DNA of 62,669 nt, filler included, from Diploschistes diacapsis (Eukaryota): assembly GCA_023645945.1 (NCBI GenBank). It is 16 parts of 16 records of this genome, joined end to end, with 100 filler letters (N's around TTAATTAATTAA, not from the genome) between each part and the next. Parts side by side here need not be neighbours in the genome. Positions count along the whole stretch, not along the records: positions 61,297 to 62,669 come from JALAIB010003222.1; 15 more parts are not named here. One strand, 5' to 3'. The notes beneath the pieces were generated by a model, which saw only the letters and a list, made by a program, of their open reading frames with translations, had not been told where the DNA came from and did not search any database. Below are positions 1-62,669 of the stretch, one piece after another. The translations under genes were made by a program, and so were the position numbers. How positions within the stretch are numbered: the first letter of the stretch is position 1; each line of letters opens with the position of its first letter.

Positions 1-981
1 CGCCTCGCCCTCCCCGTCAATAAACCCCATCACTAAACACCGATAGCCCGGCTCATTGCTCCCCGAGTGCGCAAACACGTTCCGGCCGCGCGGCGCCCTC
101 CAGCCATGCGCCATTCCGTCCCGCACCTCTTCCAGCATCCGCCGCGCCAGCTCCCTGCTCAGAAAAGGCTGGTTTGCCCCCCTCCCCCCTCGCGCTGCCT
201 CGCGCACGGCGTTCACGAGGCGCATCAGGTCCGAGGGCGTCGTCCACAGGCCCGCCGCGGCCTGCTCGGGCTGCACGTGGTAGCCGTGCTCGACCGGCAG
301 CGTGCCGGTCCAGAACGGCGGCGCGACCTTGTGCCCCTGATCTTCCGGGCGCGGCGAGAAGGTGCTGTGGGTCATGCGCAGGGGGGCGAGAACGAGGGAG
401 CGTACGATGTCGGCGTAGGGTTCCTGGAAGATGTTTTGCAGGATGAGTTGCAGGACGCAGTAGGCGCCGCCGGAGTAGGAGGATTGTTGGCCCGGGAGGT
501 AGAGAGGGTGGATGCGGGGCGTGTTGGAGGGGGGTGTGCCGGCGAGGAGGGCTTGCAGGTCTGGGATGGATGTGGACGAGGATGGGGTTGTGTAGCCTGG
601 GAATCCGCCTTGTGAGAGGCCGGAGGTGTGAGAGAGGAGGTGCGAGATTGTGATGTGCGGCAGGAGTTTGGGGTGGGAGGGGCTGGAGCAGAGGAGAGAG
701 GTTTGGGCGGGGGTGAGGTGCTTTGTTATGGGATCGGAGAGGGAGAGGCGGCCGGCTTGGATGGCTCGGAAGGCGGTGGTTGCGGCGAGGGGCTTGGAGA
801 TGCTGCAGGCTTGGAAGAGGGTGTGCGTTTCGCAATTAAGCGTTATGGTGGAAATATCAGGAGCGACGTGGAGTAGGGCGATGGAGAAGGTGGACGTATT
901 GAAGTGGGTTTCAAGAAGGGAGATAAGGGAACAGCCCTGGCCCTTTAGAATATGTCTGAAGTCTTCGAGTAGGGTGTCCAT
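1..981 (-). CDS. Beta-lactamase family (class C/AmpC-like) serine hydrolase, 3' truncated at window/contig start
   Basis: Manual translation from ATG at 981 (MDTLLEDFRH...) stays open to position 1, so it is absent from the ORF track (no stop). Motifs: TLFQACSISKP (SxxK), LLSHTSGL, PGQQSSYSGG, AAAGLWTTPSDL, FAHSGSNEPGY. Confidence 0.9.
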   Translation of the reverse strand, partial: MDTLLEDFRHILKGQGCSLISLLETHFNTSTFSIALLHVAPDISTITLNCETHTLFQACSISKPLAATTAFRAIQAGRLSLSDPITKHLTPAQTSLLCSSPSHPKLLPHITISHLLSHTSGLSQGGFPGYTTPSSSTSIPDLQALLAGTPPSNTPRIHPLYLPGQQSSYSGGAYCVLQLILQNIFQEPYADIVRSLVLAPLRMTHSTFSPRPEDQGHKVAPPFWTGTLPVEHGYHVQPEQAAAGLWTTPSDLMRLVNAVREAARGGRGANQPFLSRELARRMLEEVRDGMAHGWRAPRGRNVFAHSGSNEPGYRCLVMGFIDGEGEA

Positions 982-1265
982 TACTGCCAGTGCATGCCCA
1001 ACGACGGTAGTTCTATATTTCTCGGGGACACGCAAGCTGGTTCCAATGATTCAAGACTTCGTACATTGATAGAAAGATGAGAGTCCCTAAGAAGATCTGG
1101 TATGTGTCTTCAGACCGAAATGCTAAGAAAGGTTGGATCACGGTGCTGCTATATAAGACGTGACTCTCTTAGAAGAGTAACGATATCAGGCGAACTAGAG
1201 CGCAGCCACGCGTCGTCAGTTCCCCAATATCCCGTTTGAACGAAGATGCGTACGCGTAAGATGTC

Positions 1266-1635
1266 GCGTTTGACTCAGGAGCATTACCTCTCCGCTCACT
1301 CTCCACATAATGTGCTGTCAAGTAGTTTAGCTTATATCTAATTCCCATAGTAATTTATATGCCTTACATATACGAGCCACAGCTGACAAGAAGGTTATCC
1401 AGATATTAATAATTCATATAATCTGGATCTCATTTTTACTTTATAAACTTTAGAGCTCATTTCAGAGCTCAATATATCCCTTTTCAGGGTATCTGATACG
1501 AACGTATGTGGCTTGTGTCGAGAATTACTACTTAAGGAAATGTATATACAAATCTATGTGGGATTTACTTATCAGCCCTAGAGTATTTATATTATCGAGA
1601 GTGAGCCGAGCAGGTAATGCTCCTGAGTCAAATGC
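1266..1635. mobile_element. MITE / non-autonomous TIR element with ~40-bp TIRs and 8-bp TSD
   Basis: Left end GCGTTTGACTCAGGAGCATTACCTCTCCGCTCACTCTC; reverse complement of right end GCATTTGACTCAGGAGCATTACCTGCTCGGCTCACTCTC. AAGATGTC flanks both sides (1258-1265, 1636-1643). AT/TpA-rich interior. Confidence 0.85.
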
Positions 1636-2021
1636 AAGATGTCGGTAAATTTTTCGGTACATACTTGATAGCAATGATGAAGAAGCTCATATTCTTCTTG
1701 GCTTCCTCGTTGAGGCTCTAGAGTATTCTAACACAGGTCGATGCGTCAACCCGGTTCTTGCATGTAACTATGAAACGAATGCTTAAGAATAAGCCGAGGA
1801 GATATTGAACTAGGAGCATACTGTGAGATTGTGGCAAGAGAACTCTAGGGGTACATAAAATTTTGCTCATGAAGCGATACATCTTTTCCCTATGTACCTG
1901 CGCACAATAACCCACACCGTAACTATGCTATATACGCTCTATTACTTCCAATCTTTTCAACATATCTAGCGTGTTCTCCGGGTCGATGGAAATGTGTTGG
2001 GCAACGACCCCAGGAGGAGCC

Positions 2022-2675
2022 TTAACCGGAAACAGGGGCAGAGCAATCGACGCTCTCAATCTTAACACTCAAGTTCGGCACGCCACCAGCATAGTCGACA
2101 CCCGTTAGGGCAGAGTATGCGCTCTGATCGATGTCCAACGCGTCCTGCCCTGGCGCCATGCACTTCTCCGCAAGATTGGTCACTGACGTTTTGCAGTAGT
2201 TCCAGGCGCTGTTGTGGGGGCAGGCATCGATGATCATCACAGTGATAAATTTACCGACACCGGGCACTGGCTGGCTGTCCAACATCTCTCCGTTGAAGCC
2301 ACCTTGGTTGGTGACTTTGTAGCATGTGCCGCAAGGGGTATTGGCTTTGCAATTGGGCCCTTGGTAAGTGTTGTCAGCCACCTCGTTGCAATCGGTCGTG
2401 AGATCGGCAGGCAATGGTCCGCAACCATAGGTCGGGTTGAGGGAGAGATCCGGCGAGAGGTCTCCAACGGCGGCACCGTAGGTCGGAGCACCAAAACTTG
2501 CGAATGTCCCGCAGTTGGTGGTCTGTCCGGAAGAGACTTGGTTTGAATAGCTGTTGAACGTAGCAATCCCTGTGACGCCGGCCGGAGGAAGACTGGTAGG
2601 GCTTTGGCGCTTGAGGACGAGATTTGCATCAGTGACGGCGAGGCCAGCAAGGAGAAGGGCAACAAGAGACTGCAT
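2022..2675 (-). CDS. Secreted expansin-like / GH45-like double-psi beta-barrel protein
   Basis: Signal peptide MQSLVALLLAGLAVTDA, Kex2-like KR, Cys-rich. Motifs CGTCYKVT, ITVMIIDACP, ALDID and terminal VDC are typical of the expansin/GH45/barwin DPBB fold. Intronless, 217 aa. Confidence 0.75.
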   Translation of the reverse strand: MQSLVALLLAGLAVTDANLVLKRQSPTSLPPAGVTGIATFNSYSNQVSSGQTTNCGTFASFGAPTYGAAVGDLSPDLSLNPTYGCGPLPADLTTDCNEVADNTYQGPNCKANTPCGTCYKVTNQGGFNGEMLDSQPVPGVGKFITVMIIDACPHNSAWNYCKTSVTNLAEKCMAPGQDALDIDQSAYSALTGVDYAGGVPNLSVKIESVDCSAPVSG

Positions 2676-5072
2676 TTTGACTGGAATACCAAGATGGACA
2701 AGGCAGCAAAATATAAGCTGTGGAAGTAAGAAAATACTGATTTCACACGTAAGATAAATGTGTTAGGATCGAAAGATAATCTCTCTCCGAATTTGGGGAA
2801 TGTGCTGGGTACTGATGATACGAGAAAGAAGTAACGATCAGGGTAGTTTATATAATCTCTTTCTCCTTGAAGCAGCCATCGCAGCTCAACACCCATCGAG
2901 GCTACGTAGACACAGCAAAACACAAAATGATGGAGATCCAGCTTGTAACAGCTATAGTAGATGTTCGTAGGTAAGCGGCTTTTGGTGCTGCCAACAAGAG
3001 TACGGCTGATGATCTATACTCCTTTCTTGCGGCCAGGAGTTTTCGGACATGCCAAAGGCGCACCTAGCTAGGAAGTGCCGTTCTGCATAGGGCTCGAAGC
3101 AACGTCAATGAGTCTTATATAGATTGGTGACATGGTATGCATCCCAGGTATCGAGCGCAGTAAGCAACTAACGCAAGTTGCCCAAACGATATGAGGGAGT
3201 CGGAGACTGCTTCATTCCTTGACCGTTGGGAGGCGCTCCTCCGATCTTGGTGCTGTGGGCGTTGTAGGAACCGAGGAATACCAACACAGAAATCCACAGC
3301 TATGAATGATATCACAACGAGTTCAAAGGTCTGTCTGAGCATACTGCGACCCTCCTTGCTCATCTGCCCCAAACATAGTATTGTTGCCAACGCAATTTAG
3401 TGCACCATTGTGAAGTATCGTTTCTGTACCTGACTCTCACAGCCCTCATACAATTCAATATTTTCGTTTCGCAAGGGGGAGCTTATGTGACATTGGTTCC
3501 TGTATAGGTTGTCTCCGGTTTTGTGGGGGTTTTACCGCTTCGGGCCAACGGAGGCTCTGAGGAGGGCTTTAACTTGGAACACGCAACGTTGCGTTCGGCA
3601 CTCGACTCCTATAGAAAATAATGGTTTCGTGTGTCAATGATCGGTGACCTTGAGTCTCATTTCACCACGCCGATCCTCTGTTGCGCAATACAGGTTGAAG
3701 TACATGCAGATAGTCGAGACTGCGTCTCATCGTATAGATATCCTCCGAGTGAGTGTGCGGCCATCTGGCCCAGTTTTGCTGATCGCCCTTAGTTCAGATT
3801 AGATAGGTAACTCTAAAGGTGCTTCAAATATCATGCCATAGATACCACCTATATGGCGTCAACAGTCCCGGTTAAAGAGATGTCCAGCTTTTGCATTGTT
3901 TCAACATCCTACTCCCTTCGAAACGTCTTGCTTGTTTAACCGTGACTCTAGTTAGTGATGGGAAGACCGCCCGCATTATACTCATAAATTTAAACACGTC
4001 GTGATAGTTTAGTTGTTGAAGACTGTTGATAGTGTCCAGGTCGACGACAGGATCGTCCAGTTTCACTGACTCGGTGGTTTCACTTCTCCGATAGCCTGGA
4101 GAGCTTTGCTAAGACATGATTAAGCCTTTCTAAAATAGGCATTGCTCACGGATGATCTCTTCCAGCATCCTCCAATCTCGTATTTCATCTACGACGCTAT
4201 CTACGGATAATACCAGAACACTACCTTAGCCCTTCAGACCAAACATGTATCCCGGAGGCATGCCTTTCCCTAGCGGTGTACCCTTCATCACCTTCACAGC
4301 CATAATCATTTCCACCCTCCACATCGCCACCACCATGTAGACGCTGTACCCAACCCGTTTACAGGCCAGAGTCATTGGCACGCCGCCTCCACCACCATCA
4401 AGGAATGCCCAATAACTTCCTTTCCCACCATGCTGGACAAAAGAGACACAGAAACAAAAGACTAATACCCGTGTTGGGGTTGATATCGCGGAATCGAGCA
4501 TGAAAGCAAGAAACATTTCCCAGAACCGTCGTCGACGTGTAATTGCTGTGTAATTCCTGTCAGACGGCAAGATAATCTTCAAAATAAATACTTCCTTCCT
4601 ATGACCCGATGATTCTGTCGGCTATTTGGCCCTGACAGAGTCTTTCTTTAAGAAACTTCTGGCATTGACAGAGATTGGGCTTCTGGGGAGGTACATCAAT
4701 CTGTATTTCGGGATTTCTGTACCGTTTTCATGCTAATCACAATCGAATTAGCCTCGACCAACAAATCTTGGTAATTTTGCGAAGTGCGCTGGAGCAGCAA
4801 TTTATAGAGGCCAGAGAGTGCCAGGGACGAAGGAGCCATCTTTGAGACCACTAAAATTGAATATAGCAAGACGAGCAGCTACAAGGTTGGTCGGCGGTTG
4901 AGATGGCATGTAGTCAGTTCGGCCAAGGTCCGTTAGCCCTATCGGATCGGACTTAAGCTCAGGGCATGGACGGTAGTAAATGTCTATCTAAAGAATGATA
5001 GATTCTTTGAGCGAAGTGTTGTCGTGAACTTGTACATTTCCATCCTATGCTATGCATCTATCCAATCAAACC

Positions 5073-6603
5073 CTACAGATATTTCTTGGGCGCTGCCTCC
5101 CGCCTACGCTTGTAAAATATATAACCGCCTACCGAGGCAAACTGCAATCCGACCGCGAGTATAATCCACAACCCGATGCGAGGCCCGTGCGAATGGACAA
5201 CTGCGTACTAGTTAGCGCAGGGGTGGAAGGAACATTCTTGAGATGCTCACAGTGTCCAATGCGATCAGGCAGGGTTTCTATGATGTCATCATGCCTGGCC
5301 TTCAAGCCGGCGTGGAGATCTTGGAATTGCTTGCTATAGTCCTTCTGTTGGAAATCCTTGCGGAGGGCAGCAATGTCGCTCTCAAGACCGCTTAATTTAG
5401 ACTCTAGATTCCGAACCTGGTCGAAGCGAGCAAGTTTACTGTGCAGCTCTTCGATGCGACCCTGCATTGCCGCGGTCGACTTGATGTACTCGGCGAACAA
5501 ATTCTCAATGGTGTGCCCCTGAGCTTGGATTCTGTTGTGAAGATCTTCAAACTGTGCCTGTGAAGATTGATAGGAAGACGCAAGGGCGTCCTGCATCATT
5601 TCAGGAATCGACGCTGCCGACCCGGCCTTATCATCGGAGGTTCTTCCGCCCATGGGTTGCTGTGCCTGCCCTTGAGGAAGTGGCTGCTGTGTAGAAGATG
5701 AAAGACTGGTGGTAACGAATTTGAAGACCTCGAACGAATCAGGAGTCTCAGAAGAGGCGCCCGTGATCCCGAAGTAGTTGTCCGTAGGAAGGAGAATCGC
5801 GTCCGATCGGAAACAGAGCCGCTCGTCAACGGTTACCTCGAATCCTGTAGAGTCTTGCTTGAGTTGTAGTCTTGTTGGACGACCAAGATTGCGATAGGAA
5901 TACTCGCAGTGGCCGAAAGCTACTTGGTCGAGATGCTGGTGGTCTTTAAAAGAGGTGGTTCCGTCGTTTAGAAACCCACGAATTCCGCCGCTCTGTGGTA
6001 ATATCAGCAAGGCCGGTGTATATAGGGCATATGTGTGTTCTACCGGACCACCATGCATATCAACCACAATTACTAGTCCTTGAAACTTGTCCACAGTGTA
6101 CGCGCTGTTGCTGCCTATCTGAGCTTGATTCTCTTTGGTGTACCATATCTGCAAGTTGCCACCTCCGTGCTCGGGGCCTGTTGCTCTAAACTTGAGCATA
6201 GCGGTCCATTCTGGGCTCGTAACCCTATAGCGATCTCAGTACTTGTACTATCCAGCGTCGGCGGCGCAGTACTTCTCTTTGGCCCACAGGGCGCCTTGCT
6301 GATTTCCGGGGTATGGCGGTACTAGGACAACTTTATCAGATAGCTAAGCCAGCATTAGTACTTCTGTTGGATCCTAGGGTCGCAGCTGAACAGACAATTT
6401 CAGGAGTCACGCTGCCTCCAAGATTCCATCCCGGCAAAGTCACCTTATCTGCCGAGAGTCTGCAGGGTGTGACTTTAGCGAGCGCTGAATACTCATTAGG
6501 GGTTTCTGGCATACCCATGTGTATGTCCGAAGCTTGCGTGGTTGAGGATTGATTGTGCGGAACCCATCGCTGCAGCGAGGATGCCCCCAACGACAAACTT
6601 CAT
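5073..6603 (-). CDS. L-type (legume-like) lectin cargo receptor, Emp46/Emp47/ERGIC-53 family, multi-exon
   Basis: Spliced model: MKFVVGGILAAAMGSAQ signal peptide (ATG 6603), lectin domain (GNLQIWYT, FGHCEYSYRN, FGITGASSETPDSFEV), coiled coil, TM helix, cytosolic tail ...AAPKKYL* (KKxx ER-retrieval motif; stop 5073-5075). About 5 short introns. Confidence 0.9.
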
Positions 6604-7222
6604 GGCGGCCCGCAGCGGCAAAGCGCCGCAGTGAAATAAAGGACGATTGGATAGAGGCTGAATGGCTGACGACGGGTGATGGTATCTTGTCGTCGACTCG
6701 GTATTCTGAGGCTAGAGTAGAAGTAGTTCAGGTTTTGGAGGATGGGGATGATGATGATCTCCAAGAAGAGGCAATGGTCCGCACGATGCTTGTTGTAGTC
6801 CAGCCGACAACGATAGCAACAACACAAAAGCGAATGTCTTTCACGACCTCCAAGACAGATTGGCCAAAGTGGATGTTATGGCTGATCACAAACTTTGAAA
6901 AGTCCACGGCGTGCCTCGTAGCAAGCTCGGGGCAGTCCATCTTGCAAAGGGACAAACTCTCATACCCTCGTACCTAATTTACGTCGTACCCAGACTTTTC
7001 CAAGCAATCGTGGCTTCAACACGCCAAGCCAGATCGACAGGGCTATATGTACATAAGCTCTATCTCTCTACTTGTGGCTGTAACCTCAAATTCCGCTAGA
7101 ATACATCATTACGAGTATATATATACCTTCTCAGTGCGGCCCGAATCCCTCGACCATTCTATTCGTCCTTGGATGCCGCAAGGGGATGGCTTGATAAATA
7201 ACGAGCTGTTCCTCCAGCATCT

Positions 7223-8983
7223 ATGGCCGACCGTTTCCCTTCAATTGGTCAATGTGCGGCCGCTGCCGCAGCGTTCAAGATCCTGTTGTTCCCGGCATAG
7301 CAAGTAACCTTCCTATAACACTGATCACGTCGTTAATGCCTGCTAAGTAAATCAACCGACTTCGAAGTCCATAGAAACTGGCTAGCTATCACACATTCTC
7401 TTCCTGTCAAAGCATGGTACCACGAGGTAGCGCTCTCCTAACTATACTTCCAAGCCACGCTGCCTGTGTCCCCAACCAAGGCTCACATTCGTTTAGCAAA
7501 CCTCGGAGTGGACACTTGACTACCCACCGTTCTTCGCCTACTTCGAATGGCTTCTATCTCAGCTTGCCGAGTTTGCTGACGCGAGGATGTTGAAGGTTCA
7601 AAATTTGGGCTACGATAGCTGGCAGACGGTATACTTCCAGCGATTCACGGTTATTGCATCTGAGCTGGTGCTGGTCTACTCGCTGAACAAGTGAGTAGAA
7701 TGGTGTGCATCCAGTGGAAGGTTGCTGACCGTCTAAGGTTCATACAATCTTCGCCCTTGGCAGATCAAAGGCTCTCTCATGCCGCAGCTTTATCAATACT
7801 TCTGTCCCCCGGCCTGTTGATCATTGACCATATCCACTTCCAGTATAATGGGTTCCTGTACGGTCTGCTTGTACTTTCCCTCGTGCTTGCCCGAAAGCAG
7901 TCGACTATGCTGTACAGTGGCATACTATTCGCTGTTCTGCTGTGCTTCAAGCATATCTATCTGTACCTCGCTCCCGCATACTTTGCTTACCTGCTTCGGG
8001 CTTTCTGCTTGAGCCAGAAGTCTATCTTCGAAATCCGCTATTGGAACTGTGTTAAGCTTGGAGCGAGTCTTGTGGTAATATTCGGCTTAGCATTTGGGCC
8101 GTATGCTGCTTGGGGTCAGCTTGACCAACTTTTTAGCCGGCTTTTCCCGTTCTCGAGAGGCCTCTGTCACGCTTACTGGGCTCCAAACGTCTGGGCAATG
8201 TACTCTTTCACTGACAGAGTACTCATATTCGGTGAGTGACGTATTCATTTCCCTGACAACCGGCTAATCTTGGAAAGTCGCGCCAAAGTTAGGCGTAGCC
8301 GTGGATCAAAGTGCATTGAACAGCGTGACCCGTGGGCTTGTGGGCGACACTTCGTTTGCGGTATTGCCTGAAATTACTCCAAGGGTGACTTTCGCCCTGA
8401 CTCTTTCATTCCAATTGGTATGTGTTCTGGAAAGCTCAAGCGCCCAAGCTGATTCGCCTAGCTTGGTCTGGTGAAACTGTTTCTAGAGCCAACATGGGAG
8501 ATCTTCATTGGTGCAGTTACACTATGCGGATATGCCTCGTTTCTTTTTGGCTGGCATGTTCACGAGAAAGCGATTTTGCTGGTAATCATCCCCTTTAGCC
8601 TCATTGCCTTGAAAGACCGCCGTTACTTGGGCGCTTTCCGTCCCCTCGCGGTCGCCGGCCATGTTTCCCTCTTCCCGTTGCTCTTCACAAACGCAGAATT
8701 TCCAATCAAGTCGATCTGCACTATCTTTTGGCTCGTCCTTTTCCTGCTGGCTTTTGACCGGCTTGCTCCTGCATCGCAGAAGCCCCGAGTATTCCTTCTT
8801 GATCGTTTCTCGCTGCTGTACATTGCAGCAGCCGTCCCGCTGATCTTATACTGTTCATTGGTGCACGGATTGGTTTTCGGGCTGAGGTATGAATTTTTGC
8901 CGCTCATGTTTATAAGCTCATACTCAGCCATCGGAGTCGTGGGCAGTTGGGTCGGCTTTCTAGTCGTTTATTTTACTGCATAG
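7223..8983 (+). CDS. ALG8: Dolichyl-P-Glc:Glc1Man9GlcNAc2-PP-dolichol alpha-1,3-glucosyltransferase
   Basis: Spliced peptides [75 protein letters not shown]. Five introns, the first GC-AG. Confidence 0.95.
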
Positions 8984-9957
8984 CTAGAGATACCCCCGGT
9001 GAGATTATAGCGAATCCATGTTCCATCACCTTTTATGAGCCATTCCCGCATCTCAAAACTACAACCACGAGACAGTATACAATCCATTGTCCCTTGGCTC
9101 CAGTAGCATCGCAACGGCGGACGGAAAGCTGATCAGAAGCACGTGGCAGGGTAGCCACGCTGTCTTTGATGCACGCAGACTACATGCCGTCATCATCTCC
9201 TTCCGCACTGTAGCCAGTCATGTACAGTATGTCGGGGCTGAGGTGAAGTGAGGGGGGCAATCGTATAGATAATCGAGACTATATTGAATGCTTGATTGTT
9301 CCTGGAGCTCATGATCATGAAAACAAGCTGTAAATGGTCTAGCGACATAGTCTTGTTTGCAGGCTTTCAAACGAGTCCATGCAAGTGGTGTTTGTGGGGG
9401 CGCGCAGTTGCTGTTGAGTTGCGAACAATGGGTGGTGTGTAGGAGAGGAGAAGAGCCGCCTGCGCAGAGACACTGCTGTTTTGGGGCGCTAAGCTATTTT
9501 CGGCCTGCAGAAGCTTTTCCTAGCCCCATTGACCAGGTTCCCACCTTGCAAAAGCTTCAACCTTGTCGTGAATCCCTTCTTTCTTCAGCATCATCCTCAC
9601 CAACCGTCCTCACCACCACCACCACCTCCCAAAACGCTTCTCCGAAGGTCATGCTTGCGCGACCCCTGAGGCCTCTCCCAAAAACGCGTCGTGCATCCAC
9701 ACAGGTATGTTGATATTGCAGCCATAAGGCATTCGCGACCGGTCTGTCCTCCCAGAGCTCACTTCTGCCCGGTTTCTCTGTCATTCCCATCTATAATGTA
9801 CATTTTCATCAAAGTTCTGTTCGTATCTGGCATCTTGATCGGGTTTTATCTGTTTTTGGCAATTACCCCTGCTCATCCTGGAATATTCGTTTACAGTCCT
9901 TGTGCCTTCACACCCGCCCACTGCGCACCGGCGCCCCTGAGCCGGAAGGGCCTTAGT

Positions 9958-12900
9958 ATGGTGAGACTACTTCCATTCGCTCCGCCTTCCTCTTGGCTCA
10001 GTCATATAGGTTTTGTTCAAGCGCAAGCCCGTTCAGTATGCCAAAAGACCGCATATCACCCGGGAGGATCAGGAGGTTTGTGTCTATTTGCCCCTCCGTC
10101 AAGCACACGAGAGACTAACGACCCGGAGATCTGGTATATCGAGGAGACCGACGAGATATTCACGACATACGATGAATACTTATCTCGGTGAGGAGGTCGA
10201 ATCCTCTATTGTAGGATCAAGCTGATTGATGGTAGCATGGACTACTATAGCCAGGTTTACAGCGTAGCACTACACTGATTTTCGGCAACGGCTGACTTCC
10301 CATAGAAATGGTTTAGTAGCGAGGTTAAAGGTGGAGGCAATCTTGACTTCTTCACAGCCCTTGAGCTAGAGGTCAATATGCCCTTGAATAGTATGGATGG
10401 CAACTGATGTAGCCTAGAGAGAGGAATCAAACGAGGTCGACGAGAAGTTCCCGGACTCTTTGCGCGAACCAGTACTCCGGAAGGTTCAGCACTCTACGAT
10501 ATCAAGGATTGACAATCTAGGTAAGTAGTCCGGTATCATAGAAGCTTAATAGGGCTGACTCAAGTTTGCAGTCGATTGGGTTTTTGATGTGAGTCCAAGC
10601 CATTCATAATTCGTGATGCATGCCTAACCCTATACAAGGAGTTCAAAAGGGACTTCTATCCAGGAGAGAAGGTCATTGTCACCCTCGACGACCCTTCGGA
10701 GGGCAAGCTCCAGGGAACCGTTCGCGAAAAAGTTCGCTTTCCAGAGCGATTCAAGGACGATGGCAAAGTAGCGCATCGAGCGTATAGCCGATATTTCGTG
10801 ACGCTGTCTGACAGAACCGACGCAGAAGCTCTCGTTGATGATGAGCACATCTTTCGCGATCGGAAGGTTTTCTCGAAGCAAACCCTTCGGAATTACCTAA
10901 GGGCTTGTTTGCATCGAGAAGCATGGTCAGGAGCCCCTTGGCAGGTGAAAGACGAGCTTGCCAACCAGTTCCGTATCGACACCCAGATCCCAGTTCACCT
11001 GCAGCACGATGCACAAATCATTCAGCGCAAGATAAATCTTCCGAAAAAGGGACAACACAGCGATACTGTCCTCAGCATCTGTGAGCCATCACCAAAGAGC
11101 CTCCCGGAATTGAAACCCAAAGGCCCCAAGGCTAAGCAAACTGCCCAAGAAACGGATCGTGTTAGGCAAGAAAGACTTTTAGAGTATCAACGTGCTGTGC
11201 AGCAAAACCCGAACTTGGCTCAGTCGCCACGCAGCAATCACCCTGGACGCAAAAGTGACCCACAAATTCTACAATTCATCAACCAACATCCTACAGGACC
11301 GAGCATCGCGCCGAAGAGCCTCAAACAAGAGCCGCAGCACCCAGCGCCGCCGCTACCGCCACCCATCAAGTACCCTAGAGAGGATCTTGAAAACCCGATC
11401 TCGTCTAGCCCCAGACCCGCGTTGAAATATCTATCGGATGAAGTCGCCGCTGACGTCCGGGATGAGACAGTTGGTGCCTTGCTTGAGACATGGGATACGC
11501 TCAACGTTTACTGTGAGGTATTTCAATTGGACTCATTTACTTTTGACGATTATTTCGAGGCACTCAATTTCTCATCAGAAGACTTACAAAGTGAGTTGCT
11601 TGTTGAGATTCATTGCGCAGTCCTCAAAAGGCTGGTCAACAGCGAGAACGACCAAAACGGGAAGGCAAATATTGCTCTTCCGAAAACCCAGGAATCCGGG
11701 GAAGACGAATCGGGAAGCCAAACAAAGAGGTCGACGCCGGCACCGACGCCGGAGCCTGAACCTGAGCGCAGAACCACTCGCAATAGTTTGCGCAAATCGG
11801 AAGCTGCGGAAGCTCTTGCGCAAGCCGCACTGGATGCACGGGTTCACTTGGGAGCCGAGCTTGATCAATGTGTCAAGGGCTATGGGTGGAGGAAGAGGCT
11901 AGTAAAGAGGGACTTTGCCAACGGACAGTGGATAGTCATCATCGTTGGTCTTTTGAATCTATATTCGACTGTCAGCCGGCACAAGCGCGTCTGTGAATCG
12001 CTCCTACGAAGGTTGGCGCCACCGGATATGGAGCCTATTGAAAAGACAGCAATTTCGCAGTATTCCACCCTCGACATCAACGATAGGGTCAAAATTATAC
12101 AATTCCTTTGTATGCTTTCTATCGATACTCAAGCCATAAGGGACTACATGGAAGACTGTACTCTGACGATGACCGAGTTTCGAAAGCAGAAAATCGAATT
12201 GCAAAGACAACGCAAAGGACACCTAGAAGAGCTGAAAAACCTAGATCAAGAAAGGCGAGCATTGCAACCGGAAGCGCCAGGCTTAGCACCGGAAATTGAG
12301 CAGCTAGCTGAGCAAATAGAGGATGAGGAGATGAAGGACGGCGACGAGACCGAGGACGCAGAGAAGACGGAAGAAGCCGTCCCAGATTCCGACGAGGAGC
12401 CCATGCCAGCCAGGTCTCTTCGGAGGGCGAAAGATCGAGAAACTGAGCGGAAAAAGCGGCGTCAAGAGGAAGAGAAGCGAAAAGAGAAGGCCAAAGCAGA
12501 AAAGGCGAAGAAGCCCAGCAAGGAGGCTCGGCAACTAGAAAAGGTTATGAAAAAGCTTGAAGCGGTAAAAGACAGTATCAAACAGTGTGAAGCGGATATT
12601 TCCGTATGCGACAACGACCTCCGCGAAAACGACTGTCCTCGCACGCGCGTCCTCGGTAAAGACAGATTCTGGAACCGCTATTACTGGTTTGAGCGCAATG
12701 CGATGCCCTATGGTGGGTTACCGAGTAGCTCGACTGCGCACGCTGAGTATGCCAACGGTTGTCTATGGGTCCAAGGCCCGGATCCTTTGGAGAGAGCCGG
12801 CTTCATCGACGGTTCGGACGCGGAAAGCGCAAAACACTCCCAAGCGTTCGGCTGCGTCATTGCAGAGCGCAAACGGAAGGAAGAAGGAGAGACTTCTCTC

Positions 12901-13368
12901 GGTGGCTATCTTGAGTGGGGCTTCTACGACTCTCCTGAAGATCTGGACAAACTCATCGGCTGGCTGAGCGAAAAAGGCACGCGCGAGGTCAAGCTACGTA
13001 AAGAGCTTCTCGCCCAGCGTGAGCAGATCTCGATTCACATGGACAAGCGGAAGGCCTATCTGGAAAGCGATCGCGGAAAAGGCGCGGAGTCGGCGGAACC
13101 GGTCGTGGCCAGGGTTTCTACGCGTACAAAGACTTATGTGGACCCGGACGGACCTCGTTTCATGCAGTGGCGGAACACGACCGCGTTTAGGGAGAATGGG
13201 CATATCCATTCAGAGCCACCGAAGGGTCCCAAAAAAGGAATTGCGAGGCCACTGAAGAGGAAGCCAGATCCACTTCCGGTGGTTGAGGATGAGCCGAGGA
13301 AAACAAGGGGGTCGGTGGGGAAGAAGGCGAAGACGCTGGGGAGGCAAGGGACCAGATATGATTTTTGA
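9958..13368 (+). CDS. ITC1: ISW2 chromatin-remodelling complex subunit (WAC, DDT, WHIM/WSD domains)
   Basis: ATG exon + VLFKRKPVQY...IWYIEETDEIFTTYDEYL (WAC); LLETWDTLNVYCEVFQLDSFTFDDY (DDT); LGKDRFWNRYYWFE and WGFYD...LIGWL...GTREVKL (WSD). Seven short 5' introns, then the long exon of ORF 10798..13368. Confidence 0.92.
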
Positions 13369-14230
13369 GAGTTCTGTATGTGGGGAAAAGACGCAGTGTT
13401 TTAATCAAGCGATCTTGTACGGCGCTGGTAAGAATCGGGGCGTGTTGGGTTTATCTTTGAGCTTGTACGCATGGCACCGGAGCAAGCGAGCTGATGGAGC
13501 AGGTTCCAAAATGGTTACGACTAACGATCATGTCCATGGGCGGTGTAAGAGAAGCCTCGGGCTTATTTTCCCCTTTCTGTTATAGAATGGGGCTTGTGAC
13601 GGCAGAGACTCTCGGATAGGAAACTAAGATGTGCCAGAGTGGTTAAATGGGGGCCCTTGCTTGCTTTGTATAACACTCAGAATATAAGAAGAGATAATAT
13701 GTTATACTCGATATTAGACTGGAATATCTCAAGTGCAGCATAGTGTAATCTATAATGGGTAAATGGTACGGCTACAATTAATCTCAATAACCTGTATACC
13801 ATGTTTTAGAAGCAGGCGACTGAATCCATGCGTAATGTTGGCAGTGGCTCTTAAGAGCGGACAATCTCATGAGGTCTTCTCCTATAACCTGCTTACACAG
13901 ACACAATATGCACTAACATTGTCCAAAACCTCCCGTAGAAGACTTGACCAGCCTCCTCAGGGACGCTCAACCCGCACGTTCGACGCGGTTGTCGCCCAAC
14001 ATTGAAATCGAGCAATTCACCGTGGCATTTACCAGTCTTCAGCCCCCATAGTCGTCAATGAACCCGGGAGGGACTCCATGGCATTACTGCCATCTTGTTA
14101 AATCCGCAGCTTCCGCAACCCATCCGAATCAAACCATCATTGGGGGCGCGCCAGCTTCTTCCTCCTCTCTCTTCCTCTCACAAATAGGCTAAATTTCTCG
14201 CAATCCGAAGTCCGAACATCCCATGGCCCC

Positions 14231-14641
14231 TCACTTCGACGAAAACTTCTGCCCCATAACAACCGGCACCCCTTTCTTCCACCCCTCCCTGGCTTCCGAC
14301 TTTCCACACATAGCACATGCATTTTCTTTGTACGCGCAGCCATGGCACAGGACCTTCCCCTGCTCCGTCTTCGCGGTACACTTCCTGCACGAGCTCGAGT
14401 ACGAGGCGTACGGGTTCTTGGCGTTCTTGCCGAGAAGCTTGCTCTTCGAGACGCCGGCCTTGCCTAGCACGGCGGAGGAAGAAGAGGAGGAGGAGGTCTT
14501 GTTCTTGTTTGACGACGAGGAGGCATTGCCGGCGCCAGAGCCGGACGCGGGCGAGCCGTAGTAGATCTCGCTCTTGCGCTTGACGCCGGGAGTGGCAAGG
14601 GTGGTGCCTTTCGAGAGGCGCTGGCATTTGGCGCAGACCAT
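14231..14641 (-). CDS. CRIPT: Cysteine-rich PDZ-binding protein (CRIPT family)
   Basis: MVCAKCQ...LATP...NPYASY..C..C......G...CHGCAYKENACAMCGK....QKFSSK. The true ATG is at 14641, inside ORF 14231..14716. Poly-Ser insertion. Confidence 0.9.
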   Translation of the reverse strand: MVCAKCQRLSKGTTLATPGVKRKSEIYYGSPASGSGAGNASSSSNKNKTSSSSSSSAVLGKAGVSKSKLLGKNAKNPYASYSSSCRKCTAKTEQGKVLCHGCAYKENACAMCGKSEAREGWKKGVPVVMGQKFSSK

Positions 14642-14926
14642 GGCGAGGTGGGGAGGAGGGGTTGCGAGGCACTTCAGATGGTCTTTATTGCCGCCAGACG
14701 GGTCAAGTTGCACCACTGCAGGTTATTCTGTTCGGGTCCCATCAAAGCCACTAAAATCCTGAAGTATAAGTATCGGTGGTTGGTCGTCAATGCCGAGCGT
14801 GCACGTGACCGACATCCTCAAGGGGAGCAACGGCTGCTAAATATAAGCTTTACGAAGATGAGATGCGCTGCAAGCTGTTATTTGAATGATCCGACCAGGA
14901 TAATTTGTAAAGACATCTCGTACACT

Positions 14927-14960
14927 TACACACGTACACACGTACACACGTACACACGTA
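14927..14960. repeat. (TACACACG)4 tandem repeat in CRIPT/DRS2 divergent intergenic region
   Basis: Direct reading: tacacacg x4 + ta. Confidence 0.9.
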
Positions 14961-15313
14961 TGTTTCGAGAAATATATTCCGCCCATGACCTAGTAGGACT
15001 GTGTAAACGCATTCTGTTTGAAGTGTCCAGCCCTGTATTACACACTTCATGCGCTTCGCCAAGGGATCAGGCGTGGGTTGGTGTACCGCATGGAAGTGCT
15101 GCGGCTACAAGCCTAAAGTAAGCCTTTATCGACACGACCTTTTCGACGCAAACACTTGAAACAGACCAGGACCGCGTGAATTGCTCCTCGGCAGCATCGT
15201 CAAGATCAGTTGTAGATCGAGGAACGACAAGAGGTGGGACCCGAACAACAGACAGAACTGCCTCACGACTATTGCAACGCTAAAGGCAATCTGGCGCCCG
15301 CCATTCCTCTGGC

Positions 15314-18300
15314 ATGGCTGCGAAGCCGCCGGAAGGCAGCCATGGACAGAATGCCACAAATCCAAACGCACTGCTAGACTTTGACGAAGGTGAACCATAT
15401 TACAGTTCAGGTGAGCCGCCACCCGTTAGCGACGACCGCATACTCTACTCCTACGACATTGACGACTCCGAAATACCGCAACACCGCCCTTCCACCTCGT
15501 ATGATGAATTTGTCGGTGCACAAGCCCCCAATATGGGCTCACATGTGGGATCTACGACAGCCGCGTACGAGCAGCCTCAGGCCCCTTACCTGCGCAGCGG
15601 AGCAGGCTTCTCACAGACATCGGGCCTAAACAATTACCAGCGGTACTCGGACATAGACGACCTCCCCGAAGATGGCAACGGGTATTACCAGATGGGAAGA
15701 GATGAGCCGGATACACCCGGGATCGGAATGATAAGCGGTGGTCGCATGAGGAACAGGAATAGCGCCATGCTGATGGGCGGAGGGTTGCTGGGGAGAGCAA
15801 AGGTAGCCTTGGGGATGGGGCCGAAGTACTCCGAAATGGACCTCCCACTTACGGAGCCTGGTCAAAGACCAATGTCGGACGCTGAGCCATCAAAGGAGCG
15901 CAGCAGGAAACATGATACCAGCAACTTCAAGTTTGGGTTTGGTAGGGGCAAGCCAGATCCGTCGACACTCGGTCCACGCATAATTCATCTTAACAACCCT
16001 CCCGCGAATGCCGTCAACAGGTGGGTCGACAATCATATCTCAACGGCCAAGTATAACGTTGCTACCTTCCTGCCCAAATTCATCTTCGAGCAATTCTCTA
16101 AATACGCGAACCTCTTCTTCTTGTTCACCGCCATCCTTCAACAGATTCCAAACATCTCCCCTACCAATACATGGACCACGATCGTTCCCTTGTGTATTGT
16201 ACTTTTGACCTCGGCAATCAAGGAGCTAGTGGAAGACCACAAGCGAAAAGTCACCGACCGCTCCCTGAACCACTCCCAGGCGAAGGTCCTCCGCGGCAAT
16301 AGCTTCGAGACCGCAAAGTGGGTCGATATTGCCGTTGGCGACATTGTGAGAGTGGAGTCAGAGGAACCATTTCCTGCGGATCTCGTTCTTCTTGCCAGTT
16401 CCGAGCCGGAAGGGCTCTGTTACATTGAAACAGCAAACTTGGATGGAGAGACCAACCTGAAAATCAAACAGGCCATACCGGAGACAGCCAATCTGCACAA
16501 CCCAGGCGAGCTGAGTAGGCTTACCGGCCGAATGCGGTCTGAGCAACCCAACAGCAGCCTCTACACCTATGAAGCAACTCTAACAATGCAGGCAGGCGGC
16601 GGCGAGAAAGAGCTCCCTTTGGCGCCTGATCAGCTCCTACTTCGAGGTGCTGTACTTCGGAATACCAACTGGATTCACGGTGTCGTTGTTTTCACCGGAC
16701 ACGAGACGAAGCTGATGCGGAATGCCACCGCTACCCCGATCAAAAGGACTGCTGTAGAGAGGCAGCTTAATATTCAGATTCTGATGCTGGTAGCCATTCT
16801 CATCTTGCTCAGCATTATCAGTACCATCGGAGACTTGGTGACCCGAAACAATGACGCTTCGCAGCTTGTCTACCTCATGATCGACTTTTCTACACCTACT
16901 GTAGTACAGTTCTTCTCGGACCTGGCTACTTACTGGGTTCTGTACTCGAATCTTGTACCTATCTCGCTGTTCGTCACGATAGAAATTGTCAAATACTACC
17001 ATGCCTTCCTGATCAACTCGGACCTCGATATGTACCACGACGATACCGATACGCCCGCGGTGTGTCGAACATCTTCTCTTGTGGAAGAGCTTGGCCAAAT
17101 TGACTACATCTTCTCCGACAAAACCGGAACCCTTACCTGCAATCAGATGGAGTTCAAGCAGTGCACAATTGCTGGGATTCAGTATGCGGAAGAGGTGCCA
17201 GACGACAAGCGAGCGGTCGCTGGCGGACCAGGGCTCAACGACTTTGGCAGGTTACGGGAGAACCTCAAGACCGACGAAACCCGTGACGTAATTCACAATT
17301 TTCTTGCGTTGCTGGCAACCTGTCATACCGTAATCCCCGAGAGGCGGGACGACAGCTCGGAAATAAAGTATCAGGCTGCGTCTCCCGATGAAGGAGCTCT
17401 CGTGCAGGGCGCTCTTTCTCTGGGGTACCGCTTCGTTGCGCGCAAGCCTCGAGCGGTCAAGATCGAAGCTCATGGAGTAGAGCTTGAGTACGAGCTGCTA
17501 GCAGTTCTGGAATTCAATTCGACCCGTAAGCGGATGTCAACCATCTTCCGCTGTCCGGATGGAAAGATTCGGGTCTACTGCAAAGGGGCGGACACTGTCA
17601 TTCTCGAGCGACTTGGGCCTGAGAACCCGATCGTGGATGTGACATTGCAGCAGCTGGAAGAATACGCTACGGAGGGGTTGAGGACACTCTGTCTTGCCAT
17701 GCGAGAAGTCCCCGAGCAAGAATTTCAAGAGTGGTTTCAAGTCTTCGAGAAAGCTTCGACGACCGTGGGGGGCAACCGCGCAGATGAGGTCGATAAGGCT
17801 GCAGAACTGATCGAGCACGATCTCTATCTTCTCGGAGCTACTGCTATTGAGGACAGGCTCCAAGAAGGCGTTCCAGAGACCATCGCTACCTTGCAAACTG
17901 CAGGTATCAAGGTCTGGGTACTCACAGGAGACAGACAAGAGACGGCCATCAACATCGGCATGAGTTGCAAGCTGATCAGCGAGGATATGACGCTGCTAAT
18001 AGTCAACGAAAACTCGCCGCAAGCGACGCGAGACAACATCTCCAAGAAGCTGAATGTCGTGCAGAACCATGCATCGGGCATGGTTGAGCGCGAGACGATG
18101 GCACTCATCATCGACGGCAAGTCACTCACGTATGCCTTGGAGAAGGATCTGGAGAAGATGTTTCTGGACCTTGCCATTAATTGCAAGGCTGTGATATGCT
18201 GGTATTTTCTCTTTTCCCGTGTGTTAAACTCCTCACTAATTCGCTATAGTCGTGTCTCGCCTCTTCAGAAAGCGCTTGTCGTAAAGCTCGTCAAGCGACA

Positions 18301-19463
18301 TTCCAAATCTCTTCTGCTGGCCATCGGCGATGGTGCGAACGATGTTTCCATGATCCAAGCTGCTCACGTCGGCGTCGGGATTAGCGGTGTAGAAGGTCTA
18401 CAGGCCGCAAGGAGCGCTGATGTCGCGATCGGGCAGTTTCGCTTCCTTCGTAAACTTCTTCTGGTGCATGGCGCGTGGAGTTACCAGCGGATATCCAAAG
18501 TTATTCTGTATTCTTTCTACAAAAACATTGCTCTGTACATGACTCAGTTTTGGGTAAAGTCTTTCGTCCTAGAATGCAAGCGATGGCTAACGGTCCAAGT
18601 ATTCCTTTCAAAACGCCTATTCTGGAGAAGTGATTTACGAATCCTGGACCCTGACCTTCTACAACGTCCTCTTCACCGTCCTTCCCCCATTCGTCATGGG
18701 TATTTTCGACCAGTTCATCTCCGCCCGGCTCCTCGACCGCTACCCGCAACTCTACCAGCTTGGGCAAAAGGGAGTCTTTTTCAAAATGCACTCCTTCTTC
18801 CTCTGGATCGCAAACGGCTTTTACCACTCCTTGGTCGCCTACATCGCCTGGGAGTTCATCACCTTCTGGGACATGCCTCTGCAGACGGGCTGGACAGGGG
18901 GCCACTGGCTTGCAGGCACGGCCCTCTATGGCGCCGTCTTGGCAACGGTCCTCGGTAAAGCCGCGCTGGTCACGAATATCTGGACCAAGTGGACCGTCCT
19001 GGCTATACCCGGGAGTCTACTGTTCTGGTTCGCGTGGATACCATTCTACGCAACCGTGGCGCCGAAGTTGCACTTTTCAACAGAGTACACGGGTATCGTC
19101 CCGGAACTGTTCACATCGCCAGTTTTCTATCTCATGGTACTCGTCATACCGTTCCTATGTCTCCTCCGGGACATTTCGTGGAAGTACTTCAAGCGCATGT
19201 ACCGGCCACAGGCGTATCATTTCGTGCAGGAGATCCAGAAGTTTAATGTCCAGGATTACAGGCCGCGGATGGAGCAGTTCCAGAAGGCGATCCGGAAGGT
19301 CAGGCAGGTGCAACGCATGCGGAAGCAGAGGGGATACGCATTCTCCCAGGCGGACGAGAGCCAGACGAGGGTGCTGCAGGCGTACGATACCACGCAGGGA
19401 AGGGGCAGGTATGGGGAGATGGCGAGCTCGAGACCGAGGGGGAAGTCCAAGGGGAGAAGGTGA
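15314..19463 (+). CDS. DRS2: P4-type ATPase, aminophospholipid flippase (Drs2/DnfB)
   Basis: NLDGETNLK, YSNLVPISLFV, FSDKTGTLT, WVLTGD, IGDGAND, QQIPNISPT and C-terminal RMRKQRGYAFSQ. Introns 18202-18249 (in-frame) and 18554-18599 join ORFs 15314 and 18630. Confidence 0.96.
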
Positions 19464-19855
19464 AGCTTGCTGCAAGTGTATTACCACTGTATACGAAAAC
19501 GTTCCTGTTCTCACTACTTGTTCTCTCTTCCTTCCAGCATCATCGGTGGTTGCAAGGCGTCTTGGCGGTATGATACGCACTTTTCTGCGCTGCGCGTGAA
19601 TCGCGCCTTACTAGAGAGCGCCTAGATTCGAAGGCTCGCCGGCAAGTTATTTTTTGTATCGCGGCTACTGTACACTTGATAATGAAGTGATACCTGCTGC
19701 TTTTTCTATTTTCGAATCGTGTCATTTTTACACATGCCAATATCGGGTTGCAGTGGTTCTACCTGCTCTTGCCCCGCATTTCGATGACCGTTGTTTAACG
19801 ACATTGCCTCGTGGGATACTCAGGTATTCTGGGCCGCCGGAATCATAAATATGCA

Positions 19856-20962
19856 ATGAGTTCCAAATCTCTGTACCAAAGACTCCGTGGTCGAGCCACT
19901 TCCTCTCATGGCCGCGTCCCCCTGCTGAACAAGCTGCCGCTGCCGGCAGCGGCGATTATCTTGTGCCTGGTCCTGGTGAACTGTGCGGTGTGGGCTGCGG
20001 CAGGGGTCGTTTTTGTAAGATTCTTATTTCTTGAGCAGAAACTCATACGGGTTAGACGGGCACGGGACAAGGCTGATCTTGCCACAGCACTATCAGCCGT
20101 GAGTCACTGCAGCGCTTCTTGTCCGGACCTCACAGCCCTAGCTGAGAGGGTAATGCACGAGAAGCTGATGCCAGAGCCTAGCGGCCTCATCTCGACGGCG
20201 GTCCTGGCGTACACCCTGGGTCTCCGGCACGCGCTTGATGCGGACCACATCTCTGTACGGCCTTTCTGGTCCACCCTTTTCTCTCCCATCGTGTGACCTC
20301 CCCCATCCCACCGCTACGGCGCTGAAAGAGCTCCCCTTCTGACGCTGTGGCTTGGGCCAGGCAATTGACCTGATGACGCGCCGCCTCCTTGCTACCGGGC
20401 AGCAACCAGTTACCGTCGGCACGTGGTTTTCTTTGGGACACTCGACGTACTTCCTTTTCTCTTTTTTTCCCTCCTCTCTTATATAGCGCTCAACCCCTTC
20501 GTTTCTGCAGTTCCCTTCATACTATACTATCATTCTCCCCCCGTGAAGACACCCTCACACCCGTCTATTCTCTTACAAAACCTCGCTCATTGCCCGCTGC
20601 CGCTATATCTTCCATCCGAATGTCCATCCACTCCCCCACTTTCACCTTCCTTCTGTCCCCCTATTCCCCCCTATCCCACACTAAACACAAAAAACCAGCA
20701 TCGTCCTCCTAACCTCCCTCCTCGTCGCGAGCACCTCCTCCACCATCTCCCAGCACTTCTCCGCCTTCTCCAGCATCGGCGGTATAATCGGCAACGCCGT
20801 CTCCGCTGGCCTACTGCTCATCCTGGGCGCCATGAATGCTCGGATCCTGTGGAAGCTTGTGCGGCAGATGAGGAGGCTGTTGAAGGCGGAAAGGGTGGCA
20901 CAGGCACAGGCAGAGGTTCGAGTAAGGGAAGGGCGGGAGATGTGCAGTGGAGGGTATGGTGT
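19856..20962 (+). CDS. High-affinity nickel/cobalt transporter (NiCoT, Nic1-like), 3' truncated by contig end
   Basis: Signature [16 protein letters not shown] and [13 protein letters not shown] across spliced exons. Includes an 11-nt microexon at 20088-20098. Confidence 0.9.
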
Positions 20963-21062
20963 NNNNNNNNNNNNNNNNNNNNNNNNNNNNNNNNNNNNNN
21001 NNNNNNTTAATTAATTAANNNNNNNNNNNNNNNNNNNNNNNNNNNNNNNNNNNNNNNNNNNN
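20963..21062. other. Artificial contig spacer N44-TTAATTAATTAA-N44 (first of 15 identical spacers; last at 61197-61296)
   Basis: Identical 100-nt linker with stops in all frames, repeated between every contig. Confidence 0.98.
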
Positions 21063-21254
21063 TATCTGAAATACGCGTTTTATATTAAGATTTGGGTCTT
21101 GTTTGATAGCCTGAAGTGCCATTATGATTCTATTTTTAATTAAAGATGATTCCATAATCGTGCGCGTAGAAAATTGATACGAAAGTTAAAAGTTTATAAA
21201 ATCGGATGGGAAGTATCCGTTCGCTATAAGTGTCCGCTCGCTATACATATACGT
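21063..21254. mobile_element. pogo/Fot1-type DNA transposon end, family 2 (RIP-mutated)
   Basis: Terminus read inward: TA|ACGTATATGTATAGCGAGCGGACACTTATAGCGAACGGATAC (ACGT end, TA target, internal direct repeat). The same end recurs at ~47415-47605 and ~47785-47856. Confidence 0.75.
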
Positions 21255-21879
21255 TACATGTTATAATTTATAAATACTCGTGATTTATATACCCGCGTTT
21301 TACGCGGTAAGAAATCGATATCGATCCGTATATTAATTAACCGGAATTGTGTCGATAAATTTCCCGTTTTACGACGAGTACGTGCCCGTTATCCTTCCGC
21401 GGGATTAACGGAAATACATCGTGATTTCTACGAAAGCTTTTAAATAAACGTAAACAACGGCTCTAGAAATTCAGAATTTAAAAAAATAATAATTATAATA
21501 AATAGCTATAATAGTCCTCCGGGCGAGCGCAGGAACTCAGCTTTAACGCCGCGTCAAGGCCGTAGGTCCATATAAGAAGAGTTTTTATAAAGGGATCTCC
21601 TCTTTTCTTCTCTAGAGATTAGTTCATGAATATTATAACCATTACTATCACACTACTGCATCTTATCCTTTACATTTTTTTAGAAGTATCCCTCTTTGTT
21701 AATAACGCGATCATCAATGCGGAACTCGTACGATACGTCTTTATTTAGATTGTTGCTTAAAAAGGTTCTCGAGTATTTAGTTTGGCTTTAGGGATTAGAT
21801 AACGTGTTTAAGTATATAAAAGTAATTGTTTTATAATTTCTCTATATTCTATTACACCGTTGTTTAGAATATCGTTACC

Positions 21880-22330
21880 CTTCGAAACCTAATTCGTTAT
21901 TGATGTTATCGTTAATAAAAACGTGGTCTCGGTATTTTTATTAATCAACTCGTCGGTATCGCTTTATCAGGCTATAATGTCCGATTTTATTATAACTTTT
22001 TCCTAAAGTTGTTTATCCGTTAACAAGTTTTTTGTAAGGTAATTGTTAGTTACGTTGAAATATTAATCTATCGTAATTAAAATATCTTTCTTAGCGATTT
22101 TGTTCTTTGGTCTATAATCTCGGGCGAAGTGGTTTATCTTGCTACATTCGAAGCATTTCTTTTTATTAATTGAAAATCTCTTTTTAGGTTTTTTCGCCTT
22201 TTTTTTCTGATTGGAACGGGATCTGTTAATTAAAGCGTCGAGATTTATAGCATCGTCGTTGTTTATGTGTCTTATATATTATATATTTTTTTTATAATTA
22301 ATTCGATAACGAAGTTCTAGTTTAATAGTT
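21880..22330 (-). mobile_element. Ty3/gypsy gag relic (zinc knuckle), RIP-mutated
   Basis: Minus strand reads DDAINLDA...KKCFECSKINHFARDYR, a degraded xMDLD motif plus CX2CX4HX4C knuckle. Homologous copy at ~46030-46446. Confidence 0.8.
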
Positions 22331-22540
22331 TATTTCGTCTAAAGCGATGTTCCTGGTCTCGATTAAAGAGTCGGTTATTTATAACGATTGAATAAGCTTA
22401 AAGTACCGATAGATTCCTAATCTTGTTTTAATTACGTATGNNNNNNNNNNNNNNNNNNNNNNNNNNNNNNNNNNNNNNNNNNNNTTAATTAATTAANNNN
22501 NNNNNNNNNNNNNNNNNNNNNNNNNNNNNNNNNNNNNNNN

Positions 22541-23211
22541 CGCTCCTCCTCCCGCCCACCAGAAACCCGTCCTTGATCCTCACCCTCTCCACCGTCGCTG
22601 CCCGTTCGTGCGTCTCCGTGTCCGCGTCCGCCTCGCCCACGTCCCAATGCCGCCCGTCCGCCTTGTCGTACACCTTGACCACCGGCTCCCCCGCCGCGGC
22701 CACGATGCGCCGCGCATCGAACATGATGCCCGTCACCGGCGCGTCGTAGCCGTAGGCGTCGAAGATGGCGCCCGTGCGGAGATCCCAGATCTATGGCTCG
22801 CAAGGAAGAAGATGCCAATCAGTCACTTGCCGCAATGACCCAAGTTCAAGAGAGATAAAAAGAAAGAGAGAAAGGCTCGAGCGCCCAAAATTCAAGTGGG
22901 AGGGAGGAAAAGGAAAAAGAAAGGAAAGGGAAAGAAGGAAAACACGGAAACTCACCCTAACGCTCCGATCAGCGCTCCCCGTCACCAAATGCACGTCGTC
23001 GAACTGCAGCGCCGTCACGGCCCCGGTATGCCCCACCAGGCTCCGATGCACCTGGCCGGTCCGCAGATCCCACAGCCGGACCATTCCGTCCGCCGTCCCG
23101 CACGCCAGCGCCGCGTCGAAGCACTGCAGTGCGCCCACGAAATCGGCCGACGCGTCGGGGAGGCGGCTTGTGGAGCGCCAGGGCCCACTGCCGCTACCGC
23201 TATTGCTGCCA

Positions 23212-23242
<31 letters not shown>

Positions 23243-24801
23243 TCCCGTTGGTGTTGAGCGAGGAAGAGGAGGCTTGTTGCGCTTGGGCGGCAGCCCAGAG
23301 GACGTCGAGCGTCTGCACGCAGCGGCCATTGACTAGATCCCATTGTCGGAGCGTTTTGTCGGCGGAGCCGGAGACGAGGGTGTCTTTGTGGAAGTGGAGG
23401 GCTGTTATTTCAGAGACGTGGGCGGATAAGGTGGTTTGGAGGGTGTCGGCCATGCTGGCTGGCGGTGGCTGCGATGGGGATCCTTGGGGCGCTTCGACCG
23501 CGTCGTCGTTTTCGAGCGGGTCGAATTCGGAGGGCTCCCCTTCGTCTGTGCTGGTGGGTTTCGAGGTGATGGAGGATGAAGCGGGGAAAGGGTAACGGGC
23601 CTTGCTGAGGTCCCAGAGCCGTACGTCCGCGTCGATGGAGCCGGTGGCAACGATGTTCTCTTCTACCTGCAGGCAGCGCACGGAGGCGCGGTGCCCTTCC
23701 AATAGGCCGAGGCAACGGCCCTGGTTGAGGTCCCAGACGCGCACGGTGTCGTCAAGGGCAGCGGTTACCATGGTGCCGAAGGGAGCGTCGAAGTCGAGAG
23801 CTGTGATCATGTCGTTGTGGGCGGGGATCTCGCGCAGACTAGTACCTGGCGAGAAGTGTTCGTGGCGGATGGGCATCGAGCGTCGGCGGGGCGTGCGGCC
23901 ACGGCGTTGTTTTGGTGAGGTCACTGAAGGAAGCTTTTCGTAGATGGATTGCGACATGAAGTTTGTCGAGCCTGTGGGCGTGGCGATGCCTTGGTCTTCT
24001 GTTCCGGCATCGGACTCTGCGGGAGGGGTTTTCAGATCTGCTACCCTTTTTTCCTCTTCGACAAGATCTTGCATGTCTTCTACCTTATTGTCCAGCTCCA
24101 GAAGCTCTTGCTCGACCTTCAGTTCGTCGTCTTCGAGGTCGGACAGGCGGTCAAGCACAATCTTGCGCATGCTGTTCAGGTTCGCGATCTTTCCATCGAT
24201 CTCCAGTATCTCTGAAGAGCACAAATTTTTTCGAATGCCCATCATCTCCAGTTTGTGGCTCGCTTTGTCCCGCTCCCTCTTAAGCTTGACCAGAGTTGGG
24301 TGCCCCTCCTCCTTGACATCGTCCAAAAGCTTCGCTGCCTTGCTGTGATGCCGCCTATGCTTCTTCCTGTGTTCGCTTTCTTCCGACTCGGGTAGCGAGG
24401 CTTGAAAACCCTGGAACAGAGAATAACCGTTTTTGTCTTCCGGTATGCTTTCGAGGAGCTCGTCGGGTATATATGTGAGAGCGCGATGTTGTATCTCTGT
24501 TCGAGACAGCCTTGCGCGTACGACTTCCGACGGTGAGTTCTGCACAAACGAGAAAACGCTGCGCTGCAGGCCCGGTCGCCGCAGTTCATGATGTATTTCC
24601 CTCATAGCACTTTGATATGCGCTCGTAGTACCTTCGCCCAGCGGACCGACAAGATGCTGGGCGGTGGCTGTCACCTTCCGTCCGATTGCTTCGACATTGC
24701 GAGTCTTGATAAACATCAGCTCCAGGACGTTTGCGTCTTCTTGAATTACTCACTGTAAGTGCAGTGCCCAGGATAGATCCCTCATCATCGTGATTGGCCA
24801 T
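22541..24801 (-). CDS. MDV1: Mitochondrial fission WD40 adaptor Mdv1/Caf4, 3' end truncated by contig end
   Basis: [16 protein letters not shown]/intron/[11 protein letters not shown]...; YSLFQGF N-terminal extension, coiled coil, WD40 repeats ([54 protein letters not shown]); final exon [16 protein letters not shown]...[12 protein letters not shown]. Confidence 0.92.
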
Positions 24802-25785
24802 GGCCGCGCACAGTTATTGTCTGACACTTTCCCTCAGATTTGAAGTGCCGGCTTCAGTGATGCATATCAGCTACCTGTTTGTGTAAAGTATTACCACCAA
24901 GTTCCAGTGGATGATTGGGAGATCTTTGTCGTGTGATGTTTGGCTGACGGCATGTGCCACAAAAAAGTGTGGAGTGAAGCTACCCTTGTCGTTCACGGGA
25001 ACGTGGCTGCTGTGGCTTGTCGGATCCGGGGGGGCCGAAGACGTTTCAACTACGAAGCCAATATGTCGCCTACTTATCCTCGTACAGATCCCCAAAGAAT
25101 GCGGACTTGAATAATCAAAACCAAACCCAGTCTCTAAAAAGCGAAGGAACATATCAGGTAACAAGGACTTCACCTATACTAAGCAAAGCACAAGCTACAT
25201 GCGGAAGGTCAGAGGCTGTGTCATGGTTACAGGTCACGACTCAATATACCATAACAGCCGGGAATATCCCATGCATTATCCAAACAAGCAACAAGAACCC
25301 TTGTTAGGAGTATATATTAGCACAATGGTGCTCATAAAATCCCAATCCAGAAAAGACCACTTTGGGCCCTCCAGATGCAACTCCCCTGCAGATCTCCCAC
25401 CGAACCCACGCTAAAGCAAGAAAATAATACCCAGGGGTATCGCTGAAACAGCACGCTGTAAACCTCGACCACCATCGCCTTTGCCACAAAGAGTCTGCTT
25501 GCTCTCGGTCATAATGAGTAAATGGTGCAACGGATATTTGCCGTGTTTTTGACGCATCAAATAACATGATAGGGAGAAGGGGCCCCCATGCTAACCAAGG
25601 TAGAGTAGACCGTGAAGTCAGGGAAGGGTCACTCAGAGAGCTGTTGCGAAGGTCCAAGCAGGCACTTGGAAAATACTAGCCAGCTGGGAACCATACATCC
25701 TCCTATTCTTTTCATCTGTGGCCCCTCCCCCCCCAAAGAAATTCCGTAGTGTAGATTTCGTCAAGCATCTCCAGCGTGTTCGCCC

Positions 25786-28700
25786 TTACATCCAGCCCCA
25801 GACACATCCGTACCACCCCGGTTTTGACCCATCTTTCCTGAACAGCGTCGGCTCCTGGCTGCCCGATAAAGCGGCCGCCTGGTCCTCTTTCACGAGCTCC
25901 CAGCCCATCTTCATGGCCGCCCACTCACTCTCACTCCTGCCATCGATGAACGCGGCAACATCTTCGCCGGAGATGGGCTGCTGCATCATGGTCCAGTGGT
26001 ACATCACGGCGGGTGGAGAGTGCGGATGGGCAGAGCTTGGGCCGTTCGAGCTTGTGATTGGAGGTGGGAAGGAAGGCGGTTTGGAGTCATACGGATTCGG
26101 GGAGAGTCTTGAGCTGGATGCTGTATTTGGATATGGCTGGTAAATGGAAGGATAGTGCTGAGGTGAGCCTGCTTGCGAGCTGAAAGGTTCGCTGACGCCT
26201 AGGCTGTTGTTGACCGGGTTCCAGATGTCAGGCCCCCTTGTTGCGGGCGGTGCGGTCAAGGCTGCGTTCGAATTGACTCCGTTCGGTGTCTGCGGGGATC
26301 TCTGTAGATCATCTTCGGCGTTGCCGAGATCCTTGAAGAGATCGTCCAGTCGGCTAATCGACTCTGAACGCTCTTGCAGATGTGAGGCGCTCAGGGTAGC
26401 GTTACCGGATGTCTTGAGCCCGGACCTCCTGATGGCCTTCTGAGGGCGGCTGAATGATTGTGGGCTATTTTCGTAATCCTGAGCTGCCTTCCGATAATAC
26501 GTGTGCAGCCGGTGCAGTGTCCGAAACCAATGCTGGGCCACAGGTAGAAGAAAGCGCATCTGAGCCACAGCCTTCAGAGCTTCGAGGACTATCTGCTGGC
26601 TTTCGAGGATGCTGCGAGGATAACTATCGCTGCCACAAACTGCGCCTTCGCTATCCATGTGTGGCAAATTAAACGCGTAGATGCCGGCGAAAGAAACAAG
26701 GTAGAGCCCAAAGCCCATCATTGGCGTGCCGGGAAGCAATCTTTGCGATCTACAAGCCTCGAACAGGCTCAGGAACTCCTGTGCCGCTGCGAAGAATTTT
26801 TGGACGGAAGCTGCATGCCGCAGACGTTTCATAGGCGAATCATGGCCATGGTCGGTCTCGTCCAGCTCGATGGGAGAATCGAGGGTGATGGGAAGGAAGA
26901 CCAGACTGTCGCGGTAGAGGACAAGCCGACAAATGGAGTAGATGGCGTTGAGCAGGGTGAAGGGAGGTGAGGTGTGTTGGGCCACGTGTGCTCTAATGTT
27001 GGAGTCCGAGAGACGGAAGGAGCGAGGGCTGCTCTCTCTGAAGGAATGCAAAGCAGCTTCAATCTCAAAAGCTGCAGAGACGGCGACTTTTGGATTCGAT
27101 CGATTGCCGCTATCGTCGTTAGCTTTTCCTGACCGTTAAGAAACATTTGATCCCTACCTAGCAACACCTGCATGCGTTTTCCGGGCAACTTTACCCCATA
27201 TCTCAGAGATCTTTACGAATCGGCTCAGTAGCCCCTCCGATTCGTCCTTCTCGCACGAAACAGTTGAATCGTCGTTATTCTCAAGAGCCCTCCTGAACTT
27301 CCGCAATTCCCCATCTTCGGGCTCACCGATTCCTCTCTGGAGCTCTCGCTTTCTGCGCAGGAGTCGCATCTTCTGAGCCGTTGTCTCCCCGTTATGGCTA
27401 CACTGTCCAGTCAAGAACGGGGTGCAAACTCTCTCGCCAAAGGCCCAAGCCTTCTCTGCGCAAGGCAGCTGCACGCGGAGGTCGTTCGAGCTAATCGATC
27501 CAGGTCTGAAGCTGCCATTGCTGAGATATCGGTCCAGGATGAAACAGCTCCATGCCGTCCTCCGACGTGACTCTTCCTCAACGAACATATCGGAGCTGGA
27601 CTCGGGAGCTTCCAAGCTAGATGAGGACCTTCCGTCGGTCTGGACTTGCAGCATCGCATTCTGGTTTGCGAAGCCCATTACCCACATCTCGGCTGGATTC
27701 ATGTCTTCGTAAAAGAGCCCCATGGTCTGGGCCATTCGTATCGCAAGTCCCAAGTGCATCCAAGCCTGGACTCCTCTGGAAAGACTCCAATCGTATAGCG
27801 TAAGCATGAGCAGGGCCTGAACCTTCTCCAAACTTGGCTGTTGATCGGACGTGACTTGCTCGGCCATAAGGATGTTACGTAGAGCGGAGGCGTAGTAATC
27901 GCTTGCAGCAGATGGCTCTCCTTGCTGCGCATTTGCATCTTTTGCCCTCGTCCAATGGTCGTTCACGAGCTCTTTATGGAACCTCGCGGTCAAAGTAAGC
28001 AGCCCAAGGCCAATCAATTGCTTGGCGAGTACGTCTTCGCCGCCGGCTGGATGCGGCAGATCGTGGGTTGCATTTGCTCCAAAGGCGTTTGCCTCCTCAG
28101 TGAGCTTTGGCAAGAAAGTGGGTGCATGCAGGAACGGCAGCTCCGTTCCATAGTGTAATTGGAAAAGATCGAATACCTCCTTCCAAACCCGGCCTTTCAG
28201 TGCTGGGGAAAGCCAGATGCCACCTCGGAGAGCTGAGCTCTGTGATTCCATCGCAGCCATCGGTGCGACCTGGGCACGGAGAGGTTCAGGTCCGGCGTCT
28301 CTGAGAGCATAGTCTATATTGGACTTGTCGGTAAAAGCATCGCTCTTCTTCGCCCGAGACCGTTTAATACGTTCCTGTCCTTCGTCGCCATGGCTACGTT
28401 TCCCAGTGCTTGAGTCAGTGGCACCAGGTGCCGGATAGATACACTCCCGGCCACTGTGTGCGCAAGCCTCGCACGTCGTACCGGCGCCAGCATTCGTGCA
28501 CTTGATCTTGGATCGACGACATCGAGCGCAGGCGATACTCGATCTCAATCGTGGGTTGTTAGAAGGGGTAGCAGAAGGCCCATTGCTAGCTTGCGTCGTC
28601 GCATTTGATGCTGGTCCTGGTGATGGTGCCGGTGCTGCAGGTTGATGTTGACATTGATGTTGATGTTGCGGCGTTGATTGCGGCAGCGCTGCGGCCGGTT

Positions 28701-28902
28701 GTGGTACAGGCAGGCCGATGGGGGTTGAGCCGGGCGTTGAGATGGTTGTTGGTGGGAACTCCCCGGACTTTGGCGGAGAGGGGATGTATTTCGGAGAGTT
28801 AGTGGGGAGTCTCGGGGGTTGGGATACCGGGGGCTGCTGTGGCGGTGCGGCGGCCGACTCGGGTGCTGATGCAGCCGAGAGAGACGAGAGCGGCTGCTCC
28901 AT
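25786..28902 (-). CDS. Zn(II)2Cys6 fungal transcription factor with Fungal_trans middle domain
   Basis: ACARCRRSKIKC-x8-CEAC-x6-C binuclear cluster; AWMHLGLAIRMAQTMGL; EESRRRTAWSCFILDR. One intron (~27110-27158) joins ORFs 27154..28965 and 25786..27051; likely ATG 28902 (MEQPLSS). Confidence 0.92.
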
Positions 28903-31900
28903 AGTCGTCTTTGGAGTAAGTAAAGGTAGGTTTGGTAAGAAACGCGCGTTCGTCGCAGCGCGCAAAGCTCAAGCCAGAGCTGTACGCGCATCAATCGCGA
29001 AGTTGTCACATTGGATTTCCTCGACGACTGGACAATTTTTGTTAGCAGAAGTCGAAGAGTTGTTGGCAATGAGAGACGGAGGTTGAGAAAAACAGAAGGG
29101 GAAGAACGAAACGAAGCATTGCATTGCACGGCAGAGAATTCCCGACCGAAGCAGCCAAGTAGTTGTTTTCTTCGGATCGCAACCCGTACCTAACCCAGTA
29201 GCCAGCACCCCGCCGACCCTCGTCGGTCTCAAGTTTTCAACTGCCCTTTGAGCCTTAGGCCTTCTCTACCGTGCACCCAGTAGGTTGTAATTGACGGAGA
29301 ACCAACGCGTTCGGCAAAGCCAGCCAGCTCAGGTACCTTTGTATCAAAAACGGAACTGGACCAACCTTGTTGGGGAACCCGACCGAGAATCCTTCAGAGA
29401 TCGGCTCAAATCTTAGCCTTCCCGGACCACCACCAAGCGAAAGTGAAGAGAACAAATAGGGAAGGGTCAGGGGAGGGCGGTCGTTCGTGGCCTCGAGCGG
29501 CAGATAAAGCATCACAAGCTCTCCTCGCTTTGCATGGGATTAAACTGGCTGGACCAATGTGAATCGGTATCCACCGCCTACCCGAACTAGATGTGTTCGA
29601 AACGACCGACTACTGATGGTCTAGGATGCAGGGTTCAACGACTGAAGTGCCCTTCCTGTGGGACGTGGAGCAGCCTGGAGAACCGCTGGACTACGACTTT
29701 TGCAGGATACGGAAGTGGATCGGCTCGAAGCCGGAGCCGCCGCGATGTGGTGCACAGTTCGCGGTTGACAGATGACAAGCAGGAAGGATCTTCAAAGAGG
29801 AGAGGAGGGGATCGAGTGCGATTACTTTTGCAGGGCCGACTCTCTTTGAATGTCCTCACGGTAAAAGAAATAGTATGCATTCAAGTTGCCTTTGGTAAGT
29901 AAATCTTTTCAAATACTTAGGAATGCTTTTACATTCCCCAATGTTCCATAGGCGTGCCTTCAGCCGATTGTGGATCTCGAAGATGCTCCCGATTGCATGA
30001 AAATTGAAAAGCGCAACGGGCTTGCCGCGAATCCGCACGGACCTACTCGGGAACATCGCATAACGGCCAAGTCGGGGTGATAGATAAGAGTGGGTAATAC
30101 GTGTGTTTTGCTCGCATGTAGTAATGGAGGGTCGCAACCGCAACTTGTCCAGGCCACTTCTCCACAACCGGTACGAAATGTCACATCATCATCACCATCG
30201 CATAGAGTATCTTGTATTTCGGCCTGCAGAGCGACAATTCTGGATGAGCGCATTGGCGCACAGATGGCCGTTGTGAAAGTGTACAGATGATCAGATTATG
30301 GGCAAAGCTTGGACCCGCCGTTCTTTTCCCCGACTCGTGAACCCATTCGTTGCTGCGAGAGCAATGTGAGCATCCGCGGTCGAGATACTCAGCGGGATCA
30401 GAGGTCGGATGCAACCGTGAGAACTGTGGCCTTCGCCATGAACGGGCAGATATTTAGCAAAGGCATGATCGGCACCTAAAATGTAGCGCAAATGCATGCG
30501 CGAGGGAGCCAGAGAAAGTAGCTTCACCCCGTTTGTTGACTGAATCCGGTTGCAACGGAGCAGGGCGCAAAAAGATCTTGCTCCCGTGTTTGGCGACTTC
30601 ACGACCTGGTAATAATCGAACCTCTCCTATCCTTCTTTAGACGCCTTGCCCAGCACAATAAGCCTTCTCATTTCTGATGATTTCCTCAGCTCCCCTCACT
30701 GTAAGTATTCTTGTAATCTTAGATGGAAAACAGACGCGCGACGCAACTCCCTCATAGCCAATATCGCGATAGAGGAAGGAGTTTCATTTCACCATTCGGG
30801 GTATAGCCCACCAGGCGTTGTGCGTTAGCCCTCCAAACGGCGCGATCTGGCCGCACCACCATCATCACAGCACCTGAGCAAGCCCGCAAGCGGTTCAGCC
30901 GAGTCACAATGGAGAATTGCAGCTCAGCTTCCAGAAGTAGGCAAAAGTCCAGCTCTCCGCTAATGCATGATTCGGTAAGTAACGTCAACAGAGTTTGCCG
31001 AAGAGTCCTTCCGAAACCCACCACTTCAACTCTTGGGGGGGGATTGCTCACTCGGATGATTGCTGCAAGGTTTTATTGTGAGGCCGACCTTAGAGAAAGC
31101 TTCAACTCAACATGCGTGTTTTTCTAATCCCACTAATGGTCAATGTGAAGACATGAATCGGCTCTGGAAGTTGTTGTTGGAGAAAACCGGGGATCAGCGC
31201 GGGCTACAAAAGTAAAAGTTTTGCCAAGGCCATAGCCACCGAGCGAGCCCTAAAGTGCCGAACCAATAGGGAGCCGCCAATCTTTTGTTAGGGGACGGAC
31301 AATTACCGTCCCGTGTGGAAGGCATTCCGCGTTGATGATCTGCAACATATCGAGGTGTGTGCGCCCTTGGACGCGCAATGCGTAATGCATATGCCGCCAT
31401 ATGCTCGACACATAGCACAGCCTTGCGTCTTGCTTGTTACCCACTATGTGTACCTACTACATACCTACTATATGCCTACTGGTAATTGCCTATGCAAGAG
31501 AATAGCTGACGGAAGGTCCAAAGTTTGAGCCGAGACGAGCAAACATCACAATGGCCGCTGCAAACAACTGATACGAGATCAGGGCTCGGGTACAGGGCAA
31601 ATCTGGTCATGTGGAAGTAAACAGCTTTTGCATTATTTGGATCGTCACCGATTCCTAATAGCCCATACACCCTAATAATGTACCTTGTCCGCCAGACCTC
31701 CACCAGACCTCTACCCCCCACCCAGCCATCCTTCAGAAGCGACCGCTCCGTTAACAAGTTGCCATGGATCCTGCACTCTAAAGCCACTTCGGTCCGTTGA
31801 ACATGCTTCACCACTAAGAGCTTGCCGATTGGTCAGGAGAAACCAGCTGCTGCCGTCTTATTAGCCATATGAAATGAACAACAAAGGTAGGTGCCAAGAA

Positions 31901-31934
31901 GTACATGCTTACTTTCCGGACCGATGACGCTTGT

Positions 31935-32601
31935 TCAGCAGACAGGAACAACTTCCATGTATGATTCAACACATTGAGCAGCCCACCAACGATCATAGAT
32001 GTTGTAAAACGAGCCCGACAGGCATGACCACCAGATCGCAGAGCTACCCAGTGCCACTGTGTTGTTACTGCAGATGGAATACCCAGCCGTGCTGATGGCT
32101 CCCGTCTGAGGAGGCTGGTCGAACTGCCATTGATAGTTGTCGGCAATGTAGGCGGTACGGTTGAAAGAATCGTGCATAACACCGTCCTTCAGAGTCAAGA
32201 GCAAGGTTCCATCCTTGGGCGTCACACAATTGGGAGCGGCAGGGAATGGAGCAGTTGAGCCGTTGGCCTTCTCATCCATGGCCACACTCTTGAGAGAAGC
32301 ATCGACTTCGGGGACGAAAGCGTGAGATTTAGAAGTGTCGTCACGAGCCCCGAGGCCTTCGACGGCGCCATCAGCTCTGCGAGTTCTATACAAGTATGAG
32401 TAAGGGGACGGGGACAGTGACCAGAGACTCTGACGTTTGCTTTTTGGATGCAACATCGACCATGGTGATACCGAACTTGCCCGCGTGAGTAGGAACGCAT
32501 CCAGGAGGGGCTGAACCAGACGGGGCAATGGCAATAGTTACGCCTTGAGGCAAGGCATTCCCAGCGAGCATGAGTGTTGCGAATACCAGTGCTCGATACA
32601 T
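31935..32601 (-). CDS. PIR/Cis3-type cell wall protein (C-terminal four-Cys domain)
   Basis: Signal MYRALVFATLMLAGNALP + QGVT..IAP....PPGC......FGI; one intron; C-terminal LTLKDGVMHDSFNRTAYIADNYQWQFDQPPQTGAI...GYSICSN...LG.....WSCLSGSFYNIYD...AQC. Confidence 0.85.
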
Positions 32602-33175
32602 CGTGGGCAAGCACAATTGCGAGTGATACTGCAAGATAAGCAATTGAGCGATAAAGATGGGTGAAGAGAAAAACAATCGGAGATCTTGAAAAGCAGACGC
32701 GCTTTTATAGTCACTGGAGACTTCTTCGTAACCAGGACAACTCAGTGAAGTGTTACTCCTGCCTTGTACAAGATTTGACCTTCTATTCCTCGTTAGTGTC
32801 AGTTTCCTTGTGGCAAGAGCGATCACAACGATCAATCTAGAGTTGAGTTTGGAACTGCCATTTCTCAGAAGGTAAAATCAGCTGCCAGGTCCATCAGCTG
32901 CAGTGGTATGATGAATCTGTTTTTTAGATTTTTTTCTCCACGGTGAAAAGTCGGATATCATAGGACTTTGGACTTCAAAACTTCCAAGAGTGAGGTTCTG
33001 TTGTGAAATGTGTCCCTACTCATCAGGATTTTCTAAATATTAGGGCGCAATCATGAATATCCCGAAAATTTGCTGCGTAGCTGACCTCGAAGCTGCCCAT
33101 ATCTTTCCCAAATAAGCCCGTGGCAGTGCTTTACGTACCAATGAACAGAGCTCGTAGTATAGCATAACATCGAAT

Positions 33176-34316
33176 CTATGGCAGTATAGACCGCAAAGGC
33201 ACTTCCCAAAACCAACTTGCAATAGCCATTCCACCAAAAGCCATTATCGCCGCCATAGCCAGGTTAACGCCATTGTTATCCAACAATGTTCTCCCTGCCT
33301 CCATCTTTCTGCTTGAACTTTTCTCGTTGTTCCTTCTCATTGGATCCATTACCGGTACCTGCGCACAACCCATTAGCATCAATTTCTACTACCTGTGAAG
33401 TTCTCAGATGATCACTATCGACTTACCATCTTTCCTCCCCTTCCCTCAACAACCTTCCCCGTCCTAACATCAACCACGCTCGCCTGCAGCCATCCTCCAA
33501 GAAAGCTATCCAGCAAACTTCCGCTTCCTCCCCAGACCGTTACAAAGCATACCCAAGCAGCCTTCTCCCACAGACCCCAACTATTCCCCCCTAAAAGCCC
33601 CGGCCGCAAACTCGAGCTCAGCCGCGTGTCGATGACGGGGCAAAAGGGCAAAAGTATCACGCTTGTGGACGCTATTACGAACGCTCCTAGAAACCCGGCC
33701 AAGGTGCCGATGAGCGTGACGCCGCCATTTGTCCCTGGCGGCACTTTCCGCAACGTGGGGGATGTGATGAGCCGAGGAGGAGAGGAGGAGAGGATACCGA
33801 GCTCGGAAGAAAAGGTATCGGCTGCGACGGCGGCGTACTGGCTATTCACCCGCAACAGTTAGCCACAAAGGCCCGTAATGCTGAACCCCGCTACATATGG
33901 CCGTGAAAAATAATGTAACAATACCACACGATCCCGACAACCTCCAGCTCTCCTCCGTACGCATAACATCGTGCCATCGTCCTCCCTTGCCTGATTTTCC
34001 ACCAATGTGCCAATATTAAAACACTCGCCACGATGGAGTTCGCCAGCACCTGCGTGTGCGTCCTTGCTCCTTCGCCCCCTGCGCCATCTGAGCTTGAAAG
34101 CGTAAGTCTGCTCTTGACGTCCCTCTTGACTTTCGTGACGGCGGTGCCGATGAGGAAGAATGTGGAAAGAAGCGCGAAGAACACGCTCCAGGGGTGGACC
34201 GCATGAGCGATCGCCGTCAACAGGGCGGCGAGGTTGCCTAGGGGCGTTAGGGACCCGTTGGAGAGGGAGCGGAGGAGGAGGAGAGCGGTAGCGGGAATCG
34301 CAATAAGAGGTTGCAT
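33176..34316 (-). CDS. DUF92 / TMEM19 family integral membrane protein
   Basis: MQPLIAIPAT..., GARTHTQVLANS, YAAVAADTFSSELGILS..PRLIT..LRKVPPGTNGGVT, GSLLDSFLGGWLQAS, LLDNNGVNL. Two introns. Confidence 0.9.
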
Positions 34317-34785
34317 TGTGAATTGCCGATCCGCCGACGAAGGAGAGGTAGACAAGGAGATGGTTGCCTTGAGGATTGAGGATCGTGGACTGATGAAGCT
34401 CAACGGCCAGGAGAAGTTCGGCTTCAAAGGCTTGGCAAAGAAATTGGGGAGAATGACTACAATGTTTGTCAGCGTGGAGTCTGGCTGCTTTCTCTATCGA
34501 AGTTGACAGGAGTTTCTACATCAGAACATTTACCCAAGGAGATATAGCAATAGAATGTCTCGTTGGGTGTATACACACCCAACGGGTTAGCTTCACAAGG
34601 AATGGACAGCTTTCTTTGCTATTGATAGTTTGATTGATCTTATGCTACAAAATGTTGGCGCGCTGTCTGTGGGGAATTCCCACATATAACGTGTATGCGG
34701 AATAGACTAAACGGTTTCTTTTCGTTGGCAGCGTCTCTTCCAGCCAAGCAAGGGCTCTTGGTATGGGGTTCCTAAGTCCTTACCA

Positions 34786-35625
34786 CTAATCTTTCCCGGT
34801 TCTGCTTTGAAGCATACGAAACAGTTTCTCTTCTTCCTCATCCCTCTCCTCCGAATCATCCGGCTGCCCGTTCAACGCCTTCTTGCATTTTTCTTTCCAA
34901 TCCTCCAAATATTCAGCCTCCTCGTACACACCGCGCGCATGTTCCGCGATGTCAAAAGCCTGCCATGCCGTGTTGAAGTCTCCCTGGTTAAAACGAGCTA
35001 TCCCGAGATAGAAATGGACTCTGGCCACGAGCGGTGGAAATGGCACACGTCCAGCCGCTTGCTCAGCCTTGACCGAGTGTTGCACCATTGCTGCCCAGTC
35101 CTGCCGCAGCCATGCTGCTTTGGCACGTATGAGGCGGATCTCAGTCTTTAATTCTAATGCCTGGTCGTCCGTACCCTGCTTTCGAAAACGCTCGGCGTGA
35201 GGCTCATGCTTGTGGTGCCAGAACTTCTCTTCCGATTGCGTTTGAGTTGAATATCTTCGGACAATGCTTTCAGGGTTTGAGGCTTCTGGCTCTGTACCAT
35301 AGCCCATATCGTAAGGTGGAAACTCTTCGCTCGGACCCTCCAGGTACTCATCAGGATATGGGCGCACGAGGCTGTTGTCAGAATGCTGAGTTCTCGAGGA
35401 ACCGTGGGGTGAAGCTTCGTTACTCTGAGGCTCGGAGTTCGTTGACTCGTCATAGAATTCGTTATCGCCCGTCTCGGATAGCTCATCGGAGAGAATAGAG
35501 GTGTTGGAAGGCACAATAGTTTCGGCTCTCTGTCGTCGTTTTGCTCCCACCGATACCGGGCTCTCTGGATACGGGTGACTGGAGTGTGCGTCGGGCTCTG
35601 CAAATCTAATTGTTCTTCGGCGCAT
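34786..35625 (-). CDS. Hypothetical protein: disordered acidic N-terminus, helical TPR-like C-terminus
   Basis: 279-aa ATG-initiated ORF. C-terminal ARVHFYLGIARFNQGDFNTAWQAFDIA resembles a TPR helix pair. Confidence 0.65.
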   Translation of the reverse strand: MRRRTIRFAEPDAHSSHPYPESPVSVGAKRRQRAETIVPSNTSILSDELSETGDNEFYDESTNSEPQSNEASPHGSSRTQHSDNSLVRPYPDEYLEGPSEEFPPYDMGYGTEPEASNPESIVRRYSTQTQSEEKFWHHKHEPHAERFRKQGTDDQALELKTEIRLIRAKAAWLRQDWAAMVQHSVKAEQAAGRVPFPPLVARVHFYLGIARFNQGDFNTAWQAFDIAEHARGVYEEAEYLEDWKEKCKKALNGQPDDSEERDEEEEKLFRMLQSRTGKD

Positions 35626-36077
35626 CGTCTCGACTATGGGAACAAGATGGAGGGAGAATGAATGTAGACACCGATGGATGTAGAAATGAACTTGCAGGAG
35701 TAGCTTATCCCTCTGTAGAATATTGATGGGTTACAGATAACGCAATACTAAAGAAAAGATAAAACTTCTTTGTTAACTTGATTCTCGATACAAGACATGG
35801 TTACCTGGGTAGAGGAAAACAGTACATCCTTCCGCATCCGGAATAAAGCGCTCTTTACTACATCTTAAGCTCACTTCTTCAATAGACAATTTTCAACGCA
35901 ATCAAATAACAAATGAGCATGTATTACTTCGCCGTTGTTCTGTTCTATCACAAAACTCACGGGATTCAAATAATAAGCGTGTGGTAATATCTAGGTTCTT
36001 TAGGACGCCTAACTGATCCCAAAAAGAGGGTTGTACAACCCAATAGGCACATATGAGAAGCCTTCGTTAAGGCATTG

Positions 36078-37166
36078 CTAGGGATTTGTTTCGATAGATT
36101 GCTCACGCAATTTTTGGTCTGCGATCTTTTTGTACAGTTCAATCTGTTCCGCATGATCTTCGAGACCAAGAGCCAACGAAAATGCCCACGATGCTTCCGC
36201 GTACTTTGCATTATAAGTGAACCACAGGCCTCGATGGAACTGGGCCTTTCTTGCGAGACGGGGCAACGTACGCTGCCAGCAGAACGTCAATACCTCTTCG
36301 CAGATACGTAGAGGTTCGTCCTTATCGTCCACATCCAAGGAGCGTAAGATTGCAGAGAGCAGCAATTTTGCGTTGATGAAGTCGTCCGGTTCGAGCTTCT
36401 CTGGACTGCTTAGCAGTTTTTCTACTTCGGCAAGCGCGGCTGACGGTGAAACTTGGACCGACCAGGCTTTCTCAGCTTTAGAAAGAACTGCACAACTGCC
36501 CAGTTTCCATCCTTCAACCCAGCGACCTTCCTTATCCTTTTTCGATGACTTCTCCACTGGTGTTTCTCCTATTAGTAAGTTGACCAGCGCCAAATCGCGA
36601 ATAATCCAGGACTGTGCATCACAGCGGGCCCGGGCCCAGTCACGTTGTTTGACGACATTCGCGAGAGTGCTGCGAAGAAGCTGGACCTCGTTCCAGTCGT
36701 GTCCTTCAGTCGTATCTTCAGTCGTATCTTCAGACGTCTGCGGGGCTAGGCCTTCATCCGCAAGGAGAGATGACTCAGATAAGGTCGAAAACTGGCTAGG
36801 AGTAGGTGAGACCTCGGAATCTTCTGATATTGAAGGTAAATCATCGTGTGAACTATGTGAATCTTGATCAAAGCCGGCCAACCGAGACAATTGAATCGTG
36901 CCAATGTCTCCAGAGCCGGGATGCAGGAAGAAGGACGCTGGGGTTCGGGGTCCACCGTATTCGAATTCCTCCAATGACTCTACCGATGCAGAAGTAGAAG
37001 CGGGAATAGAAGGCTCAACCTCAGAACGGGAATTTACGGGCGGCTTAGCATCTCCTTGGTTCCCGCAGTCACTGTTGCCTGTCAAACATTGCGAACCACG
37101 AGTGCTCTGTTTTGCTAAATCAATTGGCTGGAGTGGGCTAGTGGAGGTCCGCTGAAGTTGGGTCAT
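36078..37166 (-). CDS. Hypothetical protein: disordered Ser/acidic N-terminus, helical TPR-like C-terminus (start uncertain)
   Basis: 370-codon open frame, first ATG about 37166; an upstream exon from ATG ~37320 is possible. C-terminal ARKAQFHRGLWFTYNAKYAEASWAFSLA is TPR-like. Confidence 0.65.
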   Translation of the reverse strand: MTQLQRTSTSPLQPIDLAKQSTRGSQCLTGNSDCGNQGDAKPPVNSRSEVEPSIPASTSASVESLEEFEYGGPRTPASFFLHPGSGDIGTIQLSRLAGFDQDSHSSHDDLPSISEDSEVSPTPSQFSTLSESSLLADEGLAPQTSEDTTEDTTEGHDWNEVQLLRSTLANVVKQRDWARARCDAQSWIIRDLALVNLLIGETPVEKSSKKDKEGRWVEGWKLGSCAVLSKAEKAWSVQVSPSAALAEVEKLLSSPEKLEPDDFINAKLLLSAILRSLDVDDKDEPLRICEEVLTFCWQRTLPRLARKAQFHRGLWFTYNAKYAEASWAFSLALGLEDHAEQIELYKKIADQKLREQSIETNP

Positions 37167-37696
37167 CTTTGGTAGTCGTTGGTTCCCCAAGGCGTCGATT
37201 CAGCGTCTTTATTTTTTTCTGTTCCGGCAAGATGAGCGAAGATAATAGCCTAAGGAACTCTGATGAATTGTACGAAGTCAGCCTGACGGACCGATCTTGA
37301 ATCTCAGAATCGCGCTCCATATTTAAGCAAATGTCCAAATGGGTTGAATGCAAAGAGCTTAAGACAAGGCACAATGGCATTTTGAATCAGTGAAAAAGAA
37401 CTACCGGCCGTTCTGTACGCTTCTGGTCCAGGTGATGATTTCTTTGTGAAGGTTCAAAAGCCCTGGACAAAGGGTAAGAAGTCCTATACATGCGTGTTGA
37501 AACCGAACCCCTGCAGGGGCCAAAACACAACAAAAAAGTGCCAAGCCAACACGTACGCTTGAAATGACGCAAGTCTCCGAAATCATCATCTAGTCACGCT
37601 ACTCTTTTCTGCTTGAATATCCTCTTGTTGCTTTAGCTCCTTGCACTATTGTGTCAAAACAATTCGAAAGCCTTAAGCACCTAACTTGACCTTAGT

Positions 37697-38565
37697 ATGG
37701 CGGGCTCGGAAGGATCACCGAAAGCCTCGAAGCGCTTTGTACCACTCGGTACGTTCTTTGCTATTGCTCTTAAGGCTTGCACTGATATGTGTCGCAGAGA
37801 ATAACCCCGAAGTGATGACATCCCTTCTCCATAATTTAGGACTCTCCAAGACACTCTCGTTTTCCGACGTATACAGCATAGAGGAACCGGACCTACTGGC
37901 TATCGTACCGCGGCCTTCATATGCACTCCTGCTTGTGTTTCCAGTGAACGATACTTATGAGAAATTCCGACTACAAGAGGATAAAGAAGTGTCAGATTAC
38001 GAAGGTCATGGGGAAGGTGAAGAAGTAATCTGGTTCAAACAGACGATTGGCAATGCATGTGGTTTGATTGGAATATTGCATGGCGCGTCAAATGGAGAGA
38101 GCAGGGGTCATATTGGTAAGCCAGTAAACTTGGAAAGAATGTCGCCTAGTGCTTGCGCACGCTGATCAGACGACAATTGCAGAGCGAGACTCCGATTTGG
38201 ACAAGCTCCTCAAGCAAGCAATTCAGCTCAAGCCTGCCGCTCGCGCTGATCTGCTTTACGATTCTGCTGCGCTCGAGACCGCTCACAAAGCAGCTGCCGT
38301 CAAAGGAGACTCTTTTGCTCCGGCAGCTGAGGAGAAGGTGGAGCTGCACTACGTATGCTTCGTTAAATCCCAAAACAACAACCTATTTGAAATGGACGGG
38401 AGGCGGAAGGGGCCCATTCTGCGAGGCAAACTGGGCCCTGACGAAGATGTGCTGAGTCAGAATGCTCTCGATCTAGGCCCTCGAGCATTCTTGAGAAGAG
38501 AGAAGGAAGCTGGTGGTGGAGATTTGAGATTCAGTCTTATAAGTCTTGGTAAAGGGTTTGACTGA
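37697..38565 (+). CDS. YUH1: Ubiquitin C-terminal hydrolase (peptidase C12, UCH-L3/Yuh1 family)
   Basis: KRFVPL/ENNPEVM, WFKQTIGNACG (catalytic Cys), LHYVCFV (His), LFEMDGRR (Asp), LRFSLISL. Two introns. Confidence 0.92.
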
Positions 38566-39521
38566 GAATTGGAATAGTATTTATTCGGAAGCAGCGATGT
38601 GCTACGGACAAGCAGTTGCCAAAACCCATGCTGGATATCGCATTTACTAATCGAAGCAATACCCTTTTGATTATTATTATCAATTCGATAATGGGCACTT
38701 ACTATTAGCTGAATGAGCCCTTCGACAAAGTCAGCTGCGCTCGGGTGGTTTGGTGGGTACTTATAAAACCAAAAGTGGAAGGAAGACCAGAGGTTAGGGG
38801 CCGTCTAAGCTCAGGGCTTTTCAGGATGTCGGAAAATGAGATAACCAGGTTGTATAAGACTAGGTGCGAGGCTATGATGCTTTTACGGAAGGACATCGGG
38901 AGAGCAGAGGAAGACCACGGGGGCCTCGTGGTAAACCGCAAGATTATCACTGATCAATTGGGTTGGGTATAGAAATCTAGCTTTTTTCGAGATCGTCGTA
39001 TACCCATGGTGTTGAAAAGCCGTATGAAGGACTGCGAAACTATTTTTGGCTTGTGGGATCTAGAACGGCTGTTTCCTTCCATAAGACAGAATAGACCCTT
39101 GGACTCTAGCTACTAAGTATTTTCTTCCACTGGTTGGGATTCATTTGAGTCCGAGACAAGCATTCAGCCTGCGCTCTGTCCTAGCGAGTTTGAAATGACC
39201 GCTCCAAGGGGAAAATGTTAATGAAAATCATCGTGTAGATAGATTGAGAAGGAGTGGATTGATTGGCGTTATGGGCAGGGTAGAGAAAGCTTAGCGCCGG
39301 ACGAGGACTGGTTGATTCGGCCAATCACATAATTTAAGCCCCCGGCTGCTGCGTAAGCGACCGTGCTGATGGCGAATTGCGAGGGTACTACCCTTGCCCC
39401 AGCCCTACGCTATTGACTCGGCTCTGTTCTCTTGTCTTCTGCCTCATGCTTCGACATCTGACATAAGATCCGAGTAAATTTGCTGTATCAGTTAACTACA
39501 TCCATCTGCTTGACGGGCGCC

Positions 39522-42500
39522 ATGGTCACTACGCGTGGTCGCCGATCAGCGGCTGCGGTCGCTGCTGCCGTTCAACAAGAAGAAGATTCTTCACGATCCA
39601 GGCGGCCAAGGGAGAGCATGGCCCAAGAAGGTGAGTTCTAATAAGCCTGGCTGGGCCACCAATGCTCAGGCAGAACTGAGAGCCGTTTTACATTAAACGT
39701 TTTATGTGTCTGCTTGTCGCGCGTTCATCTTCGTGAGCTAACAAGCTGCTATAGATCCCGAATCGAGTGAAGCTGGCGGAACGATCGGTTCACGGCTGCG
39801 GAAGAGAAGGTTTGCAGCCAACGACAGCATAGCGCCGTCAGATGAGACGTCACCAAAAGTGAAGCGCTCAAGACGATCGTGGACACCAGTGGAGCCTAAC
39901 ACTGTTACTGTTTCTACCAAACCGAACCCTGCTGCACCAATTCGGAGTCGTCGCGGTCGCCCTACGAGGGCTTCCGGAGCTGAAGCGACCAACAAACACC
40001 TTGAACAGGAAGCCGCAGAGAAGCTTAACGAATGTCATGAGCGTAGCCAAGCTGCGAAAGCTCAAGATCTTATAAAGACCGTGGAACATACCCCAAATGA
40101 AAGCAATCGGCCAGAATCACCGGCCACGAAGACGGCGCCTCTCGAAACTCTGCCTGTTATCGAGCAGTTTAAAGAGCTTCTTCCTCGTACCTCGACAGTG
40201 CCACTAAATATGGATGAACAAGATTCCTCGCTGCAAGAGATTATCAAGCATTGTGAAAAGGTCGACGGGTACGAAAAATGGGGGAAGAATATTGATACCG
40301 ATGGCTTACCGACTATGGGGGCTGACCCCGAACTCAAAGCTAAAGCGCTTCCCATACTAGCCAACCTCACTACGCAAATATTGCACATCTTTGCGACCTA
40401 CACCTATCTTGATCTTGTCACAGTCGTGGCCGAGCCTGATTCTGAGGCGGGAAAGGTAATATTTCACGTACCTAGGAGACTTAAGCTTACAGATGCCTCG
40501 CAGATCTTCCGTACTTATAATCGACTATTCGAGAAAACGAAGAAGGTGTATGCGACGAAGGATGCCTTCATCAATATTCCAGAAGTTGGCAGCGAATCGG
40601 CCAACGTGATGAAGCAAGGCCACAATGCGAACTTAGCAACCTTCGTTATTAGTTGCTTCGGCAGCGGAGATGTAGGGTTCTATCACCTCAATGAGTATTT
40701 CATGGAAATTTTTGCCAACGACGGAAGCCGTCTCCTCAAGCAGCAAGCCAGTCTTTACCTAGAGTTAAAGACCCAGGCCTATCTATCAGCCATGTCAAAC
40801 CAGGAGCGCATAAAGTCAGTTGTGCTTGATGAGCTATTTCCAGAGGATCTTGAGCAGCGTCTAGTCAACCGCCGACCCGGAGCCAGACCGTTACATCAAA
40901 GTGAGAACGACTTTCTTGAGAGAGCCAAAAACCGCCGCAAACACCTCGAAAATGAGAAGGACGACACTGCAGCTTTGGATATGTTAAAAGACCGCTACAA
41001 ATGGGAAACTTTCCTGTCCGATCTTGCTGGCTATCTCAACAAAAACTTTGAAGGCCTTGTTGGGCAACCAGCATCGACGATTAGAAGGCTTTGTGGGATC
41101 GTCGTGAGCCTTCGGCCCAACTATCAAAAGCTTGAGCCTAATAATTCTCGTGCGCATACTCTGCCTGCGGTTCTCCAGCGTTCAACCCCACCATTGCAAG
41201 CAAATTCACATTCACCCCACCCCCCTCCTCTCCATATTCACCATCCGGCGGCTCCCCCTCCCCCTCCACCTCCATTCTATTACCATCTTCCTCCCGGTCC
41301 GCCACCAATGCTGCCAAATGCTTCTCCGATGATTTCAAATGGGTATCAACCTTCTGGCCTCCACCATGCTGAGGACATAGCTGCGAAGGCAGCAAGGGCT
41401 GCCCAAGAAGCTTTCCAGGGATATCTGCCCAACGGACAGCCGGTCATGGTAAACAGACCAATGCAACCTCCACATCACTACACACCCGGCCCCTACGGTC
41501 CTCCACCGCAACACCCACAACACCCACAACAGCCGCCAGTCCATTACCCCCCACCTCATCAAGGTCCATATGGCCATGGCCCGCCACCGCAACAACAACC
41601 CCATCCGCACCAGATGGGCCCACCCTCTAATACACATTCTCATCAATCTCCGTATCCTCATGGGCCGGCGCAACCGCCGGCCTCACATGCATACTACGAT
41701 CTACAACTTCAAGTCCCTGCACCACATCCACACCATCAGCAGATGCGTGCCCAGCATTCGCCAGCGCATACTCAGCCGTTGCCCCTTCATCCTGGTCTTC
41801 GTCCAGATGGTCATCAATTTCATCCCCAAGCCAGGCATGCACCACCACCTGGCGCATATTATGCTACTCAATCTCCTGCACCGCAGCATTATCCTTCTCC
41901 GCAACAAATGCAGCCGCCACTTCCCAGCTCAATGTACTCCATGCCAGCCGGCCAGTCATTACCAACGGCATTGCTATACGAGAAGGCACGCGCAGTAGCT
42001 TCGAAGAGTTCTTCCTCGGGCCGTAACAAAGGCTCAACAGTCTCCCAACGTCGTCCCTGGACAACAGAAGAAGAGACGGCGCTAATGGTCGGTCTTGACG
42101 TGGTGAAAGGCCCTCACTGGAGCCAGATCCTCGCGCTCTACGGCCCAGGCGGCACGGTCAACGAGGCTCTGCGCGACCGCACGCAGGTCCAGCTGAAAGA
42201 CAAAGCCCGCAACCTCAAGCTGTTCTTCCTCAAGTCCCAGATCGAGGTCCCTTACTACCTCGGCTTCGTCACCGGCGAGCTCAAGAGCAGAGCCCCGAGC
42301 CACGCCGTGCTCGATAGAGAGGGCACGGAGCACACGCCGGAGCGGCATCATCCGGACCGCATCGAGGCCTCTTCCGAATTCGGCGCCGAGGCAACGCCGG
42401 CTGCCGATAGGCCTGTGCCGTCCGTCGAGGACCAGTCCGCTACCGCTGCTGCTGTGGCGCAGAGTGGTCAGATCCCGCTGCTGCAGAACGGCACGTACGC

Positions 42501-42858
42501 GAGTCCGTATGCTGCGCTGCAGTTGACGCAGCAGCAGCAGCCTCTAGGTCCGGGACTGAACGGAACGAATGCCACAGATCACTATGAGAACGATAACATC
42601 GATCCGGCTATCAGACAGAGTACGCACAGTCCCCGAGGCGCGCAAGACCTGGCCAGGTCCGCGGCCGAGCAAGCGGCGCGGAAGATTGCGGCGCTGAACG
42701 GCGGCGCGGCTGCTGGGGTGGGCGGTTCGGGTGAGGCGAGGGCTGGCAGCACGGCGGCGCCCGCAGTCCGTGACTCTGTGCCTCGGCAGCACGTGAGCGA
42801 AGCAGCGGTGGAGGCGCAAGAGGGCGATAGCATTGTCGTCCAGCAGGGCGGCGAGTAG
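39522..42858 (+). CDS. TBF1: Telomere repeat-binding factor (TRFH-like domain + telobox Myb)
   Basis: First exon MVTTRGRR... (ATG 39522); ANLATFVISCFGSGDVGFYHLNEYF, LYLELKTQAY; telobox RRPWTTEEETALMVGLDVVKGPHWSQIL.LYG.GG..NEALRDRTQVQLKDKARNLKLFFLK. An in-frame 48-nt intron near 40456-40503 is read through by the ORF track. Confidence 0.92.
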
Positions 42859-43933
42859 GGCCATGGACGGTCGCGGGAGATACACGGGGCTTTGATCAGT
42901 GGATCCGCCAGTCACAAGCGCGGGTCGGACGTGGGCATATCCTGGCACTTTATCCACCCTGCCCGCGCTCTACGTCGACGATCGAGGTGGCTACGCCGGT
43001 TACGGAGGCCCGACTTTACCCCCTCGTCCCACCACTTTGCTTCGCTCCGCGTTCGCTTTTCGGCCGTGGTGCTGGCGCGCTGGAGGGGGGGGGCAGACAT
43101 ACTCGCTCCTGCCTCTACTATCCTATTCCTATCTATTTTCCTTCCAGGCTACTACGATTTTTTTCTTCCTTTCTTTTCCTGGGGTTGGAATACAGTACCG
43201 GGTCCTTCAAAAAGAACGTGGGCGGGTGGGAAATGTTTGATACCCAACCGGCGTTAGGTAGGCAACACGGCAGCACGGCAGCACGGCGTCGATGCTCGGT
43301 TCCTTCCTTGCTTGCTTGTTTGCTTGCTTGGTTCCGTGCAAAAGGCGGGACTCGTCGGTCTCGGTCTTTGGGTTTTTTCCGCCTCGGTTTTCGGTTTTCG
43401 GTTGTCGGGCTTGGGGACCGGCGGGTGCTGGGGGTGGCTGATGCTAAGTCGTTTGCGGGGGCTTAGGTGGGCGGATAGACGGCGATAGATNNNNNNNNNN
43501 NNNNNNNNNNNNNNNNNNNNNNNNNNNNNNNNNNTTAATTAATTAANNNNNNNNNNNNNNNNNNNNNNNNNNNNNNNNNNNNNNNNNNNNATTAAAAATA
43601 ATAAAAAAAGTATATAAATCGCGCAAAAAGTAAATAAATATAATTAAAGAAAGGGATGACTTTATAGGTACTTATGGCTACAGATAAATTTAGATGATTA
43701 AGAAAGTATCTATAAAACCATGGTACTCATCTTATAATTTATGTGTATAGTAGGCAGAATAGCACTTGCCGTTTTATCGCATGATGGGGATTTCAATGGG
43801 ATCTCTTCTTCCACACCACAGCCACACTGCCTCTTTTCCTTTTTCCTCTCCATGCAAGGTTCTCAGTCGGGGTAGGAAGGGAACAGACGAACATGCTATC
43901 CCCCTGCGTATGCGTATCCGACAACCCCTATGC

Positions 43934-43940
<7 letters not shown>

Positions 43941-43980
<40 letters not shown>
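43941..43980. repeat. (AC)20 microsatellite
   Basis: Direct reading. Confidence 0.97.
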
Positions 43981-43984
<4 letters not shown>

Positions 43985-44634
43985 TATAGCGTTGGTCCCT
44001 AGTACCGAACCGAGAACACAACCCTCATCCTCAAACGAGATGGGGCCACGGAATGTTTATCTTCACGCTTCACGCTGCCCTCCTTCCATACAAGGGGGTA
44101 TCTACGCTATCCGTTTTACGTAAAGTAGACGCTCGTCCGAATCGCGGTTGGGCTAAGTAGCTTGGGTGCTCGACGGCAGCTTCCCACTACGTTGTTGCAT
44201 GCCCCCATTCCATCGGGCACCGCGCCCGCGCTGACTGCGCCGCGCCCGGTTCCCGCCGTTAATAAAAGCGAAGGGACATGCAGGCAGGTTGATTCCCCAC
44301 ACGCAAAGCCGCGGATGGATCATAAGTCTCGGGCTGGGCTGGGTGGGTTCAGGCAATTGAGGAGACAAACGAAGACGGGGAGGTGGGAGCAAGGGCAGTG
44401 TTCGAGCTCGACTCGAAGACTGCAGATGGAGATAAAATTGTTCCCGAGCGAGGGAAAGAAGAATGCACCATGTGGTCATCCCAAAGAAGTTGGAGTCCCC
44501 CGTTTGCGAATAATACACCAATCCATCGATATCCATATTCCCCAGTCGAACACATCTACAACCCACTCCGACCAATCCCTCTCTCCCTTCCTCGACTTTT
44601 CCCCTGCTCCCTCCCACCCAACACACAAACCCTA

Positions 44635-44937
44635 CTAACAAGTAACCAACTGCGCCGACGCCGGTCCCGCGCTCAGCGTCTGGCATCCCGGCAGCTCGGC
44701 CAGCACACCACCGTGCGTGAGCGCCCCACCCATGGGGTTGTCAACCTCGGGGTAGCTCCAGCCGACGTCATCGGAGGGGTTGGTGGACGGGATCATGCAC
44801 GCGGCCATCTCCGCGTCGCTGTAGATGCCCCCGTGGTTGCCGAAACAGGAGCCGTCCGACAGGGGAGGGTTGCCCGTGTTGCCGGGCTTGCAGCTCGGCA
44901 TAGTCGCGTTGAGGGTGCCGGGTGTCCAGCCGTTTAA
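44635..44937 (-). CDS. Last exon of a probable DUF1996-family secreted protein (5' part missing)
   Basis: After a pyrimidine-rich ...cccag acceptor: LNGWTPGTLNATMPSC...C...C...GVLAELPGCQTLSAGP..C*. The NGW...LPGC..GP pattern recalls DUF1996 C-termini; GC-rich coding composition. Confidence 0.55.
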   Translation of the reverse strand, partial: LNGWTPGTLNATMPSCKPGNTGNPPLSDGSCFGNHGGIYSDAEMAACMIPSTNPSDDVGWSYPEVDNPMGGALTHGGVLAELPGCQTLSAGPASAQLVTC

Positions 44938-45418
44938 CTGGGTGGAAAGGGGGAGCCAGTGGGGGGAGNNNNNNNNNNNNNNNNNNNNNNNNNNNNNNNN
45001 NNNNNNNNNNNNTTAATTAATTAANNNNNNNNNNNNNNNNNNNNNNNNNNNNNNNNNNNNNNNNNNNNACTAATTACGGACCCTATTTAACGAAAACCAC
45101 GAGCGAAAGAAACAAGATTTCTTTAAACGAATATATTTAGAATATTTATTAAAACCAACGTCGACATTAAAAAGAACTATAAAACAAAAATAATCGGAAA
45201 TTAGACAAAAATTATAGACTATTTTAAAAAAATATCGAAAAAACTCGATTTCGTTAGCAAGACGAAAACGTTCTTTTCTTCTATTACGATGTATGATCTT
45301 ACGTTAATGACGAGTTAAAGAATTTATTGTTAAAAAAACGGGAGGGAAATCAATTTCGTTTATATAATTAGACCCTTCGGTTTATTGTCGGACCGATAAT
45401 TCCGAAAGAGAAAGATAG

Positions 45419-45880
45419 TGTTACGATCCAAACTACTAACCTATCACGTTCCAGCCACTTACTAGGAAACATTTATTAACGTTCGGGTCACGTGAATTAT
45501 TAGAACGAACGGTACCGCTCCATGCGTTCTATAAAAACAATAAGCGGTGCTCCCTCTATTTCGTGGAAACTATCGTCGGCGTTCTCTTCGCTCTATTAAA
45601 ACACAGGAAACTGGCGCTAATGCTTTATAAAAGACTTAGATATATAATCTTTTTCTTAGACATACCTTTATTCGGTATATTTATTTTTATAAATATCTTA
45701 AATTATTATTCGGGATCAATCTATATTCGTTATTTTTATCACCTTAAAGCCTTCTTTCCAGAAACAGTCTAAGACCTATAACTACTCTATCTTCTTTTCC
45801 TGCCACACTCCTCTTCTAACAGAGACCAAACCTACCTTGATCCTACTCGTGTATACCTTGTATAGATAGAGATCATAACA
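45419..45880 (+). mobile_element. LTR family B (gypsy), probable 3' LTR
   Basis: TGTTACGATCC...GATCATAACA termini, preceded by purine tract GAAAGAGAAAGATAG (PPT-like). Related copies start at 48899 and 60239 (+) and at 56620 and 62508 (opposite end). Confidence 0.8.
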
Positions 45881-46029
45881 TTAAAGTACGAAACATATAC
45901 GCTGCTTCCTCGCTTAAATTAATTTTTAAAGATCTTCGAATATTTGATCTAACGATAGGAATTAGATCGCACGTTTAAGCCGATTTTTTATATTCCGTTA
46001 CATCTAAATTCGGAATATCATTATCTTTC

Positions 46030-46446
46030 GAAATTTATTTAATTGATGTTATTATTAGTAAAGACGTGATTTCGGTATCTTTATTAATCGAATCGTCGAT
46101 GTCGCTTTATTAGACTATAGTGTCCGAATTAACTATAATTTTCTTTTAAGGTTGTCCGTTAATCGGATAATCTTTTATAAAGATAATTATAATTACGTTA
46201 AGATAATACTAATTTATTGCTATTAGGATATCTTTTCTAACAATCTTATTCTTAGATCTATAATTTCGAGCGAAGTAGCCTATTTTGCCACATTTAAAGC
46301 ACTTCTTTCCTTTAGTTGAAGGTCCTCCGCTGGATCTTTTAGTTCCTTTCTTCTAATTAGGCCGGGGTTTGTTAATTAAGGTATCGAGATTTATAGCGTC
46401 GTTGTTTATATATCTTGTAATTTACGTATTTTTTATATAATTAGTT
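46030..46446 (-). mobile_element. Ty3/gypsy gag relic, second copy
   Basis: Minus strand GKKCFKCGKIGYFARNYR; aligns with 21880-22330. Confidence 0.8.
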
Positions 46447-46546
46447 NNNNNNNNNNNNNNNNNNNNNNNNNNNNNNNNNNNNNNNNNNNNTTAATTAATT
46501 AANNNNNNNNNNNNNNNNNNNNNNNNNNNNNNNNNNNNNNNNNNNN

Positions 46547-46802
46547 TCAGTAGATTTACGGAAATGTAGTATCCGTGTCAGTATCCGTGTTTTAAATTTT
46601 TTAATTGTAGTGTCCGTGTCAGTGTCCGTGTTTTAAATTTTTTAATTGCGGTGTCCGTGTCCGTGGATTTACGGAAAGGTAGTGTCCGTGTTAGTGTCCG
46701 TGTTTTAAAATTTTAATTGTCGTGTCGGTTTCAGTGTCCTTTTTTTGAAAATTTTTGCTGCAGTTTCCGTGTCAGTGACCGTGGCACGAAACGGCCAGCC
46801 TA
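46547..46802. mobile_element. End of a TIR element (terminus TAGGCTGGCCGT) with subterminal GTGTCCGTGT arrays
   Basis: Tandem TCCGTGT motifs separated by AT spacers, ending ...ACGGCCAGCCTA. Same terminus at 54760, 59987, 61659. Confidence 0.75.
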
Positions 46803-47241
46803 TATTAAATAATTTGGCTATACAACGGCTAGTTTTCGCTTAATCTAAAATTTTAAAATGACTGAAAAATGATGATAAGGGTTATACAACGATAGTATAA
46901 CGTCGAAAAAATGCTTTTTTTATATTTTTAATGAAATCTACGCATAGAACCGCTTATAATAGCTGATTTAAATAAAATATTTTTTGGTTGGTTAAAGCAG
47001 ATTTTAAAAGATTCGAAAAACCGCTTTTTCTAGTCCTTATTTTTAATTCGCTTAGAAAAATTAACTAATGACGTAATCAATGTGCACTTTTCATATATGA
47101 TAGACAATTGACTAAAAAGTAATATGCTGAAAAATAAATAAAAATAACGATTAATTTCGAAGAATTATTGAAGATTTAAACTATATTTCTTGGCAAAAGT
47201 GGCCAGAATCTGGGGGTGGCCGGAATCCCCGTGAAACACGT
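46803..47241 (-). mobile_element. pogo/Fot1-type transposon end, family 1
   Basis: TIR read inward: TA|ACGTGTTTCACGGGGATTCCGGCCACCCCCAGATTCTGGCCAC. Related TIRs end at 51376 and start at 54925. Confidence 0.75.
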
Positions 47242-47243
47242 TA

Positions 47244-47856
47244 TCGCGTATGTCGTCCTATCGCGGCGAAAAACTATATTCGATTAAATTAATCGTACGT
47301 TCAAGAATCGTCTCTTCTTCTAACACGATTAAATTCATTAAGTTGGCTGAGATATCGTGTTTTAAAATACGACTATCGCGTCGAGCAATAAGCGTCGTAC
47401 AAGAAACCTTATATATCTAAAATACGCGTTTTATGTTAAGATTTAGGTCTTATTTAATAACTTAAAATATCATTATGATTCTATTTTCAATTAAAGATGA
47501 TTCCATAATCGTACGTGTAGAAAATTGATACAATAGTTAAAAGTTCGTAAAATCGGATGGGGGGTATCCGTTCGCTATGAGTGTCCGCTCGCTATGCATA
47601 TACGTTATATAAGAATAGTCTTATGAGATCAAAATAATTTATTGAGCAGACAGGCAGAAGGTATGGCTGGGAGTTCGACTGTGTTCCAGACGGAGGTTCA
47701 GTTCAGCTGAACCTCCTGGAATCTGACTAGACCGATTCGGGAGTAATATAAATAATAAGGCTTAACGAATCTTACAAGATATAAAAGTTGAAAGTTCGTA
47801 AAATCGAATAAGGGGTGTCCGCTCGTTATAAGTATCCGTTCGCTATGCATATATGT
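47244..47856. mobile_element. pogo family-2 ends (to 47605 and 47856) interleaved with an LTR family A fragment (~47640-47785)
   Basis: 47415-47605 is near-identical to 21063-21254; ATTGAGCAGACAGGCAG matches the LTR A start at 56167. Confidence 0.75.
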
Positions 47857-48129
47857 TATAATATTAAATCAATACTGTTCCGTTTTAAAAGACGTATCCT
47901 TATTTAGTTCCTATAAGTATAACNNNNNNNNNNNNNNNNNNNNNNNNNNNNNNNNNNNNNNNNNNNNTTAATTAATTAANNNNNNNNNNNNNNNNNNNNN
48001 NNNNNNNNNNNNNNNNNNNNNNNAATTATATTATATATAAGAAATGGCTGGGAAGTGCCCGACTAACTGTTGCGTGCCAAATACTACCGAACAGTACCTT
48101 GGATCGTAACATCAGCGAGGGTTTTCTTA

Positions 48130-48355
48130 AACCAGTTCACGTCTCGTAATTTAAGTATTATCACGATGATATCGTCGACGTATAAATCAATTAATAACTT
48201 TCGACCTTATAAAATAAAGATATAAGAGTCGGCGTCGTATCTTTTAAATCTTAGGTTTAGAATTATATTGTCGTATTCCTCGTGTTAGTCTTTTATTGCC
48301 TACTTTAGTCCGTATAAACTCTTATTGATTTTTAAGATAGTATTTCTAAGGACGC
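48130..48355 (-). mobile_element. Ty1/copia reverse transcriptase relic
   Basis: Minus strand ILKINKSLYGLK*A...LRFKRYDADSYIF...LYVDDIIV, i.e. copia SLYGLKQ and YVDD motifs with RIP-type CAG>TAG stop. Confidence 0.85.
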
Positions 48356-48898
48356 TACTATAAACACAAGGCGCGCTGTCTAGGGAGACTTCCCTTGCTG
48401 TAGTAGGTAGATAGTCGTAAGGGGTGTAGTAGGGGAATGTAGTGTGATTTCGTAGTCAACAGCATACCTAGGTAAGACATTTGTGAAGTATAGAATGCAT
48501 TCCTTGTCTAGAGCTACCTAGCAGACCTCCTTAAATGCAGCTGCCCTGTAAGAACTACCCCCATCAAGTCTACCGCCTACTTTTATGTTTATATACGACC
48601 CCCCCTCTTAATAATTCGCTGTCCCATAACGAACTCTATATAAATCTCTTTAACAAAAAATCTCTATCCTGCTATCTTTATACCCTAATATAGTCCTTTA
48701 CCTTTCCAGTAACTAAAATACCCAAAAATTTATCATCCTTAATGTTCCTTTTTCGACGTAGCCGTGCTTTTAGACCTATCTCCCTATATTTTATTCTCTT
48801 AAACACAACTAAACAGAAAGGCGGTACTTATCAAAAAACATCCTTATCTCCGACCGTATTTACACCATCCGTAAATACCCTTTATAAAACATTCTTAT

Positions 48899-49400
48899 TG
48901 TTACGATCCAAGTAACTACTGGGTAGTCTACTTGGCACGTCCCAGCTTCTTTGTATATAGACCAATCGTGGTGGCACGGGTCACGTGACCGACAGACGAC
49001 GGCCGACAGCCGTCTAGCAGCTAGCATCTAGCGATTGCCAGATAGGCAACGCCAGCCGACTAATATTTAACATCTAACGGTATTAAATCTATATATAAAC
49101 GTCGTTATAATTCCTATAAATCCTGACGTGTTTACTATTATAAATATTCTTAATTATTATTCGGGATTATTTTATATTCGTTACTTCTATTATTAGAACC
49201 TTTTTTCTAAAAATAATTTAAGACCTATAACTGCTTTATTTTTTTCTTTTATTTACATTCTGTCAGATTATTAACCTAAATGGGTTAGTCTATCTGACTA
49301 GTTAACACTAGTAGGACCCTGAAGGTTCTTTAACCCTTCAGGACACGCCATTAACAACTGTTGAACATCCTACTAACTATAGTCAAACATCCTACTAGTA
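48899..49400 (+). mobile_element. LTR family B copy interrupted at 49261 by LTR family F
   Basis: TGTTACGATCCAAG start; TGTCAGATTATTAACC at 49261 matches the reverse-complemented end of 53071-53295. Confidence 0.7.
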
Positions 49401-49569
49401 NNNNNNNNNNNNNNNNNNNNNNNNNNNNNNNNNNNNNNNNNNNNTTAATTAATTAANNNNNNNNNNNNNNNNNNNNNNNNNNNNNNNNNNNNNNNNNNNN
49501 ACCACAAACCCATTCACTCAGCCCCTCCCAAGAAAAACCCATCCAAAACCCTTCTAACACACCACCAAA

Positions 49570-50379
49570 ATGGTCCACCTCTCCAGCACCACCGCCGCCA
49601 TGCTCCTGGCCCTCGCTTCCCTCTCCCTCGCCATCCCCTCCCCCCTGACCCCAGACCCTAGCGGCGCCAAGAACGTCGGCAACGGCCACGGCGCCCAGTT
49701 CATCACGGGCGCCTGCCTGTCCAACGCCGACTGCCAGTCCGCCTGCTGCGCCGGGCCCGTCGGCATCTGCTCCGGCGTCGGGGCCCAGACGCAGCAAGGG
49801 AAGACGGGATGCGGCTTTTCTGCTTCTTCTTCTTCTTCATCATCTTCATCATCTTCTGGCTCCACGGGCTCGTCCGGCTCCTCAGCCGGCTCCGCCGGCT
49901 CAGCATCCGCGAGCGCTGCCAGCCCCGCGGCGTCGAGTGCAAGTGACAGCGGCAGCGGCTCAGGCGGCGATCTCGCGCAGACCGAATCCTCCAGCGCGGC
50001 CGGGGCCGCAAACGTCGGCAACGGCGCCGGCAAGCAGTTCATCACGGGCGCGTGCCTGAGCGACGCGGACTGTGCCAGCGGCTGCTGCGCGAAACCCAAC
50101 GGCGAGTGCAGCGCCGCGGCCGTTGCCCTTGAGAGCGGGAAGCAGGGGTGTGGTTTTTCGGCTTCGGCTGCGGGCTCGGGCTCGTCGGGCTCCGCTGGCT
50201 CCGCCTCGAGTTCCGCCGCTTCTGGCGCGGCCGGCGCAAGTGCTGCGGGCACCCCGTCGAGCGCAAAGGGCCCGGTGCCGGACGGGGGCGCGTGTACCCA
50301 GAATGTGGAGTGCCAGGCCGGGTGCTGCGAGTCGAACGGGCTGTGCAGCAATGCTGTGGCGGGGTGTGTTGGGGTGTGA
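49570..50379 (+). CDS. Secreted Cys-rich repeat protein, BAS2 (biotrophy-associated secreted protein 2)-like
   Basis: Signal peptide; two modules NVGNGxGxQFITGACLSxADCxSxCCA...CS......GKxGCGF separated by Ser/Ala/Gly linkers; third short module CTQNVECQAGCCESNGLC. Confidence 0.8.
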   Translation: MVHLSSTTAAMLLALASLSLAIPSPLTPDPSGAKNVGNGHGAQFITGACLSNADCQSACCAGPVGICSGVGAQTQQGKTGCGFSASSSSSSSSSSSGSTGSSGSSAGSAGSASASAASPAASSASDSGSGSGGDLAQTESSSAAGAANVGNGAGKQFITGACLSDADCASGCCAKPNGECSAAAVALESGKQGCGFSASAAGSGSSGSAGSASSSAASGAAGASAAGTPSSAKGPVPDGGACTQNVECQAGCCESNGLCSNAVAGCVGV

Positions 50380-50976
50380 GCGAGGCGGGCGGGGAGATGA
50401 AGATGGAGATGTGTTGTGGCAGGGGTATGGATTCGATACGGGCATCGGTATCTGGTATCTGGTATGGGATGGGATGGTATCGTTACGGCATACATCGGCG
50501 ATGGGGACGGCGTTCGTTTTGGGAAGGGCGGGTTGCGTCAGGTACGTGGGGTTAAGTTAGCTGGGCTGGGCAGCAAGTCAGGGACTGAGTATTGAGACTG
50601 AACGGTGGTGGGATTTGGAATACGAGGTTCGGGGACGACGCTGGGACAACGGGGTCGGTCGATGTAAGATAGGAAACGATGAGACGGAATAGGATAGAAG
50701 GAGATAAAAGTCGATCCGAAGTCGACTCTTCCCACATAACTACAGCATTTTATCCCGCAACGCCTCCATCCCGCTTCTCCTTCTCCTTCTCCTTCCTCCA
50801 GTTAACTCCTCTTTCCTTTTTTTTTTTTTTTTTTTTTTTTCCCCTTCCTCCCACACGTTCCTATCCATCCCTCCCCNNNNNNNNNNNNNNNNNNNNNNNN
50901 NNNNNNNNNNNNNNNNNNNNTTAATTAATTAANNNNNNNNNNNNNNNNNNNNNNNNNNNNNNNNNNNNNNNNNNNN

Positions 50977-51376
50977 TCGAATCGAATAACCCGTATATTT
51001 AAATCGACGTATTTAAATTTATAACGTTTCGTAAAGAAAACTAAAAATAAAAAACGCTTCTTAATAATCGTAAAAAATATAAATTAAATAAACGAATCGA
51101 ATTAAAAGATCGTTTTATGTTTAATATAAACGAAATTCTTAAAATAGTAACTCGGGTTAAATCGAGTAGTATAATTTCGAAACGATTTGTAACGCGTAAA
51201 AAACGTTATCGTATTTCTGAAATCGAGGAGGATGAAGATGAAGAAAATAGATTCGATTTAGATCCATTAGATTCTAATTGCGACGAATAGGTTATATCTA
51301 AAAACCGTAAAATATTGGCGGTAGTAATTTGAGGTGGCCCACTTCTGGGGGTGGCCCGGTTCCCCGTCAAACACGT
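50977..51376 (+). mobile_element. pogo/Fot1 family-1 3' end
   Basis: Degraded acidic tail (EEDEDEE), then TIR GTGGCCCACTTCTGGGGGTGGCCCGGTTCCCCGTCAAACACGT|TA. Confidence 0.75.
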
Positions 51377-51379
51377 TAA

Positions 51380-51858
51380 TATATTTCTATTTTTAAATTT
51401 ATTTATCCTAGAATTTTATAATTTAGATCTTAAACTTTCGGATCTTTTCGATTTAATTTACGATGAATAACGTAATCGATAATCGCGTTCGTAAGCGTAT
51501 TAATTATAAATAAGGCTTATCTTTAACAGATAAACACACCAAATGATTAAATAGAATAAATATTAAGCCGAGCTTATATAGTTTATTAAATAACGTAACG
51601 TAATGAATATATTAAAGTCGAAAAATCTTAATTTATAAAAATATGATATTACGTAGACTTTTATACCCTACGGGATCCGTTAAACTTTATTATACATATT
51701 ATTGTTAATCGGTCTAGTCAGGATTTCAAAAGGTTCTACTAAACTAAACTGAATTAAACCTCGGTAAGTTCAGGTAACTAAACTTCCAGGGTTCCTCCAG
51801 TGAATCTCTTGGAACCCAGACGAGCTTACAGCCATGACTTCCGTCTGCCTGCTCCACA
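51380..51858 (-). mobile_element. LTR family A-related copy
   Basis: Aligns with 55410-55871 (CAGCCATGACTTCCGTCTGCCTGCTCCACA end; GGGATCCGTTAA; GGTCTAGTCAGGAT). Confidence 0.7.
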
Positions 51859-51889
51859 CATTTTACGGTTAAGCTCCGCGAGCTTCGCG

Positions 51890-52352
51890 ATTACTTAAAT
51901 ATAATTTTATTACGCGAATAGATTCGGCTATTTAATAGACCCGTAAAGGCGCCGATTTTATTAATATCAAAAAATGACATTTTATACTTACACGTTAATT
52001 ATGAAAGATTGGATAAAATAACCAGAAAATATCTCTTTTTACTATTTTTAATTGGCGAGACGCTAAGTCGCTTTGTAAATATAAAAATAATTTTAGAAAT
52101 TAATATAAAAAATATATACCACCGTATCCGAATCCGCGAAAATAAGAAACGGAACATCGGCTTCCGTATTAAATACGGCTATTTTAAAGATTGAATAATG
52201 TCTTTTAGGTTAATAAATGTTTTAATTATATTTTAATTTTAATTTATCGCCTTTTGATGGATTTAATTATTATTATTTATTCAATTCATTTCGATAATAT
52301 TTAATATATTTATAAGATGTCGAAGAAAACATAAAATATGTCCGGCTTATAT
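51890..52352 (+). mobile_element. Ty3/gypsy reverse transcriptase relic
   Basis: LDKITRKYLFLLFLIGETLSR...IKNIYHRIRIRENKKRNIGFRIKYGYF..IMSFRLIN is a RIP-degraded LNKIT.K.RYPLPLI...DAYHRIRI.EGDEWKTAFRT.YG.F...VMPFGL.N. Confidence 0.85.
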
Positions 52353-52645
52353 NNNNNNNNNNNNNNNNNNNNNNNNNNNNNNNNNNNNNNNNNNNNTTAA
52401 TTAATTAANNNNNNNNNNNNNNNNNNNNNNNNNNNNNNNNNNNNNNNNNNNNTAAATCTCGTTCTTATTGTTCGGTATGATCTAAATCTTTTTTATTAAA
52501 TAAAATAATTTTAAATCGTTTATTTCTTTTTTTTTCACTATCTTCTATTTTAATTTAATTGCGTAGGTTTATTTTACGTGTACGTTGCGAAAAACGTGCC
52601 ATTTTGTCGGATCGTCATCTTTAAGAAAAGTAAAATAATTAAAAC

Positions 52646-52826
52646 TATAAAAAATAAAATACGACAATATGGCAAGATGGTTGTACGCAGGGCAGGTTTA
52701 TGCTCGGACTAATTACTAAAGAAAAGAAGAAAGTAAGAAGGGCAAAATCCCCCTTTAAGTACCAGCAAGCTAAGACCCTGAGCGCCGCGTGTCTGACTCT
52801 TGGCATGCTCCTCGCTTGGCCTTACA
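52646..52826. mobile_element. Short LTR family C (~180 bp)
   Basis: Homologous to 59386-59566. Combined copies give TGTAAAGG...CCTTACA termini. Confidence 0.7.
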
Positions 52827-53070
52827 TCGCTATCTTCGCCAGTTTCGCCGGTTCTGCCGGTTTCGTCGTGTTTCGCTAAAAGGTTTGGCGAAATACGGCA
52901 AGTCGCTTAAATGCATTATCTGTCGCCTATTTTGCCGGTTTCGCCAGTTTCGCTAACCTCGCGGATTTCCGCCGTGTTTCGCCGCCAAAAACTTTTCGTG
53001 ATGTTGAAGGTGATGGTGATCTATGAAAGTTAGAGAGTGAGAGGACTTTTATAGGCACACTTCACGCTAG

Positions 53071-53295
53071 TGTAACTAGTAATCATTTAATCTAGAATGT
53101 TCTTTATCCTTGAAAATTATTCCATGTATTAGTAAGCCGAATATTCTAGAATATTCGATAATATTTAATAATCTTCGATGATATTCTATGATGTTCTGGA
53201 ATATTCTAGAACCTTCTAGAACCTTCTAAAATATTCGAACATACTAGATGCTTAATAGGCAATCTGACTAACTTATGGAGGTTAGTATTCTGACA
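53071..53295. mobile_element. LTR family F (~225 bp) containing a 10-bp-periodic GAAnnTTC array
   Basis: TGTAAC...CTGACA termini; related end at 49261. Confidence 0.6.
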
Positions 53296-53299
53296 TTTA

Positions 53300-53579
53300 T
53301 ATTATTAAGTTTTCGTCTACGAGTCTAGAATATAGGGTTTGTGTTTGGCAACGTAATGGATATATTGAAGTCTAGAGGTCTTCTCTAGGGGGTTATCTTA
53401 CTTTACAGACTTTTATTTTATGGGATACGCTAAACCCTATTACCTATACTATTCTTAAATCGGTCTAGCTGGAATTCCAGGGAATTTAGCTAAACTAAAC
53501 CTCGGAGTTCAGCTGAACTGAATCTCCTTCTGGAACTCAGTCGAACTCCCAGCCATGCCTTTTATTTATTTGTTCAATA
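53300..53579 (-). mobile_element. LTR family A fragment
   Basis: GTTCAGCTGAACTGAA...GTCGAACTCCCAGCCATGCC matches 55800-55871. Confidence 0.75.
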
Positions 53580-54759
53580 CTTCTCCACAGACGGAATCAT
53601 TCTGTAACGCCCAAAGGTGCGCCCTGGGGTTCAGGTCCCCCTTCTGCCACAGCCACGCACCTACATATAGTGTAATAGGGAAACAATGCTTCGGGGTTCC
53701 TGAAAGCATTGTGTTAGTCTTTTGGCTCAGTGGGATAGCGCTACCCTATTAGGCACTACCCCCGCTGTTACACAATTAACGTTATTATTTTTTAATAATT
53801 TAATATCCCGACGTAATTATACATGTANNNNNNNNNNNNNNNNNNNNNNNNNNNNNNNNNNNNNNNNNNNNTTAATTAATTAANNNNNNNNNNNNNNNNN
53901 NNNNNNNNNNNNNNNNNNNNNNNNNNNATTATTATACTATACGTAAGCTGGAAATCAGTTCCGGGATTCGAAGAATTATTTACCCATCTTTTAATAAATC
54001 GTCCGTAATCACGAACATCCTTCATTAATAACTAAAAGATAACAAGAGTTTAATCGAAGACACTCTATCGTCGAAAAAAAAAAACTTAGAAACAATATTT
54101 AACCTAAATTAATTAAAGAAAAACGTCGACTAACGTTATTTCCTTTAAAATAAATAACCGATAAATCTCTTATTTAAACCGAAATCAAGACTTTTATTAA
54201 GAAGTATTTAGCATAAATACTTAATCTACTTCTTAATAACGTCTTATTTAACAGACCCGGATCCGCTTATTATTAATAAACTCGATCTCAACCTCCGGGC
54301 ACTGCCAACGAAGGATTTAAATCAAATTTACCGCCTCTACAGTCTCGATACATATCATCAAATCAATCGAAAGAGTCTGTACTTACTCCGTTCCTAACGG
54401 CTATAAAAACTATAATTATATTCGATAAACAATTATTTAAGATACCTACGATCGAAGAACAATAAGGCATAACGTTTTTTTAAAGAAACGACATCTTACG
54501 ATCGCTAAAAGAATAAATAAAAAAAACCTTTTAAAAAAAAAAATTTATTAAATAATTACGAGCGTCGACGAAATCGACGATTATAGAACCCATAAAAAGA
54601 TCTTCTCGAAAACGATCCGCCTACGATTACGATAAAACGCCAATTTAATGCTCGCACGGTCGGATATTTTGATCCTAACTAGGATACCCCCGCCGTCGAA
54701 GTCAAAAACAAGTACAACGTGTATCACGACCCTTACGCCTTTGCCGAGAGACTTCGAGC

Positions 54760-54924
54760 TAGGCTGGCCGTCACGGACACTGACACGGCCGTGGCAGTAT
54801 CCCGTGTTTTGAAATTTTTAATCGTAATATCCGTGTCCGTGCTTTCATTATAGTGCAGTATCCGTGGAAATGTCCGTATTTTAAAATTTTTAATCGTAAT
54901 ATCCGTGTCCGTGTTTTTATTATA
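54760..54924. mobile_element. TAGGCTGGCCGT-terminus element end, interrupted by a pogo insertion at TA 54923-54924
   Basis: TAGGCTGGCCGTCACGGACACTGACACGGCCGTGG followed by TCCGTGT arrays. Confidence 0.75.
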
Positions 54925-55301
54925 ACGTGTTTAACGGGGAACCGGGCCATCCCCAGAAATGGGCCATCTCTCATTACAACTTTCATCTTTTTCTTCGATT
55001 TTTTCAATAATGACTACCTCGTATCGTAATAATTCGATTTTAATAAAATTTAATATCAACGATTATTTATAGGTCCTAAATTTTTAATAATATATTAACG
55101 TTCGAGAAGTTGCTCGCGCATTTAAAATTTTTCGTTTAATTATTATGCGTCGATTTATTAAAGTATAATTACGTTTTAATAATCACGAATCGAATTAAAT
55201 CTTTTTAAATTTTAAAGAACAGATATTAATACGATTGATTACACGTCTTATATAAATTAGCTTTCTTGCATCGTCTACGTTAATAATAGAAATAACCGAA
55301 A
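54925..55301 (+). mobile_element. pogo/Fot1 family-1 5' end with transposase N-terminal HTH relic
   Basis: TIR ACGTGTTTAACGGGGAACCGGGCCATCCCCAGAAATGGGCCA, then degraded VREVARAFKIFRLIIMRRF resembling the psq-type HTH (.R.AA..F.VP.STL..R). Confidence 0.75.
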
Positions 55302-55409
55302 NNNNNNNNNNNNNNNNNNNNNNNNNNNNNNNNNNNNNNNNNNNNTTAATTAATTAANNNNNNNNNNNNNNNNNNNNNNNNNNNNNNNNNNNNNNNNNNN
55401 NGGCCAGCG

Positions 55410-55871
55410 TATTAAGGTCCCGCGTTCTTTTAAAGTAGTATAACTTTTACCTTTAAATCAACCCATTTTAGGGTCTTATAATTCAGATCCTAGGCTTTTA
55501 AATCTTTTTGATTTAATTTACGTTAAATAACGTAATCGGTACCCGCGTTCGTAACCGTAACAACTACCGGGAAACGTAGTTTCAATAAACGATTAAACGT
55601 AATAAAATAGGTATTAATCCGGATTCATAACCTATTTAACAACGTAATAAATATATTAAAATCTAGAGATCTTATTTAAAAGATTATTTTACTTTATAGA
55701 CTTTTATCCTCGTGGGATACGCTAAACCTTATTACTTACATTATTCCTTAATCGATCTAGTTGAAATTCCAGGAAGTTCAGCTGAACTGAATTTCGAGGT
55801 TCAGCTGAACTGAACCTCCCTCTGGAATTCAGTCGAACTCCCAGCCATGCCTTCTGCCTGTCTGCTCAACA
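55410..55871 (-). mobile_element. LTR family A, near-complete (~460 bp)
   Basis: Reverse complement starts TGTTGAGCAGACAGGCAG and ends ...GCGGGACCTTAATA (RIP of TAACA). Inverted relative to 56167-56619. Confidence 0.8.
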
Positions 55872-56166
55872 CGTGTTATTATTAAAAAAGAATACTTTTA
55901 AAAAAAAGTTTTTGTTATTAACGATCGGAATTATCTAGATCACGAATATTTAAACGAATATAAGGATTTCCGTTACGAATATTTAATATATTAAAACGGG
56001 AAGTATATTTTATACGATAAATTAATTATAGATGTAACGTTCAAACGATATTACGAATATGTTTTATATAAACCGGCTTTCTTACATCGCTTATATTAAT
56101 AATAAAAATGATTAAAAAAATTCGACGCGAAAGGATCCGATTCGGTTCGAATTTAAAAATTATAAT

Positions 56167-56775
56167 TGTTGAGCAGACAGGCAGTAGGCATGGCTGGGAG
56201 TACAACTGAGTTCTAGAAGGAGGTTCAGTTCAGCTGAACTCCGAAGTTCAGTTCAGTTAAACCTCCTAAAATTCCAACTAAACCGAATAAAGAATAATAT
56301 AAATAATAAAACTTAACGTATCTCACGAGAATAAAAGTCTATAAAATAAAATAATCTCCTAAATAAGATCTCTAAACTTTAATATATCTATTACGTTATT
56401 AAACAAGTTATAAACCCGAATTAATACCTATTTCACTACGCTTAATCGTTTATTAAAATTACGTCTCCCGATAATTATTACGATTACGAACGCGGGCACC
56501 GATTACGCTATTTAACGCAGGTTAAATCGAAAAGATCCAAAAACCCAGGATCTAAATCATAAAACCCCAGGATAGGCTGATTCAAAGATAGAAATTATAC
56601 TACTTTAAAAGAACGCGGGTGTTATGATCTCTATCTCTACAACGTAGACACGAGGTATTGATCAAGGTGGGTTTGGTCTCTGGTAGAAAAGGAATATAGA
56701 AGGAAAAGAATTAGATCGGTAACAGATCTATTCTGATTTCTAAAAAGATTCCTTTCTATAAATAAAAGATAATAA
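56167..56775 (+). mobile_element. LTR family A (56167-56619) with LTR family B inserted at 56620
   Basis: TGTTGAGCAGAC start; LTR A breaks ~10 nt before its end, at TGTTATGATCTCTATCTCTACAACG, which is identical to 62508. Confidence 0.8.
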
Positions 56776-57896
56776 NNNNNNNNNNNNNNNNNNNNNNNNN
56801 NNNNNNNNNNNNNNNNNNNTTAATTAATTAANNNNNNNNNNNNNNNNNNNNNNNNNNNNNNNNNNNNNNNNNNNNTTAAGAAAGAATTAAAAATTAAAAA
56901 TTATCGATATTAGAAACGATAGATATTATTAACTCGAGTTACTCGATATCGGATAAAAATTAAGTAGATTAACTAGAATTACGCGAATACGAACTCGAAA
57001 AAAAGAGGATCGAATAAGAATAAATAAATTAAATAAGATTATACGAATACGTACGTTAAAGAAAAAGTATCGAATACGAAATTAAATACGGGTTTTAGAA
57101 AAGAATAGCAAAAAATAAATAAATAAAAAAACCAATATTATCGGAATGAGAGAACCAGGGAATAAAAAAAAAAGAAAAAAAGAATAATAAAAGAATAAAG
57201 CGGATATAAAGAGCAAGGAAAGATAATTTAATGTATTGTTGAAACTAGGGGCTTTATAGTAGAAAGAGTAAAAAAAAGTATGATATTACGATTCTAAGGA
57301 GGAATTAAAAGAATATAAAAAGAAAACGGTAGAATAACGTAAGGACATAGGTAAAAAGTATCGTTTTTTTTCTTTTTTGAATTGTTTATAGATTAACCCG
57401 GAAGACTATTTACGGATTATCGCATTTTTCTTTTTTTCGTAATTAATTTACAATTTCTTTCAAGTATTAATAGTATTAGGGACCTTTAGGGTGCTTTGTT
57501 CAACCACGACCAATATGGAAGCGATATATCGTGATTTTAAACCTAAGATCCTATCAGAGATAAATAATTAATCGGATGTTGTACTTTTAGAAAGAAGCGA
57601 GTAATCAAGAACGTCTATTTAAGGAGAACCGTTATCTTCGAATGAACCGCTTACGGATATAAAATTAAAATTGCTTTTAATACATGCGGTTTAGAATATT
57701 TTAACATCGATGACAAACATAGATATTCTTGCTTATTAATATCCCGCTTTTAAACCAGGCATTACGGGAACTCCTTTTTTCATTAATAAAAATATATCAA
57801 AGTTTATTACTTAATAAAAAGGATTTTGTCGGAAGTATTTTATAACGATAAAAGATTTCTTTATCCGCTTATTTAACTATAATAAAGAATTTATTG

Positions 57897-58200
57897 ATAT
57901 TGAAACGCCAGCGCAGGAAAGGATGCTGCTCTACCGGGGGCTGGGCCTGATCCGGAAGGATTAGGTGTAGCTTGGGCATCTGCAGGTAAAAGGTCTCGAT
58001 TCGAAAAGCTGCAGAAGACACTATCTAAATGAGAAGAAGGCACCGTTAAGTAGTGTGGGTGCCAGCCTACCGGGGTTCGGGGATTACCCATCTACACAGC
58101 TATCTCCTAACCCTGCCGTGTCTTGGCAAGCATCTGGGCATTAACCCTACCGTAGCTTGGCAAGCCCCTGAGCTGGGCTGTCTCACTACCCCCCTTTCCA
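57897..58200. mobile_element. LTR-like repeat family E
   Basis: Reverse-complement homolog at ~58610-58923 (shared GTGTGGGTGCCAGCCT, CTCGATTCGAAAAG, CTATCTAAATGA). Confidence 0.6.
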
Positions 58201-58609
58201 GATGCTTGGTGCTCTTTTTTCAATCAATCTCTACCTCGATCTTCACCCCNNNNNNNNNNNNNNNNNNNNNNNNNNNNNNNNNNNNNNNNNNNNTTAATTA
58301 ATTAANNNNNNNNNNNNNNNNNNNNNNNNNNNNNNNNNNNNNNNNNNNNATTAATTACTTTTAAAGATATTCATTTTAAATATTTACTATTATAGTTTTG
58401 TTATTGTATCACGTGCTCGGGTACTAGGGTCACGACTCTAGATGCAAAAAAAGATGCCACGTAATAGTTCAGTTCAGTTCAGCCAATCAATATCCTTGAC
58501 CACGACTTTCGGACTTAATTTCTTATCTACGGTTTTTTCTGCGCCTATAAACACACTAATATGCCAATATAATCCTGCGCTTCGCTTAGGAATAATATAA
58601 TGTTTTCGT

Positions 58610-58923
58610 ATTATAATTGAGACAGATCAGCCCAGGGGCCTGCCAAGCCATGGCAGGGTCACATGACGGGTCCTATCGAGGATAGCCGCTGCCAGCCGCT
58701 CTAAGGGTGTGTCAATGGGTCGGAATATAGGCGGATAGGGACCGAAACCTTATAAGGCTGGCACCCACACTAATTATTCATGCCATCCTTTCATTTAGAT
58801 AGTTTCTTTTCTAACTTTTCGAATCGAGATCTTTACCTTATATATACTAGTTACACGTAACCCTTCCGGAGCAAGCCTAGGTCCCTAATAATATAATATT
58901 CTTTCCTACGTTAACGTTTTACA
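58610..58923. mobile_element. LTR-like repeat family E, second copy
   Basis: Ends ...CGTTTTACA; homologous to 57897-58200. Confidence 0.6.
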
Positions 58924-59229
58924 TTCGAAAAGCTGATTTTACCTTCGCACTCGTGACGAGAATTTAAAACGTTAATCGAATTAAATATTCGAGTAAGTTC
59001 ACGATAATCGGGATTCGAAAATATTACTCGCCGAATTATTATAAATAATCTCTTCCGTTAATAAAAAGGTTTAAAAAAACGGAAAAAATCGATAATATCT
59101 TCGATTTTTAAAGAGTTAACCGCGATCCCAACGGTTGAAGAAAACGATTTAAAAAAAGAATCGTTAATTAAAAATTAATTTATAAAATATCCCGCGTTAC
59201 GACAGTTATTTATATTCAAAACTTCCGAA

Positions 59230-59566
59230 AGATTTTGTTTGGCAACGTAATGGATATATTGAAGTCTAGAGGTCTTAGCTATGAAAGTGTCCTACTGCGC
59301 AGACTTTTATACCCCACGGGATCCGTTAAGCCTTATTATTCACATTACTTCTAATCGGTCTAGTCAGGATTCCATCGGATTCTATTGTAAAGGGTAGAAT
59401 ACGACAATGTGACAAGATGGCTGTACGCAAGGCGGGTTCATGCTAGGACTAATTACTAAAGAAGAGGAGAGAGTAAGAAGGGCAAAATCCCCCTTCAAGT
59501 ACCAGCAAGCCAAGATCCTAAGCGCCGCTTATCCGACTCTTAGCATACTTTTCGCTTAATTTTATA
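59230..59566. mobile_element. LTR A-related fragment followed by LTR C (59386-59566)
   Basis: TGTTTGGCAACGTAATGGATATATTGAAGTCTAGAGGTCTT identical to ~53342-53382; then TGTAAAGGGTAGAATACGAC. Confidence 0.7.
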
Positions 59567-59823
59567 ATTATTTCTTTCTTTTTTATTCTAATTCCTCAGA
59601 ATTATCTTTATAATCCTTTCTTTACTTATTAAAATAAATTAGATAGGTAATTTAATTTATATCGTTATTATCTCGATCTTTTATATAAATCGAATTTAAT
59701 TAACACGTTAAATCCGTATCTTTNNNNNNNNNNNNNNNNNNNNNNNNNNNNNNNNNNNNNNNNNNNNTTAATTAATTAANNNNNNNNNNNNNNNNNNNNN
59801 NNNNNNNNNNNNNNNNNNNNNNN

Positions 59824-59987
59824 TTATAATATAATAAAAACACGGACACGGACATTATAATTAAAAAATTTAAAACATTAATATTAACACGGACACTATA
59901 TTACAGTAAATTCACTAACACGGACATTACGGCTAAAAATTTTAAAACACGGATACTGCCACGGCCGTGTCCGTGACGGCCAGCCTA
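59824..59987. mobile_element. TAGGCTGGCCGT-terminus element end
   Basis: ACACGGACAC arrays ending CCGTGACGGCCAGCCTA. Confidence 0.75.
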
Positions 59988-60238
59988 TTCTTATCTTTTG
60001 TTACGATAACTATTTTTTTAAACTTTTTAACGAGCTTATATCGTATCGCGCGATAATTATCGTTATTACAAAATAAACATCTTTTTTTAGGCTAAAATAG
60101 CGGCGTCGTTTTTCGTCGGATCGTTCTTAAAAATGGAAACGGAAGCCTCTAAGATACTATAAACTTTCATGACGTAAAAAATATATTACAATTTCCTACT
60201 TCTATCAGCTTATCTTGCTTATCGATAAGCCTATTAAA

Positions 60239-61196
60239 TGTTACGATCCAAGTACCGCACTTAGCACGTCCCAGCTTTCTTTATATATAGTTTAATCACG
60301 GTAACACGGGTTACGTGATTCGTTTATTACTCGAATTCATTCTTATAAACGGCGAGTAAATTATCGCTATCGCTCAATAATCGCGTTTATTTTCGTAAGC
60401 GGTAAGCCTCGAAAACATCGCTCGCTAAATCTGTAATAAACGGCGAGCGAGTTAATTATACATAAACGCAATTCTTCCTTTATAAAAGAAGATATGTTTA
60501 TTTTTATAAATAATTTTAATTATTATTCGAGATTAATTTATATTCGTTATTTTTATTACTAAAACCTTCTTTTTAGAAATAATTTAAGATTTATAACTGC
60601 TCTATCTTCTTTTTCTACTTATATTCTTTTTTTAACGAGATTAAACCCACCTTAATCAATACCTCGTGTCTATATTATAGAAATTAAGATTATAATACTT
60701 AAACACCCTCAAAAATAAGTATCTTAAATAGCACAATCGAGAAATCGTTCTTAGAAACTAAATCCGCATTATTTTAAATATCGAAACGAACAGTAACGCC
60801 ACCGAACGAAAACGACGTGCTTATAATAAATATTACGAAAGCTAAAAGAAACGACTCTAAAAATAACGCTGAAACCGACGAAAATAGAACTTTAAAAAGG
60901 CTCGTTATCGAGGACCCCAAACTAAATAAATATTACGGAAATCGCAAGAAATTAAAATATTAATTATTATAACTCGCGTTATATTTTTATTAAAACCCTC
61001 ACATCAAAAACGAACAAAAAGAAAAAATTATCTTCGCCGTAAGTTTCATGCGTGACCGCACATTAATATAAATAAAATCCCATCTATAATCTTATTTAAA
61101 GAATAAAAAAATAATATAAAAATATTCGCCAGCTTCGCGAAATTTAAGAAACAAATTAAATTAACCTTTAATATCATTAACGATAAAGAATACGTT
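60239..61196 (+). mobile_element. Gypsy 5' LTR (family B, 60239-60697) followed by gag N-terminal relic
   Basis: LTR B termini, then degraded PKLNKYYGNRKKLKY*LL*LALYF...EKIIFAVSFMRDR, typical of fungal gypsy gag. Confidence 0.8.
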
Positions 61197-61379
61197 NNNN
61201 NNNNNNNNNNNNNNNNNNNNNNNNNNNNNNNNNNNNNNNNTTAATTAATTAANNNNNNNNNNNNNNNNNNNNNNNNNNNNNNNNNNNNNNNNNNNNATTA
61301 TAGTAAAAGCACGAAAATACTTTATTTTTTTTTAATATTTTTAAAATTATGACGTTTATTTCTCGCGTTTTTATTTTTA

Positions 61380-61659
61380 AAAAAGTTTTTTTTAAAATAC
61401 GGACACGGACACGGACATTATATTATAATAAATACACGGACACGAACATCGTAACTAAAATTTTTAAAACACGGATATTAATACGAACATTATATTTCCG
61501 TGAATTCACGGACACGGATCCTGTAATTAAAAATTTTAAAATATTGATATTAATACGGACACTGTACTTCCGTAAATCCACGGACACGGACACCGCAGCT
61601 AAAAAATCTAAAACACGGACACTGACACGGCCGTGTCAGTGTCAGTGACGGCCAGCCTA
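61380..61659. mobile_element. TAGGCTGGCCGT-terminus element end
   Basis: ACACGGACAC arrays ending GTCAGTGACGGCCAGCCTA. Confidence 0.75.
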
Positions 61660-61776
61660 CTCTACTGTATAATAATATTAAGTAGTATCGTCACTAGTGA
61701 TATCGTTAGGAAAACGAGATCGATAAAACTTATTGATAAGTAATTTTAAATAAATTCAGCGACTATCATACATTAT

Positions 61777-62007
61777 TTAAGAACAAAGAACATGTCCATT
61801 TTTCTTATTATAAACACATGTATAACCCGTCTTCGTGCAAACATCAGTTTTATCGCATTTTTTGATCATATCAGGTACTGTGAAAAAATTGCGGCATGTG
61901 TTGTCCGTTTTATCGCACTTTCCCGACATAAAATCATCCCATATTGATGACCTAGCGTATGCGCTCAGGCATACAACAGCAGTAAGAACAAAATATAAAA
62001 ACTGCAT
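61777..62007 (-). CDS. Small secreted Cys-rich peptide, PAF/AFP antifungal-protein-like (gamma-core)
   Basis: 76 aa; signal MQFLYFVLTAVVCLSAYA; mature region has 6 Cys spaced C-x6-C-x12-C-x5-C-x6-C-x10-C with GKCDKTDNTC gamma-core and CTK motif. ORF retains TG/CA dinucleotides amid RIPped DNA; TATAAAA on the minus strand at ~62285-62291. Confidence 0.78.
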   Translation of the reverse strand: MQFLYFVLTAVVCLSAYARSSIWDDFMSGKCDKTDNTCRNFFTVPDMIKKCDKTDVCTKTGYTCVYNKKNGHVLCS

Positions 62008-62160
62008 TATGCTGGCAGATAAAAGTAAGTTTGTTTCTTAAATTGTGTTAAAAGTGGAGGCCGGGTAGCTGAATAGGCAACAAAGGATTGGTGAAATAAA
62101 TGGTAAATATCTTACAGTAATAATAAGGTAATATTATTATCGGAGGTAGAGAATGAAGAT

Positions 62161-62233
62161 GAAGATAGTATCAATGAAGATAGTATCAATGAAGATAGTA
62201 TTAATGAAGATAGTATTAATGAAGATAATTAAT
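62161..62233. repeat. 15-bp tandem repeat (GAAGATAGTATYAAT)4+
   Basis: Direct reading. Confidence 0.9.
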
Positions 62234-62507
62234 ACATAGATGGAGATTGAGACTAAAGCTGTAGATGATAGGAGATGAAAGATCTTTTATAGATACTTTC
62301 ACCTGATTATTATTAATAATCAATATTACCTAGTAATTTCCGATAATGTTGGATCTCTTAATCCAATATTGTTTGTCCCACAATCCAGTATAAAAATTGG
62401 ACTAAATAATCCCATAATGATCCAATAATCCAAACATCCTTCCTAGTGTAAACATAAAAATAGGCGGTAGACTTGGTAGGGGTGGTCCCCTCAGGGCAGC
62501 TCCATTT

Positions 62508-62669
62508 TGTTATGATCTCTATCTCTACAACGTAGACACGAGGTATTGATCAAGATAGGTTTGGTCTCTGGTAAAAGAGGAGTATAAAAAAAAGAAATAA
62601 ATCGATAACAGATCTATTTTAATCTCTAAAAAGATTATTATCTAATAATAAAAATAAACGATTATAAAT
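62508..62669 (-). mobile_element. LTR family B end
   Basis: TGTTATGATCTCTATCTCTACAACGTAGACACGAGGTATTGATCAAG identical to 56620. Confidence 0.8.

Follow-up and report, generated by a model that had tools for sequence, protein, structure and literature searches.

Members of the AFP/PAF family of antifungal proteins display a six-cysteine frame, published as CX6CX(11-12)CX(4-9)CX6CX(10-13)C, together with a γ-core motif defined as GXC(X3-9)C (PMC5106034). The same source, whose pattern comes from a survey of 48 orthologues, counts 49 orthologues in 35 species, all of them Ascomycota, and places these proteins mainly in the Eurotiales, with some in the Sordariomycetes, Leotiomycetes and Dothideomycetes (PMC5106034). 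Class A and class B proteins are described as carrying both a pre- and a pro-sequence and as being encoded by genes with two introns, while class C genes have one; PeAfpA (6.64 kDa) has a pI of 9.5, PeAfpB (6.57 kDa) a pI of 7.6 and PeAfpC a pI of 7.7 (PMC6182064). A second described system concerns genome architecture. According to a preprint on Peltigera, genes for secreted and antimicrobial proteins lie at shorter distances from transposable elements (TEs) than the remaining genes do in 41 of 41 genomes (10.64898/2026.06.16.732702). The main text of that preprint contains no occurrence of "antifungal protein" or "PAF" (10.64898/2026.06.16.732702); the main texts of preprints on lichen secretomes and antimicrobial proteins likewise make no mention of the AFP/PAF family, their supplements being places where such genes may be listed, and a literature search on lichens and antifungal proteins gave no AFP/PAF protein among the matches listed. 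The candidate gene described here, from a lichen-derived assembly, would bring a distant relative of the first system into a setting resembling the second.

The window analysed is a stretch of 62,669 bp (1-62669) from the Diploschistes diacapsis assembly, comprised of 16 contigs with N44-TTAATTAATTAA-N44 spacers between them: two contigs of about 21 kb with 51-53% GC, and a further fourteen that are each 1373-1378 bp long and for the most part at 29-38% GC. Because the spacers join separate contigs, the 15 remaining contigs are not physical neighbours of the open reading frame (ORF) of interest and distances across the spacers are meaningless; its own contig, 61297-62669 (1373 bp, 31.6% GC), is the sole physical context of the gene. 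This contig bears a complete single-exon coding sequence at 61777..62007 on the minus strand, with 76 codons from ATG to TAA and an A at position -3 of the ATG. The first-pass annotation of this DNA had reported an intact, intronless ORF of 76 residues on a contig of about 1.4 kb, and its coordinates and quoted sequence are both reproduced, with the signal and the whole domain lying in one unbroken frame from ATG to stop. The ATG, a signal-like N-terminus, six cysteines, the single Trp codon and the stop codon are all intact, and the stop is placed one residue past the last Cys. The length of the ORF is in itself unremarkable, since 185 of 2000 shuffled contigs yield an ATG-initiated ORF of at least 76 residues. 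Two other frames on the contig, one of 68 codons antisense to the peptide gene (61835-62041, plus strand) and one of 99 codons running through 72-bp repeat units (61349-61648, plus strand), look like by-products of the sequence and not like genes.

Genes of an ordinary fungal kind are present on the two large contigs, and their products include a P4-ATPase, a Fungal_trans (PF04082) transcription factor, a leg-like lectin and a protein with a TRF domain. No shared repeat or read was found to link the 1.4-kb contig to them, and 63% of the words sampled from the contig are present in one public run labelled "lichen metagenome". The GC content at third codon positions (GC3) is 0.34 in the ORF, compared to values of 0.49-0.77 for eleven long ORFs located on the two fungal contigs, and because it is so much lower, a different compartment or a different organism is possible: the contig may come from an AT-rich compartment or, equally, from another organism in the sample. 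Among the small contigs, most of which are AT-rich, the one at 49501-50876 has a GC content of 62.6% and holds a stop-free frame of 327 codons (49554-50537, minus strand) with no Pfam match; it may also come from another organism in the sample.

Residues 1-18 of the protein (61954..62007, minus strand) form a predicted signal peptide. Kyte-Doolittle means over nine residues range from 1.5 to 2.6 across this region and then remain below 0.2, the hydrophobic core spans residues 3-14, and the sequence A-Y-A directly precedes residue 19, features that by the -3/-1 rule would place cleavage before that residue. The signal peptide claimed earlier is thus upheld, as a prediction drawn from hydropathy and the A-Y-A end. 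The predicted secreted product, residues 19-76 (61780..61953, minus strand), consists of 58 residues with a mass of 6651 Da, six cysteines, a net charge of +3 and a pI of 8.6, and it contains 7 Asp alongside 8 Lys, 2 Arg and 1 His. The first-pass annotation had counted Lys, Arg and Asp correctly, but the low net charge that it listed as unusual is not so; a pI of 8.6 falls within the published range of 7.6-9.5, between that of PeAfpA and those of PeAfpB and PeAfpC, and the charge is therefore not exceptional. The mass is likewise of the family kind, at 6.65 kDa beside the 6.64 kDa of PeAfpA and the 6.57 kDa of PeAfpB.

The γ-core of the peptide, G-K-C-x6-C, occupies residues 29-38 (G29, C31 and C38; 61894..61923, minus strand), fits the GXC(X3-9)C definition and includes the sequence D-N-T-C, as in NFAP and AfpB-type chains. 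Only 10 residues separate the predicted signal cleavage from the γ-core Gly, with no dibasic site between, and the ORF contains no pro-peptide with a dibasic end, in agreement with the earlier statement that an obvious Kex2-ended pro-peptide is lacking. The cysteines are spaced x6-x12-x5-x6-x10, and both this spacing and the γ-core are as first reported. When the six frames of the 62.7-kb window were scanned for the published AFP/PAF cysteine pattern, a single stop-free match was obtained, compared to none in 200 block-shuffled windows, making the match significant. Cysteine-stabilised α/β defensins require a C-x3-C in the helix paired with a C-x-C belonging to the last strand; the six cysteines of the peptide form neither of these motifs, and assignment to that class was rejected.

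Searches for related sequences return this family repeatedly, each time faintly. At E<=10, the only Pfam family matched is PF11402 (Antifungal_prot), with an E-value of 0.037 and residues 28-73 of the protein aligned on profile positions 3-50 of 50. The comparison with this family suggested in the first-pass annotation thus points to PF11402 and to no other, but at 14.7 bits it falls under the curated gathering cut-off of 25 bits. A phmmer search of all PDB sequences at E<=10 gave three chains only, NFAP (5oqs), a PeAfpB chimera (9fqg) and 7zut, with E-values of 1.3-3.6 that are individually non-significant, whether the whole protein or residues 19-76 served as query. These alignments hold all six cysteines in register with one 2-residue gap. 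Identity to NFAP amounts to 16 of 48 aligned query residues, 10 of which are not cysteines: the γ-core Gly, the D-N-T before Cys2, the Lys before Cys3, a Lys and a Gly in the Cys4-Cys5 loop, the Tyr after Cys5, an Asn, and a Val located two residues before the last Cys. All ten occupy the same aligned columns as in AfpB-type chains. In the ESM Atlas, the full-length protein returned one listed cluster, named "Antifungal protein", with PF11402 on 100% of its 79 members, at a score of 0.80 that is to be taken as a lead only; residues 19-76 alone gave no usable match there.

NFAP, the best PDB sequence match, resembles the peptide in its aligned cysteines, in the G-x-C...D-N-T-C arrangement of the N-terminal part, in the V-x-C near the C-terminal end and in length, with 57 residues in mature NFAP and 58 in the predicted product. 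The spacing of NFAP, as read from the alignment, is x6-x12-x7-x6-x10, and since the spacings are otherwise identical, the two frames differ only in the Cys3-Cys4 loop, which is 2 residues shorter in the peptide. The peptide further differs from NFAP by about 7 extra N-terminal residues and by having no separate pro-peptide. In PAF, the cysteines are spaced x6-x13-x7-x6-x10. Class A PAF from Penicillium chrysogenum and AFP from Aspergillus giganteus have the family cysteine pattern, as published, and the γ-core in common with the peptide (PMC5106034), and both are absent from the PDB matches at E<=10. Class B proteins of the PeAfpB/AfpB type (9fqg, 7zut) share with it the six-cysteine frame and a γ-core region of the K-D-N-T-C type, and class B is known to include proteins whose pI is near neutral to moderately basic, as in the PeAfpB value given above (PMC6182064). 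Class A and B genes, as described, combine two introns with a pre-pro leader (PMC6182064), whereas the present gene has neither, nor a dibasic site.

No closer relative was found by a word-index search for shared words. A phmmer search of 1.84 billion representatives gave one match, a tandem-repeat protein of 1662 residues, and no AFP relative at E<=0.001; the match was judged spurious, as a unit of about 110 residues is repeated many times in that protein and 10 stretches of it were matched by query residues 10-52. Among metagenome contigs, a protein-guided scan produced 124 pattern stretches, none of them confirmed, and a scan with a degenerate pattern of 30 nt, designed on G-[EK]-C-x2-[KTN]-D-N-T-C, produced 29 loci with an AFP-like frame at 0 of the 29.

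The peptide therefore displays one part of what characterizes the AFP family, namely the cysteine spacing, the γ-core, a predicted secretion signal and a small basic mature protein (~6-8 kDa), and lacks another, namely a gathering-level score to PF11402, a pro-sequence and the one or two introns. Because its score stays under the curated threshold and it has neither the pro-peptide nor the introns of the family, it is not filed as a Pfam-grade member. The earlier description of a divergent PAF/AFP-like peptide fares well in that PF11402, the NFAP and AfpB-type PDB matches and the cysteine pattern are concordant, although each match is weak. As the cysteine frame, γ-core, size, charge, secretion signal and all of the weak sequence matches agree, distant homology to the AFP/PAF family is the best reading of the sequence and is likely.

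Since no family sequences were found from which to build an alignment, AlphaFold2 was run on single sequences, both for the full protein and for the 58-residue product. The full protein gave a low-confidence model (pLDDT 51) in which residues 30-32, 37-39, 64-67 and 72-75 form short strands. For the 58-residue product, the best model reached a pLDDT of 67 and the other four 45-51; this best model, itself of low confidence, is helical in the middle, at mature residues 18-40, and has after that only a C-terminal hairpin. Neither run gave a five-stranded barrel. Foldseek gave no match in the PDB at E<=0.001, and an exhaustive VIA search gave 18 chains at Z>=2, the best at Z 2.5 and none of them an AFP. 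The confidence of the models is too low for them to carry weight for or against the five-stranded AFP-like barrel on which the first-pass annotation had made its reading depend.

The internal duplication that the first-pass annotation had noted is present as two exact copies of the peptide KCDKTD, at residues 30-35 (61903..61920, minus strand) and 50-55 (61843..61860, minus strand). The copies are 20 codons apart and each begins one residue ahead of a Cys (Cys1 and Cys3, respectively). When the mature peptide is shuffled, an exact 6-mer repeat arises in only 9 of 200000 trials. At the nucleotide level, the two 18-nt copies differ at three places, all synonymous third positions, a faint hint in the sequence of constraint. 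Known AFPs among the PDB matches echo the same symmetry faintly, as C-x3-D-N-x-C and C-x3-(A/D)-N-x2-C, and because they do, the repeat suggests intragenic conversion or duplication acting on a frame that was already pseudo-repeated.

The gene is located between the termini of two high-copy repeats. The left repeat end (61390..61659) has its terminus, ...GGCCAGCCTA, at 61659, which leaves 117 bases to the stop side of the ORF, and it bears 3.3 copies of a 72-bp subterminal unit rich in CACGGA along with a 17-nt palindrome, CACGG..CCGTG, at 61614-61647. This boundary is marked by three other copies in the window that end alike and then diverge, and by 36 contigs of a public run, X1, that have loose ends there. 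The same repeat end also occurs on the small contigs at 59824-59990, 46547-46740 and 54760-54925, and thus on at least four contigs in all. The right, very high-copy repeat has its start at 62508, at a distance of 500 bases from the ATG, begins with TGTTATGATC, is LTR-like and runs off the contig (62508..62669); its boundary is likewise fixed by three other window copies, and loose contig ends in two public runs mark both boundaries. The first-pass annotation had placed the ORF 118 bp from the terminus of a TIR element and 500 bp from an LTR, and both distances are right, but the TIR and LTR classes are plausible and unproven: one kind of end was seen for the left repeat, no transposase was found for it, and the TG... 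start is the only LTR feature seen in the right repeat.

Two further observations concern the right repeat. Its first ~60-75 bases (62508-62584) reach a summed depth above 1e6 in a second public run, X2, with many copies diverging after 62568, an abundance that suggests either a short element of very high copy number or an LTR tip that is conserved and also present in a related organism. A copy at about 60536-60695 (minus strand), on the contig 59824-61196, shows G-to-A and C-to-T changes of the RIP type relative to three other copies, with TGTTATGATCTC turned into TATTATAATCTT.

Read depth separates the ORF from both of these repeats. The flanking repeats, which run X2 carries as well, sum to depths of 1e4 to >1e6 across the two public runs, and of 1e4-1e5 in X1. 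The stretch 61665..62032, comprising the ORF with about 112 bp beyond its stop and about 25 bp ahead of its ATG, lies under one X1 contig only. That contig, 518 bp long, matches 61700-62217 with no differences, and the X1 bins across 61757-62032 have a constant depth of 31.9, the depth of this single contig. Because the depth stays at 31.9, the ORF lies outside any repeat family of at least 80% identity in X1; the match is not an independent confirmation of the sequence, as X1 may be the source sample. No X2 contig fell on 61711-62032, and two further runs, X3 and X4, gave almost no matches, blanks that count neither for nor against the ORF. Within the window, a tblastn search gave one self-match to the ORF and otherwise only matches at E>=2, and hence no second copy. 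Given single-contig coverage, compared to thousands of contigs on the flanks, and the lack of a second window copy, the ORF is not a recurrent internal piece of a transposon; the first-pass annotation had named such recurrence as something that would overturn its reading, and the result favours that reading. Neither a transposase nor a reverse transcriptase (RT) domain was found on the contig, and 13 ORFs of the small contigs gave no Pfam match.

On the 5' side, the segment 62033-62507 is moderately repeated, with recognisable repeats from about 25 bp upstream of the ATG, and any promoter would for this reason consist of repeat-derived DNA or be enclosed by it. At about 280 bp upstream of the ATG there is a TATAAAA sequence, and between the two stands a 15-bp tandem repeat present in 4.6 copies (62159..62227, 152-220 bp upstream). 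The earlier suggestion that the gene was retroposed or mobilised by a TE finds no such trace: no poly(A) follows the stop, a single contig covers the ORF where thousands cover the flanks, and no target-site duplication was seen around it. Retroposition or transposon capture is thus unsupported. The "two-speed" architecture described in Peltigera, in which small secreted-protein genes lie near TEs, resembles the position of the peptide gene within a few hundred bases of repeats, and as the preprint reports such proximity, the setting matches an emerging pattern instead of breaking one, with the proviso that whole genomes are compared there and a single 1.4-kb contig here.

The (CpA+TpG)/(ApC+GpT) index, read as a RIP-type signal, is 1.37 in the ORF and 1.30 in the 500-bp 5' flank, against 0.54 in the 3' flank of 117 bp, 0.64 in the left-hand repeat and 0.69 in the right-hand one, all of these stretches being short and the indices correspondingly noisy. 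The gene had been described as intact inside RIP-degraded DNA, and this holds for the ORF, which keeps its CpA and TpG, and for the repeats and the 3' side, which are depleted, but not for the 5' flank; since the index is also high there, the ORF does not form an isolated unmutated island towards its 5' side.

How these features are to be combined depends on whether the frame is a gene at all, and if so, whether it is a working one. The sequence favours, as on balance probable, a real single-exon gene that encodes a distant AFP/PAF homologue and presumably is expressed. A frame left open by chance in AT-rich repeat debris would explain both the non-significance of ORF length alone and the lack of homologues, but such a frame would hardly be expected to carry the family cysteine pattern (0 of 200 shuffled windows), to match at E 0.037 the very Pfam family whose cysteine pattern it fits, or to combine a hydrophobic N-terminus with an exact six-residue repeat (9 of 200000 shuffles), making this origin very improbable. 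Even more remote is an internal ORF of a TE or a cargo gene in many copies. The location between two repeat termini does invite this explanation, as do three X1 contigs in which the end of the left repeat and the start of the right one are joined with almost nothing between them (with sides of only 23-24 letters); against it stand the depth of 31.9 over 61757-62032, compared to 1e4-1e5 for the repeats, the lack of a second window copy (other tblastn matches at E>=2), and the negative results of the domain searches, which gave neither transposase nor RT on the contig and no Pfam match in the 13 small-contig ORFs.

The two other alternatives concern the ancestry or the present state of the cysteine-rich frame. 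A secreted effector or antimicrobial peptide might have converged on the AFP spacing with another fold, for instance one with helices, as seen at mature residues 18-40 ahead of the hairpin in the best single-sequence AlphaFold model; the Pfam score under the cut-off and the library search without an AFP relative at E<=0.001 would agree with this. The helical model is, however, of low confidence, with four of the five models at pLDDT 45-51, the ten non-Cys identities to NFAP fall at columns common to AfpB-type chains, and no C-x3-C or C-x-C motif is present, all of which leaves convergence doubtful. Somewhat less so, but still unlikely, is a true AFP homologue that has become a silent relic, its open frame stranded in repeat-rich, RIP-affected and probably heterochromatic DNA, unexpressed and drifting to AT. 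Such a relic is consistent with repeats at about 25 bp upstream of the ATG and 117 bp past the stop, with a GC3 of 0.34 that is far under that of the ORFs on the fungal contigs, with the lack of a relative in any search, and with the ease with which an open frame of this length arises (185 of 2000 shuffles). It is less readily reconciled with an ATG, signal-like N-terminus, six cysteines, Trp codon and stop position that are all intact, with the undepleted CpA/TpG index of 1.37 in the ORF, or with three differences between the 18-nt copies that are all synonymous.

If the working AFP/PAF-like gene is accepted, its source would be the ascomycete of the lichen-derived assembly, provided that the small contig belongs to the same fungus as the large ones. 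The pre-protein would lose its 18-residue signal peptide and be secreted as a six-cysteine, moderately cationic miniprotein of about 58 residues. By analogy to AFPs, this product may adopt a small disulfide-locked β structure with an N-terminal γ-core, in which both the fold and the cysteine pairing are predicted from the family, and its targets outside the cell would plausibly be competing fungi or other inhabitants of the thallus.

A more far-reaching reading would make the peptide the first sighted member of a separate AFP/PAF-like lineage in lichen-associated fungi, intronless, without a pro-peptide, reshaped by the KCDKTD duplication or conversion within the gene, kept intact among RIP-affected repeats, used by the thallus fungus to control other fungi or partners in the lichen, and derived from a processed copy; taken as a whole, this is a long shot. 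The case rests on one contig of 1.4 kb, and the peptide is nonetheless one that could reasonably be chosen for expression and assay. The AFP/PAF family is under study for antifungal leads, and a divergent lichen-derived relative, if true, would widen its sequence space, having a Cys3-Cys4 loop of reduced length, a moderate charge and no pro-peptide. Such a relative would further provide a concrete candidate for the idea that lichen fungi keep genes for secreted antimicrobial proteins beside their transposons.
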